A DNA stretch of 64,000 nucleotides. Origin: Bryobacterales bacterium. Lineage in GTDB: Bacteria; Acidobacteriota; Terriglobia; Bryobacterales; UBA6623. The translations under genes were made by a program, and so were the position numbers. The notes beneath the pieces were generated by a model. That model searched no databases, was not told the DNA's origin, and saw only the letters and a program-made list of their open reading frames with translations. The stretch is from positions 33,575 to 97,574 of the forward strand of contig JAPPMB010000041.1 of NCBI GenBank assembly GCA_028819255.1. The letters run 5' to 3'. Below, piece after piece: positions 1 to 64,000 of this stretch. The first letter of the stretch is position 1, and the number at the start of each line of letters is the position of its first letter.

Positions 1-1
1 G

Positions 2-604
2 CACTCGGACCACGTCCAGGGTCTGGAAGTCCTGGCCCGGAGGACCGGCGTCAGGATCTACGCGACGGGGCCGACGCGCAGCGTGCTGACGTGGAAGAAA
101 TCGGAGCCCGAGGGCTTCGGCACCTTCGAGGCCGGCCGCGGATTCGCGCTTGGCGGCATTGAGATCGAGTCGTTCACGGTCTCCCACGACGCCATCGATC
201 CGGTCGGATTCTGCATCCGGAACGGCCAACGCAAGCTCTCGATCGTGACCGACCTTGGATACATGACCGATTCCGTCCGGTACCATCTCGCCGGCTCGCA
301 CATGCTGGTCCTGGAATCGAACCACGATCTGGAGATGCTCAAGGCCGGCCCGTATCCCTGGGAGCTCAAGCAGCGGGTCATGAGCAGGGACGGCCACCTG
401 TCAAACACCGCGGTGGCCGAATACCTCTCGAGCGACTGGGACCGGCAGGCCAGGCGGATCGTGCTCGCACACCTGAGCACCAACAACAACCACCCGGCCA
501 TTGCCGAGATGGATGCACTCGACGCGGTCGCCTCAGTCGGGGCCGGCGCCACCGAGATCTTCGTCGCCTCCCAGAAGGAGCCGACGGCGGTCTTCGACCT
601 GTAG
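2..604 (+). CDS. MBL-fold metallo-hydrolase, 5' end cut by window edge
   Basis: The frame of ORF 83..604 stays open back to nt 2, where it reads HSDH (tail of the HxHxDH metallo-beta-lactamase motif). Downstream GHLSN and LAHLS motifs are typical of YycJ-like MBL hydrolases. Confidence 0.8.
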   Translation, partial: HSDHVQGLEVLARRTGVRIYATGPTRSVLTWKKSEPEGFGTFEAGRGFALGGIEIESFTVSHDAIDPVGFCIRNGQRKLSIVTDLGYMTDSVRYHLAGSHMLVLESNHDLEMLKAGPYPWELKQRVMSRDGHLSNTAVAEYLSSDWDRQARRIVLAHLSTNNNHPAIAEMDALDAVASVGAGATEIFVASQKEPTAVFDL

Positions 605-636
605 GGCCAGCCGAGCCGCGACGGGCGGCAGCTCCG

Positions 637-1668
637 TCAGTGGAGCACGACAGAGCCGCCCCGTCCGCTTCCCTCGGCAGACGCCGGACCCGACGGGACA
701 GTGGCGAGCGGCCGCCCCAGGATCCTCGCAGCGAATCCGTGCATCGCATATGCCTGAGGGCCGAACGCAGCACACGCCGCGTAGCCCGCCAACGGCATCT
801 CGAAGAGCTTGAGCCCAGCTCCAAGGCTTGTGATGGCGCGCCATTTCGCGTCGGCCGGGTAGTTGACCCCGTCAGCCAGCAAACCGCAGAACACGCCGGC
901 AGCCGCCAGCGCGCCAAGGCGCTCCCGCCCGCCATTGGACCAGTCGCGCCACAGGCTCGGACCGCCCGAGGTTGCGTTCAGGGGGTCAAGGACCAGCAGG
1001 AAACCGAGGGCGACCAATGGGAGCAGGTGCTCCCCGACATCGAGGCGCGGAACCACCAGTGGAACGACCAGGCATGCGCCGCCCATGGCAACGGTCGCAA
1101 GGACGGCAGGAATGGCCGGGCGCGCCCCGCGGCCGGCTGCCGGAGCATCGCGACGCGCAAGGGCCAGAAACAGGTCGGACGTTTCAAAGAGCGCGGGCCA
1201 GATGCAGGCGAACGACCACCCCAGCAGCAGGTACCGCTCAAGCCCGGCGGGCATCCCCGACCGGTACCAGCCTGCCAGGCGGAGGTTGTACCACTCGAAG
1301 GGCAGCCACAGGAAGATCGAGAGGATGACGAGCCAAGCGAAGGCCTGAGGGCCGGAACGGATCATCGAGCGGCCGCGAAGGGAGAAGACGGCGGAGTCCG
1401 CGGCAACCACGTAGCCGCTCCATGCGAGAGCGCCGAGGGCCGGCGCCCGCCAGGGGCTTGCGAGCAGGGCCACGCTCAGGCCCGCGGCGGCCAGGCCTGC
1501 CCAGCCGGCGGCGCCGAAGCTGTGAAGGCGCGGTGAGAGCGCCCATGCGCCGATCAGGCCGAGGACGGCGAGCGTCTCCACGGCGATCCCCGCTAGAGGC
1601 ACGCTGGCATACTCTAGCAGGGACCGTTCGTCGCAAGCATGCGATTCACAGAAGTTTCCGACTGGCAC
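637..1668 (-). CDS. polytopic membrane protein, unknown function
   Basis: 343-aa ORF with many hydrophobic helices (LAVLGLIGAWAL, FAWLVILSIFLWLPF, GGACLVVPLVV). No family recognised. The start is uncertain: an alternative GTG at 1602 would remove the overlap with the next gene. Confidence 0.5.
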   Translation of the reverse strand: MPVGNFCESHACDERSLLEYASVPLAGIAVETLAVLGLIGAWALSPRLHSFGAAGWAGLAAAGLSVALLASPWRAPALGALAWSGYVVAADSAVFSLRGRSMIRSGPQAFAWLVILSIFLWLPFEWYNLRLAGWYRSGMPAGLERYLLLGWSFACIWPALFETSDLFLALARRDAPAAGRGARPAIPAVLATVAMGGACLVVPLVVPRLDVGEHLLPLVALGFLLVLDPLNATSGGPSLWRDWSNGGRERLGALAAAGVFCGLLADGVNYPADAKWRAITSLGAGLKLFEMPLAGYAACAAFGPQAYAMHGFAARILGRPLATVPSGPASAEGSGRGGSVVLH

Positions 1669-2730
1669 GACGAGTCGGCGCTGCTCGCAGTCCCGGCGGC
1701 TGCCGGCGTCTTCCGAATCGACTTTGAGAACGGACGCCCCTACGTGGGCAAGACGGCGGACCTGCGCAGGCGCCTGCGGCGTTTGCTCGTGCCACGGGAG
1801 GGCCTTTCGCGCCGGCTGACGCTACGGGACATCGCCCGGGGCGTCCTCTACCGGGCGACAGGCTCGCCTTTTGAATCGAGCATCCTACTCTACCAGCTCG
1901 CCCGGCAACATCTGCCCGGAGGCGTCCGGGAGCACCTGAAGCTGCGACCGTTGCCGTTCGTCAAGATCCTGATGGGAAACCGCTTCCCCCGGACCTGTGT
2001 GACGCGACGACTGGCACGCAGCAGGGCCATCTTCTACGGTCCCTTTCAGACCCGAGGCGCAGCCAAGCAGTTCGAGGACGCCTTCCTCAACCTCTTCCAA
2101 GTGAGGCGCTGCGTCGAGAACCTTGTCCCCTCGACCAGCCATCCAGGATGCGTCTGGGGCGACATGGGCCTGTGCCTGAGACCATGCCAACAGGCGTGCG
2201 ACGACGACACGTACGCCCGGGAAGTCGCGCGCATGGCGGACTTCCTCGCCACGGACGGCGCGTCGTTTCTTCGGGAAGTCGAGACCGCCCGAGACCTGGC
2301 CAGTGAGTCCATGGAGTTCGAGGCGGCGGCCCGCCATCACCGCCGGTTCGTCAAGGCCAGGAACACCCTTCGCCTGAGGGGAGGCCTCTCGCGGGTGGTG
2401 GGGTCGCTGTGCGGCATGGTGTTTCAGCGCAGCGCGGAGGCCGGGTCCGTCCAGGCGACGCCCGTCTACAAGGGTTCACTGCAGGAGGCCATTCGCCTCG
2501 GCTGGGACGAGGAGCCGCGGGCAGCGCTGTTCGGCGCAGCCATTCGGAATGAACTTGCGAGCCGCAGTTGGAGGGAAGTCGCCGTGCGGGAGAAGGAGGA
2601 GCATCTGGCATTGCTGCAGCGGTGGCACAGCAGCAGCTTTCGGAAGGGCGAGTTCGTGCCGTTCGCCAGCATGTCGGAGGCCCCGCTGCGAAGACTCGCA
2701 AACGCGGCGATGCGAGTGGCAACAGGCTAG
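1639..2730 (+). CDS. UvrC N-terminal-half homologue (GIY-YIG nuclease + Cys-rich region + UVR motif), Cho-like
   Basis: GIY-YIG-like GVFRIDFENGRPYVGKTADLRRRL. Cys cluster CVWGDMGLCLRPCQQAC. UVR-like helix ESMEFEAAARHHRRF. At 363 aa it lacks the C-terminal RNase H-like/HhH half of full UvrC. Confidence 0.65.
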   Translation: MRFTEVSDWHDESALLAVPAAAGVFRIDFENGRPYVGKTADLRRRLRRLLVPREGLSRRLTLRDIARGVLYRATGSPFESSILLYQLARQHLPGGVREHLKLRPLPFVKILMGNRFPRTCVTRRLARSRAIFYGPFQTRGAAKQFEDAFLNLFQVRRCVENLVPSTSHPGCVWGDMGLCLRPCQQACDDDTYAREVARMADFLATDGASFLREVETARDLASESMEFEAAARHHRRFVKARNTLRLRGGLSRVVGSLCGMVFQRSAEAGSVQATPVYKGSLQEAIRLGWDEEPRAALFGAAIRNELASRSWREVAVREKEEHLALLQRWHSSSFRKGEFVPFASMSEAPLRRLANAAMRVATG

Positions 2731-2766
2731 CGGGGTCGGCGATGCGCTCTAGTACAATGCCGTCCG

Positions 2767-5382
2767 ATGACCCGCCTGCGATGGACGACGATCTCAGTCG
2801 TCCTCTGCCTCGTCCTTGTCGGCTGGATCTCGGTGGGAATCGCACGGGACGCAGGCCGGGAGGACTACCTGGCGCCAGACCTGAGGACGCGGGTGGAGGC
2901 GCTCAAGTCGGCTGCGCCTGACCAGCCGACGACCGCGGGCAACCTTGCCGACCGCCTCGACACGCTCTGGGCATGGATCAACGCGTATTCCCTGACCGGC
3001 GGGCCCATGCCGGTCAATGCGACACTCCAGATCGCCACGGCATACAGGGCAGTGGAGGCGCTTCGCCTTGAGGGCGGGCGGCCCACGCGAGGCGTGCTTG
3101 ACAGCGTGGACAGGTTGATCCACGAGTTCCGGCTCAAGGACGAGGTCCCGGGGGCCCTGGGAACGGTGGCCCTCGACACCGGCCGCCCTGTCCACGCCGG
3201 CTCGTGGGCCACCATCGAGCAGACCTACACCGTGGGAGAGACGCCGCTCGTTCCGGGGGCCAGGATCATGGTCGCGAGGCAGATGCAGGCCGACGGCGGG
3301 CGGCTGCAGCACAGCGACCCCGAAGCGGCGCACTACGTGTCGGCACGGACATCGAACCCGTCTGTGAGCCTAGGAAGGACCACGGTTCCATGGACGGGGA
3401 TGCATGGCGGCTTCCGCGCTCCCGTCCCGATGCCGACGTTTCAGGTCGAGAGCGGCACGCTCAGGTCCGGAGACACCCTGACCGTGGTTTACGGCGACCG
3501 CCAGGCGGGTTCTGAGGGCTGGCTCCAGCAGACGTTCGCGACTGACGAGGCCATGCTGCCGATCTACATCGACCTCGACGGGTCCGGTCACTTCCTTACG
3601 CCGCGATGGCCTGCGTACGAGGTTGTCGGCAACACCGCGGCGGGCGTGACCGCGGTCGTCCCATCCATTGTGAAACCCGGCGAGCCGTTCGACCTCTCAC
3701 TGCGCTGGGAGGATGACGCCGGCAACCGCGCGACAGGAGCCATGCCGGCGGCAACCGTCACGCTCGGAGACGCAAGGTTCCGCACGGTCGAGCCCGATGG
3801 GGATGCGGTTCACAGGATCGAGGCCATCACCTTGGACGAGGAAGGGGTCTACCGGTTCGGCGTTGAGAGCGCGGACGGAAGGATCAAGACGCTCAGCAAT
3901 CCGGTCTGGGTGCGCCGCAACCCGCCCTACCGCCTCTACTGGGGCGAGACCCACACCCACACCGGAATGGCCGAAGGCCAAGGCTCCATCGGCCGCTCGT
4001 ACCGGTTCGCCCGAGAGGACGCCCGGCTCGACTTCCTGGGGCTGTCCGAGCATGACATCTGGCTCGACGACGCGGAATGGCAGGCGATGAGACAGGCCGT
4101 GAGGACGAAGACCGTGCCGGGCGAGTTCGTTGCATTCCTGGGGTACGAATGGACACTTCGGCGGCGATGGGGGGGGCACCACAACGTTTTCTTCAGGAGG
4201 CCCGACTCCATGCGGGTCGGCGCGCAGAAGGCGCCGACCCTGACCGGGCTCTACGAGGGACTGCGGGCAAAGTACGGGACCAGGGACGTGCTGATCATTC
4301 CGCACGCGCACCAGGCCGGGGATTGGCGGACCAACGACCCTGAAATGGAAACGATGATCGAGATCATGTCGATGCATGGAACCTTCGAGTGGTTCGGCAA
4401 CTACTATCTCCGTCAGGGCCACCAGGTGGGTTTCCTTGCGGCGTCCGACGACCACCGCTCGCGGCCCGGGTACAGCTGGACATCGAACCGCCAGCCGAAT
4501 TCCTCGCTGAGCCAGTTCGGCGGTCTCGCGGCGGTCCAGGCGCCCGAGAAGACCGCCGACGCGATCTTCGACGCACTCAAGCGGCGCAGCGCCTATGCGG
4601 TGACCGACGCCCAGCGGATCATCCTGGAAATGGACGTGAATGGCACCGGGATGGGCAACCGCCTCGCCTACACGGACAGGCGCAGACTGCGCGCAAAGGT
4701 GGTGGGGACCGCCCCTATTCGCAGGCTTGCGGTGATCAAGAACGGCGAGACCGTGTACGCGAAGCGTCCGCTCCGGGCCTCGCTTGCCGGCAACGCGAGG
4801 CTCGTCGTCGGGTTCGAGTCCTCCTCGGAGCCTTTCTTCCGCGACAACCCCCGGGGGTACAGGCCCTGGGACGGAACGCTCACCGTCGAGGGCGCAAAGC
4901 TGGCTTCCATGCGGACCCTGCACTTCGACAACAGTCACAGGGAGTGGGCGAGGATCGAGGGGGAAGACCGAAACACGGTGCGGTTCAGCACGGACACCCG
5001 CGGTCAGGCCGACACGCTTCTGCTGGAACTCGAGGGAGCGTCACCGTCCACGACGGTGTCGTTCGACCTGGACGCCGCCCGCGAGTGGGGCAAGTCTCCG
5101 ACTCCCGTTCGGCAGCCCCGGGAGATCGCGGCCAAGCGATTTCGGGTCTCGCTCAGCGAGATGACCGACGGGTCCGCGACAAAGGACCTGTCCGACTCGA
5201 TCGACCGCGACGCGGTTACCGTCGAGCTGATCGGAGGAGACATGCCCATGGAGGCCGAACTCGACTACGCGGACACGGGCGACATGCAACCCGGCGACTA
5301 CTACTACGTGCGCGCGGACCAGCTTGACGGCGCGCGAGCGTACTCGTCGGCGGTGTGGGTCGGCGGCGAGTCGCGCCGCTGA
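2767..5382 (+). CDS. secreted/anchored DUF3604-like PHP-fold metal hydrolase (871 aa)
   Basis: N-terminal hydrophobic anchor TISVVLCLVLVGWISVGIA. Metal-binding style motifs YWGETHTHTGMAEG, LSEHD, IPHAHQAGDW, AASDDHRSRPG. C-terminal YYYVRADQLDGARAYSSAVWV. Confidence 0.7.
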   Translation: MTRLRWTTISVVLCLVLVGWISVGIARDAGREDYLAPDLRTRVEALKSAAPDQPTTAGNLADRLDTLWAWINAYSLTGGPMPVNATLQIATAYRAVEALRLEGGRPTRGVLDSVDRLIHEFRLKDEVPGALGTVALDTGRPVHAGSWATIEQTYTVGETPLVPGARIMVARQMQADGGRLQHSDPEAAHYVSARTSNPSVSLGRTTVPWTGMHGGFRAPVPMPTFQVESGTLRSGDTLTVVYGDRQAGSEGWLQQTFATDEAMLPIYIDLDGSGHFLTPRWPAYEVVGNTAAGVTAVVPSIVKPGEPFDLSLRWEDDAGNRATGAMPAATVTLGDARFRTVEPDGDAVHRIEAITLDEEGVYRFGVESADGRIKTLSNPVWVRRNPPYRLYWGETHTHTGMAEGQGSIGRSYRFAREDARLDFLGLSEHDIWLDDAEWQAMRQAVRTKTVPGEFVAFLGYEWTLRRRWGGHHNVFFRRPDSMRVGAQKAPTLTGLYEGLRAKYGTRDVLIIPHAHQAGDWRTNDPEMETMIEIMSMHGTFEWFGNYYLRQGHQVGFLAASDDHRSRPGYSWTSNRQPNSSLSQFGGLAAVQAPEKTADAIFDALKRRSAYAVTDAQRIILEMDVNGTGMGNRLAYTDRRRLRAKVVGTAPIRRLAVIKNGETVYAKRPLRASLAGNARLVVGFESSSEPFFRDNPRGYRPWDGTLTVEGAKLASMRTLHFDNSHREWARIEGEDRNTVRFSTDTRGQADTLLLELEGASPSTTVSFDLDAAREWGKSPTPVRQPREIAAKRFRVSLSEMTDGSATKDLSDSIDRDAVTVELIGGDMPMEAELDYADTGDMQPGDYYYVRADQLDGARAYSSAVWVGGESRR

Positions 5383-5418
5383 GGGCAGTCGCGGACCCGG
5401 CGTCACACGCAGAAGGCA

Positions 5419-6267
5419 ATGCTGATCATCGACACCCACGCGCATGTGTTCTCGGAGGATGAACAGGCCTACCCTCCGCGAGAGAGCCCGTCGAGACCGC
5501 CTCCCGGTACCGGAACGATCGAGCGGCTGACCGAGGAGGCCGAGCGACACGAAGTCCGGGCTGTGACGGCCGTGCAGGTCTCAGGCTTCTACGGGTTCGA
5601 CAATCGCTACGTCCGGGCCGTCGCTCTCCAGAACCCCCACTGGCTGGCCGGCGTCTGCACTCCGGACCCCCTCGACGAGAGCGCACCGCGCAAGGCGAGG
5701 GAGTTCGCCCGGGACGGGAGCATGCGGGGGCTTCGCAGCGTCCCTGCGCCGGACGGGAGGCTCGACCACCCGGGCGTGCGGGCGCTCTGGCGGGCGGCGA
5801 GCGAGGAGGGCGTGCCCGTCAACGTTCTGGCCGGCTACGAGGTCGAGAACCAGCTCCACCGGCTGCTCGACGCGTTTCCCGCGCTTCCGGTGGTTCTGGA
5901 CCATAGCCTGCGGCTGCAGGCCGGTGACAGGGCCGGCGCCACGCTGTCGGCCCTGGAGCGCCTCTCGCGACACCGCCACCTGTATGCGAAGGTCTCCTTC
6001 ATCGCCAACGGCGAGCTTGGCTGCAGGGACGGCTGGCCCTGCTCGTCCATGTTCGGGGCGGTCATGCGGGTGGTCGATCTGTTCGGGGCGGAACGCTGCG
6101 CGTGGGGATCGCACTTCCCGACGGAGAAGTATGCGCAGCCGCTGACCTACGGTCAGCATCTGGACATCTTCCGCGAGCAGCTGCCCCTTTCTGACGCCGC
6201 GCGGAGGCAGATCCTCGGCCAGACCGCACGACGGCTGTGGTTTCCCGAACTGGACCGTCGCCCTTGA
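5419..6267 (+). CDS. amidohydrolase-2 family (TIM-barrel metal hydrolase)
   Basis: Starts MLIIDTHAHVF (the HxH motif of amidohydrolase_2). AGAAGG lies upstream of the ATG. 282 aa. Confidence 0.75.
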   Translation: MLIIDTHAHVFSEDEQAYPPRESPSRPPPGTGTIERLTEEAERHEVRAVTAVQVSGFYGFDNRYVRAVALQNPHWLAGVCTPDPLDESAPRKAREFARDGSMRGLRSVPAPDGRLDHPGVRALWRAASEEGVPVNVLAGYEVENQLHRLLDAFPALPVVLDHSLRLQAGDRAGATLSALERLSRHRHLYAKVSFIANGELGCRDGWPCSSMFGAVMRVVDLFGAERCAWGSHFPTEKYAQPLTYGQHLDIFREQLPLSDAARRQILGQTARRLWFPELDRRP

Positions 6268-7274
6268 CAGACCCGTCGGCGCACACCCACGGGTCCGAGC
6301 CGGCGCCGTGCATCGCGGTGGTCGGGCCCACCGCCTCCGGCAAGAGCGAACTGGCCGTTCGACTGGCCTCCAGGTTCAGGGGCGAGGTCGTCAGCTTCGA
6401 CTCGGTCCAGGTCTTCCGGCACTTCGACATCGGCACGGCGAAAATCCCGGAGCGCGACAGATGCGGGATTCCGCATCACCTCCTGGACCACGTCGAGCCC
6501 GACCGGCTCTACTCCGCCGGCGAATTCGCTCGCGATGCAAGGGAGGTGCTGGAGCGGCTCCGGGCGAGAGACCGCCTGCCGGTGCTGGCCGGGGGAACCG
6601 GACTCTATCTGGAAGCGCTGGTCAAGGGGCTGTTTCGCGGGCCGGAACGCGATCAGACCCTCCGTAGGCGACTGCAGCTGCGGGCCGAGAGGAAGCCCGC
6701 GGGCCATCTCTGGCGGATCCTAGCCAGACTCGACGCCGGGGCGGCGCAGGCGATTCACCGCAACGACACACCCAAGCTCATCCGCGCGATCGAGGTCTCG
6801 CTCCTCGGCGGTCGGCCGATGACGGACCAGTGGCGGGCCGGCGGGAACCCGCTCCGCAGCCACCGCCCGCTGACGCTGGGCCTGGATCCGCCGCGCGAGA
6901 CCCTGTACGGGAAGATCGAGCGTCGCGCGAGCCGAATGTTCGCCGAGGGGCTGGTGGAGGAGGTGCGAAGCCTCCTCCAGCGCGGAGTCCCGAGGTCCGC
7001 AAGGCCTTTCGGGGCGCTGGGGTACGCGCAGTGCCTGCGCCATTTGGATGGAGCCTGCAGCCTGGACGAGGCCGTGGAGTCCACGGCGCGTCAGACCCGG
7101 CGCTACGCGAAGCGCCAGATGACGTGGTTTCGCCGCCGGACTCCCGGCGTCCGGTGGCGGCAGGGGTTCGGCGGCACGGGTGCCGCCGCCGAGTGGGCGG
7201 AACGCGAATTCCTCGCGTGGCTCGCGGCAGACCACGGTTCTGCCTGGCTTGAGACATGGCACGCCGCGCGCTGA
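6264..7274 (+). CDS. miaA: tRNA dimethylallyltransferase
   Basis: P-loop VVGPTASGKSELA followed by SFDSVQVFRHFDIGTAKIP and LAGGTGLYLEAL. The start is uncertain: TTG at 6264 overlaps the upstream TGA, and the ORF is open from 6237. Confidence 0.85.
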   Translation: MTDPSAHTHGSEPAPCIAVVGPTASGKSELAVRLASRFRGEVVSFDSVQVFRHFDIGTAKIPERDRCGIPHHLLDHVEPDRLYSAGEFARDAREVLERLRARDRLPVLAGGTGLYLEALVKGLFRGPERDQTLRRRLQLRAERKPAGHLWRILARLDAGAAQAIHRNDTPKLIRAIEVSLLGGRPMTDQWRAGGNPLRSHRPLTLGLDPPRETLYGKIERRASRMFAEGLVEEVRSLLQRGVPRSARPFGALGYAQCLRHLDGACSLDEAVESTARQTRRYAKRQMTWFRRRTPGVRWRQGFGGTGAAAEWAEREFLAWLAADHGSAWLETWHAAR

Positions 7275-8092
7275 TCATCGGGGCGGGCTTCACCGGAGCG
7301 AGAGCGGCCCGCATGCTGCTCGGGGACGGATGGCGTGTCACCGCCACGACCCGCACGCCCTCAAGGCTCGAGGGCCTGCGCGCCCTTGGCGCGGAGGTCC
7401 GTGCGTTCGACGCGGCGGGCGGCGGGCGTCTGGATGTCCGGGCGGACGGGGCGACAGTGCTGCTCTCCGTGCCCACGCTGCGGAGCGAAGGCGCGCTCGA
7501 CGAGCCGACACCGCGAATCCTCGCCGGTCTGAGAGGACAGCCGGAGCACGTCACCTATCTCTCGACAACCGGAGTCTACGGAGCGACGAAGCTGGTTGAC
7601 GAGACCACCGCGCCCGCGCCGGAGACGGAAAGGCAGAGGCTTCGCCGCCGGGCGGAGAAGGCGGTGCTTGCCCTGCCCTGCCCTGCCCTGGTCCTCCGGC
7701 CTGCGGCAATCTACGGTCCGCATCGTGGTGTCCACGCCGCCATGCGGGCAGGCCGCTTCCGCCTCGCTCGAGGGGGCAGGAGGTTCGTTTCGCGGATCCA
7801 CGTCGAGGATCTGGCCGGGATTGCCGCTGCGGCCATGACGCAGAAGCTGGTGGGCGTCTTTCCGGTCGCCGACGATCTTGCCGCGACATCCCGCGATGTC
7901 GCGCTGTTCTGCTCGGATCTCCTGGGCGTCGCGCCGCCTCCGGAGGTCCCGAACCGGAAGCTGGGCGAAACGCGCCTCTCGGACCGTCGGGTCGACGGAC
8001 GCGCCGTAAGGCGGCGGCTGGGCGTCCGGCTCCGACACCCGACCTACCGGGAGGGAATTCGGGCAAGCATCGCGGCCGAGCAGGAGGCCTGA
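7256..8092 (+). CDS. NAD(P)-binding SDR / epimerase-dehydratase family protein
   Basis: Rossmann motif ALIIGAGFTGARAARML, later STTGVYG and PAAIYGP. Overlaps the miaA stop by 19 nt. Confidence 0.7.
   Translation: MARRALIIGAGFTGARAARMLLGDGWRVTATTRTPSRLEGLRALGAEVRAFDAAGGGRLDVRADGATVLLSVPTLRSEGALDEPTPRILAGLRGQPEHVTYLSTTGVYGATKLVDETTAPAPETERQRLRRRAEKAVLALPCPALVLRPAAIYGPHRGVHAAMRAGRFRLARGGRRFVSRIHVEDLAGIAAAAMTQKLVGVFPVADDLAATSRDVALFCSDLLGVAPPPEVPNRKLGETRLSDRRVDGRAVRRRLGVRLRHPTYREGIRASIAAEQEA
7669..7690. repeat. pentanucleotide tandem repeat (TGCCC)x4 + TG inside the SDR gene
   Basis: Read directly: tgccc tgccc tgccc tgccc tg. It encodes LPCPAL in frame. Confidence 0.9.
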
Positions 8093-8111
8093 CCCGTGCA
8101 GCGAGAGGCGG

Positions 8112-8723
8112 CTACTTCAGGCCGTCCGTCCCGATGCCTTCCAGCAGGCGATGCACATGCTTGGCCAGCATGTCGCACTCGATGTTGACCTCGCTTCCGG
8201 CGCGCACTGAGGACAATGCGGTCACTTCATAGGTGTGAGGGATGACGGCAATCCCGATCGTCGGGCCGTTCAGGGATGCGATGGTGAGGCTGATGCCGTC
8301 AACGGCGATGCTGCCCTTGTAGACCAGAAACTTGAGAAGCTCCCGCGGAGCGCGAACCGACAGCCACCAGTTCCCGTCGCCCAGCGGCTCGAGCGCCTCG
8401 ACCGTGCCCTTGCCGTCGACATGCCCCAGGACGAAGTGGCCGCCCAGGCGGTCCGTCGGCAGAAGCGGGCGCTCGAGATTGACGGCCGCCCCGGGCCTCA
8501 GCCCCCCGAGGTTGGTCCTGTCGAGCGTCTCGGGAGAGAGATCGGCGGCAAATGACCCGCGGACGACTCGAACGGCGGTCAGGCAGCAGCCGTTCACAGC
8601 CACGCTGGCGCCGACCTCCAGGTCACGCAGCACCTTGCCCGCCCCCACAACCAGGCCGGCTCCGGCCCCGTGCGGCGAGAGATCAAGCACCTCACCGGCC
8701 TCCTCCACGATCCCCGTGAACAT
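8112..8723 (-). CDS. ribE: riboflavin synthase
   Basis: MFTGIVEE start, duplicated lumazine-binding halves (GDSVAVNG-like SVAVNGCCLT; GSIAVDGISLT). The ORF is open to 8732, but MFTGIV is the canonical N-terminus. Confidence 0.9.
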   Translation of the reverse strand: MFTGIVEEAGEVLDLSPHGAGAGLVVGAGKVLRDLEVGASVAVNGCCLTAVRVVRGSFAADLSPETLDRTNLGGLRPGAAVNLERPLLPTDRLGGHFVLGHVDGKGTVEALEPLGDGNWWLSVRAPRELLKFLVYKGSIAVDGISLTIASLNGPTIGIAVIPHTYEVTALSSVRAGSEVNIECDMLAKHVHRLLEGIGTDGLK

Positions 8724-8751
8724 GCGGATCATCCCCGGGGGCAGGCCGCCC

Positions 8752-9873
8752 CTAGCGCGCCTCCTTGACGATGTCCGCCTCGACCGCGAACTCGTTCTCG
8801 GCCACTGTGAACGTCCGCAGGCTGCTCAGCTGCAGCGCCCCGGCGCGCGATCTGCGGCCGATGCCACCGACCATGGGCAGCGAGTCGAATCCGCCAAGGA
8901 TCTTGGGCGCGAAGTACAGGAGAACCTTGTCGACGACGCCCGCCTCGAGCACGGCCCAGTTCAGCTTCGCCCCTGCCTCGATCATCAGCGACACGATCTG
9001 CCTGCTTCCCAGCCACTCCACGAGCTGCTGCAGGTCGACCCTGCCCGTCGGCGAGTCGAACACGCGCACGGGGATGTTGAGCCGTGCGAACAGGTCACGG
9101 CGCTTCGGGGACGCGGCCGAGGTCGTTGCCACGACCAGGTCGTCATCGAAAGTCTCGACGATGCGCGAGTCCCCGGGAAGCCGCAGGAGCGAGTCGGCGA
9201 CAATCCGCATCAGAGGACGGCGCCGCGGCAGGCCGGAACGGTCGGTCAGCCTGCAGTCGTCCGCCTGCACCGTCCCGATCCCCGTCATGATCGCGTCGTG
9301 CCGGTGCCGCACGCCCTGGACGTGCTGCCGCGCGGTCGCGCTGGTGATCCAGCCGGTGTTGTCGTCGGGGGCGGCGATCTTTCCGTCGAGCGTCAAGGCC
9401 GTCTTGAGCGTGACCAGCGGGCGGCCGGTGCGGGCGAAGTGGAAGAACGGCTCGTTGAGTCTGGCCGCCTCGAAGGCAAGCTCGCCTCCCGCCTCCTCGA
9501 CCTCCACTCCGGCGGCGCGCAGGCGCTCGATGCCGGACCCGTCGATGTCGGGATTCCGGTCGCGGGTCGCGGTCACGACCCGCGAGATTCCCGCGTTGAG
9601 AACGGAGTCCACGCAGGGTGGCGTCCGGCCCTGGATGCTGCAGGGTTCGAGGGAGACATAGATCGTGCCGCCTCGCGCCAGACTGCCGGCCTCTTCCAAG
9701 GCCAGCACCTCGGCGTGCTTCCGGCCCGCATAGGTGTAGCAGCCCGATCCCGCCTTCCTGCCCGAAGCGTCGACCAGCACAGCCCCCACCTGCGGGTTGG
9801 GACTCGCCAGGGCGTCCCCTTGGCGGGCAAGCTCGAGCGCTTCCCGCATCCACCTCCGGTCCGTCTCCGTCAT
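8752..9873 (-). CDS. ribD: bifunctional riboflavin biosynthesis deaminase/reductase
   Basis: CMP/dCMP deaminase zinc motif HAEVLAL...EPCSIQGRTPPC. C-terminal reductase half LTLDGKIA. ATGA overlap with the ftsY stop. Confidence 0.9.
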   Translation of the reverse strand: MTETDRRWMREALELARQGDALASPNPQVGAVLVDASGRKAGSGCYTYAGRKHAEVLALEEAGSLARGGTIYVSLEPCSIQGRTPPCVDSVLNAGISRVVTATRDRNPDIDGSGIERLRAAGVEVEEAGGELAFEAARLNEPFFHFARTGRPLVTLKTALTLDGKIAAPDDNTGWITSATARQHVQGVRHRHDAIMTGIGTVQADDCRLTDRSGLPRRRPLMRIVADSLLRLPGDSRIVETFDDDLVVATTSAASPKRRDLFARLNIPVRVFDSPTGRVDLQQLVEWLGSRQIVSLMIEAGAKLNWAVLEAGVVDKVLLYFAPKILGGFDSLPMVGGIGRRSRAGALQLSSLRTFTVAENEFAVEADIVKEAR

Positions 9874-10835
9874 GCAGGAGCCTGCGTAGCAAACAAGGAT
9901 CGCACGAACGTCTCCGAATCGAATGCGACCAGGTCGTCCGGCTTCTCCCCGACGCCGACCCAGCGAATCGGCAGTCCGAGCTCCCGTGCTATTGCGACCA
10001 CGATCCCGCCCTTGGCAGTGCCGTCGAGCTTGGCCAGCACCAGTCCGGTGACCCCCGCGGTGGACGTGAACTGCCGCGCCTGCTCGAGTCCGTTCTGTCC
10101 GGTCACGGCGTCCATCACGAGCAGCACCTGATGGGGAGCCCCCGGCACCAGGCGGCCGGCGGTCCTGCGGATCTTCTCCAGTTCCGCCATCAGCCCCGCC
10201 TTGTTGTGCAGGCGGCCCGCGGTGTCCACGATCACGGTGTCATGGCCTCTGGCTTTGGCCGCCTGGAGCGCGTCGTAGAGCACGGCGCTGGGGTCGGCTC
10301 CGGGCCTCTGGCGGACGACGGGGCAGCCTGCGCGATCGCCCCAGATGGCCAGCTGCTCCGCCGCCGCGGCCCGAAACGTGTCGGCGGCACAAAGGAGCAC
10401 GGCCCGGCCCTGAGCCTTCAAGTGGCGGGCCAGCTTGCCGATCGTGGTGGTCTTTCCGACCCCGTTCACACCGACGACGAGGATCACCTCCAGGGCCTTG
10501 CGCGGGGTGCCGTCCCCCGCCGCGCCGGAGGCCCGGTCCAGAATCTCAAGCATGCGGCGCGAGATCAGGTCCCTGACCGCGCTCGCGTCGCAGAGCTGGT
10601 CTCGGGCGAGTTTCCTGCGGACGCCATCAAGAATCTCGTCCGTGGTGCGGACTCCGATGTCCGCGCCGATCAATGTCATTTCCAGGTCCTCGAGAACCTC
10701 GGGGTCGATCTTGCGCGGCCCTTCGAGAATCTCGCCGATCTGGCCGGACAGGGCCTTTCTCGTCTTCGAGACGGCTTTCCGGAAGCGTCCGAACAGCCCC
10801 GGCTCCTTGAGCGGAGCGTCGAACAGGGTCTGCAT
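9870..10835 (-). CDS. ftsY: signal recognition particle receptor
   Basis: GVNGVGKTTTIGKLA, DTAGRLHN, LAKLDGTAKGG (SRP GTPase G1-G4). I place the start at MQTLFDAPL (ATG 10835). The upstream 609 codons of ORF 9870..12662 overlap the well-supported 991-aa gene in another frame. Confidence 0.9.
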   Translation of the reverse strand: MQTLFDAPLKEPGLFGRFRKAVSKTRKALSGQIGEILEGPRKIDPEVLEDLEMTLIGADIGVRTTDEILDGVRRKLARDQLCDASAVRDLISRRMLEILDRASGAAGDGTPRKALEVILVVGVNGVGKTTTIGKLARHLKAQGRAVLLCAADTFRAAAAEQLAIWGDRAGCPVVRQRPGADPSAVLYDALQAAKARGHDTVIVDTAGRLHNKAGLMAELEKIRRTAGRLVPGAPHQVLLVMDAVTGQNGLEQARQFTSTAGVTGLVLAKLDGTAKGGIVVAIARELGLPIRWVGVGEKPDDLVAFDSETFVRSLFATQAPA

Positions 10836-10913
10836 CGTCGGGTGCGGGCTGTCCCGCCCTTCGATGATATCAATGCGCTGGGCCGCAGAATCCCGACCTG
10901 CGCGCATCGGCCG

Positions 10914-10962
10914 CCCCGCCCGGATCCGGCCGGGCCCGGAGATTCGATGGAGGCGGGCGGGG
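10914..10962 (-). terminator. GC-rich stem-loop directly after the 991-aa gene stop (possible terminator or processing site)
   Basis: CCCCGCCCG (10914-10922) is the exact reverse complement of CGGGCGGGG (10954-10962). The 31-nt loop contains a further ccgg-rich palindrome. There is no U-tract. Confidence 0.3.
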
Positions 10963-10963
10963 A

Positions 10964-13939
10964 TCAGGGCCCCTGGGAGATCCAGATGGGGCTCGACCAG
11001 GCCAGTTCGCCGTCCCGCTGCTCGACCCTCACGTAGTACCAGTGGTCCCCGGGACCGGCCTCGACATCGAGATATTCGAACTCGGCCTCCTGCGTGCCGG
11101 GCTCGACCTTGTAGACGTAGGCTGCGTCGCGGATCAAGTGAATCGCGGCGATTTCGTCGGTGCCCCGCACCCTGACAACGGCCCTCTGCGGACCTGATGA
11201 GGCCGTCTCCTCGCCCATGAATGCCGCGCCCAGACGGAAGTCCAGGACGATGTTGTCCGTCGCGCCGTAGGTCCGCCTCTTGCGGATCGCGTTGTGGATC
11301 GCCTCGCGGCTGGTGTCCGGCGTGTAGACCATCGCGTACGAAATGTGGGTCGAGTAGTGATCCGAACTCGCGATGACACCGATCCTGTAGCCCTTCTTCC
11401 AGGCGTTCCAGAGCATTCCCGGCTCCTGGAAGCCGCCGGCCGCCTGGCCCTCCTCCCCGTCGCGGATCCCCCTGGGTGCGTTCTTGTGCTCGTAGTTCTG
11501 GCGGGCTCCCTGGTAGATCTCCGCAACCGTGTCCACTGCGGGATCGTTGTCGCGCCAGTCGGTGCCCATCGAGTCCGTCCCGGAAGTGTGGGGGATTGCC
11601 AGGCCGTTCGTCTGCCGGGCGACGTCGTAGAGGAGTTTCGTCTCGTTGCGCACGCCGCTGCCGAATCCCATGGAGCTGAACGTCAGCAGCTCGCCGTCCG
11701 GGCTGTCCGGCAGGATGAACCGCGGATGGGCCGGAATGAAGAACGGCACGATCGGGTAGTTGCGGTGCGTGTAGATGAGGTTGCGATGGCCGAAAGGATT
11801 GCCGGGATTCCGCTCGTAGCCGTACAGGGTCGAGAAGCGCTCCGGAAAGTGGTACATGTCCGCCATCTTCTGGGTCATCGCATTCCAGAAGTCGGTGCCT
11901 CCGGCCTGGTGGTCCGTCGAGGCGCCGAAGTCCATTTCGGCGGCATCGATCATGTAGCGGTAGAACTCCGGAAGCGATCCGTCGCTCATGCCGCCCACGT
12001 CCTGGGAGAGCTCGGTGTGCCGGTGAAGGTCGCCCCGCACGATGCGCAGCGTCTCGCCCGCGTGCCCGACCCGGTAGTTGCGGATGAAGCGAACGTCGTC
12101 GGGCTCGGTGGGGTGCGGGTCCGGCCGGACCTCTGCGGGCTCCGGCCGGTACGGTCTCAGCCGCGGCGCGGCTCCCGGACCGGGGAGTTCGAGCGAACCG
12201 GCGACCACCCGGTTCAGGCGGGGCCGGCTGGCAAAGGCCCAGCGACGGCTCTCGTGCGGCCAGAATGCCCAGAGGCGCCCCTCCGCGATGGCCGTCCCCA
12301 TGCGGGTGCTCTTGCGCGCCCAGCTGAGGGGCAGCGTGATGGGCTCGCTCCAGCGCTGCCCGTCCAGACGCGTCAGGAAGGACTCCCAGTACGAGGTCGG
12401 CCGGTAGGACTGCCGGCTGTACCGCCGCTTGAAGGACATCCAGAGGTTGCCGTCCGGGTCGAAGAAGAGCCCGGGCCGGCTCTCGCCCGTCGTCCCGGCC
12501 GCCTGAGGGTCGCCGAAGGCCACCTCGGCAGGCGTCTTCCACTGGCCGCCGTCGTAGCAGACGACCTCGACCCGCCGCGCCGACCCCAGGGGCGTCCCGG
12601 GCTGGGGCTCTCCGAGGCCCCGGCCGAGATCCTTGCCCCAGTGCACGCCGGAGGTCTCCCACGCAACCCAGGGCCGGCCCTGCGCGTCCACCGCCACGCT
12701 GGAATGGGCTTCAAACCGGGCGGTCGACGCGACAGGCATCTCGGGGCCGAGACCGCCCCCCTGCGAGTACTCGCGGACGAGGACGTCGTAGCTGCCCCCC
12801 GAACCCTTCCTGTAGCGGTCCCACGCGATCCACGCGGATCCGTTCGGAGCGGCGGCGACGGAGGGGGACCAGTCGTTCGCAGCGGATGCGGTCACGGAAA
12901 CGGTTTCCGACCAGCGACCGTCGCGCAGGTGCTTGAGGCGAATCTGCGAGTGGCGCCCCGCCATCGACTGCCAGACCACGTAGATCGTGCCGTCATCCGC
13001 CCGGGCGACCTGCGGCTCGATGTCCGGGAGGGGATTGTCCGTGAGCCGATGCTGCCGGCCCCATTCGTCGTCCTCCCAGGCCATGGCGAAGATGTCCCAG
13101 TTGCCGGGCCCGTCGGCGGCTGGCCGCTGGGAATAGACCAGCCACGGCTTGTCCGCGGCATCGACTGCGATCTGCGGACGCCACAGGTCCTCGGCCGCCC
13201 GGCCGACGGGAATTAGGCGGGACCAGCGCTCCTCGTGGAAGCGACGGAAGTTGAGCTCCTCGCGCCGGTCGTGATAGCTGTACCAGGTCGCGAACAGATT
13301 CCCCTTCGAGTCTGCGGCGATGGCCGGCGAGTCGTGCTGGCGCAGCTCCGTTCCGGAAAGATCCGTCGCTGGCGGGGTGCGCTGGATCGCGACGCGGCCG
13401 CCGACGAACCGCGACCAGGGGCCAAACTCGAGAGCCACGGGCTGAAACGAGAAATCGCCGTGCACCGTGGTCACCGAAACCGTCGTCGAGGCGTTTCCGC
13501 TGCCACGCACCCAAAGCCCCTTCGGCATGGGCTCCACGCGGTGCCGCGGATCCGGCCGCGCCACGACGCCCGACCGGAGCAGGATCCTCACGTCCTGCGT
13601 CGTCAGCCGCCAGCCCCCCTGGGGCAGAATCCGGTCGGGCGGCTCCTGCCTGTGCGGATCGATGCCGAGGATCTCGCCTCCCCGGATCGACAGGCTGCCG
13701 TCCCACGACTCGCCCGCCCCGTCCCCAACCCCAAACAGGATCAGCACCTGCCACATGTCGGCTTCCCGGGTGCCTCCCGGGTGCCACGTGAAGTTGTCGA
13801 GAAAGTCGGGGGTGGCCGCCGCGGCGGCCCCCGACTGCACAGGCTCCGCCCGCTGGGGCGCCGCGGGCGCCAGGAGCGCGACCGCCAGGAAGGGGACCAG
13901 AAAGACGGTCGGAGCGGGACGGTTGATGCGATGGCACAC
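10964..13939 (-). CDS. secreted beta-propeller + PHP-like metal hydrolase (991 aa), paralogous to 2767..5382
   Basis: GTG start preceded by GGAGG. Signal peptide FLVPFLAVALLAPAAP. Repeated xxGxxWxxW blades (KGNLFATWYS, DKPWLVYS, GTIYVVWQS, GSAWIAWD, GRPWVAWE). PHP-like DLHRHTELS, ASTDHQ, IPHTSGTD, ASSDHYSTH. C-terminal HWYYVRVEQRDGELAWSSPIWI. Confidence 0.7.
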   Translation of the reverse strand: MCHRINRPAPTVFLVPFLAVALLAPAAPQRAEPVQSGAAAAATPDFLDNFTWHPGGTREADMWQVLILFGVGDGAGESWDGSLSIRGGEILGIDPHRQEPPDRILPQGGWRLTTQDVRILLRSGVVARPDPRHRVEPMPKGLWVRGSGNASTTVSVTTVHGDFSFQPVALEFGPWSRFVGGRVAIQRTPPATDLSGTELRQHDSPAIAADSKGNLFATWYSYHDRREELNFRRFHEERWSRLIPVGRAAEDLWRPQIAVDAADKPWLVYSQRPAADGPGNWDIFAMAWEDDEWGRQHRLTDNPLPDIEPQVARADDGTIYVVWQSMAGRHSQIRLKHLRDGRWSETVSVTASAANDWSPSVAAAPNGSAWIAWDRYRKGSGGSYDVLVREYSQGGGLGPEMPVASTARFEAHSSVAVDAQGRPWVAWETSGVHWGKDLGRGLGEPQPGTPLGSARRVEVVCYDGGQWKTPAEVAFGDPQAAGTTGESRPGLFFDPDGNLWMSFKRRYSRQSYRPTSYWESFLTRLDGQRWSEPITLPLSWARKSTRMGTAIAEGRLWAFWPHESRRWAFASRPRLNRVVAGSLELPGPGAAPRLRPYRPEPAEVRPDPHPTEPDDVRFIRNYRVGHAGETLRIVRGDLHRHTELSQDVGGMSDGSLPEFYRYMIDAAEMDFGASTDHQAGGTDFWNAMTQKMADMYHFPERFSTLYGYERNPGNPFGHRNLIYTHRNYPIVPFFIPAHPRFILPDSPDGELLTFSSMGFGSGVRNETKLLYDVARQTNGLAIPHTSGTDSMGTDWRDNDPAVDTVAEIYQGARQNYEHKNAPRGIRDGEEGQAAGGFQEPGMLWNAWKKGYRIGVIASSDHYSTHISYAMVYTPDTSREAIHNAIRKRRTYGATDNIVLDFRLGAAFMGEETASSGPQRAVVRVRGTDEIAAIHLIRDAAYVYKVEPGTQEAEFEYLDVEAGPGDHWYYVRVEQRDGELAWSSPIWISQGP

Positions 13940-13996
13940 GGCTGATCACCTCCAGGACGAAGCGGCGGAGCCCGCTCCCGGCCCGCATGCCGGCGG

Positions 13997-14078
13997 GCCG
14001 CCTTCGGAACGCGCCGATTGTACCTTGACGGATCTGCGCCGCCGGTAGAGGCCTGCCCGGAGCCGCCTTCGGAACGCG
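13997..14078. repeat. two exact 17-bp direct repeats GCCGCCTTCGGAACGCG (13997-14013 and 14062-14078)
   Basis: Read directly. They are 65 bp apart, upstream of the 991-aa gene and at the left edge of the low-GC islet. Confidence 0.85.
14017..14026. repeat. left copy of 10-bp direct repeat ATTGTACCTT bracketing the low-GC islet
   Basis: Exact match to 16088-16097. It lies about 60 bp before the composition drop. Confidence 0.6.
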
Positions 14079-16087
14079 GAGATTTTCTCCGAAGACCGTA
14101 CTCACTTAGGCAGTCGTAGGTCTTTATGTTAACAGTATTGCGTATAGAACTGCCCACTTGCAGAACGCTTGAAGTGCATGGCAGTTTCGAACAAACTACC
14201 TTGAGTCGATACCAAGGGCACGCCACAACATCGGATGTACCAAGACCTTAACACCGTGCGAAATTTGGGACTTTGAGACAGTTCTAGAATCCAATGTCGA
14301 CCACTGTGCTGTTTCAAACGATTCCAATTTCAGTCCTATTAAGCCGGCACGATAATACCCTTGAAGTATCGTGTTTCTGACATATTCAATGTCCACCAAT
14401 GCATCGACAAGACGAGTTGCTGCTTTCGAAAATGGATCACCATTCTCTGTAGATGGATGATCAATACAGAATCCTATACAGACTTCCTCAATAATTTCGC
14501 GCTTGATATCATCCGCTAGAAATGTCGCTTTTCGTGACTTAATAAGTCGAGTAAAGTATAATAAATGAGGGTAATCGGAAACCCATTCATCGGCAAGTGA
14601 CCTTAGACGATTTTTGGAGTATAATCCTTCTGCATCCCGAATTATCTGCACACTGATTCGTGGCCGATTGACGGCTTTTGCAATGCAACAGTTAAAAAAC
14701 ATAATGACATCCCGAGGACGCATCATCGTGCGCCGCAATAAGTATCTTAGCGATGGCTGGCCATCAATTTGAGTCGGTAAGAGATCTCTGTGTGTTACAG
14801 ATTGCTTGGTATACCTTCGCCTTATTAGGTGATTGATTCTTAGGTTGAGCATTTGCTCTAAGGTGTTTTCCGTCCAACTAATCGGCAAATATAATGACTC
14901 ATATTTCTCTTCTTGAAAGCCCGTATCGCGTGTGACTTGAAACACTTTCTCTATTAGATCGATCCGTAACGCGATTACAATTTTTGCATTCCTAATTCGT
15001 CGAAAATCTTTGACAGTTTCGATTAGTGCTCGAATCAGCCGATATCGAAGCCTATCTTCAATCCAGTTTTCGTCTAGATTATCTAAGACAATAAAGTAGT
15101 GTTTTTGGCGATCCGACAAGACCTTGTCAGTTAGATCAATAATATCGGATAACTGTCGGATTTGGACTGCATTCACCACGCGCTGTGCTCTCTTAATGAT
15201 TTGTCCTTTTGCGGTAGCTATGTGCTTATCAGTCGCGCCGACATCAAACTGTATGCTAGGAAACAGAGCTCTGACGGAGGTTTTTAAGTCTTCTTCTAGC
15301 TTCTCCGTAACTTCCTTGATCCGATATTCTGTCTCCTGCCAGAATTTACTCCCCCAATTCTCAAGGTATTGCAGGGCTTTCTTTTCTTTATCGTCTAGAA
15401 AAAGACTTCGGATCTGTTGGATGAATGTGTTCTTAGGAGATCCGTCTAATATATGAAAGTGTAGCTTGATAAGTTCGACGGTGAAAACGTGACGCCAGAG
15501 GAGCTTAAAAAAGATGTCTAGTTTTACACCAAGGTTATCAAAAAAGTTCAATATTGTAGAATTAGAAATATAACTCAAGGCAAGACTTTCTGGTCGAATA
15601 TCGATGACTCGTTCCTCGGTAGCCGAAAGTCTTTTCAATAATGCGGTTTTCCCAGATCCCGTCCTTCCGACAACAATACTGCGAGGGTCAGAACAATCAG
15701 ACAGTACTCTCAGGTGTCCAGTGTCGACGAAACATTGGGCTAAAAAATCGAAATCTTCTTCGGCAGCAGCCACGCCTATCGAGTCAAGTTGCCTGAAACG
15801 GAATTTATCCTTCTTCCCTACTTTCTGAATTGGTCGTTTCGGCATGTTACTGTAGTGGTTTATCAGTGATCACGCTTCGAGTGAGGCGAATAACGAGAGG
15901 CACTCCTCCAAGTCCAATCTTCCCTAAGAGACATTGGCTCGCCAAAGGGAGAAACATCGCTGGTTTGGAACACAACATCCGTGCTGCCGTGAATCAACGC
16001 CTTCTCTGTTGCGCCTCGAACGTTTAGGTCGCTGGGCGGTGAAGACAAGGCGAAATTCTCTACTCATCTGAACGACCGACCGAGACC
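14027..16087. other. compositionally foreign low-GC islet (cargo-only insertion, no mobility gene)
   Basis: Counted G+C is 42% in lines 14341-14400 and 15001-15060, against 82% (13801-13860) and 77% (16501-16560) in the flanks. The islet holds a single gene and is bracketed by the 10-bp repeat. Confidence 0.7.
14196..15845 (-). CDS. orphan P-loop NTPase (AAA+/STAND-like, possibly Sll1717-type ATPase), 549 aa
   Basis: Walker A IVVGRTGSGKTALL (nt 15645-15668). Walker B HYFIVLDNLDENW (nt 15069-15095). KIVIALR strand, then MRPRDVIMFFN (sensor/arginine motif of Orc1/STAND-like ATPases). Helical C-terminal ~170 aa with no recognisable effector domain. Confidence 0.8.
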   Translation of the reverse strand: MPKRPIQKVGKKDKFRFRQLDSIGVAAAEEDFDFLAQCFVDTGHLRVLSDCSDPRSIVVGRTGSGKTALLKRLSATEERVIDIRPESLALSYISNSTILNFFDNLGVKLDIFFKLLWRHVFTVELIKLHFHILDGSPKNTFIQQIRSLFLDDKEKKALQYLENWGSKFWQETEYRIKEVTEKLEEDLKTSVRALFPSIQFDVGATDKHIATAKGQIIKRAQRVVNAVQIRQLSDIIDLTDKVLSDRQKHYFIVLDNLDENWIEDRLRYRLIRALIETVKDFRRIRNAKIVIALRIDLIEKVFQVTRDTGFQEEKYESLYLPISWTENTLEQMLNLRINHLIRRRYTKQSVTHRDLLPTQIDGQPSLRYLLRRTMMRPRDVIMFFNCCIAKAVNRPRISVQIIRDAEGLYSKNRLRSLADEWVSDYPHLLYFTRLIKSRKATFLADDIKREIIEEVCIGFCIDHPSTENGDPFSKAATRLVDALVDIEYVRNTILQGYYRAGLIGLKLESFETAQWSTLDSRTVSKSQISHGVKVLVHPMLWRALGIDSR

Positions 16088-16097
16088 ATTGTACCTT
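16088..16097. repeat. right copy of 10-bp direct repeat ATTGTACCTT
   Basis: Exact match to 14017-14026. It lies at the point where composition returns to GC-rich. Confidence 0.6.
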
Positions 16098-16309
16098 AGG
16101 CGATGTCACGATGGCTAGCGTATGGTGTGGGGGTCCTTGCTAGCTTAGTGGTACGTCTCAGACCACTGCGCACCAACGCGGGCCTCTCCGGATAGGGCCG
16201 GATCCTTGGACAATACGGACTTCGCGGATGCAACGCCACTGTCTACGTAACGCCTGCTTGCTTGGCTCCCAATCGCAGTCGCCGATCTGATTGCCGGCCA
16301 GACGCCCGG

Positions 16310-17431
16310 CTACAGCCCGGTCTCTAGCCAGCCTCGCTTGGCGGCCGAGGCCTCGATCGCCGCCAGCACGCGCTGTACACTCAGACCGTCCTCGAACGTG
16401 GGCCGTGCCGGCTCGCCGGACTCCAGCCCGGCGAGAAAGTCGGCCAGCGAGCTGGTGAACGTGTGCTCGTACCCGATCGGATGGCCGGGCTTCCAGTAGT
16501 AGGGATCCGCGGGCGGTCCCGGCGAGGGCGCGAGAACTCTCCGCGTTCCGCGCAGGTCCGGGTCGCCGCCGGCGTCGGCGTACTCGAGCCGGTTCATGTG
16601 CTCGAAATGAAACTCGACCATGCCCTTCTCGCCGTGAACCACAAAGCTGTTGTCGTTCTGATAGCCCGTCGCAAAGCGGGTGGCCTCGAACGTCCCGAGC
16701 ACACCGCTCCGGAACCGCGCCTGCACCAGCACGACGTCGTCGATGTCGATCGCGTACGTCTCCCCCGGGCGGTCGGGATCGGGCTTTTCCGGAAGGATGG
16801 TCTCGAACGTGGCGGAAAGTTCGCGAATCGGGCCAAGCAGCATCATGGCGGTGTCGAGCAGGTGTGAGTTCAGGTCGCCGTTGACGCCCGACCCGGCCGT
16901 GCTCCTGGACATCTTCCAGCTCCTTGGGCGGCTCGGGTCGGGCCCCCACTGCTGCAGATACTGGGCGCGGTACTGATAGATCCGGCCCAGCCGGCCCTCC
17001 TCGATCAGTCGTCTCGCCAGCTCCACGGCCGGCACGCGCCGATAGTTGAACCAGACGAACGTCGGAACCCGCGAGGCTGCCGAGACCATCGCGCGCGCCT
17101 CCTCAAGGCTGTTGGCGAGGGGCTTCTCGCAGAGCACCATCTTTCCCGCGCGGGCCGCAGCGACGGCCATTTCGGCGTGCAGGTAGTTCGGCGTACAGAT
17201 GTCGACAGCGTCGATGTCCGGGCGGTCGATGACGCGGCGCCAGTCGGTCTCAACCTCCTCCCATCCCCACGCGTCGGCTAGCGCCTCGAGACCGGCGCGG
17301 CTGCGTCCGCAAACCACTCGCCGCCTCACCTTGGGAACGTGCGGGAAGAAATGCCCCACCTGGGCGTAGGCGTTGCTGTGCGCCTTGCCCACGAAGCCGT
17401 AGCCGATCATGGCGACATTGAGCGCGCCCAT
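16310..17431 (-). CDS. Gfo/Idh/MocA family oxidoreductase
   Basis: N-terminal Rossmann VAMIGYGFVGKAHSNAY, EKPLA motif (LCEKPLANS). 373 aa. Confidence 0.85.
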   Translation of the reverse strand: MGALNVAMIGYGFVGKAHSNAYAQVGHFFPHVPKVRRRVVCGRSRAGLEALADAWGWEEVETDWRRVIDRPDIDAVDICTPNYLHAEMAVAAARAGKMVLCEKPLANSLEEARAMVSAASRVPTFVWFNYRRVPAVELARRLIEEGRLGRIYQYRAQYLQQWGPDPSRPRSWKMSRSTAGSGVNGDLNSHLLDTAMMLLGPIRELSATFETILPEKPDPDRPGETYAIDIDDVVLVQARFRSGVLGTFEATRFATGYQNDNSFVVHGEKGMVEFHFEHMNRLEYADAGGDPDLRGTRRVLAPSPGPPADPYYWKPGHPIGYEHTFTSSLADFLAGLESGEPARPTFEDGLSVQRVLAAIEASAAKRGWLETGL

Positions 17432-17470
17432 CGCCGAAGCGTACCACCGTCGGAGCGTCCGGTGCGGAAC

Positions 17471-18940
17471 TCAGGCCGGACCTGCGTCGGCCAGCCTCCC
17501 GGCGGCGTCCTCCCAGCCCTGGGCCGCGCGGGGGTCCGGATCATAATGCGCAAGGTCGAACGACTGCCGCACAATGGCCCGAGCCTCGGCAAGGTCGCCG
17601 ATCCTTCCCGAAGCCATGCCCTGCATCAGGCAGTTCCCGGCAGCGGTTGCCTCCACCGGACCCGCGATCACCGGAACGCCGCACGCGTCGGCGGCGAACT
17701 GGCACAGGAGCCCGTTCCGCGAGCCGCCGCCCACGATGTGCAGCACTTCGGGCCTCCGCCCCGTGATCTCTCCGGCATCGCCCAGAACGGAGCGGTAGCG
17801 CAGTGCGAGGCTCTCGAAGATCGCCCTCGCGAACTCCCCCGTCGACCGGGGCTCGGGCTGGCCGGTTCGGCGGCACGCCTCCGCGATCCGCCCCGGCATG
17901 TCCCCCGGAGGGATGAACTCGGGGGCGTCAACGTCCACCAGCGACCGGAACCGCTCGCACCTGGCTGCGCCCTCAAGCAGCTCGGCATAGTCCGTGCCCA
18001 TCCCGTGCCGGGACCATTCCCGCCGACACTCCTCCAGCAGCCACAGGCCGCAGATGTTCTTGAGCAGTCGCGTGGTCCGGCAGACCCCTCCCTCGTTCGT
18101 GAAGTTCTTCGCCAGGACCTCTGGCGTCACGTGCGGGCGGTCCGACTCCACGCCCAGCAGCGACCAGGTGCCGGAACTCAGGTAGGCCCAGTCCCCATGC
18201 CGGGCGGGGACCGCGGCGACCGCCGAGGCCGTGTCGTGCGTTCCGGGCGCCGTGACGCGCATCGCCGGCAGCCCGCACGCCTCGGCCACCGGGCGGCGGA
18301 GGGCTCCCAGGTCCGTGCCGGGGTCCACCACCTCGCCGAAGATTCCGGTCGGAATCCCGAGAGCCTTCAGCACGGAGTGCGCCCAGTCGCGCCGGCGCGG
18401 ATCGTAGCATTGCGAAGTGGTCGCATCGGTGAACTCGCAGACGCGCTCCCCGGTAAACCAGTAGTGGAAGAGGTCGGGCATCATCAGCAGCGAACTGGCG
18501 CGCTCCAGCGCCGGCCCGCCCTTCATCGCGAAGAGCTGGAAGAGGGAATTGATCTCCATGAACTGGAGGCCGGTGCACTCGAAGATCCGCTCGCGGGAGA
18601 CGACGCCTAAGGCCTCGGCCATCTTGCCCGCGGTGCCTCCGTCCCTGTAGTGGTGCGGATTGCGGATCAGCTCGCCGTCCCGGTCGAGCAGCGCGAAATC
18701 GACGCCCCAAGTGTCGACTCCGAGCGACACGGGCTTGAATCCGGACGCGGCGCCCATGCCGCGGCACATCTCCGCGTAAAGGCGGAGCGGGTCCCAGTGG
18801 AGCCGGCCGAGGACCTCGACTCCCGTGTTCGGAAATCGATGCAGCTCATCCACCCCGATGGTCGAACCGTCGAAGCGGCCCAGCATGACCCGTCCGCTCC
18901 CCGCCCCCAAGTCGATCGCCAGATAGTGTTCCTTCGTCAC
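17471..18940 (-). CDS. rhaB: rhamnulokinase (FGGY carbohydrate kinase)
   Basis: GTG start. AIDLGAGSGRVMLG, LHRFPN, GVDTWGVDFALLD, THDTASAV, YLSSGTWSLLG, NEGG...LLKNICGLWLL and HIVGGGSRN are collinear with E. coli RhaB as I recall it. Confidence 0.8.
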   Translation of the reverse strand: MTKEHYLAIDLGAGSGRVMLGRFDGSTIGVDELHRFPNTGVEVLGRLHWDPLRLYAEMCRGMGAASGFKPVSLGVDTWGVDFALLDRDGELIRNPHHYRDGGTAGKMAEALGVVSRERIFECTGLQFMEINSLFQLFAMKGGPALERASSLLMMPDLFHYWFTGERVCEFTDATTSQCYDPRRRDWAHSVLKALGIPTGIFGEVVDPGTDLGALRRPVAEACGLPAMRVTAPGTHDTASAVAAVPARHGDWAYLSSGTWSLLGVESDRPHVTPEVLAKNFTNEGGVCRTTRLLKNICGLWLLEECRREWSRHGMGTDYAELLEGAARCERFRSLVDVDAPEFIPPGDMPGRIAEACRRTGQPEPRSTGEFARAIFESLALRYRSVLGDAGEITGRRPEVLHIVGGGSRNGLLCQFAADACGVPVIAGPVEATAAGNCLMQGMASGRIGDLAEARAIVRQSFDLAHYDPDPRAAQGWEDAAGRLADAGPA

Positions 18941-19076
18941 ATGACCGCTCGCAATAGCCGCTGATTGTCGCGCAATCTCCCGCAGCTGGGCAAGCCGGGA
19001 CGACGGGAACCCGCGCTGCGGTTCGCGCGTTCAGGGCCTGGCGGACCGCGAATGCCGACCGCACTACGCTGGATGC

Positions 19077-19964
19077 ATGGCGCCGGCTCCCTGGAAGGTC
19101 TCTCTGCATGGCGGCCACTCGGGCGAGTTCTGCGAACATGCCCAGGGCACGCTGCGCGAAATCCTCGACGAGGCCGTCCGGCAGGGATTCGCCGCCTGCG
19201 GCGTGACCGAGCACGCCCCGCGCGCCGAACCGCGATTCCTGTATGCGTCCGAGCGCCAAAAGGGCTACACCGTCGCGCGGCTCGAGCGCGAGTTCGATCG
19301 CTATGCCGGGGAATCCCGCCGCCTCCAGACCGAGTTCGAGGGGCGGCTTGACGTTCTGCGCGGCTTCGAGACGGAGGTTGTTCCTTCTGGCCGCTATGCC
19401 AGCCTGATGCGGAGGATCCGCGACCGGTACGAATTCGATTACGTGGTCGGCTCAGTCCACCACGTCGAGGAGATCCCCATCGACGAGTCTCCCGATCTGC
19501 ACCGCGCCGCAATGGACGCCTGCGGCGGCCTGAGGCCGTTTCTCGTGAAGTACTACGGGCTGGTCCGGGAGATGATCGAGGAACTGCGGCCGGAAGTCGT
19601 CGGACATCTCGACCTGCCCAAGCTGCATTTGCCGCCCGGCGCGGATCTCCCGGACGGACAGGTCCGCGCAGCGGCGGAGAGGGCGATCGAGGCGGCCCGG
19701 TCGAACGGGTGCATTCTCGACCTGAACACGGCGGGCTGGCGCAAGGGGCTTGCCGCACCCTATCCCTCGCCCCGGCTTGTCCAACTGGCGCGGGAAGCCG
19801 GCGTTCCCTTCTGTTTCGGCGACGACAGCCACAGCCGCTCCCACGTCGGCTTCGGCATCGCCAGGGCCCGGGAGTATCTGCTCGCCAACGGTGTCGATTC
19901 GGTCACGGTCCTCGAGCGCCAGGACGGCGAAACAGCCCGGCGCGAAGTGCCGCTGCAGACCTAG
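19077..19964 (+). CDS. HisJ-family PHP histidinol-phosphatase-like protein
   Basis: SLHGGHSGEFCEHA, CGVTEHAPR, GSVHH, GHLD, FGDDSHS: the PHP-domain His/Asp pattern of the HisJ/HisK family. Confidence 0.65.
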   Translation: MAPAPWKVSLHGGHSGEFCEHAQGTLREILDEAVRQGFAACGVTEHAPRAEPRFLYASERQKGYTVARLEREFDRYAGESRRLQTEFEGRLDVLRGFETEVVPSGRYASLMRRIRDRYEFDYVVGSVHHVEEIPIDESPDLHRAAMDACGGLRPFLVKYYGLVREMIEELRPEVVGHLDLPKLHLPPGADLPDGQVRAAAERAIEAARSNGCILDLNTAGWRKGLAAPYPSPRLVQLAREAGVPFCFGDDSHSRSHVGFGIARAREYLLANGVDSVTVLERQDGETARREVPLQT

Positions 19965-20087
19965 GGGCCGAGGTCCATAGTACAATTGGGATCGGGCCTC
20001 GCAGCTTCGGGGTTCACCTCCGGCGGCGCCGTTGGCTCGGCAGCCGCCGCCAGCGCCCCGCACGAGGGGACTCGCCACACTCCAGCC

Positions 20088-22031
20088 ATGCTGAAGCTAT
20101 TCCGGAACCAGGGCAAGACCCTGCGGTGGATCATGGGCAGCCTGCTGTTCCTGATCGCCGCCTCGATGATCATCACGCTCATTCCGAACGTGTTCGGCCC
20201 CGCAGGGCCCGCCAGCGGGGACGTGCTCGCGGAGGTGGACGGACTGGCCGTCACGACGCGGGATGTGGAAATCGAGTTGCGCCAGCAGCGCGCCAGCGGC
20301 ATGCCGGACGAGGCGATCTCGATGATGGCGGGCACCCTGATCGAGAACCTCATCGCGGAAAAAGTCCTTCTCTCCGAGGCCGCCGCCCTGGGGCTCGTGC
20401 CCACCGACGAGGACATCGCAAGGTGGCTTCGCGACTTCCTTCCCGATGTCCTGTTCCCGGACGGCAAGTTCATCGGCGCCCGGGCCTATGAGGGGTTCGT
20501 GCGCCAGCAGTTCCGACGGACGGTCGCCGAATTCGAGCGCGAGGTGCTCTACAACCTCGCGATCGACCTGCGGCTCAGGCGGATGGTGACCGACAGTGTC
20601 GGCGTGACCGAGGAGGAGGTCAGGCGCCGGTTCCACCACCAGAGCGACAGCGTCAGCATCGAGTGGGCGGCGGTCGAGTCCGACGACCTGCGCGGCGATG
20701 TCAGGCCGACTCCCGAACAGCTGCGCGAGTACTTCGACTCGAACCAGCTGCGCTACCGCCACCCCGAACGGCGGCCGCTGAAGCTGATGACGGTCGGCCC
20801 CGAGGCGGGGGCCGCCGAGTACGAGATCACGGAGCCGGAGATCGAACTGTACTACTCGCAGAACGAGTACCGATTCGAGCAGCCGGAGCGCGTCAAGGCC
20901 CGGCACATCCTGTTCATGACGATGGACAAGACGGAGGAAGAGACCGAGCAGGCCAGAAGGAGCGCGGAGAGCGTCCTCGAGCAGCTGGAGGCCGGCGGAA
21001 ACTTCTCAGAGCTGGCCCGGGAGCACTCCGAGGACCCCGGCAACGCGGACAGCGGCGGCGACCTCGGCTGGTTCAGCCGCGGCATGATGGACCCCGCCTT
21101 CGAGGACGCCGCGTTCGCGCTGCAGGTCGGCGGCACCACCCCGGAGCCGGTCAAGTCCGAATTCGGCTACCACCTGATTCGCGTCGACGAACGGGAAAGC
21201 GGCAGCGTGAAGCCGCTCAGCGAGGTGCGCGACGTGATCCGCGCCGACCTGCAGGCCGAGAGGTCCCAGAACGACCGCTACGCCCTCATGGAGAACGCCA
21301 TGGCGGCGGCGGAACAGGCGGGAACCGCGCTCGAGACGATCGCCTTGCGGCTCGACCTTCCCTTCCAGGAGTTTCCCGCGTTCAGCCGCTCGGAGCTTCC
21401 CGACTCCCTGCCGAAGGCTGCCGCACTCGTGGAGGCCGTGTTCGAGGAGCGGGCCGGAGAGGTCTTCACCGTCGCGCACGAGAGCACACTCTACATCGGC
21501 ATCGTGTCCGAGGCGGTCCCGGCGCGAAACGCCGAGTACGAGGAAGTCGCGGGAAGGGTGCGGGAGGACTACATTGACACCGAGGCCGCGAACCTGGCGC
21601 GCCAGGGCGCCGAGGAGATCGCGAACACGGTCCGCGAAGGATCCGCCAACCTCGGGGCTGCGGCCCGGCTCGCCGGACTGACTCCCGCGACGACCGAATT
21701 CGTTGCGCGCGGCGGGGACATCGAGGACCTCGGCCCCGTCAGCGCCCTTGGCGACGAAGTCTTTGTGAGCACGGACGGGCAGCTGCAGGGTCCCGTCGCG
21801 GTCGGAAACCGCTGGGTCGTGTTCCGCACCGTCGAGCTGCGCGAGGCGGACGAGTCCGCCCTCGCAACGGAGAGCGGCCCCATTCGGGAGGCGCTCCTGG
21901 CAGAGAAGCAGAGCCAGATCTTCGAGTACTACCGGGCCCAGAAGGTCCGCGAGTACGCGGAGACCGGGCTGCTGGTCCGTTACGCGGACCGAATTCAGTC
22001 CTACGTGCGGTCAATGCAGAGCGCCACGTAG
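20088..22031 (+). CDS. membrane-anchored parvulin-type peptidyl-prolyl isomerase (PpiD/SurA-like)
   Basis: I chose the start at MLKLFRNQGKTLRWIMGSLLFLIAASMII (N-terminal TM anchor). Parvulin core VKARHILF...GGDLGWFSRGMMDPAFEDAAF...SEFGYHLIRV. Confidence 0.7.
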   Translation: MLKLFRNQGKTLRWIMGSLLFLIAASMIITLIPNVFGPAGPASGDVLAEVDGLAVTTRDVEIELRQQRASGMPDEAISMMAGTLIENLIAEKVLLSEAAALGLVPTDEDIARWLRDFLPDVLFPDGKFIGARAYEGFVRQQFRRTVAEFEREVLYNLAIDLRLRRMVTDSVGVTEEEVRRRFHHQSDSVSIEWAAVESDDLRGDVRPTPEQLREYFDSNQLRYRHPERRPLKLMTVGPEAGAAEYEITEPEIELYYSQNEYRFEQPERVKARHILFMTMDKTEEETEQARRSAESVLEQLEAGGNFSELAREHSEDPGNADSGGDLGWFSRGMMDPAFEDAAFALQVGGTTPEPVKSEFGYHLIRVDERESGSVKPLSEVRDVIRADLQAERSQNDRYALMENAMAAAEQAGTALETIALRLDLPFQEFPAFSRSELPDSLPKAAALVEAVFEERAGEVFTVAHESTLYIGIVSEAVPARNAEYEEVAGRVREDYIDTEAANLARQGAEEIANTVREGSANLGAAARLAGLTPATTEFVARGGDIEDLGPVSALGDEVFVSTDGQLQGPVAVGNRWVVFRTVELREADESALATESGPIREALLAEKQSQIFEYYRAQKVREYAETGLLVRYADRIQSYVRSMQSAT

Positions 22032-22056
22032 CCCCCCGGGAGGCGCATCCCCAATC

Positions 22057-23334
22057 ATGCGGATCCAGAAGCTCGTTCCCGTCCAGCAGGAATTCCCCGA
22101 CCGCGGGCTGCGCGATGTCGGAGAGGCGGTCCGGCGGCAGATGGAACAGGCCGGGTGGACACGGAAGGTCCGTCCCGGCAGTCGCATCGCGGTGGGGGTC
22201 GGAAGCCGGGGAATCCGCAACATCGCGACGATCGCGAGGGCGGTGGTCGACTTCTGGAAGTCGCGAGGCGTCAGGCCCTTCATCATTCCCGTCATGGGCA
22301 GCCACGGGGCGGCGACTGCGGAGGGCCAGGCCGAGGTGCTGGCCCACTACGGCATCGACGAAGCCACCATGGGCGCACCGGTCGAGAGCTCGCTCGATGT
22401 CGTGCGCGCCGGAACCACCCCGGAGGGCATCGAGGTGTCCATGGACCGGCTTGCGTTCGAGAGCGACGGCGTCATGCTCTGCGGAAGGCTCAAGTGGCAC
22501 ACCGACTTCGAGGGGCCGCTGGAGAGCGGCATCCACAAGATGATGGCGATCGGCCTCGGCAAGTGGGCAGGCGCGAAGCGCTATCACAGCTGGGCACTCC
22601 GGATCGGCATGGGCCAGGTCGTCCGCAGCGTCGGGGCGACCGTCCTGGGCACGGGCAAGATGCTCGGCGGGATGGCGATCCTCGAGGACGCCCACCACAA
22701 CACCGCGGAGGTCCACGCCCTCGGCGCCGAAGGCATGGCGGAACAGGAAGAGCGGCTGCTTGCGCGGGTGAAGTCCTGGAAGCCGAACCTTCCCGCCAGG
22801 GAGATCGACCTCCTGATCGTGGACGAGATCGGCAAGGACATCAGCGGCGCCGGGATGGACACCAAGGTGGTGAACCGCGGCGGGCCGCACGGGCCGAACA
22901 GCTGGAGCGGCGTGCCGGCCGTGAACCGGATCTTCATTCGCGACCTCAGCGGAAACACCTACGGCAACGCGATCGGCATGGGGCTGGCGGACATGGCCCA
23001 CGACCGGCTCGTGAGAAAGGTCGACTTCCCGGCGACGTGGATCAACGCCCTGACCTCGTCGGTCACTACGCCCGCCTTCACGCCGCTCCACTATCCCACC
23101 GACAGGGAGTGCATCGAGCGCGTGCTCGCGACCTGCGGCAAGATCGACACCGCGGAGTGCACCGTGGCGTGGATCCTCAACACGCTCCGGCTTTCGCGCC
23201 TGCTGGTCAGCGAGAACCTGCTTCCGGAGTTGGCCGCCAACCCCGCGATCCACGTGATGGGCGAACCGGCGGAACTGCCGTTCGATGCGGCCGGGGACCT
23301 GATCAGCCCGTTCGATCCGGCCATCGCTGCGTGA
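22057..23334 (+). CDS. DUF2088 / LarA-N-like domain protein (function uncertain)
   Basis: GSRIAVGVGSRGIRNI...PFIIPVMGSHGAATAEGQAEVLAHYGI...LKWHTDFEGPLESGIHKMMAIGLGK matches my recollection of the lactate-racemase-domain family. I could not verify this by search. Confidence 0.5.
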   Translation: MRIQKLVPVQQEFPDRGLRDVGEAVRRQMEQAGWTRKVRPGSRIAVGVGSRGIRNIATIARAVVDFWKSRGVRPFIIPVMGSHGAATAEGQAEVLAHYGIDEATMGAPVESSLDVVRAGTTPEGIEVSMDRLAFESDGVMLCGRLKWHTDFEGPLESGIHKMMAIGLGKWAGAKRYHSWALRIGMGQVVRSVGATVLGTGKMLGGMAILEDAHHNTAEVHALGAEGMAEQEERLLARVKSWKPNLPAREIDLLIVDEIGKDISGAGMDTKVVNRGGPHGPNSWSGVPAVNRIFIRDLSGNTYGNAIGMGLADMAHDRLVRKVDFPATWINALTSSVTTPAFTPLHYPTDRECIERVLATCGKIDTAECTVAWILNTLRLSRLLVSENLLPELAANPAIHVMGEPAELPFDAAGDLISPFDPAIAA

Positions 23335-23405
23335 CCGCCCCCTCTCCCGCCCAAGCCGCCCGGAGACCTCGACCTGCGCTGCAGGAAGAACATAGGTAAG
23401 GCGGC

Positions 23406-24242
23406 ATGGACCTGCGCAAGGCGGCAATCCTTGCCCTGGTCCAGGCAGTCACGGAATTCCTTCCGATCAGCAGTTCCGCGCACCTGGTGCTGGTCCGATG
23501 GCTGCTGGGATGGGACGATCCCGGGCTGGCCTTTGACGTCGCGCTGCACTTCGGCACGCTGCTGGCGCTCACCGCATACTTCGCGCGGACCTGGACGCGG
23601 ATTCTCGGCCTTGGAATCGGATGGCGGCCCCAGGAGCCGCCCCGCAGCCACCCGGATCGGGACCTGCACGCGAATCCGCGGCTGCTCTGGTTCCTCGCAG
23701 CGGCGACGCTGCCGGCCGCATGCGCCGGCCTTGCGCTGCAGGAGGCCGTGGAGACGCATCTGCGCAGCCCGTTCGTGATCGGCTCGATGCTGGTCGCGGT
23801 GGGAATCGTGATCTGGCAGGCCGAGCGCGCCGGGCAGCTGCGCAAGGAACTGGACCGTCTGCCCTTTGCGGGCGCGCTGGCCATCGGCTGCGCTCAGACG
23901 CTGGCACTCGTTCCCGGCACGTCGCGATCCGGGATCACGATCGCGGCCGGCCTGTTTCTGGGATTGACCAGACAGGCCGCGGCCCGCTTCTCGTTCCTGC
24001 TGGCGATGCCGGTGGTTCTCGGAGCGAGCCTGAAGACCGGCCTGGATCTCTTCGCCGCAGACCGGCCTGCGGCGCCCGAACTCGCTCACCTGGCAGTCGG
24101 AGTGGCGGTCAGCGCGGTCGCCGGGTACGCCGTCATCTCGGTCTTCCTGCGATACCTCCAGCGCTCGACGATGGCGCCGTTTGTGTGGTATCGCCTGACG
24201 TTTGGGATAATCGTGCTGGTTCTGGCCGGCACGGAGCTCTAG
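23406..24242 (+). CDS. uppP: undecaprenyl-diphosphate phosphatase
   Basis: VQAVTEFLPISSSAHL and PGTSRSGITI motifs. Polytopic, 278 aa. Confidence 0.9.
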   Translation: MDLRKAAILALVQAVTEFLPISSSAHLVLVRWLLGWDDPGLAFDVALHFGTLLALTAYFARTWTRILGLGIGWRPQEPPRSHPDRDLHANPRLLWFLAAATLPAACAGLALQEAVETHLRSPFVIGSMLVAVGIVIWQAERAGQLRKELDRLPFAGALAIGCAQTLALVPGTSRSGITIAAGLFLGLTRQAAARFSFLLAMPVVLGASLKTGLDLFAADRPAAPELAHLAVGVAVSAVAGYAVISVFLRYLQRSTMAPFVWYRLTFGIIVLVLAGTEL

Positions 24243-24271
24243 CAGATTCCGTACGGCGCCGAGTAGAGCGG

Positions 24272-26542
24272 ATGCGGATCAGGCTTCCCCTTCACAATTC
24301 CCGCCTGAACGAAATGGTGGGGATTCTGACGCTGCTGCTCTCGATCGGCGTGCTGTTCTGCCTTCTCACCTATTCGCCGCTGGACCCTTCAGCCAATGTC
24401 GCCACGGACGCGCCCCGCGCAACCAACTGGATGGGCTTGCCGGGAGCCTTCGTCGCCGACCTGGTCCTGCAGGCGCTGGGCATTGTCGGCTTCCTGATCC
24501 CGGTCTGGCTGGGACTGGTCGGACTGGGCCGTGTTCGCAGCGTCACCCGCGACCACCTGGGGCGGCGGATGGCGGGCGGAATGCTGCTGACGCTGGTGCT
24601 CTGCTGTGCGCTTCAGCTCGGCGGCCGCCCGGTCGAGGCGCTGATGCCGGAGAAGTGGGACGGCACCGTCCGGGCCGGAGGCGTGGTGGGAATGGTCGCC
24701 GTTGAGGCCTCGACATCCTTGCTCAACGTGGGAGGCACCCTGCTGCTGATGCTGGCCTTCACCGCAGGCGGCCTCTACTTGATGACCTCGCTGCGCGTCG
24801 CGGACATCTTCGGCCGTCGGGAGAAAACCGGAACGGCGGAAGAGCCGCCCGACGACGTTCCGGAAGAGGAAGAGGAAGGGGAGACTACGGTCATTCCGGT
24901 GGCGCACCGGATCGACAGCACCCAGTCCCTGCCGGAGCCGCCCCCGCTGCCGGGCCCCGGAGGTCCCACGTGGGAGAGCGCGACCACGATGGAGAGCGCG
25001 GAGGGCGTCCCGTTCGGGGAAACCCTGCCCGGCTCACCCATCGGACGCTCGCTGGGGAGCGCGGTCAACCGACCCGAGCCCAACGCCTCGGGAGTCCTGT
25101 CGATGGGCAGGAGCACGGTGCCGGAATACGTGCTTCCGAACAGCGATCTGCTCAACCGGCCTAAGGGGCGGGAGCCGTACGACGAGGCGCAGCTGCAGGC
25201 GAGAGCCCGTTTGATCGTGGAGAAGTTCGCGGAGTTCGGAGCCATGGGCTCTGTCGCCCAGATTAATCCCGGACCGGTGGTGACGACCTTCGAATTCAAA
25301 CCGGACCGGGGAATCAAGTACAGCAAGGTCGTGAACCTTTCCGAGGATCTCTGCCTCGCCCTCGAGTGCGAGTCCGTCCTGGTGGAGAGAATTCCGGGCA
25401 AATCCACGGTCGGCGTGGAAGTGCCGAACACCAAGCGCGAGATCATCTCGTTCCGGGAGGTTGTCGACTCGGGCGCCTTCCGGCAGTCCAAGTCCATGCT
25501 GACGTTCGCTCTGGGCAAGGACATCAACGGGAAGATTCACTGCACGGATCTGGCGAGCATGCCGCACCTGCTCGTCGCCGGCCAGACGGGCTCCGGCAAG
25601 AGCGTGATGGTGAACTGCGTGATCATGTCGATCCTGCTGCGCGCCACGCCTGACGACGTGCGACTGATTCTTGTCGACCCGAAGACCGTGGAGCTCGGAC
25701 TGTACAGGGACGTCCCGCACCTGCTCACACCGGTCATCACCGACGTGAAGGTTGCGACCAACGCCCTCAAGAACGCGACCCGCGAGATGGAGCGGCGGCT
25801 CCAGCTGCTTGCACAGCACGGCGTGCGGAACATCAGCCAGTTCAACGAGAAGGTTGCGGGCACAACGAACGATCAGGAAGAGCCCGTCCCGAGACTACCC
25901 TTCATCGTCGTGATCGTCGACGAGCTTGCGGACCTGATGATGCTTGCAGGCCGACAGGTCGAGGAATCGATTCAGAGGCTCGCCCAGATGGCCCGCGCGG
26001 TGGGCATCCACCTGCTCCTGGCCACCCAGCGACCGAGCGTGGACGTCATCACGGGCCTGATCAAGGCGAACATCCCGGCCAGGCTCTCGTTCCTTCTCGC
26101 CACTCGCGTGGACTCGCGCACCATCCTTGACTCCATGGGCGCCGAGTCTCTGCTCGGAAAGGGCGACATGCTGTTCCTGCCGCCCGGCGTGGCCCGCAGA
26201 ACCCGGCTGCACGGGCCGCTGGTGCTGGAGGACGAGATCGAGAGGGTCGTCTCCTACTGGAAGGACCAGGCGGATCCGAGATACGAGAACGACTACCTGG
26301 AAGCGCCCGAAGGGGAGGGCAAGACGGACATGAAGGGCGAGGCCGGACTCGAGGATCCGATGTACAGGACCGCCGTCCAGCTCGTGCTGGAAATGGGAAA
26401 GGCCTCCACCTCGACCCTGCAGCGCCGGCTTCGGCTCGGCTACGGACGGGCCGCACGCATCCTCGACGCAATGGAACGGGAGGGGATCATCGGCCCTCCG
26501 GACGGTAGCCGGCCCCGAGAGGTCCTCAAGCGCCCCGGCTGA
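24272..26542 (+). CDS. ftsK: DNA translocase FtsK
   Basis: N-terminal TM helices. Motor domain LLVAGQTGSGKSVMVN, IVVIVDELADLMM, LATQRPSVDVITG. C-terminal gamma domain STSTLQRRLRLGYGRAARILDAME. I chose the start at MRIRLPL; the ORF track extends upstream over uppP. Confidence 0.9.
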   Translation: MRIRLPLHNSRLNEMVGILTLLLSIGVLFCLLTYSPLDPSANVATDAPRATNWMGLPGAFVADLVLQALGIVGFLIPVWLGLVGLGRVRSVTRDHLGRRMAGGMLLTLVLCCALQLGGRPVEALMPEKWDGTVRAGGVVGMVAVEASTSLLNVGGTLLLMLAFTAGGLYLMTSLRVADIFGRREKTGTAEEPPDDVPEEEEEGETTVIPVAHRIDSTQSLPEPPPLPGPGGPTWESATTMESAEGVPFGETLPGSPIGRSLGSAVNRPEPNASGVLSMGRSTVPEYVLPNSDLLNRPKGREPYDEAQLQARARLIVEKFAEFGAMGSVAQINPGPVVTTFEFKPDRGIKYSKVVNLSEDLCLALECESVLVERIPGKSTVGVEVPNTKREIISFREVVDSGAFRQSKSMLTFALGKDINGKIHCTDLASMPHLLVAGQTGSGKSVMVNCVIMSILLRATPDDVRLILVDPKTVELGLYRDVPHLLTPVITDVKVATNALKNATREMERRLQLLAQHGVRNISQFNEKVAGTTNDQEEPVPRLPFIVVIVDELADLMMLAGRQVEESIQRLAQMARAVGIHLLLATQRPSVDVITGLIKANIPARLSFLLATRVDSRTILDSMGAESLLGKGDMLFLPPGVARRTRLHGPLVLEDEIERVVSYWKDQADPRYENDYLEAPEGEGKTDMKGEAGLEDPMYRTAVQLVLEMGKASTSTLQRRLRLGYGRAARILDAMEREGIIGPPDGSRPREVLKRPG

Positions 26543-26587
26543 CCGCGCCGGCAGCGAGCCGTTCGGAGTCGAGCGGGGCGGGGACTG

Positions 26588-27346
26588 CTACAACCTCCCG
26601 GCACCCGGAAGGCTACGTGCCTCCTGCGAGCGCACCGAGTACACGGCATGAGCGGCGGTCTCTGCCAAGTGTCGGGCGAACGGACCACGGTATCGAAACC
26701 GCCGATGCCGACCGCCCCTCTGCGCGAGGACGAGTTCCGCACACGCGTGCCGGTCGACATCCCTCTCACGGACAGGCGGCTGCTTGGCCTCGGACACGTA
26801 GACCGGAACGTAATCCTCGCCATCCACAAGGATCCGCTCGATACCGTCGACACGGAGGGCGGAATGCACTTCGCCGTCCGCGCCGCGAGGCACGAGAAGC
26901 AGGTGAGGCCCCCGCAGCATCAGGTAGAGCGGGGTGCCGACCGCCAGCCTGTCAACCCCATCGGCGCCGGCGTCCCCGGCCCACTCTCCGCCGTTCAGAA
27001 AATACTCCGCACCCAGCACCCGCTGGACGCGGCGCTCGCGATCCGGGTCGACGGTCCTCCGCAACAGGATCGCCAGCGCGGCCGGGACCAGGGCAAGGGC
27101 GCGCCACGAGCCGACCGGCTGCACGGCAGCCGCCAATGCCGCCAAGAGCAGGACCGCCCGGACCCAGATCCAATGGCGCGTCCGGCGCAGGGCACGCAGA
27201 CGCGGGACGACCAGGACCACGGAGAGCAGCAGCCGGATGAGGACGGACGAACCATCGGTTTCCGGCTCCTCGGGGCCTTCCCGGCCGGCGCCAAGCCTTG
27301 GGTCCGCCCGCCGAATCCGCGGCGGGCGGCTGCCCGGACGCATCAT
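26588..27346 (-). CDS. membrane protein of unknown function, translationally coupled to glmM
   Basis: ATGATG at 27346 overlaps the glmM TGA (ATGA). Two hydrophobic helices (LIRLLLSVVLVV, AVLLLAALAAAV..LALVPAALAILL), then a ~140-aa soluble domain. No family recognised. Confidence 0.5.
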   Translation of the reverse strand: MMRPGSRPPRIRRADPRLGAGREGPEEPETDGSSVLIRLLLSVVLVVPRLRALRRTRHWIWVRAVLLLAALAAAVQPVGSWRALALVPAALAILLRRTVDPDRERRVQRVLGAEYFLNGGEWAGDAGADGVDRLAVGTPLYLMLRGPHLLLVPRGADGEVHSALRVDGIERILVDGEDYVPVYVSEAKQPPVRERDVDRHACAELVLAQRGGRHRRFRYRGPFARHLAETAAHAVYSVRSQEARSLPGAGRL

Positions 27347-28683
27347 CCGAGACGCTCTCTGACGAGTCTCGCGATCGCCGTGCAGTGCCGCACCACGTCG
27401 GTGTGGGACTCCGCCTCGACCATAACCCGTGCAACCGGCTCGGTTCCCGAGTAGCGGAGCACGATCCTTCCGCGACCTGCCAGCTCGAGCTCCCGGTCGG
27501 CAAGTTCCTGGCTGATCTCCGGAAGGTGGGACAGCGGCGGCTTGTGCCGGACCCGTACATTCACGAGCTTCTGAGGGAAAACACGGAGGCGCCGACGCAA
27601 CTCGCTGCACGCCACATTCTCGTCCCCGAGAATGCGCAGCATCATGAACAGAGTGAGCAGACCGTCGCCCGTGGTGGAGAAATCGCCGAAGATGGCATGT
27701 CCCGACTGTTCGCCGCCAAGCGCAGCCCCCGAAGTCAGCATTTCGTGAATGACATGCTTGTCGCCGACCGGCGTGCGCACGAGCCGTATGCCGTTCCGGC
27801 GCAACGCCAAGTCCAGTCCCATGTTGGACATCACGGTCGCCACGACGGTGTTCTCGTGCAGCAGTCTGCGACCCTTGAGGGCGATGGCGGCCGCGAGAAG
27901 GATGTTGTCTCCATTAAGACGACGGCCACGCTCGTCGACGAACAGGCAGCGGTCCGCATCCCCGTCGAGCGCCGCCCCGAAGTCCGCATCCCCGTCAACC
28001 ACCTCCTCGGCCAAGCGGTCCATGTGCAGCGCTCCACAGTCCCTGTTGATGTTGCGGCCATTCGGATCACACGCTATGTACCTGACGTCCGCACCGAGCC
28101 TTTCGAATGCGATCGGGGCGATCTCGGACGCAGCCCCGTTGGCACAGTCCACGACGAACCGCAGGTCGAGGGCGGACGGCGGCGGACGGCTCGCGCGAAT
28201 CAGGTGCCCGATGTATTCATCCGCGATGTCGGGATTCTCGACCAAGCCCTCAGCGGCCGGAGTGCCGGCGCTTTCCAGTGCCGCCTGAATCCGGAGTTCC
28301 AGGCTGGACTCGGTCTCGTCCGGGAGCTTGTACCCGAACGGCCCGAAGACCTTGATTCCGTTGTCCTCAAACGGATTGTGCGAGGCCGATACGACGACTC
28401 CGAGCGAGTAGTCCCCCTGCTGCGTCGCGTACGCGACGGCGGGGGTCGGCACCACTCCCGCGAACTCCCGATCAACACCTCCGGCCCTGAGTCCGCCTGC
28501 CAGCAGCTGCGCGATCCTGGGGCTCGACTCTCTGGTGTCCATCCCGATCAGCACCTTCGGACTGCGAGTCTGCCGGATGTGGCCTGCCAAGGCCAGGCCC
28601 ACCGCGTACACGGTGGGATCGTCGAGTGGGGGCTCCCCGTAGCGGCCGCGGATTCCGTCGGTTCCGAAGAGCTTGGTGGCCAT
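27343..28683 (-). CDS. glmM: phosphoglucosamine mutase
   Basis: MATKLFGTDGIRG start. Active-site VVSASHNPFEDNGIK, DGDADR, GGEQSGH. Confidence 0.9.
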   Translation of the reverse strand: MATKLFGTDGIRGRYGEPPLDDPTVYAVGLALAGHIRQTRSPKVLIGMDTRESSPRIAQLLAGGLRAGGVDREFAGVVPTPAVAYATQQGDYSLGVVVSASHNPFEDNGIKVFGPFGYKLPDETESSLELRIQAALESAGTPAAEGLVENPDIADEYIGHLIRASRPPPSALDLRFVVDCANGAASEIAPIAFERLGADVRYIACDPNGRNINRDCGALHMDRLAEEVVDGDADFGAALDGDADRCLFVDERGRRLNGDNILLAAAIALKGRRLLHENTVVATVMSNMGLDLALRRNGIRLVRTPVGDKHVIHEMLTSGAALGGEQSGHAIFGDFSTTGDGLLTLFMMLRILGDENVACSELRRRLRVFPQKLVNVRVRHKPPLSHLPEISQELADRELELAGRGRIVLRYSGTEPVARVMVEAESHTDVVRHCTAIARLVRERLG

Positions 28684-28972
28684 GGATGCAACTCGGCTTC
28701 CACCGGACCGAAGGCCGGCAGCAGCTCTCCCGATTGTACGACTTGCAGGGCGCCGCCAAATGACTCGCATCCAACGCCTTCCGCGCCCTGCCCTTCCGGC
28801 ATGCGGGACGCTCCCGTGCGTCATCAGAACGCCCACTCGTCGAGCGGCTGCGCACGCGCCCTGCGCCTCAGCGGAATCCCCGCAATCCTTCGGCAGCGAC
28901 ATCGGCCTGAACGGCCCGATGTCGAGCGGCTTCCCGCCGGGAACTCGGCTAGACTCGGAGGTCGGAATCCGC

Positions 28973-30037
28973 ATGGCCCAAAGCGCCCACAGACGCCTGA
29001 TCCAGGGCATGCTCGCCAACTATCCGTTCGTCTTGAAGAACCTCAAGGCGTATGCGGGCAACCTCTACCGTCGGCGAGTCCTGGGGTCCAGCTTGGTCGT
29101 GCCGTACTCCGCAATCTTCTACGCCACGCACAGGTGCAACCTGTCTTGCTCGTACTGCACGCAGAAGAACCCGGAGGTCTTCAGCGAAGAACTCGACACC
29201 CGGACCACGATTCGAATTTTCCACAACATTCGCAAGGAGGTGGACACCCTTCTGATCACGGGCGGCGAGTGCACGGTGCGGCCCGACATCGAGCGTCTCG
29301 TCATCGCGTCGCGCGAGGAGGTTGGCTTCCGGTCGGTCCTGATCGTGACCAACGGCGTCCTGCTCGACACGAAGCGCGCCATGCTGCCCTACCTCAACGG
29401 ACTCGTATGCAGCCTCGACGCGATCACCCACGACCCTTCCGAACCCCTCTCCAAGTCCGCGACCGTGCCGCGCGTGCTGGACAACCTGCTGATGGCCAAG
29501 GAGATCCTTCCTGCGCAAGCCATCACGGTCTCGTGCGTGTTGGAGCAGTGGAACCTGGCCGAGGCCGAGCGGATCCTCGAGTTCTGCGGCAAACACGGAT
29601 TCGTGTTCTCCGTGCAGTCCGCGCAGACCAACGGCAAGTTCCCGAACTTCGAGTTCCTGCGTGACCCCCGGTACCGGGATTTCGTCGAGCGCCTGATCGC
29701 CATGCGCGAACAGAACACTGTTCGGATCAACGGAACACCGAAGCTGCTGCGCACGCTGCTCCTGTTCGAGGAGTTCAAGTGCTACCCGACGATGTTCCCC
29801 AGAATCTACCCGAACGGGGACATTTTCTATCCCTGCGAGGTTCTGCGCAGGATCGCAGGCAACGTCCTCGACGACGGGTCGATCTCGGCGGCGTTCGAGC
29901 GCGGTCGCAGGCTCTACGGAGAGGTTCCCGAGTGCAAGAACAACTGCTTCCTGTTCGGCAACGTCCTCTCCTCGTACTACGTGGAGGACTTCTGGGGGCT
30001 GGCCGGCGACACCATCCGGAACCGGGCGCAGGCGTGA
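28973..30037 (+). CDS. radical SAM protein with C-terminal Cys cluster, unknown substrate
   Basis: CX3CX2C at HRCNLSCSYC (Cys55/59/62 from the chosen start). GGE motif LITGGEC. C-terminal cysteines CYP...YPCE...ECKNNC. GGAGG lies 11 nt upstream of ATG 28973. Confidence 0.8.
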   Translation: MAQSAHRRLIQGMLANYPFVLKNLKAYAGNLYRRRVLGSSLVVPYSAIFYATHRCNLSCSYCTQKNPEVFSEELDTRTTIRIFHNIRKEVDTLLITGGECTVRPDIERLVIASREEVGFRSVLIVTNGVLLDTKRAMLPYLNGLVCSLDAITHDPSEPLSKSATVPRVLDNLLMAKEILPAQAITVSCVLEQWNLAEAERILEFCGKHGFVFSVQSAQTNGKFPNFEFLRDPRYRDFVERLIAMREQNTVRINGTPKLLRTLLLFEEFKCYPTMFPRIYPNGDIFYPCEVLRRIAGNVLDDGSISAAFERGRRLYGEVPECKNNCFLFGNVLSSYYVEDFWGLAGDTIRNRAQA

Positions 30038-30050
30038 CGGCGCCGGCTGG

Positions 30051-31052
30051 TCAAACCTTGAAGCCGTGCATTTGCCGGTAGATCGGCGCGTCGTAGCGCT
30101 GCGTGGACTTGAAGTGCTCGTGGCGACCGTCCCCGGCTCCGGCGGCCGCGAGGGTCATGATCTCCTCGCGAGCCTGCTGCGACAAGGCCTGGAAGCCCCT
30201 GGCGATCTTCACGTCGGCCATCAACTGCTCCATGTTGATGTAGCCGCGCACGATTGAGGACACCGGCAGGCTCAGGGCCCAGCGGACGCACATCTCCGCA
30301 GTCACCTTCGTCTTTGTCGGAATCTCCGCCTCCCGCGGGCCGCCACCAAGACACTTCATACCGATGACGCCCACATCCTTGGCAATGCAGATCGGTACAA
30401 CCTCGTTCTGGAACGAACGGTAGAAATGATCCATGGGATTGATCGGCATCTGGGAGGTGGCCCAGTCAAAGCCCTTGCCGAGCATCCTGAGATGGATGGC
30501 TGGGTGCTTGTGGCCGGTGAATCCGATGTGGCGCACCTTGCCGGCCTCCTGGGCCTCCAAGGCAAACCTCAGGCCGCCCCGCTCGAAGACCCAGTCAGGG
30601 TCGTTGTCGTAGTTGATCTCGTGGAACTGCCAGAGGTCGATGTAGTCGGTCTGCAGCCTGCGCAGGCTGTCGTCAAGGCACTGGCGCGCGAACTTCTCGT
30701 CGCGGCCCGAGTTCTTGGTCATCAGGAAGACCTGGTCGCGACGGCCCTTCAGCGCCCTGCCCATGAACTCCTCGGCATAGCCGTCGTGGTACATCCAGGC
30801 GTTGTCCCAGAAGAAGACTCCATTGTCGACGGCTGCGTGCGCGAGTCTCATCGCCGCGTTCTCGCCGTCGTCCTTCGCCGCCCGGCCAAGGTGGGCGCCG
30901 CCGAGGCAGAGGATGGAGACCTGCTCCCCGGTCCTGCCAAGCCTCCGGGTCGGAATGCCCCGCCCCTCGTCGTCCTGCGGCACCGCCTGGGCCAGGAGGG
31001 CAGCCAGGCCTCCGCCTAAGGGTGCATTGCGGATCGAACGCGTGCTCGCCAT
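30051..31052 (-). CDS. aldo/keto reductase
   Basis: RRLGRTGEQVSILCLGG, FWDNAWMYHDGYAEEFMG, IDLWQFHE, IGFTGH: the AKR catalytic pattern. N-terminal leader. Confidence 0.85.
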   Translation of the reverse strand: MASTRSIRNAPLGGGLAALLAQAVPQDDEGRGIPTRRLGRTGEQVSILCLGGAHLGRAAKDDGENAAMRLAHAAVDNGVFFWDNAWMYHDGYAEEFMGRALKGRRDQVFLMTKNSGRDEKFARQCLDDSLRRLQTDYIDLWQFHEINYDNDPDWVFERGGLRFALEAQEAGKVRHIGFTGHKHPAIHLRMLGKGFDWATSQMPINPMDHFYRSFQNEVVPICIAKDVGVIGMKCLGGGPREAEIPTKTKVTAEMCVRWALSLPVSSIVRGYINMEQLMADVKIARGFQALSQQAREEIMTLAAAGAGDGRHEHFKSTQRYDAPIYRQMHGFKV

Positions 31053-31584
31053 GGCTGACAGTATATGAAATGGGGGTCGTCAGCGCTGTTGCCCGGCTCT
31101 GATTCGGCGTCGCTCGGATTTCCGATCCCTCAGGTGCGGCCATTCCTCCTGGGCGGACCAGCAAACACCGTCCTGAGAGCGTCCTGCACCGTGTCGGGGA
31201 TCGGTTCGGGAAGCGGAAGCCTGAGAGGTCGTCCGCGCAGAGGCCCGGCCGGCGTCACTGAAGCGATCGGATTCATCGGCCGCAGCTGCGCCTCACACGT
31301 CCGTCGAACGTTCCTTCCAGCCGTGCGGTGCGCCCGCGCAGGCCTGCAATATCGCCTCGGACGTCATGAAGTTAGGTGCGGTTGCCGCCGACTTCAGGCT
31401 GCAGGTTTCGGATCGCGACACTCCTTGTCCGCTGACGGCTCAGGATCGATCCACCGAGTCCGGCCCCCCACGCCTACGACATCGACGTCCGGTCCTTCTC
31501 CGTTCATGATGCTTCCGGACGCACAGTGCTGTTGGCCGTGCGTTCCTCGACGAGACGGCCACAGTCGGGAAGCGCCGGGCGAAA

Positions 31585-32106
31585 CTATCTGGGGGCGCGC
31601 TTGGCCGCGGCGAAGAAGTCGCCAGGTTCAACGCGGACGATCTTCCAGCGCTTGCCTCGTCTGCGCATTTCCAGCAGCAGCGTTTCTCGGCGCCGCTCCA
31701 CAGGCCCTGGGTCGAGCTTCGGCGTCAGGTCCAGCAGCCAGTCCACATGCACGACGCACTCGTCCGGGCCGCCTTCGGGAGGTTCGCTCCGAACGGACGA
31801 TGCGATGCGACGTTGCGCGGTCAGCGCGGCGACCTCATCCTGGAACCGGTCGAAGTCGGCCATTGCTCGACGGTCGAACGAGGAGAGGAACAGTGGGGCG
31901 TTGCCTGACTGCAGGGCGCGACTGGCATCGCGAATCAGGCGGCGAACCGCCTCCGCATCGCCGGGGCCGTCGGACGCGAACAGGCCTGCCGCCAGACCCA
32001 GGCCCGCGGCCACGATCCCGACGGCTGCAGCCGGGCCTCGGCTCCTGCCCGGCAGGATGTCCGAGGGGGGGGCTGCGGACCACGCCGACCGGGCAAGTCC
32101 CGGCAA
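31585..32106 (-). CDS. hypothetical membrane-anchored protein (possibly NTF2-like fold)
   Basis: 173-aa ORF 4 nt downstream of the GMC partner gene. TM AAAVGIVAAGLGLAAGLF. No motif recognised. Confidence 0.45.
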   Translation of the reverse strand: MPGLARSAWSAAPPSDILPGRSRGPAAAVGIVAAGLGLAAGLFASDGPGDAEAVRRLIRDASRALQSGNAPLFLSSFDRRAMADFDRFQDEVAALTAQRRIASSVRSEPPEGGPDECVVHVDWLLDLTPKLDPGPVERRRETLLLEMRRRGKRWKIVRVEPGDFFAAAKRAPR

Positions 32107-32110
32107 CCGC

Positions 32111-32818
32111 CTACGCCTCCTCGAACGGGCTCCGGCCGAGAGCGTAATCGATCGCTTCCTGCGGGACCGAGTATTCGGTGTGCGCCGCGTTGCCCACGAA
32201 CCCGAGGTCCCGGATGCCGGCCGGACTGGTGTAGTAGGCGTCCACGATCAGGACTCTCGCCCAGCCGAAGAACTTGAGCCCTTGCTGGGCCTCGGACGGC
32301 CGCCTCACGCCGAATACGGAGAATCGCTCGTACTCGTCGGTTTCCCATCGGACATCGGAATCCTCAAGGTCGCGCTCCGCTTCCACCAGAGCGTCCAGGA
32401 TCTGCGTCTGCTGCTCCTCAGGGGAATCGACGAACCGCTTTCCGGTGCGAACACGCGAGGCGGCGTCGAGCCAGAGCATCCCGCCGGTGAAGATCGCGGC
32501 CAGCTCGGGGTTCTGGCTCGAGAGCAGGTCGATGAACTCGGGCGCCCCGCCCTCCCGTCCGCTCGGACCGCCCTCGTCAGCGGGCACGATCAGTTCGGAA
32601 AGCCGCTCGAGCGTGGCGAACTCGTGGCCGTTGAAGAACTTGACCTCGTACTCGCCCTGGAAGGTTCGCTCATTCGCAATCTCGGCATGCACCTGTGCGG
32701 CGTCGGCCCTGTCGATCCCGGCGCCGAGGCCTGCCGCGGTCACGCCGAGGGCGATGCGTCGCAGGGCGGCGCGACGCGAGAGCGCCTCGACCGCAACGAA
32801 ACCTTGCTTGCTAGACAT
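32111..32818 (-). CDS. gluconate 2-dehydrogenase subunit 3 family protein (Tat-exported partner of the GMC oxidoreductase)
   Basis: Tat-like SRRAALRRIALGVTAAGLGAG. 8-nt overlap with the upstream GMC gene. This is the typical pairing. Confidence 0.7.
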   Translation of the reverse strand: MSSKQGFVAVEALSRRAALRRIALGVTAAGLGAGIDRADAAQVHAEIANERTFQGEYEVKFFNGHEFATLERLSELIVPADEGGPSGREGGAPEFIDLLSSQNPELAAIFTGGMLWLDAASRVRTGKRFVDSPEEQQTQILDALVEAERDLEDSDVRWETDEYERFSVFGVRRPSEAQQGLKFFGWARVLIVDAYYTSPAGIRDLGFVGNAAHTEYSVPQEAIDYALGRSPFEEA

Positions 32819-34511
32819 TGCCTTTCCTCAGTTCCTCGGCGAGATACTCCGCCGTCCGCCACGAAAGCGCGTTGATCGTCAGCGTCGGATTCTTGTCGGG
32901 ATTGCTGACGAACGTGGCTCCGTCCGCCACGAAGAGGTTCCTGACTTCATGGGCCTGGCAATACTGGTTGAGCACGGAGTTGGAGGCGCTCTCCCCCATC
33001 CGGGCGGTCCCGACCTCGTGGATGATGGATCCCGGGACAGCGATGCCCTCGCCTTCGCGAGACCTGTTGCCGATGCCGTGCACCTTTCCGCCCGCAGCCT
33101 CGATCAGGTCCTTGAACGTTCGCTCCATGTGGCGCGCCTGCTTCCATTCGTAGTCGCTGAACGAGAAGTGGAACCGCGCGACGGGAATGCCCCAGCGGTC
33201 GATCACGTCCGGGTCGATGTCCATGTAGCTCTGGTCGTTGGGGACCATCTCCCCGCGGCCCGAGAGTCCGACCCGCGTGCCGTACTGCTCGCGGACCTTG
33301 CGCTTGAGCGGCAATCCGTAGCCCGTCTGCCTGGCGATGCCCAGGAAGCTCCCCGGGCCGGGCATTCGGAACCCGCCGCCCATCTCGATGTGATAGCCGC
33401 GGGGAAAGTCCAGTTTGGAGTGATCGTCCCACAGCCACCACGGGGCGTACAGGTGGGCTCCGCCGAAGCCGTCCGAATCGTAGCGGGGCATGTTTTCGAG
33501 CGCGGGCAGCGTCCCTTGCACGCTGAATCCGACGGTGTCCATCAGGTAGCGCCCCACCAGGCCCGATCCGTTCGCGATGCCGTTGGGGAAGTGCCTGGAC
33601 TTGGAATTGAGCATCAGCCTCGCGGTCTCGCAGGCCGATGCCGCCAGCACCACCGCACGTCCCCGGACGCGCTTCTCGGTGCGGGCCTCTTTGTCGATGT
33701 AGATCACTCCCCGGGCCAGCCCGGCATCGGAGGCCTCGACCTCGCGGACCATCGCTCCAGTGATCAGCGTGACGTTCCCGGTCCTGATCGCGGGGAAGAC
33801 GTCGACCTGGGATGCGGAGTAGTTCGACTCCGTCAGGCAGCCCCGGCCGCACTGGCCGCAGTAGTGGCAGGCCGCCCTGCCGTTGATCGAGCGCGTGATG
33901 ACCGCGCGCCGGTTCGCAATGAAGGGCACGCCCAAGCTCTTGCCCGCAGCCCGCATCAGCCGCTCGTGGACCTTGGGCTCGGGCGGAGTGTGGAATTTGC
34001 CGTCGGGGGCGCTGCGGATTCCCTCGACGGTCCCGGTCACGCCGATGTACTCCTCGGTCCGGTCGTACCAGGGCGCGAGGTCCTCGTAGCTGATCGGCCA
34101 GTCCCAGCCGACGCCGTCCCGGGAGTACGGCTTGAGGTCCATGTCCGAGAACCGGAAGGACATGCGTCCGTAGTGGTTGGTGCGGCCGCCGACGACGCGG
34201 GAGCGGAACCATTGGAATCGCGTCCCGGGCGCTGAGGTGTAGGGCTCGCCCTCGAGCTGCCACCCGCCGCTGACCGTCGTGAAGAACCCGTAGTCCGTTC
34301 CCCTCCCGAAATAGGCCTTGCCGCCGTCCTCGGCTGACCGATGGCCGTAGTCGTGCGGCCAGTCGTTGGTCTTGAAGTCCCGCTGGGGATCTATCATGGG
34401 CCCCGCTTCCAGCAGGGCGACCTTGACGCCCTTCTCGCCCAGGACTCGGGCCATCGTTCCGCCGCCGGCGCCCGCGCCCACAACGACCACGTCGTAGTCG
34501 GTTTCAGCCAT
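32811..34511 (-). CDS. GMC family FAD-dependent oxidoreductase
   Basis: DVVVVGAGAGGGTMARVLGEKG (FAD GxGxxG). C-terminal HEVGTARMG and NLFVADGATF. Confidence 0.85.
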   Translation of the reverse strand: MAETDYDVVVVGAGAGGGTMARVLGEKGVKVALLEAGPMIDPQRDFKTNDWPHDYGHRSAEDGGKAYFGRGTDYGFFTTVSGGWQLEGEPYTSAPGTRFQWFRSRVVGGRTNHYGRMSFRFSDMDLKPYSRDGVGWDWPISYEDLAPWYDRTEEYIGVTGTVEGIRSAPDGKFHTPPEPKVHERLMRAAGKSLGVPFIANRRAVITRSINGRAACHYCGQCGRGCLTESNYSASQVDVFPAIRTGNVTLITGAMVREVEASDAGLARGVIYIDKEARTEKRVRGRAVVLAASACETARLMLNSKSRHFPNGIANGSGLVGRYLMDTVGFSVQGTLPALENMPRYDSDGFGGAHLYAPWWLWDDHSKLDFPRGYHIEMGGGFRMPGPGSFLGIARQTGYGLPLKRKVREQYGTRVGLSGRGEMVPNDQSYMDIDPDVIDRWGIPVARFHFSFSDYEWKQARHMERTFKDLIEAAGGKVHGIGNRSREGEGIAVPGSIIHEVGTARMGESASNSVLNQYCQAHEVRNLFVADGATFVSNPDKNPTLTINALSWRTAEYLAEELRKGNV

Positions 34512-34584
34512 TGCCGTTGCGCTCCATTCGTTGTCTGTCTTCTCCGCCTCGGCGGAGACGCATCCGCAAAGCGCCGGCCGCTCT

Positions 34585-36543
34585 CTACTGCACGCTTGCC
34601 GGCAGGGGATCCGGCCGCTTGCTGACGACGCCCTCGTACGCTTCCGCGATAGAGATATTATGCGCGGTCAGCGTGTGGCCCGTGGACTGGTTCAGGTTGA
34701 TTCGGGCGTTGGCGTACTCGTTCTGGGTGGCGATGACGTTCGTACGGGCGTTCGCTAGGTCCCTTTGCGCCTGCACGACGAGGAAGATCGTGGACGCGCC
34801 GAGGTTGTACCGCTTCTGTTCAGCCTCCAGGGCCTCTTCCTGGAGCTCCTGCGCCTTCAAAGCGGCCACGTAGCGGGCGCGGGCCTGCTGGATGCGGATG
34901 ACGGCGGACTGGACCCCCGAGCGAACGGCGTTCTCAGCCTGGACCATCTGGATTTCCTGCTGGCGCTTTTCCAGCAGGGCGGCTGTGTAGTCGGCCCTGG
35001 CCTGACGGTTCTTGAGCGGAATGTTGAGCTGGAGGCGCACCTGGTAGTCCGGGAAATTGCGCCGCAGAAGCTGCCCGGTCGCCGTGCCGAGGCCGCCCAG
35101 GAAGTAAGGCGAGACGTAGGTGCTCTGACCCGGGAAGGTGGCAAAGTCCTCGTTGATCCCTCCGGCCAGCGCGTTGTTCGTCAGGTCGACGACCACGCTG
35201 GCGCTCGGGAGCATGCCGTTCCTGACGCCGATCAGCCCAAGGTCCGTGTTCTGGAGCCGGATCCGGTTCTGGGCCATGTCCGCCCGGGCGCGCAGCGCAA
35301 TGTCCATCAGCACCGGCAGGGGCTCGAGGTCGTCGTCCTCGGAGATTGCGATCTCGTCCGTCGGGACGATCTCGGCATGCAGCAAGGTGGGACTGGCGAT
35401 GCCGTTCACGCTGATGGCGTCCTTGAGCAGTGTCTCCTGCAACTGGACCTCGGTCTGGGCCGCCGTCAGATCGGCCTCGCGGGCGGCAACTTCAGCTTCG
35501 GCACGGATGACCTCGATCGGCGCCAGCGTGCCGATCTCCACGCGTCGCTGATTGTCGCTGTAGAGCTTCCTCGCCAGTTCGAGATTCTGCCGCTGGCTCT
35601 CGACTTGCGCGCGCAGGGACACGAGACCCCAGTAGATGCCCGAGACCCGGGTGACGACCTCCTCCACCTGCAGCTTGAACTGGAGATTCGAGATCTCGTG
35701 GTTGTTCCGGGCGACCTCGATGTTCCGGGTGTTGACCGCCACGCCGAATCCCTGCAGCAGAGGCTGCGTGAGCCGGAGCGTGAACGCGCTGATCAGGGAG
35801 GGGTTGAAGTTGTTGCGCAGGCTGTTCGTCTCGGTGCGGGAGTTCGCCCAGATCAGGGCCATGGTGGCGCCTGAAACGAAGCCCTGGCGGAGGCCGATCT
35901 GGGAGTTGCTGATCTCCCTCACCAGGGTGTTGGTGCCGGTCACGAAGTCGCTGGTCTGGGGATTCGAGAAGTGTCCCCAGTCGATGTTCCCGAAGATGGA
36001 GGGATCCAGATTGACCGCGGTCGTGCCGAAGAACGTGCTGGCGTCCCCGATGTCCGCCGCACCGCCGCCGCCGCCGCCGCCCGCACCGGCCGCGGCGCCT
36101 CCGGCGCGCTGGGTGATCCCGGTGGCCTGTCCGACGGGGCGGGCCCCGCCGGTGTCACCGAGGCCCGTGGACAGGACGCTGATCTGGTTCTGCACGCCAC
36201 GCAGCTGAGCGCCGGACTTGGCGCGCATCAGGTCGTTCGCGGCGCTCCTCGGCCCGTAGCGCGACCAGGCTATGTCCAGGTTGTTCTCGATCGCCAGAGC
36301 GAGGGCGTCAGACAGCGACAGATAGAGCTTCGCGTCGTGCAGCAGGGCTTCGAGCCGGCCCGAATTGCTCAGCGAGATGTCGGGGATCTCGGGCGCATCG
36401 AAGATGTTGGCGAACGGAGGCCAGCCCGACGCGCCTTCGCTGTAGTCGAACGGCCGGGCCCGGATCGCCTGGGCGCTGGCCAGGGGCTGCAGAACCAGCA
36501 TTGCTGCAAGCAGCAGCGACAGTACGACACTCCTGTAGTTCAT
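34585..36543 (-). CDS. TolC-family outer membrane efflux protein
   Basis: Signal peptide MNYRSVVLSLLLAAMLVLQPLASAQA. Two repeats of the OEP pattern (LSLSDALALAIENNLDI...; coiled segments with A/E/Q heptads). Contains a Gly-rich insert. Confidence 0.8.
   Translation of the reverse strand: MNYRSVVLSLLLAAMLVLQPLASAQAIRARPFDYSEGASGWPPFANIFDAPEIPDISLSNSGRLEALLHDAKLYLSLSDALALAIENNLDIAWSRYGPRSAANDLMRAKSGAQLRGVQNQISVLSTGLGDTGGARPVGQATGITQRAGGAAAGAGGGGGGGAADIGDASTFFGTTAVNLDPSIFGNIDWGHFSNPQTSDFVTGTNTLVREISNSQIGLRQGFVSGATMALIWANSRTETNSLRNNFNPSLISAFTLRLTQPLLQGFGVAVNTRNIEVARNNHEISNLQFKLQVEEVVTRVSGIYWGLVSLRAQVESQRQNLELARKLYSDNQRRVEIGTLAPIEVIRAEAEVAAREADLTAAQTEVQLQETLLKDAISVNGIASPTLLHAEIVPTDEIAISEDDDLEPLPVLMDIALRARADMAQNRIRLQNTDLGLIGVRNGMLPSASVVVDLTNNALAGGINEDFATFPGQSTYVSPYFLGGLGTATGQLLRRNFPDYQVRLQLNIPLKNRQARADYTAALLEKRQQEIQMVQAENAVRSGVQSAVIRIQQARARYVAALKAQELQEEALEAEQKRYNLGASTIFLVVQAQRDLANARTNVIATQNEYANARINLNQSTGHTLTAHNISIAEAYEGVVSKRPDPLPASVQ
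36062..36079. repeat. (CCG)x6 trinucleotide tract inside TolC (encodes GGGGGG on the minus strand)
   Basis: Read directly: ccg ccg ccg ccg ccg ccg. Confidence 0.9.
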
Positions 36544-36654
36544 GCGGGGTGTAGTGGAACGTGGCGCTGCCAACAATGCGCAGAATTCCAGAGTGTTTAG
36601 ACGCATTGAAATACGGATTGGTTACCCGCCGTCGGACCACGCTACGCTGCCAGT

Positions 36655-37458
36655 GTGAAGCCGTCCGACCGCACATGGAAGCTGACCCTATCCTACGACG
36701 GCACGGACTTTGCGGGCTGGCAGGTCCAGCCGGGCCTGTCCACCATCCAGGGGCGGCTGCAGCGTGCGCTGGCGCGCATCGAGGGCGCCCACGTCAAGGT
36801 GGACGGCTCGGGACGCACGGATGCCGGCGTCCACGCGCTCGCGCAGGTGGCGTCCTGCTCCATGCGCAATCCCATTCCGGACCACGGCCTGCTGAAGGCG
36901 ACGAACCGTCTGCTTCCCCCGTCGATTCGGGTGATCAGCGTGTGCGAGGCCTCTGCGGGCTTCCACGCGCGGTACTCAGCGGTCGCAAAGACCTACGAGT
37001 ACCGGATCCTGCGCACGGCGATCTGTTCGCCGTTCCTGGCGCGATACGCGTACTGGCATCCGTATCCCCTGGACGAGGAGGCGATGCGACGGGCGGCTCC
37101 GGTCCTGTCGGGCGAGCGCGACTTCCGCTCGTTCGCATCCGAGGGAGGAGGCCCGAGGCGCTCGGCCGTGCGGACCGTCTATTCCTCGGAACTGCGTCGG
37201 ACAGGCGACCTGCTGGTCTACCGTGTGCGGGGCTCGGGTTTCCTCTATCGAATGGTCCGCAATCTGGTCGGGACGCTTCTGGAAGTGGGGCGCGGAAACG
37301 TGACCGTGGAGGACATCGAGAGCATCCTCGAGGCCCGAGACCGTCGGGCGGCCGGGCCGACGGCGCCCGCCCGCGGGCTGTTTCTTGAGAGCGTCGAGTA
37401 CCCCTCCGCTCCCAAGGCCGGCGGGGATGTCCCGGCTAGCTCGTCCTCGAGACGATGA
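36655..37458 (+). CDS. truA: tRNA pseudouridine(38-40) synthase
   Basis: GTG start. LTLSYDGTDFAGWQVQPG, GSGRTDAGVHA (catalytic Asp), FLYRMVRNLVGTL. Confidence 0.9.
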   Translation: MKPSDRTWKLTLSYDGTDFAGWQVQPGLSTIQGRLQRALARIEGAHVKVDGSGRTDAGVHALAQVASCSMRNPIPDHGLLKATNRLLPPSIRVISVCEASAGFHARYSAVAKTYEYRILRTAICSPFLARYAYWHPYPLDEEAMRRAAPVLSGERDFRSFASEGGGPRRSAVRTVYSSELRRTGDLLVYRVRGSGFLYRMVRNLVGTLLEVGRGNVTVEDIESILEARDRRAAGPTAPARGLFLESVEYPSAPKAGGDVPASSSSRR

Positions 37459-38314
37459 GATTGGCTAGGGCGCGCAGGGCCCAAGCGGATTCGCCGAACT
37501 CGTCCAGTGCCGAAAGCGCCTCGCAGAGGGCGCGGCCGGCCCGGTCGCGCGATTCCTGTAGCCCGTACAGTGCCGGATACGTCGCCTTCCGCTGTGTCCG
37601 GTCTTTGCCCGCGGTCTTGCCCAGGTCCTCGGAGGACGACACGACGTCCAGGATGTCGTCGACGATCTGGAAGGCGAGCCCGATCCTCGTGCCGAACTCG
37701 CCAAGGGCGCCGAGTCTACGCTCGTCGGCGCCGGCGCAGAGCCCCCCGGCGCGCGCCGAGGCGCGGATCAGGGCGGCTGTCTTGCCGCGGTGGATGGATT
37801 CGAGCCGAAACGCCTCAGGCTCCAGACCTTCGGCCTCCAGATCCGCCATCTGGCCGCCGATCATTCCGTCCTCGGTGCCCCCCGCAGCAGAGAGCTCAGC
37901 CACCAGCGCCACCCGAGTCTCGGCGGGCAGGTCCGCGCCCGCCAGAATCTGAAACGCGAGCGTGAGCAGAGCGTCGCCTGCGAGTATGGCCGCAGCCTCG
38001 CCGTAGACCTTGTGGCAGGTGGGCTTGCCGCGCCTCAATTCGTCGTCGTCGAGTGCGGGCAGGTCGTCGTGGATCAGGGAGTAGGTATGTACGCACTCCA
38101 GTGCGCACGCAGCGCCCAGAACGCGGCCCGAATCCCCGCAGGCCTCGGCTGATGCGATGGCGAGGATCGGGCGGATGCGCTTCCCGCCGGCGAACACGCT
38201 GTGGCGAATGGCCGCCTGCACTGTGGCCCCGGGCCCGTTGCCGAGGGGCAGGAGGAGGTCCAGCTCCCGGTCCACGAGGCGGCGCCTACTGCGCAGGTAT
38301 TCCCCAAGGTCCAC
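37436..38314 (-). CDS. ispA: polyprenyl (farnesyl/geranylgeranyl) diphosphate synthase
   Basis: First Asp-rich motif LIHDDLPALDDDELRRG. Second, FQIVDDILD. Confidence 0.85.
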   Translation of the reverse strand: MDLGEYLRSRRRLVDRELDLLLPLGNGPGATVQAAIRHSVFAGGKRIRPILAIASAEACGDSGRVLGAACALECVHTYSLIHDDLPALDDDELRRGKPTCHKVYGEAAAILAGDALLTLAFQILAGADLPAETRVALVAELSAAGGTEDGMIGGQMADLEAEGLEPEAFRLESIHRGKTAALIRASARAGGLCAGADERRLGALGEFGTRIGLAFQIVDDILDVVSSSEDLGKTAGKDRTQRKATYPALYGLQESRDRAGRALCEALSALDEFGESAWALRALANLIVSRTS

Positions 38315-38395
38315 CGGTCGCGCGCCTAACCAGCGCTGTCGTCGTCGAAGGAAGGCCTCGGGGCGCAGGCGAGCATCCCGGGCTTCCGCGGAAGG

Positions 38396-38644
38396 CTAGA
38401 AAGGGGCGGCCTCATCAACATCGAAAGCCTTCGGAGCGTAGCCGCCATCCTTCTTGGTCAGGATCTCGACCTTCGACTCCGCGTCGTCCAGCTGCTTGCG
38501 CAGCCGGTTGCTCAGCTGCACGCCCTCTTCAAAGAGCTGCAAGGACTGCTCAAGGGCGGTCTCGCCGTCCTCCAGCTGCTTGACGATGCCCTCCAGCTTT
38601 TCGAGACCCTGCTCGAACGGGAGCTGCTGTGGTTCGTCAGGCAT
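38396..38644 (-). CDS. xseB: exodeoxyribonuclease VII small subunit
   Basis: LPFEQGLEKLEGIVKQLEDGETALEQSLQLFEEGVQLSNRLRKQLDDAESKV is the XseB helical hairpin. I chose the start at MPDEPQQ; the longer ORF overlaps the divergent amidase region. Confidence 0.85.
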   Translation of the reverse strand: MPDEPQQLPFEQGLEKLEGIVKQLEDGETALEQSLQLFEEGVQLSNRLRKQLDDAESKVEILTKKDGGYAPKAFDVDEAAPF

Positions 38645-38779
38645 CGGGCGCGAGGCAACTTCATTGTAGCCGTGCCGGAATCGATGCCCTGAATCCGTCA
38701 CGCCGAGTCTCTTCCGCCTCCCGGCCGATGCCGGCAACGCCCATGGTCCGCTGTCCGGACAGAGCCGCGCGGTGCGACA

Positions 38780-40081
38780 ATGGCATCCCGAATGAGGCGC
38801 TGCATGCAGGCTTTCCCGTGGTCGCTTTCCGAAATCGAGTCCCACGAGGGACGAGGCGAGTTGCTCGACGGTCGAATGGTGCGGGCTTCGGAAGCCGCCA
38901 TCGAGGCTCTGGAACCCAGCATCCACGCCTGGGCGTGGCTCGGCCTCGAACAGGCCCACCGGAGGGCGCTTACCCTCGCGGACTCGGGTCAGGCCCGATC
39001 AGCCGGCCCTCTGTTCGGCGTTCCGTACGCCGTGAAGGACATTTTCGACACGGCTGGAATCCCGACGGAATGGGGCACCGAGACGCAGCGCGGACGCGTT
39101 CCGCGGAAGGACTGTGCACTCGTGTCCCGACTGAACTCGCTGGGGGCGGTTCTGCTCGGAAAGACGCACACGACGGCCTTTGCGTACTTCGACGCCGCTC
39201 CCACGAGGAATCCCCACCACGTAGGCCATACCCCGGGCGGCTCGTCCAGCGGTTCGGCGGCCGCGGTCGCGGCCGGCATGGTGCCACTCGCCGTCGGCAG
39301 CCAGACGCAGGGCTCGGTCCTCCGCCCCGCCTCGTTCTGCGGCATTTGCGGATTCAAGCCCACCTACGCGCTACTCCCTCTCGCGGGGGTCATGCCGTTC
39401 GCGCCGGACCTAGACCATGCCGGGCTCTTCGCGCGCTCGGCAGCCGACATCAGGGTCGCATGGTCGGCTCTGGGGTACGACTCCGCGGCTGCGCCTGCCA
39501 AGGCTGTGACGGCAATCGACTGGCCACCGGGCGAACCGGTCGACCCTGAAATGGCGGCTGCTTTCCAGTCAGCCATGCGGCGTCTGTCCGAAGCGGGGCT
39601 ACGGGTGAACCACTGTGCGCGTCCCGGATTCCTTGACGCGCTTCCGGACGCAATCCGCCGGGTCATGACATTTGAGGCCGCAGGGGAGCATGGCGACCGC
39701 TATCGCGAATTCGGACACAGGATGGGCCGAAAGCTGTCGGAGCTGCTGGGCGAGGGCCTCCGGATGGACGCGACCGCCTACCATCGGGGCTTGGACCGGC
39801 TGCACGCGGCTCGCGTCGCATTCGGCGAGTGGGCCGGGACGGACACCGTCATCGCGACCCCTGCTGCGCCCGGCGCTGCACCCGCCGGCCTCGAATCGAC
39901 CGGCGACCCCAGATGCAACGCGCCGTTCACCGCCCTCGGGACTCCCGCGGTCTCGATTCCGATGCCTGTTGGGGCGGGCGGACTCCCCTTGGGGCTGCAG
40001 CTCGTCGCTGGCAAGCATCAGGACAGCCGTCTGCTCGCCACGGCGGCACTGTGCGAGCGGCTACTGGAGACCGCCGCCTGA
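38780..40081 (+). CDS. amidase-signature family protein
   Basis: GVPYAVKDIFDTAGIPT, GGSSSGSAAAVAAG (GGSS(G/S)GS amidase signature). Confidence 0.8.
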   Translation: MASRMRRCMQAFPWSLSEIESHEGRGELLDGRMVRASEAAIEALEPSIHAWAWLGLEQAHRRALTLADSGQARSAGPLFGVPYAVKDIFDTAGIPTEWGTETQRGRVPRKDCALVSRLNSLGAVLLGKTHTTAFAYFDAAPTRNPHHVGHTPGGSSSGSAAAVAAGMVPLAVGSQTQGSVLRPASFCGICGFKPTYALLPLAGVMPFAPDLDHAGLFARSAADIRVAWSALGYDSAAAPAKAVTAIDWPPGEPVDPEMAAAFQSAMRRLSEAGLRVNHCARPGFLDALPDAIRRVMTFEAAGEHGDRYREFGHRMGRKLSELLGEGLRMDATAYHRGLDRLHAARVAFGEWAGTDTVIATPAAPGAAPAGLESTGDPRCNAPFTALGTPAVSIPMPVGAGGLPLGLQLVAGKHQDSRLLATAALCERLLETAA

Positions 40082-40182
40082 GAACGGGCGTCTTCCATCC
40101 AGTCGGATTCGCGGCAGGGCCGAGAACAGAAGCGATTGCGCCCGCGTGCTTGCTCATTTCCCCGATCTGCAGCACTCTTCCA

Positions 40183-40938
40183 TCAATTCGCTGTAGGACC
40201 GGGCCTTGGCCCTGTCCCGGCGTCGAAGCCGATGAGCGGCGGACTATGCATGAAGTCGTCCCAGAAGGGATCGCCGTGCTGCGCCGGATCGAGTTCGAAA
40301 GGAACCCAGCGGAAGTCCCGGAAACCGGCCTCGCGAAAGGCTTCCTCGTAGGTTGCCGGGGAATGGTAGTAGTTCGAGAACTCGAAGCTTCCGTCCGATC
40401 CGAAGAACCTGTAGCGCACGGCGTCGCCCTCACGAGGCGGCGTCCCATCGCAACCGCGCTCAAAACCGTACTTCAGGTAGGCGACCGCTCCGCCCGGCGC
40501 CACATGCGGGTTGTCGTTCAGTCCCACGAAGCGGCCGCTCCCGCGAAGGCAGTTGCGAGCTGCGAGGCATAGGCGGACAAGTTCCGCACGCGTCTTCGCG
40601 TAGTTGAGGAGGTAGGCGGCCACGACGAGTTCGACGGGCTCGGCGGGCACAAAGTTCGCCGCATCGGCCTGGACGTACGAGCACCCGAGCGGCCGGCGGC
40701 GCTCGCTTTCGTCCGCCAGCCGGATCATTTCGGCCGAGATATCCACTCCCGTCACATGCGAGGCGCCGGCCTTCTTGAGCTTCCTCGTGTAGAAACCGTC
40801 CCCACAGGCCAGATCGACAATCCGCAAGCCCCCAACGTCACCCAGCATTCGAAAGAGCGAGTACCTTTCGAGATGATCGCGAAAAGGCAATCGCTTGGAG
40901 TCACGGTACTGGCGCGCGATGGAATCGTATTCGGCCAT
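40183..40938 (-). CDS. class I SAM-dependent methyltransferase
   Basis: Motif I RIVDLACGDGFYT, then VTGVDISAEMI. Confidence 0.8.
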   Translation of the reverse strand: MAEYDSIARQYRDSKRLPFRDHLERYSLFRMLGDVGGLRIVDLACGDGFYTRKLKKAGASHVTGVDISAEMIRLADESERRRPLGCSYVQADAANFVPAEPVELVVAAYLLNYAKTRAELVRLCLAARNCLRGSGRFVGLNDNPHVAPGGAVAYLKYGFERGCDGTPPREGDAVRYRFFGSDGSFEFSNYYHSPATYEEAFREAGFRDFRWVPFELDPAQHGDPFWDDFMHSPPLIGFDAGTGPRPGPTAN

Positions 40939-41054
40939 GCTTCAGCTTAACACTCGTGCGGGCCGTGTCATTCGCTCTGTGAGAGCGCTGTCCGCGATCT
41001 TGCGCCGCCATCCTCGTTCCTGGCCGGGCTGGAAGGCCAGCGGAAAGAAGGAAG

Positions 41055-41083
41055 ATGACGAAGACACTGCGTTGGTGTATAAT
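41055..41083 (+). promoter_or_regulatory. sigma70-like promoter candidate for the NYN gene
   Basis: Perfect TATAAT at 41078-41083. ATGACG (4/6 to TTGACA) at 41055-41060 with a 17-nt spacer. The predicted start gives a ~34-nt leader to ATG 41124. Confidence 0.35.
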
Positions 41084-41123
41084 CTCCTCAGTCGGCTGTT
41101 CAGACAACCCTTACCATCTCAGT

Positions 41124-42623
41124 ATGCAGATGCCAACCCACAATGAGCCATTGCGATCAGCTGTATTCGTGGACTTCGATAATATATTTATTGGATTACG
41201 GGATGACTATGGAGAGAAGATTGCGAACTATTTTGCGACCAATCCAAATCGGTGGTTGGACTGGATATCTCGAATTCCGAATGATAGGGTCAGCTCTGAT
41301 ATCACTCGACGAGTGATTCTGAGAAAATGCTATTTGAATCCTGCAGCGTTTTCGCAGTTTCGCATTGATTTTGTTCGCGCCGCATTTGAGGTCGTTGACT
41401 GCCCGTCACTGACAGCGCAGGGGAAAAGTTCTGCAGACATTCACATGGTCCTTGATATCATCGATGCTCTAGAACAGAAGCCGACTTTCGAGGAGTTCAT
41501 TTTGATGTCTGCAGATTCGGACTTTTCACCGGTCCTGCTCCGCCTCAGGCGATTTGATCGACGATTGATGGTAATTACGCCAAGTGATGCCTCAAAGGCA
41601 TATACTCAGATTGCAGATACTGTAATTGAATCAGATGACTTTGTAACGCAAGCGCTAGAGGCTCATGGCCTAGAAGGGAATGTAGATGCGCATGATCAGC
41701 ACCGACTTAGACAGCTTGCCGAGAAACTCGAAGACTCGATTACTAGGAATGATGGGTCTATTCTAAGACACCAAGTCCATGCCGTGTTTAAGAATGAGGC
41801 TGATTTTGCGGAGAGCAACTGGTATGGATTCTACAGTTCAATTGCCCTTGTGAATGCCTTGGTGAGCCAGAACCGACGACTAGTGGTTGTTAGGAAAAGC
41901 GATGAACCGTGGTCAGTTGAATTGCGCAGTCTCACTGTGAGAAGCTCACGTAGTCCCGATATAGTGGAGGAAATTGATCAATTCATAAAGTCCCAATTAT
42001 CACTTGCGTCCCAACCTATATCCGGTGCATCCTTGGCCCATACTCTGCAGCAACGATTTCCCAGACAGACGTGGTTCGGATTTCCAAATTTCGGCTCGTT
42101 CATCGAGGATTCTGTGAGAAGGATTGGGCTAAAATACGACAAGGCGGGAAGTCACGACGTTATCTGGGATCCCGAGCGCCATCAGCCACCACCAATACAA
42201 ACGGACGATTCGAGTAGAAATCATCTGATCGGTAGAGAACATACCGACCTACATGAGTTTGTTCAGCGTCTCCATAGGAATTACAATATTCCCCCACTCC
42301 GCTCAAGAGTATATTGCCGGATTTTTGAAGTTATTCTAGAATCTGTATCATCAAAGGGTTTCTTCCATGTGAACACGACGTCAAAGCATGTCCGTGATCG
42401 ATTAGTTACAGAAGGGTATTCCGTCAGCAGAAAAGCGATCCACTTTATCCTCCGAGGTCTACAGAACGAAAATCTCAACTTTGAAGAGTATCAAAGCCTT
42501 AAGGCAATTGATCTAGCAACGCGTTTCAGTTCCAATATATCCAAACTAGTCAACACTTCCCACGTTAAACTGAGCCGCAGGGAACAGATGATGATTGAGG
42601 ATTGGATTCTTCCACGAGCATAG
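41124..42623 (+). CDS. NYN (LabA-like, PIN-fold) ribonuclease domain protein with ~320-aa helical C-terminal extension (OST-HTH/LOTUS-like repeats?)
   Basis: AVFVDFDN, GKSSADIHMVLDIIDAL and FILMSADSDFSPVLLRLRR are the conserved Asp positions of NYN. The ORF is open from 41055, but that ATG sits in the putative -35, so I prefer ATG 41124. No clear RBS. Confidence 0.75.
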   Translation: MQMPTHNEPLRSAVFVDFDNIFIGLRDDYGEKIANYFATNPNRWLDWISRIPNDRVSSDITRRVILRKCYLNPAAFSQFRIDFVRAAFEVVDCPSLTAQGKSSADIHMVLDIIDALEQKPTFEEFILMSADSDFSPVLLRLRRFDRRLMVITPSDASKAYTQIADTVIESDDFVTQALEAHGLEGNVDAHDQHRLRQLAEKLEDSITRNDGSILRHQVHAVFKNEADFAESNWYGFYSSIALVNALVSQNRRLVVVRKSDEPWSVELRSLTVRSSRSPDIVEEIDQFIKSQLSLASQPISGASLAHTLQQRFPRQTWFGFPNFGSFIEDSVRRIGLKYDKAGSHDVIWDPERHQPPPIQTDDSSRNHLIGREHTDLHEFVQRLHRNYNIPPLRSRVYCRIFEVILESVSSKGFFHVNTTSKHVRDRLVTEGYSVSRKAIHFILRGLQNENLNFEEYQSLKAIDLATRFSSNISKLVNTSHVKLSRREQMMIEDWILPRA

Positions 42624-42790
42624 TCGTGAACATTGTGGTCGGCGATCACCTCGGCCAAGGATTCGGTCAGCCTGCGGACTATCCCTGGAATTCGCGCTAC
42701 TATGGCTCCTCGTGCATCGGACCAATGCCTGCTGCCGGATCGGCACCGGGCAGGCAAGACCATTCCATTGTCAGGACATGTGTGCCTCGT

Positions 42791-43178
42791 GGCGATCTGC
42801 CCGGATTGGAGCAGCGCATTCGAGCCTTGTACGACAGCATTCCCTACGAGTGGCGCACGCGCAATGAGATAGTCACGCTACGAGGGGTACTACTCGAGTG
42901 GGTTCTACGGCTACAACTCGGGCTTCGATGTCGACGTGACGGCGGAGGACAGCAGCAACCGCGGACGGCTGGACTTGGCTGTGCGTACGGGCGGCCACAT
43001 GTACCTGTTCAAATTCAAGACGTGGCAGGAGAAGCGCAGCGGCGCGGCGCAGGAGCAGCTCAAGGAACGGGACTACGCGGCCAAGTACCGTCTCCTCGGG
43101 CTGCCGATCCATTTGGTAGGCATGGAGTTCCGCTCTCAAATACGCAATGTGGAAGTGTTTGAGAGCGCACTCGCCTGA
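42791..43178 (+). pseudogene. frameshifted C-terminal remnant of a PD-(D/E)XK nuclease (PDDEXK_9 / DUF1703-type, normally fused to an AAA-ATPase-like N-domain)
   Basis: Frame 2 reads GDLPGLEQRIRALYDSIPYEWRTRNEI up to 42871. After 4 nt (gtca) frame 3 continues RYEGYYSSGFYGYNSGFDVDVTAEDSSNRGRLDLAVRTGGHMYLFKFK...GLPIHLVGMEFRSQIRNVEVFE. The N-terminal ATPase half is absent. The usual LFEFK reads LFKFK. Confidence 0.6.
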
Positions 43179-43615
43179 CCCGGCGCCGGGAGGCCGGTGC
43201 AATCACAGGCAAACCGACAGGCGAGACCAGCTGTTCCGCAGGACGCTACGCGGCCGCGGCTAGCGACGGACGCGAGTGCGGCTCCAGCATAGGTTGCACG
43301 AGACCGACAGCGTGCGTGGCTGCGCCACCTGTCTCTTCAGACCGCTAACCGCGACGCCCAGGCAGATCTTGAAATGCTGGCGGCGGTACCGGACCGACCA
43401 ATCCAGGCGATGAGCCTGCCGCCCGACGCCCGACGGGCCCAGACGCCGCCCCGGCCAGAATACCCAATCGGAAGTGCTGCTAATCTTGAGTCAGGGAGCC
43501 CCGTTGGGTGCGCCGCCCGCTGCCGCTGCCGCGTTTGGCGCGTGGCGCGGCTTGACCGCCGCTTCGCCAATCCGAAACGTATCCAGCGGGATCCTCTTTG
43601 GGACGGAGAACGACC

Positions 43616-43990
43616 ATGACCCTGGACTTCACCAAATGCGATGGACTCGTGCCTGTGATTGTTCAGGATCATCATGACGGCCGTGTGCTCATGCTTGGAT
43701 TCATGAACGAGGAAGCCTTCGGGAAGACCGTCGAGTCAGGCAAGGTGACGTTCTACAGCCGGACGCGCAACACGCTTTGGACCAAGGGAGAGACCTCAGG
43801 GCACCACCTTCAGGTAAAGCGCATCGAGGTCGATTGCGATCTGGACACCCTTCTGGTCCACGCGGTGGCATTCGGCCCAGGCGTGTGCCACGCGGGATTC
43901 CGCAGCTGCTTTTACCGGCGGCTGGACGGCGAGGCGTGGGTGCGGCACAAAGAGCCCTCGTACGATCCGGCCAGCGTGTACGGCAGCTGA
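43616..43990 (+). CDS. hisI: phosphoribosyl-AMP cyclohydrolase
   Basis: GLVPVIVQD, MLGFMNEEA, FYSRTRNTLWTKGETSGH, VDCDLDTLL, GPGVCH. GGAG lies 7 nt upstream of ATG 43616. Confidence 0.85.
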   Translation: MTLDFTKCDGLVPVIVQDHHDGRVLMLGFMNEEAFGKTVESGKVTFYSRTRNTLWTKGETSGHHLQVKRIEVDCDLDTLLVHAVAFGPGVCHAGFRSCFYRRLDGEAWVRHKEPSYDPASVYGS

Positions 43991-44011
43991 GACCGCGGCA
44001 TCGGACCGGAC

Positions 44012-45286
44012 ATGCTCCGCGTTATTGCCAGCCGGGACGGCGAGGCCGTGGACGCAATTCTCCGCGGGCGGGCCAGCCGGCTCTCCGAGGCGGAGCGCGT
44101 GGTCGGCCCCATCCTCGAGGCGGTCCGCGATCGAGGCGATGAGGCGCTCTTTGAATACGCGCGTCGGCTCGATGGCCTTGAGTCTCCTCCCGCCCGGGTT
44201 CCCGAGTCCTCCCTGCAGGAAGCCCTTGAGTCCTTGCAGCCGCCGTTCGTTGCCGCGGCGCGGGTTGCCGCGGCGCGCATTCGTTCATATGCGGAACACC
44301 AGATGCCGTCGGAATGGATGGTGCCCGCCGGTCAGGGGATCGAGCTCGGCCAGCTTGTCCGTCCGCTCGCCTCGATCGGTGCATACATTCCGGGAGGAAG
44401 GTATCCGCTGCCGTCGACGGTGATGATGACCGCAGTGCCTGCCCTGGCGGCGGGAGTGCGGCGCATTGCGATTGCCTCGCCCAGGCCCTCACTTGAAACG
44501 CTCGGCACCGCGGCCCTGCTGGGGTTGCGAGAAGTGCATGCCGTGGGTGGGGCACAGGCCGTGGCGGCTTTGGCTTTCGGGACAGAGAGCATTCCCAGTG
44601 TCGACCGGATCGTAGGTCCCGGCAACGTTTACGTCGCGGCGGCCAAGAGGCTGCTCGCCGGCACCGCGGCCATTGATTTTGTTGCCGGGCCCACGGAGAT
44701 CGTCCTGGTGTTCGACAAGGGGAACTCGAAGGCGCTCGCCGCGGACATGCTGGCACAGGCCGAGCATGATGTCGATGCGGCTGCCGTCCTGCTCACACCC
44801 TCAGCCAAACTGGCCTCCGCCGTGGCCTCCGAGATCGAGCGGCAGATCCGCACGCTGCCGACCCGGGAAGTGGCGGTCCGGTCGATTCGGGCCAACAGCG
44901 CCGCCATCGTGACCGAGTCCCTGCAGGAAGCCTGCGACATTGCCAATCGCCTTGCCCCGGAACACCTAGCGGTGAGCGAGGCCGTCCCGCTATCCGAGGT
45001 CCGAAACGCCGGGAGCGTCTTCGTGGGGACCTGGAGTCCCGAGGCGGCCGGCGACTACGCGGCCGGCCCCAATCACGTTCTGCCGACCAGCGGCGCGTCC
45101 CGCGTACGAGGCGGCCTGAGCGTCCTTGACTACGTCAAAGTCATCTCCGTACAGAGGCTCACGGAGGAAGGCCTGCGAGGACTCGCTCCCGCGATCGCGA
45201 CACTCGCCCGGGCCGAGGGCCTCGAGGCGCACGCCAGGTCGATCGAAGTGCGAACCGGACCGCTTGGAGGAGCAAGCCGTGCCTAG
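44012..45286 (+). CDS. hisD: histidinol dehydrogenase
   Basis: GAYIPGGRYPLPSTVMM, VDRIVGPGNVYV, AGPTEIVL, QAEHD, APEHL, GDYAAGPNHVLPT. Confidence 0.9.
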   Translation: MLRVIASRDGEAVDAILRGRASRLSEAERVVGPILEAVRDRGDEALFEYARRLDGLESPPARVPESSLQEALESLQPPFVAAARVAAARIRSYAEHQMPSEWMVPAGQGIELGQLVRPLASIGAYIPGGRYPLPSTVMMTAVPALAAGVRRIAIASPRPSLETLGTAALLGLREVHAVGGAQAVAALAFGTESIPSVDRIVGPGNVYVAAAKRLLAGTAAIDFVAGPTEIVLVFDKGNSKALAADMLAQAEHDVDAAAVLLTPSAKLASAVASEIERQIRTLPTREVAVRSIRANSAAIVTESLQEACDIANRLAPEHLAVSEAVPLSEVRNAGSVFVGTWSPEAAGDYAAGPNHVLPTSGASRVRGGLSVLDYVKVISVQRLTEEGLRGLAPAIATLARAEGLEAHARSIEVRTGPLGGASRA

Positions 45287-46340
45287 TGCCCCGAAACCCC
45301 GGGAGGCGGTCGAGCGAATGGCGCCTTACAATCCGCCGCTCGAGGGCCGTCGCGAGAAGCTCCGCCTGGACTTCAATGAGAATGTCGAAGGCTGCTCCCC
45401 CGCAGTGCTCCGGGTCCTTCGCGACACCGCGACTCGCGGATTCATATCGACCTATCCGGAGTACAGCAAGGCGCGCCGCAGGCTGGGCACCCACCTAGGG
45501 GTCGGCGAGGACCAGGTGATCATGGGCGCCGGCACGGACGAGGTGATCAGCGCGGTGATGCACGCCTACGTGGATCCTGGCGACGAGGTCGTCATCCCGG
45601 ATCCGTCATTTAGCATGCTCGCCTTCTACACCCAGCTCGTCGGCGGCATTCCCAGGCTGGTGCCTTACCGCGGCCGGGACTTCGCATTTCCCGCCCGGGA
45701 GATCATCCGGGCCGTCGGGCCGCGCACGAGGGCAATCTGCATCGCGACGCCGAACAATCCGACGGGAGGCGTTCTCTCGCTCCACCAGGCGGAGCGGATC
45801 CTAGAGGCGGCGGACGGCTGCGCGGTCCTCTTCGACGAGGCGTACTTCGACTTCCACGGCGAGTCCATGCTGGGACTTCTGCCGCGCTTCCCCAATCTCT
45901 TCGTGGCCCGGACGTTCTCGAAGGCCTACGGCATGGCCGGGCTGCGGATCGGCGTGCTGGCATCGAGAGCCGAGAACATCGCGATCGTGCAGAAGGGCCA
46001 GTCCCCGTATGGCGTCAATTCGCTCGCTGTCCGCTGCGCCATGGCCGCGATTGAGGACGAGGCCTACGTGCGAAATTATGTGAGGGAGGCACTGCAGGCT
46101 CGCGAGATCCTGTGCAGGACCTTGGATGAGCTCGGCATCCGGTACTGGCCGAGCCGCGGCAACTTCGTGCTGTTCGAACTGGGCGAAGGGTCGCGGCAGA
46201 TCTGCTCGGAGCTCTCCGCGAGCGGCATCCTAATCCGGGACCAGTCGAGCAGGATTCCCGGGGCTGCCCGCGTAACGGTCGGCCCGCTCAAGCACGCGGT
46301 CCGCTTCCTCACGGCCCTGAGGGAGGTCACGGGACGATGA
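45279..46340 (+). CDS. hisC: histidinol-phosphate aminotransferase
   Basis: LDFNEN, NPNNPTG-like TPNNPTGG, RTFSKAYGMAGLRIG (PLP lysine). GTG at 45279 is preceded by GGAGG. 8-nt overlap with hisD. Confidence 0.85.
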   Translation: MPSAPKPREAVERMAPYNPPLEGRREKLRLDFNENVEGCSPAVLRVLRDTATRGFISTYPEYSKARRRLGTHLGVGEDQVIMGAGTDEVISAVMHAYVDPGDEVVIPDPSFSMLAFYTQLVGGIPRLVPYRGRDFAFPAREIIRAVGPRTRAICIATPNNPTGGVLSLHQAERILEAADGCAVLFDEAYFDFHGESMLGLLPRFPNLFVARTFSKAYGMAGLRIGVLASRAENIAIVQKGQSPYGVNSLAVRCAMAAIEDEAYVRNYVREALQAREILCRTLDELGIRYWPSRGNFVLFELGEGSRQICSELSASGILIRDQSSRIPGAARVTVGPLKHAVRFLTALREVTGR

Positions 46341-47014
46341 ACGTGGAAATGCTCGTGTTCGACATGGACGGCGTGCTGGTAGATCCAACGGAGACGTTTC
46401 GCCGCGCGCTGATCGAGACGGTGCGGCACTTTGCGCATGTGGAGATGAACCAGGACGACATCGTCCGGATCAAGAACGGCGGCGGCTACAACGACGATTC
46501 CGAGATTGCGATGCTCGCCATCCGCTCCGCCGGCGCCGACGTTGAGGCGGTCGAGGTGCGGGAGTTCGGGCGCGCACTCTTCTGGGGCGAGAACTGCGAC
46601 GGGCTGGTCCGCAACGAGCGGTGGCTGGTGCGTCCGGGGGTTCTGGAGCGGCTTGCGAAGAGCCGGCGCATGGGCATCTTCACCGGGCGAGGACGTGAAG
46701 CGACACGGCATACGCTGAACCGCTTCTGTCCCTCCATTGAGTTCGACCCGGTGGTGACCCACGAACTCGTCGAGCACGGCAAGCCCGCGCCTGACGGACT
46801 GCAGTTCATCCAGCGGGCCAAGCCCGAGGCCGAGATCGTGTTTGTCGGAGACAACATCGACGACTGCCGCTCGGCCCGCGCCGCAGGCGTGCGATTCGTC
46901 GGAATCGCCTCGAGCAGGACTCCGCGATACCGTGAGACGCAGGTGCTGTTCGAGAAGCTGGGAGCGGAGGCCGTGCTCGACAACGTCAACGAGCTGGAGG
47001 CGATTCTGGAATGA
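46337..47014 (+). CDS. HAD-IA family hydrolase embedded in the his operon (candidate histidinol-phosphatase)
   Basis: Motif [12 protein letters not shown], motif II IFTGR, motif III/IV K...VGDNIDD. ATGA overlaps at both ends (with the hisC stop and the hisB start). Confidence 0.75.
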
Positions 47015-47619
47015 CCCGCCCGCGGACCGCAACCATCGAACGCAACACCAAGGAGACCCGCATTGCGGCCAAGCTGGCCATCGACGGTCAGGGTCGCTAC
47101 GGCATCAGCACCGGAATCGGCTTCTTCGACCACATGCTGGAGTCGTTCGCCCGACACGGAGCATTCGATCTCGAGCTGCACGCGGAGGGCGATCTGGACG
47201 TCGACCAGCACCACACGGTCGAGGACTGCGGCATCGTGCTCGGGCAGGCTTTCGCCTCGGCCCTGGGCGACAAGGCGGGCATTCTGCGATCCGGCTATTT
47301 CCTGATGCCCATGGACGAGACACTGGCGGCGGCGGCCGTGGACCTTGGCGGACGGCCGGCGCTCGTGTACTGCGCGCCGTCGCCGTTCCGGCTGGTCGGC
47401 GACCTGCAGGCCGAGCTGCTGCACGATTTCTTCGACGGCTTTGCAGTCCACTGCGGGGCGAATCTGCACCTGCGGGTGCTCTACGGCCGGTCAAGCCACC
47501 ATCGCATCGAGGCCCTTTTCAAGTGCTGGGCCAAGGCGATGCGCTTTGCGTGCTCGAAGGACCCGCAACTCGGTGACCGGCTGCCCAGCACCAAGGGCAT
47601 TCTTGAGAAGGGCGTGTGA
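47011..47619 (+). CDS. hisB: imidazoleglycerol-phosphate dehydratase
   Basis: [44 protein letters not shown]. Confidence 0.9.
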
Positions 47620-47620
47620 A

Positions 47621-48232
47621 ATGACCGTTGTGTTCGACTACGGGGCCGGGAACCTGCGCTCCGTTGCCAATACGCTGGAGAGCGTTGCCGAGCCGTTCAG
47701 GATCGTCCGCGACGCGGGAGGCCTGGAAACCGCTTCGCGCATCATCCTGCCCGGAGTGGGCCACTACGGGCAGCTCCTCCGGTCGGTCGACAGGCTGGGC
47801 GTGAGGCAGGCGCTCCGCGACCGGATCTCGGCGGGCGTGCCGTTCCTGGGCATCTGCCTGGGGCTGCAGGCCCTCTTCGAGAGCAGCGAGGAGGCGCCCG
47901 AGCAAGGGCTGGCGATCTACCCGGGAAGGGTCGTGAGGTTCCCCAAGGACTCCCGCGTGCCCCAGATGGGCTGGAACTGCCTGGCGCCCCAAGGGGCGCC
48001 GCGGCTCCTCCAAGGCACCGGGAAACGTCCCTACGTCTACTTCGCCAACAGCTTCTACGTGCCGACCTCGGCTGCCGGGGCCTGCGCCGCCGCACTCTGC
48101 GAGTACGCGGGGCAGACGTTCTGCGCGGCTCTCGAGCACGGAAACGTGTTCGGCGTGCAGTTCCACCCGGAGAAGTCCGGCCCTCTCGGCCAGCGCATAG
48201 TGCGCAACTTCCTGGAGGCCGCGCCATGCTGA
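47621..48232 (+). CDS. hisH: imidazole glycerol phosphate synthase, glutaminase subunit
   Basis: [25 protein letters not shown] (catalytic Cys), GVQFHPEKS. Confidence 0.9.
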
Positions 48233-49005
48233 CCAAACGCATTATTCCCTGCCTCGACGTCACGAGAGGACGCGTCGTCAAGGGCGTGAACTTCGTCGGC
48301 CTGCGCGACGCCGGGGACCCCGTGGAGCTGAGCGCGCGATACAACGAGGACGGCGCCGACGAGCTCGTCTTCCTGGACATCACCGCTTCGAGCGACGGCC
48401 GGGACACGATGGTGGACGTGGTGGAGCGAACCGCCCGCAAGGTCTTCATCCCGCTGACGGTGGGCGGCGGAGTCCGGTCGGTCCGGGACGCCCGCACGAT
48501 CCTCGTTGCAGGCGCCGACAAGGTCTCGGTCAACACCGCGGCCGTCGAGCGACCCGAACTGCTGCGCGAACTCTCCGAGGAGTTCGGCGCGCAGGCGGTC
48601 GTGCTGGCAATCGATGCGCGGCGCTCGGAGCCCGGCCGCTGGAACGTCAACACCTACGGTGGACGCAAGGACATGGGCATGGACGCCGTGGAATGGGCCG
48701 CCGCCGGAGAGTCCCTGGGCGCCGGAGAGATCCTGCTCACATCCATGGACGCCGACGGCACCCAGAAGGGCTACGACTGCGAGCTGACGCGCGCTGTCGC
48801 CGAGGCCACGCGGATCCCGGTGATCGCCAGCGGCGGCGGCGGAACGCCGGCCGACTTCGTGCGCGTGCTGACCGAGGGACGCGCCGATGCGGCCCTGGCC
48901 GCCTCGATCTTCCATTACGGAACCTACACGTCCGACGGACTCAAGCGCCTACTGCACGGCGAAGGCATCCCGGTCCGGCTGCTTGATCCGGACCCGGCCA
49001 CCTGA
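48226..49005 (+). CDS. hisF: imidazole glycerol phosphate synthase, cyclase subunit
   Basis: [50 protein letters not shown]. Confidence 0.9.
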
Positions 49006-49070
49006 ACCGCGAAGCGCCTCCGGGGCGGGCTCGCTCAACCGCGACAGGCCCGGCGCCATCCGAGGCGCGC

Positions 49071-49091
49071 ATACATTGCAGTACTATGTAT
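49071..49091. promoter_or_regulatory. inverted repeat ATACAT-N9-ATGTAT upstream of padR (candidate PadR operator), overlapping a TATAAT box
   Basis: ATACAT (49071-49076) and ATGTAT (49086-49091) are exact reverse complements. TATAAT at 49089-49094, 48 nt upstream of the padR ATG. Confidence 0.4.
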
Positions 49092-49141
49092 AATGGCTCT
49101 ATGCATGGAACGGGGGCCATCTTGCCAGGCGGGAAGCGGCC

Positions 49142-49492
49142 ATGAACATCGGCAAGGACCTGGTGGCCGCCTCGGCGGTTCCGCTGGTGCTGGCGATCCT
49201 TGCGGAGGGGGAGAGCTACGGCTACGCGATCCTCAAGCGGGTCAGCGAGCTCTCGGGCGGCAGACTGGTCTGGACCGACGGGATGCTGTACCCGGTCCTG
49301 CACAGGCTCGAGCGGCTCGGCCGGATCAAGGGGCGATGGGGCAGGTCGGGGAGCGGCCGCCGGCGCAAATACTACCGGCTCACGGAGAACGGCCGGGGGC
49401 AGCTCGCCGAGCAGAGGCAGCAGTGGCAGGCGGTGGACGCGACGCTCCGGGGAATCTGGGGCGCCCTTCCCGAGCCGGACGGAACGGCGTAG
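49142..49492 (+). CDS. PadR family transcriptional regulator
   Basis: LVLAILAEGESYGYAILKRV...DGMLYPVLHRLERLGRIKGRW...RRKYYRLTENG is the PadR winged-helix signature. Confidence 0.85.
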   Translation: MNIGKDLVAASAVPLVLAILAEGESYGYAILKRVSELSGGRLVWTDGMLYPVLHRLERLGRIKGRWGRSGSGRRRKYYRLTENGRGQLAEQRQQWQAVDATLRGIWGALPEPDGTA

Positions 49493-49511
49493 GGGCGGAT
49501 CGGAGGAACGC

Positions 49512-50894
49512 ATGGAAGAGGCGGAATCCGCGCTGGGGAGGGACGTCGAGGAGCGGATTGCGACGTGGCGGACCTATCTCCGACGACGGAGGACGATGGC
49601 CGCCGACAGCGACGAGCTGGAGGATCACCTTCGCAGCCAAGTCGCGGCCCTGGTCGAGGCGGGCCTGTCGTCCGACGAAGCGTTTCTCGTGGCGGTCAGG
49701 CGCCTTGGCGAGCTCGACGCGCTGACGCAGGAGTTCGCCCGCGAGCACTCGGAACGACTGTGGAAGCAGCTGGTCGCTCCGACGGTCCCGGAAGTGGAGA
49801 GGTCGCGCAGGCGTCGCCAGGAATCCCTGACCGCGCTCGGCCTGGCGGTCGCGGCGGCGGTAGCGGTGAAGGTGCCGGCGCTGCTCGGGTTCGAACCTGC
49901 CGTGCAGGAGGAGATGGAGGCGTTCTACGTGCTCAACGCCAGCTTCTTCGTGCTGCCGTTCCTTGCCGGGTATTTCGCGTGGAAGCGGGGCATGTCAAGG
50001 GCTCGGTGCGCGTGGGCGGCGGCGGCCTTCGTCGCCGCGGCCGCGACCGTCAACGCGCTTCCCCTCAGGCCGGCGAGCATGACGATGGTGCTAGCGGTGA
50101 TCCACCTCCCGATCGCTCTCCTGGTCGTGATCGGCTTCGCGTACTCGGGGGGAAACTGGAAGGATCACGACCAGCGGATGAACTTCATCCGCTTCTCCGG
50201 CGAGCTGGTGATCTACTTCGTGCTGATCGCCCTGGGCGGCGGACCGCTTACCGCGATCACCATGTTCCTGTTCATGGCCGTGGGCCTGGAGGCGGAGTGG
50301 CTCGCCCAGGAGTGGATTCTGCCTTGCGGGGCGGCGGGCGCGATCATCGTGGCCGCCTGGCTCGTCGAGGCGAAGCAGAGTGTGGTCGAGAACATGGCGC
50401 CCGTCCTGACGCGCGTCTTCACGCCGCTCCTCACCGCGGTGCTGCTGGCGTTCCTGGGGACCATGATCTGGACCGGAAACCCCATCAGCATCGATCGGGA
50501 AGTGCTGATCGGATTCGACCTGATGCTCGCCCTCGTGCTCGGCCTGCTGCTCTACTCGGTGTCCGCGAGAGACCCCAGGGCGGCGCCGAACGCCTTCGAC
50601 GCCCTCCAGCTGACGCTGCTTGTCTGCGCTCTGGTGGTCAACGCGATCGCGCTGACAGCCATCGCGGCTCGCATCTCCGAATTCGGATTCAGCGCCAACA
50701 AGGTGGCGGCGCTGGGCGAGAACCTCGTCCTGCTTGTCAACCTCTCCTGGTCCGCCTGGCTGTACACCAGGTTTCTGAGGGGCGAGGGGCCCTTTGACGC
50801 GCTTGCCCGATGGCAGACGGCCTACCTTCCGGTCTACTCGGCGTGGGCGGCGATCGTCGTGGTCGCCTTCCCGCCGCTGTTCGGTTTCGTCTGA
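49512..50894 (+). CDS. PadR-associated membrane protein (permease-prefix helix + DUF4153-like polytopic domain)
   Basis: N-terminal ELEDHLRSQVAALVEAGLSSDEAFLVAVRRLG (the prefix domain seen after PadR genes), then ~10 hydrophobic helices. GGAGG lies 6 nt upstream of ATG 49512. Confidence 0.6.
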   Translation: MEEAESALGRDVEERIATWRTYLRRRRTMAADSDELEDHLRSQVAALVEAGLSSDEAFLVAVRRLGELDALTQEFAREHSERLWKQLVAPTVPEVERSRRRRQESLTALGLAVAAAVAVKVPALLGFEPAVQEEMEAFYVLNASFFVLPFLAGYFAWKRGMSRARCAWAAAAFVAAAATVNALPLRPASMTMVLAVIHLPIALLVVIGFAYSGGNWKDHDQRMNFIRFSGELVIYFVLIALGGGPLTAITMFLFMAVGLEAEWLAQEWILPCGAAGAIIVAAWLVEAKQSVVENMAPVLTRVFTPLLTAVLLAFLGTMIWTGNPISIDREVLIGFDLMLALVLGLLLYSVSARDPRAAPNAFDALQLTLLVCALVVNAIALTAIAARISEFGFSANKVAALGENLVLLVNLSWSAWLYTRFLRGEGPFDALARWQTAYLPVYSAWAAIVVVAFPPLFGFV

Positions 50895-50996
50895 CCGGAC
50901 CCGGGAGCCGCCGACCCATCGGCCGCAGCCGGAGCCGGGGCGGCGCGCTAAGCTGTTGCATTGCGCCGCTGCGCGGTTCGCGTCCGGCGCAGCGCC

Positions 50997-51707
50997 ATGA
51001 TCATTCCCTGCATCGACCTCATGGGCGGCAAGGTCGTCCAGCTGGTGCGGGGAAGGGACAAGGCGCTCGAGGGCGGATCGCCCGAAGAGATGCTCAGGCT
51101 CTTTTCGGAGTTTCCCGTGATCCAGGTTATTGACCTCGACCAGGCGCTCGGCAGGGGGTCCAACCTGGAGATCGTCCAACGCGTCGCGGGCCAGGCGCGC
51201 ACCTGGGTCGGGGGTGGCGTGCGAACCGTCGACGACGCGCGGCGGCTGGCCCGCAGCGGGGCCGAGCGCGTGATCGTCGGCACGGCCGCCATCGGCCCGG
51301 ACGGGCCTGACACGCGATTTCTGGAACGTCTGCGTGGTGCCGTCGGCAGGGACAACGTGACGGTTGCGCTCGACTCGATGAATGGACGGATCGTCGTGAA
51401 GGGCTGGCGCGAGTCGACCTCTCTCACCGCGGAAGAGGTAATCGCCCGGTTTGAGCCGCACTGCGGCGCGTTTCTGTGCACCTACGTGGACAATGAGGGT
51501 ACGATGCAGGGGACGGATCTGGCGTGGTACAGGCGCCTGCGGGCCGCGACAAGCCGCGAGATCACCGCCGCGGGCGGCATCGCCTCGCTCGAGGAGGTCG
51601 GCGAGCTGCTCGAGACCGGAGTGCATGTGGCGCTCGGCATGGCAGTTTACACTGGTCGGCTGGATCTCGCCGATCTCGCGGAGCTGCACCGCCGCCGACC
51701 CTCGTAA
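50997..51707 (+). CDS. hisA: HisA-type ProFAR isomerase (resembles the eukaryotic His6-like subtype)
   Basis: MIIPCIDLMGGKVVQLVRG, VGGGVRT, IVGTAA, VKGWRE, TYVDNEGTMQGTD, AAGGIASLEE: the (beta/alpha)8 HisA/HisF pattern. Confidence 0.75.
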   Translation: MIIPCIDLMGGKVVQLVRGRDKALEGGSPEEMLRLFSEFPVIQVIDLDQALGRGSNLEIVQRVAGQARTWVGGGVRTVDDARRLARSGAERVIVGTAAIGPDGPDTRFLERLRGAVGRDNVTVALDSMNGRIVVKGWRESTSLTAEEVIARFEPHCGAFLCTYVDNEGTMQGTDLAWYRRLRAATSREITAAGGIASLEEVGELLETGVHVALGMAVYTGRLDLADLAELHRRRPS

Positions 51708-51780
51708 CCTGATTCGCAACCCACGCGCCTAGATGTTCGACAAATGACAACGAGGCGCTGCTCACCACGGCTGCCCTTGA

Positions 51781-52398
51781 ATGCTGGTTGATCCCGAGAC
51801 GATCGTACGGGCCCAGGCGGGGGACGACGAAGCCTTCACCGAGATCATCCGACTGTACCGGAAGAGAATCCTCGGCACGGTGTACCGGACGATCAGTCGA
51901 GGGGACGACGTGGAGGACGTCGGACAGGAGGTGTTCGTCCGCCTGTACGACTCGCTCCGGCAGTTGAGGACGCCGCAGGTCTTCGAGCCCTGGCTGTACC
52001 GCCTGACGATCAATGCCTGCTACGACTACCTGCGTCGCAGACGCAGGGAGATCAATGTCAGGATGGCGGATCTCAGCGAGGAGCAGGTGATCGCGGTTGA
52101 CGCGGCGCTGAGCAACAAGAAGGCTCTCGAGGAGAGCGAAAAGGAGGGTGCGCGAGAACTGCTTCGAACCATGCTGGACCGGGTCTCCCGGGATGATCGG
52201 ATTCTGCTGACGCTCAAGGAGATCCAGGGCCTGACGCTCAAGGAGCTGAGCGAGATCTACGGCGTCAACACGAACGCCCTGAAGGTGCGGCTCTTTCGGG
52301 CGCGCAAGCGTGCGCTGAAGGCCTACACGCAGATGGTCGAGGAAGCAAGGAAGCGAGCGAAGGGAGACGACTATGGCAGCGAAGAAAGCGATCCGTAA
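51781..52398 (+). CDS. ECF-type RNA polymerase sigma-70 factor
   Basis: Region 2 FTEIIRLYRKRILGTVYR...DVEDVGQEVFVRLY...PWLYRLTINACYDYLRRR. Region 4 LKEIQGLTLKELSEIYGVNTNALKVRLFRARKRA. Confidence 0.85.
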   Translation: MLVDPETIVRAQAGDDEAFTEIIRLYRKRILGTVYRTISRGDDVEDVGQEVFVRLYDSLRQLRTPQVFEPWLYRLTINACYDYLRRRRREINVRMADLSEEQVIAVDAALSNKKALEESEKEGARELLRTMLDRVSRDDRILLTLKEIQGLTLKELSEIYGVNTNALKVRLFRARKRALKAYTQMVEEARKRAKGDDYGSEESDP

Positions 52399-52780
52399 CC
52401 TCTTCCTGTTCCTGGACCGAGTGTCCGGGCCGGACATCGGGCCCTTGGACGAGAGAATCCTGAACCGCCTGTTCGGGATCGAGGCCGAGTCCGTCGTCGA
52501 GTTCAAGGCCAGTCCGGCATTCATCCCCCGTGTCTGGGCGGGAATCGACGCGCACAAGTCGGCGCGCTCCTCCTGGGCGTACTACCTGGTCGCCTGGTCC
52601 CCGCGACTGGCAGCCGCAACCATGGTACTCACCGCCCTCGTAGCGCTGTCGCACTGGATGACGATGGAGCCCGACAGCGGGTCCGTGGCGCTCGATTCGA
52701 GTTACGAAGACGTGCTCATCCGCAACGCTATGGACCAGAGTGACGGAGCGATCTTCGTGCTTGCCGAGAACGGGGAATGA
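52373..52780 (+). CDS. putative anti-sigma factor / small membrane protein
   Basis: Overlaps the sigma gene by 26 nt. One TM (WAYYLVAWSPRLAAATMVLTALVAL). Assigned by position only. Confidence 0.45.
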   Translation: MAAKKAIRNLFLFLDRVSGPDIGPLDERILNRLFGIEAESVVEFKASPAFIPRVWAGIDAHKSARSSWAYYLVAWSPRLAAATMVLTALVALSHWMTMEPDSGSVALDSSYEDVLIRNAMDQSDGAIFVLAENGE

Positions 52781-53196
52781 CAAGCAATCAGTCAAAGAAA
52801 CGGGCAGCCCTGGCACTCGCCGCGGTGTTCGTGGCGGGAGCGGCTCTGGGGTTTGCGGGGTCGCGGTTCGCCGGACGCGGCGGCCACGGAGCCTGGGAGA
52901 TGACCGCCCGCCAGTACCGCTCGCACCTGCTCGAGACGCTTGTCTCGCGGCTGGACCTTACGGAGGACCAGCAGGGCAAGGTGGAGGGGATTCTGGACGA
53001 GATCGGGGACCGCTTCGAATCGGTCCGGGACGCGATCGAGCCTGAAATGGAAGCGATACGGGCGGAACGGACGGAGCGGATCATGCTGGTTCTGGAACCT
53101 TCCCAGAGGGCCAAGTACGAAGTGATCCTGGACGAGCGGAGCCGCAGGCGCGAACGGCACATGGAGCGTCACCGCAGGGGCGCGGGAGAGCGCTAG
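52777..53196 (+). CDS. periplasmic Spy/CpxP-like (LTXXQ) protein
   Basis: ATGA overlap with the upstream gene. Signal/anchor ALALAAVFVAGAALGFAG. LTEDQ motif. Helical, charged. Confidence 0.6.
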   Translation: MTSNQSKKRAALALAAVFVAGAALGFAGSRFAGRGGHGAWEMTARQYRSHLLETLVSRLDLTEDQQGKVEGILDEIGDRFESVRDAIEPEMEAIRAERTERIMLVLEPSQRAKYEVILDERSRRRERHMERHRRGAGER

Positions 53197-53618
53197 GGGC
53201 GGCGCCCCTTCAGGAGCGCCCGGAGCATGTCCCTCTCGGATTCGTAGCTCAGCCTGGCAAGCGCCGCCTCCGGGGCAAGCCAGGCCATGTCCACGACTTC
53301 CCTCGATGGCGTGAAGGCGCCGCCCGGGACCGCAACCATCTCGAAGAACACGACGATCTTGGGCCGGGTGCCGACATAGTAGGGCAGGGCTCCTCCGAAC
53401 CCGACAATCCCGGCCGCGGAACCGGTCTCCTCCAGGACCTCGCGGAGGGCTGCCTGCTCCCAGTCCTCGCCGGGTTCGAGCTTGCCCTTGGGCAAGCTGC
53501 ACTCGTCCCGTGCATGGCGGTTCCTGACAACCACTGCAAGCTCCCTGCGCTCCGCAGTTCGCCAGACGACCCCGCCCGCAGCACGTATGAACGGGGGGTG
53601 GGCCGGTCCGCTCGCCAC
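53193..53618 (-). CDS. NUDIX hydrolase
   Basis: Nudix box GKLEPGEDWEQAALREVLEETG. I chose GTG 53618 as the start to avoid overlap with gpmI; the long ORF (to 54197) runs antisense over gpmI. Confidence 0.7.
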   Translation of the reverse strand: MASGPAHPPFIRAAGGVVWRTAERRELAVVVRNRHARDECSLPKGKLEPGEDWEQAALREVLEETGSAAGIVGFGGALPYYVGTRPKIVVFFEMVAVPGGAFTPSREVVDMAWLAPEAALARLSYESERDMLRALLKGRRP

Positions 53619-53626
53619 AGGCTGAG

Positions 53627-55165
53627 TCAAGCGACCTCGCGCAAGTCGCGGCCCGTCATCTCCGGCGGCCGCGGCACGCCGAGGCAGGAAAGGATGGTGG
53701 GCGCGATGTCCCGCAGCGACCCGCCCCCGGCGAGCGGGCCTTCGTGATCGCTCGCCAGGATGAAGGGCACCGGAAACGTAGTGTGGTACGTGTGCGGAGC
53801 ACCGGTCTCGGGATCGACCATGAGGTCGGCATTGCCGTGGTCGGCGGTGACGATCCACTGGCCGCCCCGGCGCTTCAGGGCCGCCTCGATCCGGCCCAAG
53901 CAGTCGTCCACGGTCTCGCACGCCCTGACAGCCGCGTCCAGCACACCGGCGTGGCCGACCATGTCCCCGTTCGCGAAGTTCACGACGATCAGCTCGAACG
54001 ACCGGCTCTCGATCCCTCGCACGACGGCGTCGCAGACTCCTTCCGCGCTCATTTCCGGCTGCAGGTCGTAGGTCGCCACCTTCGGTGAGGGCACCATCTC
54101 GCGCTCCTCGCCCCGGTAGGGAGTCTCTCGCCCGCCGTTGAAGAAGTACGTCACGTGAGGATACTTTTCGGTCTCGGCCACGCGAAGGTTCCGCCATCCC
54201 TGCTCGCTGGCGATCTCTCCGAGAATCCGCTCGGGAAACTGGGGCGGCACGACGACCGGATACGGATAGTTCCGGTCGTATCGGGTCATGGTGACGTAGT
54301 GGAGGTCTCTGGGAGCCAGGTTCCTGCTGACTCCGTCCAGAAGCGGGTCGTTGAGCGCCAGCGTCAGCTCCCGCCCGCGGTCGGCGCGGAAATTGAAGAA
54401 GATGACCGAGTCGCCGTCCCGGATGCGGCCGAGGGGCGAGCCGTCGGCTCCGGTGATGACGGTCGGCATGACGAACTCGTCGGTGACGCCGGCCGCGTAG
54501 GACGCCCGAAGGGCATCCTCCGGGTCCGCCGCCCGCACACCTTCGCCGGCAACAATCGCCCGGAAGGCCTTGTCGACGCGATGCCAGCGATTGTCCCGGT
54601 CCATCGCGTAGTAGCGGCCACTCAAGGTGGCGATGCGGCCGCAGCCGATCTGCTCCATGCGATGCAGCAGTTCCCGGAGGTGGCCCGCGCCACTCGTCGG
54701 CGGCGTGTCGCGACCGTCGGTGAAGGCATGAACGAACACAATCTCCACGCCGGCGTCCCGCGCGGCCCGCAGCAGCGCGTACAGGTGCGTTGCCAGAGAA
54801 TGGACGCCGCCGTCGCTGAGCAGCCCGAGCAGGTGCAGAGCACGGCCTCGGGCGTGGGCCAGGGCGCCCCTCAGCGCGGGATTGTCAACCAGCCGGCCCG
54901 ACCGGACCAGATCGTCGATCCGCGTGATGTCCATCTGGATCACCCGCCCGGAGCCGATGTTCAGGTGCCCAACCTCGCTGTTGCCCATCTGGCCCTCCGG
55001 AAGGCCCACAAATGGCCCGTCGGTCCGAATCAGTGTCCGCGGGAATGTGCGCCAGAGACGGTCGAAGTTCGGTGTCCGGGCGAGCGCGACGGCGTTGTTG
55101 GCCGGGTCGGGATTGTGGCCCCAGCCGTCCATGATGGTGAGTACGAGCGGTCTGCCTGTCGGCAT
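53627..55165 (-). CDS. gpmI: 2,3-bisphosphoglycerate-independent phosphoglycerate mutase
   Basis: LTIMDGWG, MGNSEVGHLNIGSGR, GLLSDGGVHS, FTDGRDTPP, NFANGDMVGH, VTADHGN. Confidence 0.9.
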   Translation of the reverse strand: MPTGRPLVLTIMDGWGHNPDPANNAVALARTPNFDRLWRTFPRTLIRTDGPFVGLPEGQMGNSEVGHLNIGSGRVIQMDITRIDDLVRSGRLVDNPALRGALAHARGRALHLLGLLSDGGVHSLATHLYALLRAARDAGVEIVFVHAFTDGRDTPPTSGAGHLRELLHRMEQIGCGRIATLSGRYYAMDRDNRWHRVDKAFRAIVAGEGVRAADPEDALRASYAAGVTDEFVMPTVITGADGSPLGRIRDGDSVIFFNFRADRGRELTLALNDPLLDGVSRNLAPRDLHYVTMTRYDRNYPYPVVVPPQFPERILGEIASEQGWRNLRVAETEKYPHVTYFFNGGRETPYRGEEREMVPSPKVATYDLQPEMSAEGVCDAVVRGIESRSFELIVVNFANGDMVGHAGVLDAAVRACETVDDCLGRIEAALKRRGGQWIVTADHGNADLMVDPETGAPHTYHTTFPVPFILASDHEGPLAGGGSLRDIAPTILSCLGVPRPPEMTGRDLREVA

Positions 55166-55321
55166 TGGTCCCCCCAGTCCCAATTATTCCGCAAGGTGCC
55201 CCCGGATGATCCGGGTAGCCGGCGCACCGTCGGGGGCTGTCGAAGGCAGGCTGCACGACGCCACGGGAGGCGAGGTCGCAAGAAAGTCGTGTGCACGATC
55301 CCGCCCCGGTGCCGCGGTCCG

Positions 55322-56335
55322 TCAGCCCTTCCGGCCAAGAATCCGGTCGAGCGCGTCGGATGTCTGGTAGATCAGGGCCTCCGGATGGTGCTCGAACGGG
55401 TGAAAGTACTCGAACGTCAGGTAGCCGTCGTACCCGACCCTGTCCAGTTCCTCGACGACGGCGGGCCAGTTCGTCGTTCCGTCCAGCAGCGTGCGGAAGG
55501 TGTTGAGGTTGAACTCGTGGGTTCGCTTGTCCCACTCCTTCAGATGGACGTTCCGGATCCGCTTGCCAAGGATCGGAATCCAGTGCTCCGGGAACTGATA
55601 CTGCATGATGTTCCCCGTGTCGAAGTGCACGTTGACAGCCTCGCTCTCGAAGCCGTCCACGAAGGCCGCCATCTCCTGGGGACTGAACAGGAATCCGTTC
55701 GCAAAGATGTTCTCGATGTTGATGGAGACGCCCGACCGCTCCGCCCTCGGAATCAGCGCTTGCACGGCCTTCCTAGCGAGCCTCTCGCATACGTCGTTCG
55801 GCACGGGAACGGGATCTTCCAGCCATGGCGCATAGACGGCGCCCGGCACAACGAGCAGGTTGTCCGTGCCGAGCAGCGCCGCGGCGTCGATCATCCTTTC
55901 TGCGAGCTCGATCCCCCGCGCCCTGCGGTCGCGATCGGGATGGGTCATCGAGTAGGGCCAGAACAGGAACGAGCAGACGCCGCTGACCCCGATCCCGATT
56001 TCATCGGCCATCCGCTTGATCGCCCGGATCTCGTCGTCTGACGACTCGGCAGAGAACTCGCCCTCCAGGTTGAAATTCGGCTCCACGGCGTCAAAGCCCG
56101 CGTCGCGGGCAACCTGGAGGCACTGCCGCAGGGACCACTTGTCCGGATACGGGAAGGCCCACAGGTTGATGGACTTCTTCATGGCGGGCGCCGGCGTCGG
56201 CGACTCCGGGGCCTGCGCTGCGGCGGCCGGCACCGCCGCAAGGCCCTGCCGGGCCACGAATGCTGAGCCGAAGGCTGCGGAATAGGCCAGCAGTTCCCGC
56301 CGGCCGGGATGGCTCGCTCGGATTCGATCGGACAT
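55322..56335 (-). CDS. Tat-exported sugar phosphate isomerase/epimerase (xylose-isomerase-like TIM barrel)
   Basis: Tat-like GRRELLAYSAAFGSAFVA. AP-endonuclease-2/TIM pattern GFDAVE, NIEN, HFDTGN, HLKEW. Confidence 0.8.
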   Translation of the reverse strand: MSDRIRASHPGRRELLAYSAAFGSAFVARQGLAAVPAAAAQAPESPTPAPAMKKSINLWAFPYPDKWSLRQCLQVARDAGFDAVEPNFNLEGEFSAESSDDEIRAIKRMADEIGIGVSGVCSFLFWPYSMTHPDRDRRARGIELAERMIDAAALLGTDNLLVVPGAVYAPWLEDPVPVPNDVCERLARKAVQALIPRAERSGVSINIENIFANGFLFSPQEMAAFVDGFESEAVNVHFDTGNIMQYQFPEHWIPILGKRIRNVHLKEWDKRTHEFNLNTFRTLLDGTTNWPAVVEELDRVGYDGYLTFEYFHPFEHHPEALIYQTSDALDRILGRKG

Positions 56336-56364
56336 TTTGCTCTCCAGGTCTGGGACCCGCCGGC

Positions 56365-57810
56365 TCAGGGCGCGGCCAGCCGGTCACCAGTCTCCCTCAT
56401 CCTGGCTGCCAGGCGGCCGCTCAGCCTCTCCTTCGCGGCTCGCGCCCTGGGATGGAAGATCAGGTTGGTGGTTTCTTCGGGATCGGCCGCGAGGTCGTAG
56501 AGCTCGTCGCGCTCCGGATTGAGGAAGTCCCGGACAAGCTTCCACCGCGGGGTCCGCAGCATCCGCATGTGCGTCCGGGACTGGTGGTGGGTGGAGTACT
56601 CGCCGTAGAGCTCGTCATCCCACGTCTCCGCGGTCCCGAGGAGCAGGGGCACCAGGTTGCGGCCCCGCACCACGGCGCCTGCCGGAACCTCCGCCCCTGC
56701 GATCGAGACGAGCGTGGGAAACCAGTCGAGGTTCGAGACGGTGCGCTCGATCACCGTTCCGGGCTCGATCCTGCCGGGCCACACGACCGCGGTCGGCACC
56801 CGAATCGAGCGGTCCCACATGTTGGGCCGCTGGCCGTCCGGAATGTTCGCCGTTGCCGGCGGATTGCGGGTCATGACGTAGTGCCCGTTCCCCTTGTGCC
56901 AGACGCCGGACTGCCCCATGTTGTAGCCGTGGTCGCTCGTGTACACGATCACCGTGGACCCTGCGAGGCCCAGCTTCTCCAGCCTGGCGAGCACCCGGGC
57001 CAAATTCCGGTCGACGCTCTTGGTGCTGGCCAGATACTCCCTGGTCATGCGCCGGACCCGGTCCGCGTCGAGATACGGGAACTCCGGGTTCGGAATGATC
57101 GGATGCAGGCCGTCGAAGGGAGCCCAGTCCTCGGGCGCGACCGGCAGCCAGCGCGTGTGCGGCGCTCGATAGTGGAGGGACAGAAGGAACGGCCCGGCCC
57201 GCCCGCGATCGAGAAACTCGAGGGCCTCGTCCGTCAGGATGTCGGCTGTCAGCCCCTCGTACTGGCGGTCCTTCCCGTCCTTCTCCAGCACAGGGTCGGC
57301 CGTTCTCGTGCCGCCCCCGCGGAATCCCATGAAGTGTCCGTAGCCGTGCCTCGTGGGGTGATGCTCGTCGAGCAGGCCCAGGTGCCACTTGCCGACGAGT
57401 CCGGTCCGGTATCCGGCGGCCTGCAGCAGCTCGGGCCAGGTCACGGCGTCGGGCTTGAGTCCGTGCAGCCGCTCCCGTCTCGGATTGAGCCAGTCCGTGA
57501 GGCCCAGCTCGCTGCCGTACCGGCTGGTTATCAGGCTGGTCCGGGACGGCGTGCACACGGGTGTGACGGTGAACGAGTTCGGCAGGTGTGCGCCGCTGCG
57601 GAACAGCTTGTCCATGTTCGGCGTCGAGGCGTGCGGGTGGCCGGAGAGGCCAAGCGCCCAGCCCGCCTGATCGTCCGTGTAGACGAAAAGAATGTTGGGC
57701 TGGGCGCCGGACGCCAGAGGCGCGAGAAGAGCAGCGAGGAGGAGGAGCCTGAGCACGGAGCCAGTGTATCCCGGAGGGTGGCGGGTCGGCGCTGCGGGTT
57801 GGGCTATCAT
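56365..57810 (-). CDS. sulfatase (formylglycine-dependent)
   Basis: NILFVYTDDQ, CTPSRTSLITSRY (CxPxR), GKWHLG, YTSDHG. I chose the start at MIAQPAA (57810) before the signal peptide VLRLLLLAALLAPLASGA. Confidence 0.85.
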   Translation of the reverse strand: MIAQPAAPTRHPPGYTGSVLRLLLLAALLAPLASGAQPNILFVYTDDQAGWALGLSGHPHASTPNMDKLFRSGAHLPNSFTVTPVCTPSRTSLITSRYGSELGLTDWLNPRRERLHGLKPDAVTWPELLQAAGYRTGLVGKWHLGLLDEHHPTRHGYGHFMGFRGGGTRTADPVLEKDGKDRQYEGLTADILTDEALEFLDRGRAGPFLLSLHYRAPHTRWLPVAPEDWAPFDGLHPIIPNPEFPYLDADRVRRMTREYLASTKSVDRNLARVLARLEKLGLAGSTVIVYTSDHGYNMGQSGVWHKGNGHYVMTRNPPATANIPDGQRPNMWDRSIRVPTAVVWPGRIEPGTVIERTVSNLDWFPTLVSIAGAEVPAGAVVRGRNLVPLLLGTAETWDDELYGEYSTHHQSRTHMRMLRTPRWKLVRDFLNPERDELYDLAADPEETTNLIFHPRARAAKERLSGRLAARMRETGDRLAAP

Positions 57811-57818
57811 GCATCTAT

Positions 57819-58223
57819 ATGCGACATCTTGCAATCCTCTCCGCAATACTCGCGGTCTCCATGGCGCTGGCGCCGTCATCGGCGTCCGCGGGCGAAAAGG
57901 CGCTTATGCACTGCTTCGCGTTCACGGTCATCGACGGGGCCACCGCCGCGGAATGGAAGGCCTTCACGGACGCGACGGACGAGCTGCCGGGCAAGATCGA
58001 AGGACTGGAGCGGGTCTGGTACGGGAAGCTGCGGCGGCCCTTGCGGCAGTTCGGACGCAACAGGGACGAGCCCAATCTGCGCCAGTGGGGCGTCTGCATG
58101 GAAATGAAGGACGAAGCTGCGCTCCAGGTCTACGCCGACCACGAAGCTCACACCGCATGGGTCAGCGTCTACGAGAAGGTCCGAGTTCCGGGAACGACCA
58201 CTTTCGACATCCTCGGCCAGTAA
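57819..58223 (+). CDS. Dabb (stress-responsive alpha/beta barrel) domain protein with signal peptide
   Basis: LMHCFAFTV...WKAFTDATDELPGKIEGL...ALQVYADHEAHTAW is the Dabb pattern. N-terminal AILSAILAVSMALAPSSASA. Confidence 0.65.
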   Translation: MRHLAILSAILAVSMALAPSSASAGEKALMHCFAFTVIDGATAAEWKAFTDATDELPGKIEGLERVWYGKLRRPLRQFGRNRDEPNLRQWGVCMEMKDEAALQVYADHEAHTAWVSVYEKVRVPGTTTFDILGQ

Positions 58224-58238
58224 GGCCCCTTCCCCGGC

Positions 58239-59132
58239 GTGATCCTGGTCGCGGGCGCGACGCCCCGGGTGCGCGACCTCGCCTGGGGCAGGGTCTACAG
58301 TTGTGTCCTGCCGGCTTCCCACCGGCCGGGATGGGCGCTCCTTTCCGATCCCCACATCGCCGAGAGCAAATCAGGCGAGTCCAATAAACAGCGGACCGCA
58401 GAAAGGCTGCGCCGGGTCGTCGCGGAGGTACTGGCCTCCGGGCCGCTCCCCAGCCTGGTGAACGGGGATCTGGCCTGGTCGCACGGAAGGGTCGAGGACT
58501 ACCGGCACTTCCTCGAGATCGTGCGACCGCTGGCAGCCGGCCCGGGACTGGTCCTGGGCGTGGGGAACCACGACCGTCGGAACAACCTTCTGGCAGTCCT
58601 TTGCGAGCCTCCGCTGCCGCCACGAGCCCGGCTGGTCGCAACGGTCGACCGGGGCCCATATCGCTTCGTCCTGCTTGACTCGCTCATCGATGCCGAGGAA
58701 GTGGGCGGCGAAATCGGTGCTCCCCAGCTCGAGTGGCTGGAGGAAGCCCTTTCCAGCACGCCCTCGCAGCGGACGTTGCTCCTCGTCCACCACCCGGGCA
58801 GGTCCAAGAGCAGGGGCTGCATCGACTTTGGCGCCCTGGTCGATGTCGCGGAGCGCCATCCGTGCGTGCAGGCAATCGTGACCGGCCACGAACACGAGTT
58901 CGCTCTGGGCGAACGGCGGGGCATCCATCGGATCGGACTGCCCGCGACGGCGTTCCCGTTTGAGCCGCGGGTTCCCATCGGATGGGTGGAAGCCGCGATG
59001 GGAAGCGCGGGCATCGACGTCCGGTTCCGCCATGCCGGGGCCACAAGCGAACACCGCCTGGGGTGGCGCCAGGGACGGCAGCCGTCGGGTGAGCGTCCGC
59101 GTGTTGATTCGCCGAGTCCCTTCCGCCTATGA
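58239..59132 (+). CDS. calcineurin-like metallophosphoesterase
   Basis: LLSDPH, NGDLAW, GVGNHD, LLVHHP, TGHEHEF: the five phosphoesterase motifs in order. Confidence 0.7.
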   Translation: MILVAGATPRVRDLAWGRVYSCVLPASHRPGWALLSDPHIAESKSGESNKQRTAERLRRVVAEVLASGPLPSLVNGDLAWSHGRVEDYRHFLEIVRPLAAGPGLVLGVGNHDRRNNLLAVLCEPPLPPRARLVATVDRGPYRFVLLDSLIDAEEVGGEIGAPQLEWLEEALSSTPSQRTLLLVHHPGRSKSRGCIDFGALVDVAERHPCVQAIVTGHEHEFALGERRGIHRIGLPATAFPFEPRVPIGWVEAAMGSAGIDVRFRHAGATSEHRLGWRQGRQPSGERPRVDSPSPFRL

Positions 59133-59155
59133 TGATGGGACTTCGGAGTTGTCCC

Positions 59156-60319
59156 ATGAAATCCCTACTCGTTCTAATCTTGGCCGCACTGGTTTGCGCG
59201 CCTCTGGCAGTCGCCCAGGAGACCCTGGAGATTCGCAACGTCGAAATCGATTCGCAGTCTCCGGAAGGCGCGGTGCTGACGCAAGCCGGCATCGCGGAGG
59301 AAGAGGCCGAGAGAATCGGCATTCTGGAAGGCTTCCTGAACGACTACCCGGAGAGCACGTACCTCGGCTACGTCCTGCTCCAGCTGCAGGGTCTCTACAC
59401 CCAGCAGCAGAACTGGGACCAGGCCGCCACGGTCGGCGAGCGCCTTGTGCAGTACGTCCCCGGCGATCTGGAGGTCCGACACAACCACAACCAGGCGCTG
59501 TTGAATTCGCAACAGTGGCCCGCGCTGCGGATGTCGCTCGCGGCAACCAAACCCCTCGCCGACAAGGATGCTTCGGCACCGCCCCCGGAGGACCCGACGG
59601 AGGACGAGGAAATGATCTACGAGAGCAGCGTCGACTACGCCAACGGCGTCATCCAGTACACCGAATGGGCGATCAACGTGGGGATCATACAGAGTCCGCC
59701 CGCCGAGCAAATTCAGTTCATGGACGCCCTCAAGGAGTTGTACCCGGAGAGCGCGTATCTCGAAGGCATCGACGCCAAGTACGTGCTGGCCTACCAGCAG
59801 CAGGGCGACATCGCGGGCATGGTCGGAGCTTTGGAAAGGGCACTCGCCAACAATCCCGGCAATTACGAGTACCTGTTCACGCTTGCCGAACTCGCGCTTG
59901 GGCAGCAGGACTACGAGACGGCAATCGCCCGCTCTGAGGAACTCATCACCTTCATGGAAGAGCAGCCCGCTCCGGAGGGCACCGCGGAAGAGGCGTGGGA
60001 GGCGACGAAGACGAGGTTCACCGCCCTAGGCCAGTTCCTGACCGGCAGCGCCCACTTTCAGAGGGGCGGGAACAACAACGCGTGGCGCACCTCTCGCCGG
60101 CACCTGCTGCAGTCGGTCGACGTGGTCAAGGCGGAGGGGGGCGAGCGGTACGGCATGCTGTCGTGGATGCTGGGGTTCTGCTACGTCAAGCTAGACATCG
60201 CGGGCGACAACATCCGGCAGGCAACGCATTGGATGGGCGAGGCCGCAAAGACCCCGGGGCCGATGCAGGCCCAGGCGGCACAGACGCTGGAGGCGATCCA
60301 GAAGGCAGCCAACGAGTGA
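59156..60319 (+). CDS. secreted TPR-like repeat protein
   Basis: Signal peptide MKSLLVLILAALVCAPLAVAQE. Helical repeats rich in A/L/Y/Q (e.g. YLFTLAELALGQQDYETAI). Confidence 0.55.
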   Translation: MKSLLVLILAALVCAPLAVAQETLEIRNVEIDSQSPEGAVLTQAGIAEEEAERIGILEGFLNDYPESTYLGYVLLQLQGLYTQQQNWDQAATVGERLVQYVPGDLEVRHNHNQALLNSQQWPALRMSLAATKPLADKDASAPPPEDPTEDEEMIYESSVDYANGVIQYTEWAINVGIIQSPPAEQIQFMDALKELYPESAYLEGIDAKYVLAYQQQGDIAGMVGALERALANNPGNYEYLFTLAELALGQQDYETAIARSEELITFMEEQPAPEGTAEEAWEATKTRFTALGQFLTGSAHFQRGGNNNAWRTSRRHLLQSVDVVKAEGGERYGMLSWMLGFCYVKLDIAGDNIRQATHWMGEAAKTPGPMQAQAAQTLEAIQKAANE

Positions 60320-60323
60320 ACGG

Positions 60324-61343
60324 TCAGGGCTGAGGCGGGGGCAGCGATTCGGCCGCCGTCGCCAGCGCCGCCTCCAGCCTTGCCGGCGCGCTCTCAATCA
60401 GGCGCAGCGCGAGGCAACGGACACGCTCTCGCACGGACTCGAGGGTCAGGTATTCGACAGGGGACTTTCCATCCACCCGGGCCAGCATCAGAAACGCCAG
60501 ATGCCGCACGCTTGCGGCCTCGAACCAGTCGAGCGCCTCGCTCGGCAGCATGCCCAGAGTCCAAGCGAACGTGACTCGGGCGAGCCGGAAGTACTGTGGC
60601 GAGAGATCGGGCCGCCGGAACGCCTTCAGGATCAGGTGGTTGAGCATGAAGCCCGCGTCGTAGCTCGGATCCCCGAAGTGCGCGCACTCGAAGTCGATGC
60701 AGACCAGGCCCCCCTCCCCGACGAGCACGTTCTTGGGACTCCAGTCGCCGTGGACCATGGCAACCTGCCGCCGGGACGACTCGGCGATCCATGCCTCGAC
60801 GGTCGGGCGGAGTCGCGGGTGGCGCAGTCCGACGGTGCGGTAGTAGGGATCCGTGCGCAGCTGGTCGAACGCCGTCGTGTCCGAGAACACATCGCGGAAC
60901 TCCCGCCGCCTCCAGGTGCCGCGGATGGCAAGACCGAGCGTGCCGCCGGCCAGCCGGGCCACGTCCGAACTGCACTCCCCGGCCAGCAGGCGGGTCTTCC
61001 AGGCCCGGGTGGCGCAGGGCGCCGCCCGCATCGCGTAGAGATACCGGGGCTCGTCGAGGAACAGGAGCTCGGGCACGCGCCCGCGCGGAAGCACCCGCGC
61101 AAGCGCCCGGATCGCCTCCCATTCCCGGAAGATCCGAGACCGGTCCGCGAACCACTCGTCGCGGACCCGCAAGCGCGGAATGGACTGCTTCAGCACAACA
61201 CGCCGCGGACCGTCCTCCACCAGCACCACGTTGTTCGACACACCGCCCCCAAGGGAGCGGGCGGTGGCGCCGCCGGAGACCTCGAGGCGTCCGGCGAGGT
61301 ATTCGCGGGCGTTGCCCTCGGCGAGTTCCCGAAGGCCGGCCAT
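60324..61343 (-). CDS. APH/choline-kinase-fold phosphotransferase
   Basis: Brenner motif MVHGDWSPKNVLV and IDFECAHFGDPSYDAG. The start ATG shares one base with the mlaD-like stop (TGATG). Confidence 0.75.
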   Translation of the reverse strand: MAGLRELAEGNAREYLAGRLEVSGGATARSLGGGVSNNVVLVEDGPRRVVLKQSIPRLRVRDEWFADRSRIFREWEAIRALARVLPRGRVPELLFLDEPRYLYAMRAAPCATRAWKTRLLAGECSSDVARLAGGTLGLAIRGTWRRREFRDVFSDTTAFDQLRTDPYYRTVGLRHPRLRPTVEAWIAESSRRQVAMVHGDWSPKNVLVGEGGLVCIDFECAHFGDPSYDAGFMLNHLILKAFRRPDLSPQYFRLARVTFAWTLGMLPSEALDWFEAASVRHLAFLMLARVDGKSPVEYLTLESVRERVRCLALRLIESAPARLEAALATAAESLPPPQP

Positions 61344-62335
61344 CAGCGTCCAGTTGGCTGCGACGCGGCTGTTGGCGGCACCTGGCGGTCAGGCTTCGGC
61401 CGGCTGCGAATGAGCGTCCAGGGGCGCTGCCGCAACTCCGCGCTCAGGGCCTCGATGTCTTCGGAGGCGTCGCGGAGGTTCTCGACGATCTCCTCGATCC
61501 CGGTCTCGTTCACGAGGATGAGCGCGCGCGCGTCGGCCAGCACGAGCCTGGTGTCCTTCAGCGTGGCCTCCAGTTCCGAGAGGCTGCTGTTGAGAGGCTC
61601 CCGCGTCTCCTCGACCGTGCGATGCACGGTCGCGACCGTCTCGTCCGCACTTTGCGCGAGCCGCCGGATCTCCTCGGTCATCGCGTCCACCCGCTTCAGC
61701 GTCTCGGTGAGCTGGGTCGTGATCCGGTCGATCTTCGGCGACTGGCTCTCGATGAGTTCCGAGCTGCTGTCGAGGAGCCTGGCGATGTTCCTCTGGTTGT
61801 CCTCCCCGCTGAGTTCCTGCAGATTGACCATCAGGCCGTGGATGCCGTCGGCGACCACGGTGAACTTGGCGTCCATCCGCTCCATGACCTGGACCGCAGT
61901 GTCGGCGACATCCGACACCTTGCGGGTCAGGTCCGAGAAGGTCAGCGACTCCGTGGACTCGACGACGCCGCCCGGCTCGATCCGCGGCGCCTGGATGGAC
62001 CCCGGCATGATCTCCAGATAGTTCTGTCCGAGCGCATTCAGGCTGGCGATCGTGGCGACCGATTCCTGGTTCAGGGGGATCTCGGCCCGCAGAGTGAACA
62101 CGACCTCGGTCCTGGTCATATCCTCGCTCCACGGACGCAGGACCTGCACCGTCCCGGCCTTGCGGCCGCCGAAGCGGACCACGTTGCCCTCGTCCAGGCC
62201 GCCGATGTAGGAGAAGTAGGTGCGGTACCTGGCGGTCTCGCCGGTCAGCTGGATGTTCGCAACGATCAGGAACGTCGTGACGAAGATCACCAGGGCGACG
62301 ATGACCAGCAGTCCGACCTTGGCTTCGTTGCTCAT
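61343..62335 (-). CDS. mlaD: MlaD/MCE-domain substrate-binding protein
   Basis: N-terminal TM VGLLVIVALVIFVTTFLIV, then MCE core YFSYIGGLDEGNVVRFGGRKAGTV. Long helical C-terminus. Confidence 0.75.
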   Translation of the reverse strand: MSNEAKVGLLVIVALVIFVTTFLIVANIQLTGETARYRTYFSYIGGLDEGNVVRFGGRKAGTVQVLRPWSEDMTRTEVVFTLRAEIPLNQESVATIASLNALGQNYLEIMPGSIQAPRIEPGGVVESTESLTFSDLTRKVSDVADTAVQVMERMDAKFTVVADGIHGLMVNLQELSGEDNQRNIARLLDSSSELIESQSPKIDRITTQLTETLKRVDAMTEEIRRLAQSADETVATVHRTVEETREPLNSSLSELEATLKDTRLVLADARALILVNETGIEEIVENLRDASEDIEALSAELRQRPWTLIRSRPKPDRQVPPTAASQPTGR

Positions 62336-63166
62336 CTAGAATCCCGTGATGTAGCTGTGCGCCGACTCGTCGTGCCGGTCTGGGATGCGCTGCACGAACT
62401 GCCTGATCCGGGGGTGAGTGTGCGTGAGAATCTCCTCACTTGTTCCCACTGCAAGAACCGTACCCTGATCCAGCATGCACATGCGGTCGGCGATCCTGAA
62501 TGCGCTCTCCATTTCGTGGGTGACGACAATGATCGTCATGCGGAAGGCCTCCTTCAGGCGCAGGATGAGTTCGTCGATGCCCGCAGCAATGATCGGGTCC
62601 AGCCCTGCCGAGGGCTCGTCGAAGAAAAGGATCTCGGGGTCCAGCGCAAGCGCGCGTGCCAGCGATGCCCGCTTCCGCATGCCGCCGGACAGCTGCGTCG
62701 GGTACAGGTCCTCGACTCCGCTGAGACCGACCTGCTGAAGCTTCATCTTCGTCATCAGGAGGATGGTGGACTCCGCCAAGTCGGTGTGCTCGCGCAACGG
62801 CAAAGCCACATTGTCGCCCACGGTCATGGAATTGAACATGGCCGCGCTTTGGAACGAGACACCCATCAGCCGCCGGACGCGCAGCAGCTCGTCGTTCGAC
62901 GCCGTCCCGATGTCCGTGCCGCTGACGTGTACGGTTCCGACCGACGGCTTCGCCAGGCCCTCGAGATGCCGGAGGAGCGTCGACTTGCCGCAGCCCGAAG
63001 GTCCGAGGATCACCATGGTCTCGCCCTTGTAGATGTCCAGGTCGACGTCCTCGAGGACCTTCCGGTCGCCGTATCGCACTCCGAGTCCGCGGACGGAGAT
63101 CAGGGGCTCGCCGCCCGTCTCGTGCGGTCGGCGCTGCTCAGGGGCCGTTTGTGTCGCCTCGCTCAT
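62336..63166 (-). CDS. mlaF: ABC transporter ATP-binding protein (MlaF-like)
   Basis: GPSGCGKST (Walker A), LSGGMRKRASLARAL (signature), ILFFDEPSAGLD (Walker B), VTHE. ATGA overlap with the permease stop. Confidence 0.85.
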   Translation of the reverse strand: MSEATQTAPEQRRPHETGGEPLISVRGLGVRYGDRKVLEDVDLDIYKGETMVILGPSGCGKSTLLRHLEGLAKPSVGTVHVSGTDIGTASNDELLRVRRLMGVSFQSAAMFNSMTVGDNVALPLREHTDLAESTILLMTKMKLQQVGLSGVEDLYPTQLSGGMRKRASLARALALDPEILFFDEPSAGLDPIIAAGIDELILRLKEAFRMTIIVVTHEMESAFRIADRMCMLDQGTVLAVGTSEEILTHTHPRIRQFVQRIPDRHDESAHSYITGF

Positions 63167-63987
63167 CGCCAGAAGAAGTAGAAGAAAGCCGTGCAGAGCA
63201 GGTCGGCAAGAATCACCAGAAAAATGGACTTGACCACGGCGCTGGTGGTGGAGCGGCCCACACCTTCGGGGCCGCCGGTGACGAGGAAACCCTCCAGACA
63301 GCCGACATGGACGATGATCGATCCGAACACGAGTGCCTTGACCAGCCCGCTGAGGATGTCGCGCATCAGCAGGATCTCCACCGTCCGCTGCAGGTACATC
63401 AGAAGCGTGATGTCGAGCGTGAAGTGGGCGAACACGCCACCGGCAAGGATCCCCGAGAAGACACCCATGACCGTCACGCAGGGCATCGTGACCAGCATGG
63501 CGAGGTACTTCGGAACGAGCACGAAGTCCAGGGGGTCCAGAGCCATCGCGCGGAGCGCGTCCACTTCCTCGGTGACGACCATGGTCGCCACCTCCGCGGA
63601 GATTGCGGACCCGGAGCGGCCGATCACGACGATGGCCGCGATCAACGGGCCCAGCTCCCGGGTCATGCTCGTGCCCACCAGATTGATGATCGCGTCCATC
63701 GCGCCGAACTTGCGCAGCTCGGCACCGGACTGCAAGGCCATGATCATCCCCGTCGCACCCGAGACCACACACAGCACAGGCAGGGACCGCACGCCGATCT
63801 CGGCCATCTGCTCCAGCGCGCGCTTCCAGCGCAGGCGCCGGCCGGCGAACGGGTTCACGCGCAGCGACAGCCGCAGGCCGTGCCAGAACTGGATCGCGAG
63901 AAGGCCCACGTACTCCACCTGGCGAATCGTGGCGCGGCCGACGGAGGCGACGAGACTCATGGGCTGCTCGAGATCGGACCCGCTCAC
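63163..63987 (-). CDS. mlaE: ABC transporter permease (MlaE-like)
   Basis: VRSLPVLCVVSGATGMIMALQ, GRSGSAISAEVATMVVTEEVDALRAMALDP: the MlaE family pattern. The start lies near the window end and could be further upstream. Confidence 0.75.
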   Translation of the reverse strand: MSGSDLEQPMSLVASVGRATIRQVEYVGLLAIQFWHGLRLSLRVNPFAGRRLRWKRALEQMAEIGVRSLPVLCVVSGATGMIMALQSGAELRKFGAMDAIINLVGTSMTRELGPLIAAIVVIGRSGSAISAEVATMVVTEEVDALRAMALDPLDFVLVPKYLAMLVTMPCVTVMGVFSGILAGGVFAHFTLDITLLMYLQRTVEILLMRDILSGLVKALVFGSIIVHVGCLEGFLVTGGPEGVGRSTTSAVVKSIFLVILADLLCTAFFYFFWR

Positions 63988-64000
63988 GCACTCAGGGCGT

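Follow-up and report, generated by a model that had tools for sequence, protein, structure and literature searches.

The window, i.e. the whole 64-kb stretch of DNA that we analysed, contains an AT-rich islet with a single gene, an intact Sll1717-family P-loop ATPase of 549 aa encoded on the minus strand at 14196–15845. It lies between two host genes of the same strand, one for a Gfo/Idh/MocA oxidoreductase that is levoglucosan-dehydrogenase-like (16310–17431), the other for a secreted protein of 991 aa that weakly matches GH43 and CehA/McbA (10964–13939), and the genes around it, which include Gfo, FGGY, PHP and RibD, are housekeeping genes. The best-supported limits of the inserted foreign DNA, drawn from compositional change points, absence in relatives and in-silico excision, are 14085–16087 (2003 bp, no strand assigned, GC 0.435). 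They enclose, beside the gene, a foreign 5' leader or upstream region (15846–16087, minus strand, GC 0.52) and a foreign 3' region with hairpins (14085–14195, minus strand, fold z = -2.67); a terminator-like stem at 14199–14217 overlaps the stop codon of the ATPase gene. The intergenic DNA that follows the Gfo stop codon (16098–16309, no strand assigned, GC 0.61) has no homology in relatives or elsewhere and is probably host DNA.

The islet gene

The encoded protein matches NF047389 with 216.2 bits against a curated cutoff of 75, over positions 2–454 of the 454 in the model and aa 24–544 of the protein, and it carries the Walker A (GRTGSGKT, aa 60–67) and Walker B (LDNLDE, aa 254–259) motifs. 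All 66 columns that are invariant across 45 homologues are kept, including G60, G63, G65, K66, D255 and D258. The gene is intact and a member of NF047389, with which it agrees in length, Walker motifs and single-domain architecture and from which it shows no structural difference.

An AF2 model of the ATPase (pLDDT 83.9) has an ORC–Cdc6-like AAA+ fold, with fold matches to BrxC, RdrA, Orc1/Cdc6 and HslU. BrxC of BREX, RdrA of RADAR and Orc1/Cdc6 match best, though at TM-scores of only 0.2–0.35; what they share with the ATPase is the AAA+ core with its helical insertion, and a lid followed by a C-terminal module of helices. BrxC works with BrxB/PglZ and RdrA with RdrB, whereas such partner proteins are absent here, and the likeness to the Orc1/Cdc6 initiators is one of fold, with no origin-binding role implied. 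No effector or repeat domain is recognisable in the model, the C-terminal half gave no significant PDB fold match, and a sequence search returned no solved structure. As all Pfam matches stay below gathering thresholds (nSTAND3 20.4 against 27.2, KAP 14.8 against 20) and the model has neither effector nor repeat domain, we rejected an assignment to the STAND/Avs-type or KAP NTPases.

A foreign insertion in a conserved neighbourhood

In its composition the islet is foreign. Its GC content is 0.43 compared with 0.66–0.69 in the host, the GC3 of the ATPase gene is 0.41 compared with 0.81–0.93, and the four 60-nt counts with which the earlier note had argued for an abrupt change were reproduced exactly (0.417 and 0.417 inside, 0.817 and 0.767 outside). 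Codon usage and tetranucleotide composition, which that note had suggested as checks, deviate strongly as well, with a codon adaptation of the ATPase gene to host genes of 0.24 versus 0.72 ± 0.04 and a tetranucleotide z of 26. A two-change-point fit yields three segments with a GC of 0.71, 0.43 and 0.68 and places the maximum-likelihood edges at 14080 (support 14067–14084) and 16099 (support 15976–16178), close to the positions near 14085 and 16100 first read from the letters, while a three-change-point model gives an additional segment of intermediate GC at 15871–16293.

The gene order PHP-FGGY-Gfo-991aa-RibD is kept in 19 related Bryobacterales genomes, and the ATPase is absent from every one of these 19 syntenic relatives. 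Between the Gfo gene and the gene of the 991-aa protein, 15 relatives have a gap of 109–250 bp, compared with 2370 bp here. Thus, the islet is a true insertion between two conserved genes. The earlier reading as a foreign, cargo-only insertion is supported, and the empty sites in relatives hold one copy of the ATTGTACC motif, as the note had predicted. Some relatives carry other gene insertions at the same site, of host GC, with no recurrent defence cargo among them.

Family distribution and a candidate defence role

Does the ATPase gene travel on its own elsewhere? Counted at 50% identity and E <= 1e-30, the Sll1717 family comprises 608 clusters of uniform length, around 550 aa. Across 85 loci the ATPase has no conserved neighbour or partner gene, and at 44 of 52 loci the GC of the gene is lower than that of its flanks by more than 5 points. 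Of nine annotated contexts, five are ordinary stretches of chromosome, which weighs against a defence role. Members also occur on plasmids (169), conjugative elements and phage-plasmids, and in many phyla. The family is thus a stand-alone, widely transferred gene. Its neighbours include GmrSD, type I RM, OLD and integrases, in further contexts DruA, IS elements, RT and a recombinase, as well as an Eco57I MTase and SLFN-AlbA; ArdC, VirB8 and DruA accompany one member on a conjugative element. Links to phages consist of one phage-plasmid and PHROG 13260, a match in a Klebsiella phage is another Sll1717 member and not DS-41, and viral contigs yielded no relatives of the ATPase. These about 600 clusters, for which a literature search on 'Sll1717' found no paper and we found no published function, are hereby flagged as a single-gene defence candidate.

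DS-41 (AAA2) is described in the DefensePredictor study (PMC13092281) as a validated single-gene anti-phage system of E. coli. Like the ATPase, it is a P-loop/AAA protein of about 500 aa that stands alone, is broadly distributed and has no partner gene. Homology between them runs over aa 27–449 of the ATPase, through the NF053860 (DS-41) profile only, and its score of 51.7 bits (E 6.6e-14) is far below the equivalog cutoff of 370, which makes the ATPase a distant relative in a different family; close homologues of the ATPase score 31–68 bits on the same profile. PADLOC returned weak partial matches only. The earlier note had taken the islet for anti-phage cargo, and its NTPase of a plausibly defence kind is borne out; the anti-phage function itself, which we infer from genomic context and distant homology, is likely.

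We propose that the protein acts as an ATP-driven switch, which would oligomerise after recognising a nucleic acid or protein of the invader, in a single-protein defence against phages or mobile elements with no recognisable enzymatic effector. Its mechanism would probably differ from that of nuclease-, NADase- or membrane-based systems. More tentatively still, Sll1717 ATPases may represent a widespread, unrecognised form of single-protein immunity that lacks a canonical effector domain, in which an ORC/Cdc6-like AAA+ protein directly blocks the DNA of an invader and is passed on as a bare cassette via microhomology. If true, the gene would circulate, usually AT-richer than its host, by entering genomes without a dedicated recombinase.

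A competing explanation for the protein, to which we give a clearly smaller but appreciable chance, is that mobile elements carry its gene as a selfish or accessory one, which would serve, for example, DNA partition, replication or repair rather than immunity. The plasmid homologues near replication, partition and toxin-antitoxin genes would fit such a role, as would the ORC/Cdc6-like fold and the missing effector domain. However, the ATPase occurs alone in chromosomes with no surrounding element, it has no conserved partner gene or nearby site, and the nearest relative that has been tested acts in defence. The label 'DNA repair protein' on plasmid copies would suggest such a role, but it is an annotation only.

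A direct repeat and a proposed split of a host motif

As first noticed from the letters of the islet, a 10-bp direct repeat, ATTGTACCTT, is found at 14017–14026 and 16088–16097. The right copy sits at the maximum-likelihood GC edge. The left one does not abut the foreign DNA: it is found 58 nt beyond the sharp composition edge, within DNA that is host-like and rich in GC (0.71). The accompanying chance estimate of 0.01 was too optimistic, since an exact 10-mer is shared between the edge zones in 6% of shuffles, or in 12% with zones of ±150 nt.

What, then, is this repeat? The left copy is part of a conserved, promoter-like host motif, an intact ancestral element of 30 nt that contains GGTACAATCGGCGCGTTCCG (13997–14026, minus strand, about 100 nt upstream of the gene of the 991-aa protein). 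Each of 21 relatives has one copy of this motif, which is 20/20 identical in loci L021 and L030; no relative has two copies, which speaks against a split repeat. A 23-nt sequence directly at the composition edge (14062–14084, minus strand) matches 13997–14019 at 21 of 23 positions, and sequence comparison marks the Gfo-side AAGGTACAAT (16088–16097, minus-strand reading) as its putative detached partner. In-silico excision of 14085–16090 rebuilds a second copy of the motif, 28/30 identical to 13997–14026. The foreign DNA thus seems to have landed within a repeat that the host already had, and to have split it. The edges of the split fit, in that the predicted limits agree with the GC change points, within the window the 17-mer and the 8-mer of the repeat are confined to these sites, and the empty site of L021 holds the upstream half-motif at the same spacing. 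A marginal alignment with L021 (p = 0.044) points to a host origin of 14027–14090. Neither a simple tandem duplication of 65 nt nor a long duplication of the target site holds in direct comparison, since the spacer sequences do not match.

We do not read the 10-bp repeat as a mark of the insert's own machinery, and propose an account that we hold to be moderately probable as a whole, namely an insert of about 2.0 kb with a single Sll1717 defence ATPase that entered by microhomology and split a host repeat. On this account, one Bryobacterales lineage acquired the AT-rich DNA of 14085–16087, which landed in the intergenic stretch from the Gfo/Idh/MocA gene to the promoter region of the secreted-protein gene; its only gene is self-contained and comes with a leader and a terminator-like hairpin. 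Entry would have occurred via illegitimate (microhomology) recombination and not through a recombinase of its own. Of a 30-nt repeat that the host already had, the incoming DNA would have split the copy nearer to Gfo, with a 3-nt ATT overlap left behind. The 10-bp direct repeat would then be one half of this split host repeat and not a target-site duplication, and an empty-site allele of the same species would read ...GCCGCCTTCGGAACGCGCCGATTGTACCTT-(35 nt)-GCCGCCTTCGGAACGCGGAGATTGTACCTTAGGCGATG...

A rather less probable reading is that no repeat informs on the mechanism: the Gfo-side 10-mer would be a coincidence or a convergent -10-like element, the 23-nt pair would be ancestral operators, and the insertion would begin and end somewhere from 14085 to the Gfo stop codon. 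A chance expectation of 6–12% for the 10-mer agrees with this, L021 has the upstream half-motif without the 10-mer, and intermediate GC reaches as far as about 16293. In addition, a promoter scan calls TAGCCA-18-TACAAT at 16117–16088, with TACAAT at 16088–16093, and together with this call the Gfo-side 10-mer has the look of a promoter directed at the ATPase. Against a coincidence stand the position of the 10-mer, which lies at the maximum-likelihood GC edge and where excision would rejoin it in register with the 23-mer, and the lineage-specific AA extension of both copies, two bases that they have in common and that are not conserved in relatives.

Mobility machinery and rival origins

Could the islet instead be a mobile element? 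In such a scenario, which we regard as unlikely, 14027–16087 would be a mobile or decayed integrative element, with the 10-bp repeat as target-site duplication or as attL/attR core left behind by a recombinase in trans, and the empty site would read ...CGCGCCGATTGTACCTTAGGCGATG..., with a single motif copy and 14027–14084 absent. In its favour are the shared AA extension of the exact 10-mer, the right-hand copy at the GC edge, the single motif copy of the empty sites and the restriction of the 8-nt core GGTACAAT to the two sites in 64 kb (0.2 expected). But the element would then have to include the 58 nt of 14027–14084, which are host-like, with a GC of 0.71, and match the host DNA beside them at 21/23 positions. 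This weakens the reading, and the repeat is probably not a target-site duplication.

Nor does the islet carry the machinery of such an element, in line with the earlier statement that integrase, transposase, tRNA and terminal inverted repeats are missing. Neither tRNA or tmRNA genes nor Rfam matches were found in the window; there is no integrase or recombinase in or beside the islet, which consists of one ORF only, and no transposase or terminal inverted-repeat pair at it (best terminal match 11/25). The attC core GTTRRRY is absent from 14027–14195 and 15846–16100, as is an integron integrase from the scanned flanking genes (8112–22031), which speaks against an integron gene cassette; the missing transposase and terminal inverted repeats speak against an IS element, transposon or MITE.

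The ends of the islet are not conserved between loci either, contrary to the suggestion that it might move as a unit. Compared with 124 loci, its non-coding ends are unmatched except for about 94 nt upstream of the gene in L035, the locus of the closest homologue, where the blastn alignment starts 94 nt before the ATPase ATG; only the ORF and this stretch are conserved between loci. A similarity extending further to the repeat, seen in a MAFFT alignment, was rejected as not significant (p = 0.29). At five independent insertions of close homologues (58–77% identical) we found no bracketing repeats beyond chance, the longest repeats at these loci and at a second islet being 7–8 nt, as chance predicts, which speaks against the 10-bp repeat as the ends of a mobile unit.

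The insertion resembles the small genomic or 'defence islets' that arise by illegitimate recombination, being AT-rich, with a single gene and no mobility genes, between conserved core genes and with empty sites in relatives, but it differs from them in that both a recombinase specific to a hotspot and a tRNA gene at its flank are missing. An assembly chimera, i.e. a low-GC fragment of another organism mis-joined into a high-GC contig of a metagenome-assembled genome, is extremely improbable, as host synteny on both sides would require two chimeric joins, a second assembly is 100% identical across 9.7 kb, and a low-GC gene in a high-GC host recurs at dozens of loci, including megabase contigs. 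A search for a closer empty-site allele by way of the exact Gfo protein led only to this second assembly (L038), which re-assembles the genome studied here and is 100% identical to it.

For this genome the event is ordinary, one recent horizontal acquisition. As a natural example it is clean, with many empty-site controls, of a stand-alone, defence-like gene that entered a site of the core genome without mobility machinery. The frame of a small ORF (43 aa) that immediately precedes the ATPase gene is not conserved in L035, and we treated this ORF as noise. Near 16030 lies what looks like the degenerate native promoter box of the ATPase; the TTGACA box is degenerate in this islet and conserved in L033, L035 and L037.

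Composition and insertion site

The earlier note had reported an abrupt change of base composition around the islet, and its four per-line GC counts matched exactly on recount. The change is real and sharp by every measure applied. In 200-nt windows, GC drops from 0.69-0.76 to 0.36-0.48 at ~14100-15900 and then rises via 0.52-0.64. In a two-change-point fit, the likelihood edges fall on 14080 and 16099, with 2-lnL support intervals of 14067-14084 and 15976-16178, and the segment GC values are 0.71, 0.43 and 0.68; adding one more change point gained 6.8 lnL and delimited an intermediate segment at 15871-16293 with a GC of 0.56. The tetranucleotide deviation of the islet peaks at z = 26, and its ATPase gene shows a codon-adaptation index of 0.24 against 0.72 +/- 0.04 in host genes (training set of 21 host genes) and a GC3 of 0.41 against 0.81-0.93. 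Neither tRNA genes nor Rfam families were found in the 64-kb window.

Is the site empty in relatives? Scanning species-representative genomes with the protein of the flanking 991-aa gene (10964-13939, minus strand), we found 32 loci (65-87% protein identity), nearly all labelled Bryobacterales. The gene order PHP, FGGY kinase, Gfo/Idh/MocA (16310-17431, minus strand, in the window), 991-aa protein, RibD is kept in 19 of them, and the ATPase gene is absent from all 19. The gap between the Gfo and 991-aa genes spans 109-250 bp in 15 of these syntenic loci, against 2370 bp in the window. The empty sites that the earlier note had proposed to look for thus exist and, together with the composition, bear out its view of a foreign, cargo-only insertion; its observation is sound except for how significant the repeat is and where it lies. 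The intergenic site is variable within the order: three relatives (L003, L017, L026) carry additional ORFs of host-like GC in the gap, L004 is missing the Gfo gene, and L023 has a 6.7-kb gap, part of it at GC 0.52-0.60, which holds an 885-aa ORF. From this extra content it follows that the site tolerates gene gain, and it is no recurrent slot for ATPase cargo. A 183-kb contig of a MAG assigned to Bryobacterales (Acidobacteriota) encodes the islet protein with 100% identity, annotated as hypothetical; the genome also exists as a second assembly, which is identical and contributes nothing further.

Origin of the repeat and mode of entry

Both copies of the 10-mer ATTGTACCTT described before were confirmed (14017-14026 and 16088-16097). 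Here, we found that a 20-nt motif, GGTACAATCGGCSCGTTCCG, occurs once ~100 nt upstream of the 991-aa gene in 21 Bryobacterales relatives (around 9760-9920 of the retrieved loci L001-L032), with 20/20 identity in L021 and L030. It resembles a -10 box plus operator and has no canonical -35 box. Window positions 13997-14026 are the local copy of this ancestral motif; the left repeat is therefore host regulatory sequence.

Most telling is a second repeat, 14062-14084, which is identical to 13997-14019 at 21 of 23 positions and terminates exactly at the composition edge; the 17-mer is not a dispersed repeat. Upon in-silico deletion of 14085-16090, it is joined to 16091-16097 as GCCGCCTTCGGAACGCGGAGATTGTACCTT, which matches 13997-14026 at 28 of 30 positions. 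The simplest reading, to which we give roughly even chances, is that foreign DNA landed inside a pre-existing host repeat. Beforehand, a 30-nt element would have been present twice in the host, at a distance of 65 nt, and a 2003-bp foreign fragment would have entered the interior of the Gfo-proximal copy, leaving a 3-nt ATT duplication or microhomology at the junction. Such an insertion would have its edges at 14085 and 16087, in accord with the likelihood fit (14080 and 16099), and the closest empty site, L021, contains a related half-motif, CGTTCCGGAGGCTGC, equally far upstream of the conserved motif. Compared with L021, the 66 nt upstream of the window motif align marginally above shuffles (p = 0.044), but those preceding the Gfo-side copy do no better than shuffles (p = 0.35).

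Clearly less probable, yet a serious contender, is that the 10-mer match is a coincidence, as an exact 10-mer is common to both edge zones in 6-12% of shuffles. Within the 64 kb, GGTACAAT is confined to the two sites of the 10-mer; both copies are preceded by AA, which is missing in relatives. A target-site duplication or att core is unlikely, because it would place 14027-14084 within the element and leave unexplained why this stretch is GC-rich and near-identical to the host flank; neither terminal inverted repeats nor an attC core was found in the islet. The former suggestion that a mobile unit is delimited by the repeat is probably wrong, since the left copy matches the host motif and five other insertions of homologous genes show no bracketing repeat beyond chance.

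The intact motif copy before the 991-aa gene was untouched by the insertion. A TAGCCA-18-TACAAT element directed at the ATPase lies ~240 nt upstream of its ATG; it was probably supplied by the detached host half-repeat, so that the ATPase may be transcribed from a host-derived promoter element. About 94 nt of the leader can be aligned to that of the closest homologue. Three of the closest homologue loci (L033, L035, L037) share a ~150-190 nt leader, whose counterpart region in the window is 15846-16087; this leader contains conserved blocks and, beyond the alignable part, a conserved TTGACA box that is degenerate in the window. No Shine-Dalgarno sequence precedes the ATG, and the long leader may be a regulatory 5' UTR. 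A 43-aa ORF (15847-15978, minus strand) has its TAA one base before this ATG; it is probably not a gene, its frame not being kept at the closest homologue locus. At the other end, a terminator-like stem overlaps the stop codon, with TTTGTTC after it, and the 3' region folds more stably than shuffles (z = -2.67).

A stand-alone, defence-like ATPase

The 549-aa ORF (14196-15845, minus strand) scores 216 bits (cutoff 75) along the whole of NCBIfam NF047389 ('P-loop ATPase, Sll1717 family') and also matches PHROG 13260 (function unknown) over its full length; Pfam matches (nSTAND3, AAA_16, NACHT, KAP) are all sub-threshold and PADLOC matches weak and partial. Walker A (GRTGSGKT, aa 60-67) and Walker B (LDNLDE, aa 254-259) are intact, as are 66/66 invariant columns of a 45-member homologue alignment. 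An AlphaFold2 model (pLDDT 83.9, pTM 0.80) predicts an AAA+ core into which a long helical segment is inserted, and a C-terminal half that is likewise helical. Foldseek returned only weak AAA+ matches (TM <= 0.35) to HslU, the BREX ATPase BrxC, the RADAR ATPase RdrA, Orc1/Cdc6, MalT and TnsC. The C-terminal half, modelled separately (pLDDT 93.9), gave nothing significant against the PDB, the best match being the Orc1/Cdc6 lid and winged-helix region (E = 0.42), and the protein has no recognisable nuclease, NADase, protease or membrane module.

An exhaustive search found 608 homologue clusters (50% identity, E <= 1e-30), almost all 530-590 aa long and hence free of fusions. No flanking gene is conserved across 85 homologue loci, the largest neighbour cluster (10 loci) being a housekeeping reductase common to related genomes; thus, the gene is a stand-alone unit. 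Its homologues lie >5 GC points below their surroundings in 44 of the 52 loci with sufficient flank (mean 0.445 vs 0.548). At the five closest (L033-L037, 58-77% identical; gene GC 0.39-0.44, host GC 0.58-0.72), the low-GC tract comprises, much as in the window, the ORF with <= ~530 nt upstream and <= ~340 nt downstream. Three of these (L033-L035) are distinct variants from one metagenome sample. The annotated contexts vary and include integrases together with GmrSD, a type I RM system and an OLD-family ATPase; DruA, IS110, a reverse transcriptase and a serine recombinase; an Eco57I-type methylase and SLFN/AlbA; a conjugative element with ArdC, VirB8, SSB, DruA and IS66; and, at several loci, plain chromosomal neighbourhoods. 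DruA-domain genes (PF14236) lie beside IS elements and <5 kb from the homologue in two independent loci (L033, 2550-3959; L121, 3585-4508) and may be part of a common mobile defence island. Full-length homologues of 36-42% identity reside on 169 plasmids, including 60 conjugative ones; one adjoins toxin-antitoxin genes, another lies amid IS elements, and a homologue is present on a Klebsiella phage-plasmid.

The nearest experimentally tested relative is DS-41 (AAA2), described in the DefensePredictor study (PMC13092281) as a single E. coli gene conferring phage protection. It shares the same predicted general format, but the relationship is distant: scoring 52 bits where the equivalog cutoff is 370, the window ATPase is not a member of the DS-41 family. 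According to the same study, few non-protein features predict defence genes as strongly as a low GC relative to the genome. The anti-phage role proposed for the cargo is thus reasonable, though unproven; the gene is a horizontally acquired, stand-alone, defence-like NTPase, of a kind already known.

The window holds a second single-gene low-GC islet (41044-42636, GC 0.42-0.49 vs 0.63-0.70), with composition edges at the ORF ends and no bracketing repeat. Its gene (41055-42623, plus strand; GC3 0.46) codes for a 522-aa protein with a NYN ribonuclease domain (PF01936, 3e-17) at the N terminus; this gene may be a further acquisition of the defence-like type.

Follow-up and report, generated by a model that had tools for sequence, protein, structure and literature searches.

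The closest tested relative of the protein described here is DS-41 ('AAA2', WP_033812887.1), a 502-aa single-gene unit of E. coli that was found through DefensePredictor and that, when cloned with its native promoter, reduced the plating of several BASEL phages, with log10 EOP reductions of up to 3.6, on Bas63; by remote homology it was assigned to Avs1B (DeWeirdt, Mahoney & Laub, Science 2026; PMC13092281). A 399-aa portion of DS-41 scores 92.2 bits against NF047389, the NCBIfam model "P-loop ATPase, Sll1717 family" (454 model positions, curated cutoff 75 bits), and a search of one literature library for the term 'Sll1717' found no paper. A protein of an E. coli plasmid, WP_000026497.1, is listed as a 'Predicted novel defense gene' with a mean DefensePredictor log-odds of 14.7, the stringent cutoff being 4. 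Since relative GC is among the features of the predictor (PMC13092281), this score is not independent of the compositional evidence given below.

The subject of this analysis is a 549-aa protein encoded on the minus strand (positions 14196..15845, with an ATG start and the stop codon at 14196–14198) of a 64,000-nucleotide stretch of Bryobacterales DNA, here called the window, and identified from the listing of open reading frames together with NF047389. It is 100% identical to OXN97_07050, a protein of a Bryobacterales MAG. The ATPase and DS-41 both lie above the Sll1717 cutoff, both are products of a single gene of about 500–550 aa free of effector and partner, and both present the same order of elements, namely a lead-in, Walker A, a long helical insertion, a Walker B of the form hhhhDxLDE, sensor-1, and a lid with the motif (S/R)PR(E/D), with NF047389 covering each of them through the C-terminal part. 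The two are nevertheless remote from each other, as DS-41 is 47 aa shorter and scores only 19.8 bits on an HMM of the window protein's own clade, while a profile comparison aligns the lid region only (SPRELIKLCD in DS-41); it is for DS-41 that anti-phage activity was measured. A second point of comparison is the protein's own clade of solo proteins of about 545 aa, whose members equal the ATPase in length, motifs and solo architecture; among them are WP_000026497.1, carried by IncF plasmids of E. coli and Klebsiella, and a copy in Paludibaculum fermentans. WP_000026497.1 is 36% identical to the ATPase over 99% of the length (534 bits on the window-clade HMM, 212.8 bits on NF047389). This clade differs only by sequence divergence, and the window copy by its place in Acidobacteriota and in a context of metabolic genes.

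A sister clade of about 686 aa, whose members come from Gammaproteobacteria and from phage-plasmids such as Klebsiella phage GArcari-2022b, agrees with the window protein in its ATPase, its lid and its C-terminal module, including the terminal HPxxW motif (NF047389 249.7 bits, residues 6–472), but has a shorter helical insertion and an extra conserved C-terminal module of about 210 aa that is missing from the ATPase. This module matches the PADLOC candidate PDC-M36A (E 1e-14) and nothing in Pfam or the PDB, and its conserved D559...E586-x-K588 makes it a candidate PD-(D/E)xK-like nuclease effector. Against this background it appears fairly likely that the laterally acquired window gene encodes an Sll1717-family ATPase which, as a single-gene system, defends against phages (or, more widely, against mobile elements).

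Conserved motifs and predicted fold

The set of catalytic and sensor motifs is complete and, as judged from an alignment of 38 family sequences, identifies the protein as a predicted P-loop NTPase. Walker A (GRTGSGKT, residues 60–67, positions 15645..15668, minus strand) follows a modelled strand at residues 57–59, and its G60, G63, G65 and K66 are invariant. Walker B comprises a strand (residues 250–254 in the model) and the acidic residues after it (YFIVLDNLDE, 250–259, positions 15069..15098, minus strand), of which D255, L257 and D258 are invariant and E259 is conserved in at least 90% of sequences. Both motifs had been called in an earlier note on this DNA (GRTGSGKT with K66, FIVLDNLDE at 251–259) and hold across the alignment, as does its remark on their unusually long spacing: K66 and D255 are 189 residues apart. 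In the AlphaFold2 model, which is confident (pLDDT 83.8, pTM 0.80), this distance is taken up by an insertion that consists of helices only, is about 160 residues long (85–245, positions 15111..15593, minus strand) and lies between strand β2 (80–83) and the Walker B strand. It carries the invariant motifs LLWRH (about residues 115–119) and WGxxFW...RI (164–176), and residues 85–130 constitute the most conserved segment of the whole protein, with a majority-residue frequency of 0.84 and 12 invariant columns. The insertion occupies the position of the transmembrane insertion of KAP proteins but is soluble; indeed, the ATPase shows no transmembrane helix by Kyte-Doolittle hydropathy (highest 19-residue window 1.12, none above 1.6).

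Downstream of Walker B, residues 287–315 (positions 14901..14987, minus strand) form a sensor-1 strand (287–293 in the model), a helix (295–305) and a loop. The strand, KIVIALRIDL, ends in the invariant R294/D296, the helix after it carries R300/R306, and the invariant GFQEEKY loop contributes the columns Q311, E313 and K314. An AAA+-type lid follows at about residues 326–421, and its sensor-2-like helix (R372...M-R-P377-R378-D379...N385, positions 14691..14732, minus strand) is invariant at R372, P377, R378, D379 and N385 in all 38 sequences. KIVIALR and MRPRD had previously been likened to the sensor and arginine motifs of Orc1/Cdc6- and STAND-like ATPases; in them R294, P377, R378 and D379 are invariant, and the models of the Orc1/Cdc6 and STAND families do not claim the protein as a member.

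Beyond the NTPase core the AlphaFold2 model has only this lid and an alpha/beta domain of 128 residues (422–549, positions 14199..14582, minus strand), where the earlier note had envisaged a C-terminal helical domain of about 170 aa. Modelled alone, the alpha/beta domain reaches a pLDDT of 90.1, and it is the least conserved part of the protein (0.50 overall, 0.39 for residues 441–485). A Foldseek search of the PDB with this domain reached E 0.81 at best, which is not significant, and its assignment to a known effector or to the winged-helix fold was dropped for this reason. The weak matches are mostly to winged-helix proteins, the winged-helix domain of ORC2 reaching only E 5.4, and the modelled domain is possibly winged-helix-like. 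Because NF047389 covers it, the domain belongs to the architecture of the Sll1717 family, and because it is the least conserved part a sensor fits it better than an effector, making it a candidate sensor or specificity domain.

Family membership and structural relatives

NF047389 aligns residues 24–544 of the ATPase with model positions 2–454 of 454 at 216.2 bits (E 9e-64), and score and motifs together place the protein in the Sll1717 family, the type that the earlier note had correctly named from its N-terminal lead-in. The label 'orphan' given to it there is no longer appropriate for a member of an NCBIfam family with at least 2,028 homologues at E<1e-5, more than 2,000 of them full-length, and with 805 clusters (50% identity, E<1e-30). 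NF053860, the NCBIfam equivalog model of DS-41, gives 51.7 bits against a cutoff of 370 (E 6.6e-14), and judged by this model the ATPase is a homologue, not an equivalog, of DS-41.

In a Pfam search no family reached its gathering threshold. The sub-threshold matches include the STAND models nSTAND3 (20.4 vs 27.2 bits, residues 225–306), NACHT (15.7 vs 26.7) and AAA_16 (19.6 vs 32.6), and the NACHT and nSTAND models thus do not support assignment as a STAND NTPase. The ATPase nonetheless resembles STAND and AVAST proteins (Avs1–5, nSTAND) in its P-loop NTPase, the Arg ending the sensor-1 strand, the helical lid with a small domain after it, and the variable C-terminus. It departs from their tripartite architecture of effector, NTPase and repeat sensor, as neither an N-terminal effector nor TPR, WD40 or LRR repeat families were detected, and the 160-residue insertion in its core is not present in canonical STANDs. 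Membership of the KAP family was rejected on score and hydropathy (PF07693 14.8 vs 20 bits), and an ABC/SMC-type ATPase (AriA, OLD, AAA_15/21) on the absence of an LSGGQ-like motif; with the ATPase as query, AriA matched at E 0.003 in the P-loop region only, and ABC_tran at E 0.2. A check against PADLOC v2.0.0 (2023 component models) yielded no known system, but only partial and weak matches to PDC-M28C (2.9e-6, residues 219–333) and mad8 (2.9e-5), the partner genes being absent. No enzymatic effector domain is recognisable in Pfam, PADLOC and NCBIfam profile searches, and the earlier statement that the protein has neither effector nor transmembrane segment is upheld by the Pfam scores, the hydropathy profile and the missing ABC signature.

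Structural comparison led to no solved-structure relative. A profile search of PDB sequences gave P-loop-level matches only, and Foldseek with the full model retrieved generic AAA+ proteins, the best being BrxC, RdrA and HslU at E of about 1e-4, at TM-scores of 0.17–0.36. A search of BFVD similarly returned generic AAA, KAP and clamp-loader matches. BrxC (BREX), RdrA (RADAR) and HslU are ring-forming proteins. Like the ATPase, they have a large insertion that separates Walker A from Walker B, but they act with BrxB/PglZ, RdrB and HslV, respectively, whereas the ATPase has no conserved partner.

Distribution and gene neighbourhoods

Homologues have a patchy distribution over at least 10 phyla. 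Identity to the ATPase is 49–77% among the matches listed and 50–66% within the 38-sequence alignment, the closest relatives (59–77%) having the same length and motifs, while proteobacterial and plasmid copies are 36–42% identical. Among nine annotated neighbourhoods of homologues, three are clear defence or mobile islands; the published figures are 17% when known defence genes are considered and 2% when all genes are (DeWeirdt et al.; PMC13092281). Genes found beside homologues encode type I and type IIG restriction–modification systems, MADS components, a TIR protein, DruA, GmrSD, AbiEii and HNH proteins. In four of the nine, as in the window, the surroundings are ordinary metabolic ones, which speaks against a defence role; homologues are found both in defence or mobile islands and by themselves.

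The ATPase gene is the sole open reading frame of its island, and searches for a hidden partner, gene or RNA, came back empty. All-vs-all clustering of flanking open reading frames of at least 70 aa found that at most 7 of the 67 homologous loci have any one cluster in common, small open reading frames of at least 25 aa showed no conservation other than clusters formed by syntenic triplets, upstream regions compared with the other loci by blastn contained no conserved non-coding element, and Rfam had no match at the locus. The absence of a partner gene noted earlier is therefore borne out by the lone reading frame, the lack of a widely shared neighbour and the unconserved upstream region.

The distribution also bears on the rival that fares best, according to which mobile elements carry the gene for their own benefit, through exclusion of competing plasmids or phages, addiction or stabilisation, or conflict between elements, the chromosomal copy being a stranded remnant of such an element. 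Plasmids with a relative number 169, including 60 that are conjugative, and the relatives on them lie near replication, partition and integrase genes, toxin–antitoxin pairs and IS elements; others are found in 33 IMG/VR viral contigs, in PHROG 13260 and on a phage-plasmid, and integrases and transposases adjoin several homologues. For three of the six viral relatives closest to the ATPase, a provirus end is less than 400 bp away, although enrichment at the ends of proviruses or viral contigs is absent overall (9 observed vs 7.6 expected within 2 kb). This reading overlaps heavily with defence, many defence systems being themselves cargo of elements, and it sits poorly with the fact that the window and most of the 67 loci lack a recombinase or other element gene beside the ATPase. 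On Klebsiella plasmids, moreover, many copies are split into three pieces, which indicates that the gene is often dispensable and speaks against a role in plasmid maintenance. On balance a service to the element alone is unlikely, and a defence ATPase that often travels on such elements is preferred.

The genomic island and its insertion site

In this Bryobacterales genome, one intact gene entered the spacer that separates two metabolic genes. The strongest feature of the locus, on which the earlier note is silent, is composition: the island of about 2 kb has about 44% GC in a genome of 68% GC, with composition profiles delimiting a low-GC core (37–52% GC) at positions 14085..16100, and the whole insert of about 2.15–2.2 kb lies between a 991-aa gene (start 13939) and an oxidoreductase gene (stop 16310). 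GC3 of the ATPase gene is 0.41, compared with 0.83–0.89 for its neighbours. Four related metagenomic contigs (L073, L074, L079, L080) preserve the empty site, the flanking genes being about 170–215 bp apart, and since the flanking proteins in these relatives are about 80% identical the insertion is recent. The compositional contrast is general: GC of the gene falls below that of the flanking DNA at all 64 loci compared, and the same holds for GC3 at all 54. The gene of the second low-GC island is unrelated to the ATPase (BLASTP E 2.4), ruling out paralogy.

A 10-nt direct repeat is found on either side of the gene. The distal copy, ATTGTACCTT (AAGGTACAAT on the gene strand), lies at the insert's far GC boundary (positions 16088..16097) and was recovered both by a repeat search (family D7) and by comparison of the junctions; the proximal copy (positions 14017..14026), found in the same two ways, belongs to host-like sequence, GGTACAATCGGsCCGTTCC, of which the empty sites have a single copy ahead of the 991-aa gene. 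The pair could be a remnant of a target-site duplication or of an att site. Target-site duplication as a general signature of the family was rejected, the longest flanking direct repeats averaging 10.1 nt at 60 loci vs 9.8 nt in displaced controls. The window holds no tRNA that would point to tRNA-linked integration, and the island has no convincing terminal inverted repeats.

Upstream of the ATPase lie 464 bp of non-coding DNA (positions 15846..16309, minus strand). A promoter scan found there a single minus-strand sigma-70-like match (16117–16088, TAGCCA-18-TACAAT), a weak one, and no Shine-Dalgarno-like sequence was seen.

These features invite a second rival, by which the gene is silent baggage, a recent and unameliorated insertion that goes unexpressed (AT-rich foreign DNA might, for instance, be silenced) and at present does nothing in this host. 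Its GC3 of 0.41 against about 0.86 around it, the poor promoter and missing ribosome-binding sequence, the absence of the insertion from the related contigs, and the pseudogenised copies elsewhere are all compatible with silence. Set against this, the reading frame is intact over 549 codons although AT-rich DNA readily gives rise to stop codons, every invariant family residue is kept, and the nearest relatives have conserved both length and motifs; silence in one host would, in any case, leave the function of the protein unchanged. This explanation is accordingly considered quite improbable. A third, that the protein is an Orc1/Cdc6-like or 'DNA repair' AAA+ ATPase whose C-terminal winged helix binds DNA for replication initiation, loading or repair in element or host, can draw on plasmid copies labelled 'DNA repair protein' or 'ATPase involved in DNA repair', on a sub-threshold match to the initiator model TIGR02928 (E 0.019) and a sub-threshold Pfam ORC-CDC6-like match in the sister clade, on Foldseek matches to Orc/Cdc6 and the archaeal ATPase Sso1545, and on the winged-helix-like matches of the C-terminal domain, but is very improbable given scores far under threshold (TIGR02928 13.8 vs 181.3 bits), TM-scores of 0.2–0.36, a C-terminal domain devoid of significant structural matches, no origin-like repeats or partner genes found, an anti-phage protein as closest tested relative, and a patchy, always-foreign distribution that a replication or repair factor would not show.

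A putative single-gene defence ATPase

A defence role for the ATPase is thus considered likely, and the gene is most likely an ordinary addition to a known single-gene anti-phage family. The single-gene defence reading put forward in the earlier note gains its support at the level of the family, through the validated DS-41, the prediction for WP_000026497.1, the foreign DNA and the mobile contexts. Of the two possibilities raised there, that the ATPase alone is the system or that an unrecognised domain completes it, the former is favoured here owing to the precedent of DS-41.

How such a protein might act can be sketched tentatively, in a scheme that is more doubtful than the defence role itself. 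The resting protein would be an inactive monomer whose variable C-terminal domain senses a phage-derived cue, either protein or nucleic acid. NTP binding would then lead to oligomerisation of the AAA+/STAND type through R294, the R300/R306–GFQEEKY region and the MRPRD lid motif, and the highly conserved first half of the helical insertion, with LLWRH and its neighbours, would serve as an output surface that strikes a conserved target and halts phage replication. In the sister clade of about 686 aa, this output appears to have been handed to the fused PD-(D/E)xK-like C-terminal module, while in solo clades such as those of the ATPase and DS-41 the ATPase would deliver the output by itself or enlist a universal host factor.

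A bolder and rather unlikely extension is that solo Sll1717-family ATPases are complete immune systems, in which the helical insertion, displayed on an NTP-driven oligomer, is the effector, and which spread as recombinase-independent single-gene cassettes. Such an oligomer might sequester or remodel a conserved component of replication or packaging, or coat nucleic acid, and the genes may travel as naked, always AT-rich cassettes that need no recombinase; in this genome the insertion would have landed at a promoter-like TACAAT element, now found in duplicate, one copy at either end.

Conclusions

Taken alone the gene carries little weight, since it belongs to a named NCBI family that already has thousands of members, one relative of which (DS-41) is a validated anti-phage protein, and a member of its clade had been flagged by a published predictor. 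What the locus adds is an extension of the family to Acidobacteriota with an unusually clean before and after, a single-gene insertion whose empty site is kept in relatives, and the documentation that Sll1717-family genes are AT-richer than their host in every genome examined. The pattern of conservation, with an ultra-conserved insertion, a variable C-terminus and an effector-bearing sister clade, also suggests hypotheses as to how an ATPase devoid of an effector may provide defence. If the insertion does prove to be the effector, it would represent a mode of blocking or killing that is undescribed for STAND/AAA+ defence proteins.

Architecture and family of the ATPase

The gene at 14196–15845 (minus strand, ATG start in the ORF listing) encodes a 549-residue P-loop ATPase of the Sll1717 type that lacks an effector domain and is a candidate for single-gene defence, a reading supported at the family level. 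In an alignment of the window protein with 37 homologues (50–66% identity), all motifs named in an earlier note on this gene are present, namely Walker A (G60xxGxGK66), Walker B (FIVLDNLDE, with D255 and D258), an invariant R294 closing the KIVIALR strand, and invariant P377, R378 and D379 within MRPRD. A confident AlphaFold2 model built from this alignment (pLDDT 83.8, pTM 0.80) bears out the long Walker A–Walker B spacing remarked upon in the note, which amounts to 189 residues because residues 85–245 form an all-helical insertion between strand β2 and the Walker B strand. C-terminal to the core the model places a helical lid (approximately residues 326–421), followed by a separate 128-residue α/β domain. 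Conservation in the alignment peaks at the start of the insertion (residues 85–130, including LLWRH), at 0.84 versus 0.70 for the P-loop region, and is lowest in the C-terminal domain (0.50 overall, 0.39 at residues 441–485). A hydropathy scan found no transmembrane segment in the window protein, in line with the note, a motif scan no ABC signature, and a Pfam scan no family at threshold.

The NCBIfam model NF047389 ('P-loop ATPase, Sll1717 family') matches the protein end to end with 216 bits against a cutoff of 75, so that the Sll1717 type named in the note was correct, while the label 'orphan' cannot be retained: at least 2,028 proteins match at E < 1e-5, and among 1.84 billion cluster representatives, searched exhaustively, 3,787 clusters pass E < 1e-3 and 805 pass E < 1e-30. 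A Bryobacterales (Acidobacteriota) MAG encodes the window protein with 100% identity, as a hypothetical protein. Nearly all of the best 150 matching clusters are 530–593 residues long, with a few shorter truncated entries, and none of these 150 carries an added domain.

Among the curated families compared, the protein belongs to NF047389. It scored below threshold on the 'DS41_1_antiphage' NCBIfam equivalog model (51.7 bits versus 370) and does not qualify as a member of the Pfam STAND families, Orc1/Cdc6, the ABC-type ATPases or any PADLOC v2 system; it is likewise distinct from KAP NTPases, having an insertion at the same place but without transmembrane helices. STAND/AAA+ defence switches are closest in working, although the window protein lies outside those curated families. 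Foldseek against the PDB yielded only distant AAA+/STAND-like relatives (E ~1e-4, query-normalised TM-score 0.17–0.36). Among them are HslU, BrxC and RdrA, in all of which an insertion likewise separates Walker A from Walker B, as well as the archaeal ATPase Sso1545 (target-normalised TM-score 0.52), Orc/Cdc6 and MalT. Searching PDB sequences with a profile gave P-loop-level matches only, and no solved structure of the Sll1717 family. The C-terminal domain modelled alone (pLDDT 90) had no significant structural match (best E 0.81); its weak matches, mainly to winged-helix proteins (Fur, MecI, PadR, TFE-alpha, the ORC2 winged-helix domain, RosR), are no more than a hint that the domain may be winged-helix-like.

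Insertion into the host locus

The composition profile places the gene on an island of ~2 kb with ~44% GC in a 68% GC genome, and the GC3 of the ATPase is 0.41 versus 0.83–0.89 in its four neighbours (a CehA/McbA-domain 991-aa protein, a levoglucosan-dehydrogenase-like oxidoreductase, a rhamnulokinase and a HisJ-family phosphatase). This low-GC island, on which the earlier note was silent, is the most striking property of the locus. A metagenome search using the 991-aa flank protein recovered four contigs (L073, L074, L079, L080) whose flanking proteins are 78–83% identical to those of the window and which keep the RhaK–oxidoreductase–991-aa gene order, with HisJ upstream also in L073. On these contigs the oxidoreductase and 991-aa genes are ~170–215 bp apart with no ATPase between them, whereas 2,370 bp separate them in the window, so that ~2.15–2.2 kb has been inserted. 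The ATPase island is a horizontal insertion.

Its proximal junction lies near 14075–14090, marked by a rise in GC and by the onset of similarity to the spacer of the empty sites (CGCGTTCC...GGTACAATCGGsCCGTTCC); the distal junction can be placed only within 16100–16310. Repeat search and junction comparison identified a direct repeat of 10 nt (on the gene strand, AAGGTACAAT), with one copy in host-like spacer (14017–14026) and the other at the distal GC boundary (16088–16097). The TACAAT within it doubles as the −10 element of the sole promoter-like match found upstream of the ATPase, a coincidence with a roughly estimated chance of p ~0.02. Such repeats fail as a general feature, the longest flanking repeats at 60 other loci (10.1 nt) being no longer than in displaced controls (9.8 nt); the repeat in the window is therefore a lead to a putative att site or target-site duplication, not a demonstrated one. 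The island has no associated tRNA, recombinase, inverted repeat or Rfam family.

Other repeats were observed in this context. The spacer that precedes the 991-aa gene contains a 23-nt direct repeat (GCCGCCTTCGGAACGCGsmGATT, plus strand; 13997–14019 and 14062–14084). Since CGsGTTCC elements related to it also stand on either side of the GGTACAAT motif in the four empty sites, it is native to the host spacer and outside the insert, possibly regulatory for the 991-aa gene. In an Acidobacteriota MAG (L006), an ATPase homologue is bracketed by a 26-nt exact direct repeat (GGTAAGTGGCGTCCTGGGCGGCGGCG), the upstream copy ~683 nt and the downstream copy 334 nt from the gene; this repeat far exceeds every control pair in length, and that island may have a true att or duplication site there.

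The window holds a second solo low-GC island (~41050–42650; 42–50% GC versus ~66%), with a single ORF unrelated to the ATPase (41055–42623, plus strand, 522 aa, GC3 0.46). Its N-terminal domain is an NYN/LabA-like RNase (Pfam PF01936, E 3e-17), its ~320 C-terminal residues match no family, and it may be another defence-type nuclease. Both islands consist of one foreign gene and no recombinase.

Spread and neighbourhoods of the family

The same compositional signature recurs among homologous loci. Gene GC is below that of the flanks in 64 of 64 loci (by a mean of 13.8 points) and GC3 below that of flanking genes in 54 of 54 (0.46 versus 0.71), thus low GC is not merely a matter of amino-acid composition. 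Gene GC3 correlates with host GC3 (r = 0.62), suggesting either that the gene has partly ameliorated or that it has moved between compositionally similar hosts. The 67 loci from species-representative genomes span Acidobacteriota, Planctomycetota, Verrucomicrobiota, Pseudomonadota, Myxococcota, Chloroflexota, Nitrospirota, Eremiobacterota, Saccharimonadales and others. The family also occurs on 169 plasmids, 60 of them conjugative (36–42% identity over the full length), adjoining IS elements, an integrase, VapBC and ParDE, and in 33 IMG/VR viral contigs; it also appears as PHROG 13260 (function unassigned there).

The IMG/VR relatives show no overall enrichment at viral-contig ends. Of the six closest viral relatives (35–42% identity), three (L089, L090, L093) lie <400 bp from a predicted provirus end, which could reflect prophage-end cargo or imprecise provirus boundaries; more distant relatives are spread uniformly along contigs. 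On many Klebsiella plasmids the plasmid-borne clade member is split in three: in K. pneumoniae IncF-type plasmids (H9–H22, often at record position 3674–5309) the three tblastn pieces are annotated as three hypothetical proteins. It is intact in E. coli and Citrobacter plasmids, and the split copies point to recurrent or inherited pseudogenisation.

Across the 67 loci there is no conserved partner, in keeping with the note, which saw none for this gene; the largest neighbour cluster covers 7 of 67, at variable distance and orientation, and no small ORF or upstream element common to the loci was found. Among 114 nearest-neighbour proteins scanned are three MmeI-type IIG enzymes, type I R-M subunits, MADS components (mad2 in four cases, mad3 and mad8), PDC-S14, DrmD and a pentapeptide-TIR protein, but also GlnRS, an IF-2B family member, ribonucleotide reductase and UvrA. 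Nine neighbourhoods carry precomputed Pfam annotation. By raw count, three of them are clear defence/mobile islands: one combines DruA with three transposases, an RT and a serine recombinase, another has an integrase trio alongside GmrSD and a type IIG enzyme, and in the third type I R-M accompanies a Schlafen/AlbA_2 protein, HNH and AbiEii. Four are ordinary and the remaining two ambiguous.

The adjacency to TIR proteins described in the note has one instance. In a Limisphaerales MAG (L001), a pentapeptide-repeat protein (8768–9946, plus strand) with a C-terminal TIR domain (TIR_2, E 5.6e-20) lies directly upstream of the ATPase homologue on the same strand, with a 60-bp gap, consistent with that description, but it is the only TIR neighbour seen.

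Relation to anti-phage proteins and possible mechanism

DS-41 (working name AAA2, WP_033812887.1, 502 aa), a single-gene transcription unit of an E. coli strain, was protective when cloned with its native promoter, with log10 EOP reductions of 3.6 for Bas63, 2.3 for Bas19 and 1.4 for Bas25 (DeWeirdt, Mahoney and Laub, Science 2026, PMC13092281). A fragment with 399 of its 502 residues is enough to pass the cutoff of the Sll1717 model, at 92.2 bits, and on this fragment DS-41 and the window protein therefore belong to the same NCBIfam family. DS-41 is remote from the window protein, with 19.8 bits on the window-clade HMM and the lid region alone aligning in profile comparisons (ISW...SPRELI versus ISW...MRPRDVI). 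A closer link to that paper than DS-41 is WP_000026497.1, a 557-aa E. coli plasmid protein of the same clade as the window protein (clade HMM, 534 bits), which the paper's prediction table lists as a 'Predicted novel defense gene' with mean log-odds of 14.7 (13.4–16.3; stringent cutoff 4); in the supplementary text searched it was not found among the cloned systems (PMC13092281). Protection by DS-41 and the log-odds of WP_000026497.1 thus lend family-level support to the note's proposal of a single-gene, effector-less Sll1717-type defence ATPase.

A sister clade of ~686 aa (proteins P0270–P0389), widespread in Gammaproteobacteria and present on a Klebsiella phage-plasmid (4986–7052 in L081, Klebsiella phage GArcari-2022b), also bears the name 'P-loop ATPase, Sll1717 family'. 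Its members have the ATPase and C-terminal module of the window protein (NF047389, 249.7 bits), then an extra conserved module of ~210 residues that matches the PADLOC candidate PDC-M36A (E 1e-14) and neither Pfam nor the PDB. The pattern D559...E586-x-K588 in this module, conserved at ≥90%, would be PD-(D/E)xK-like.

Overall, the family appears to behave like a sensor/switch NTPase able to drive a fused effector, and in solo clades either the ATPase itself or a universal host partner would have to supply the output. What is established comprises only architecture, motif conservation and a family-level phenotype; beyond it we infer that the variable C-terminal domain would sense a phage cue, that NTP-dependent oligomerisation would come next, and that the conserved insertion would serve as the output surface. 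The family had already been named, one relative validated and a clade-mate predicted by a published tool.
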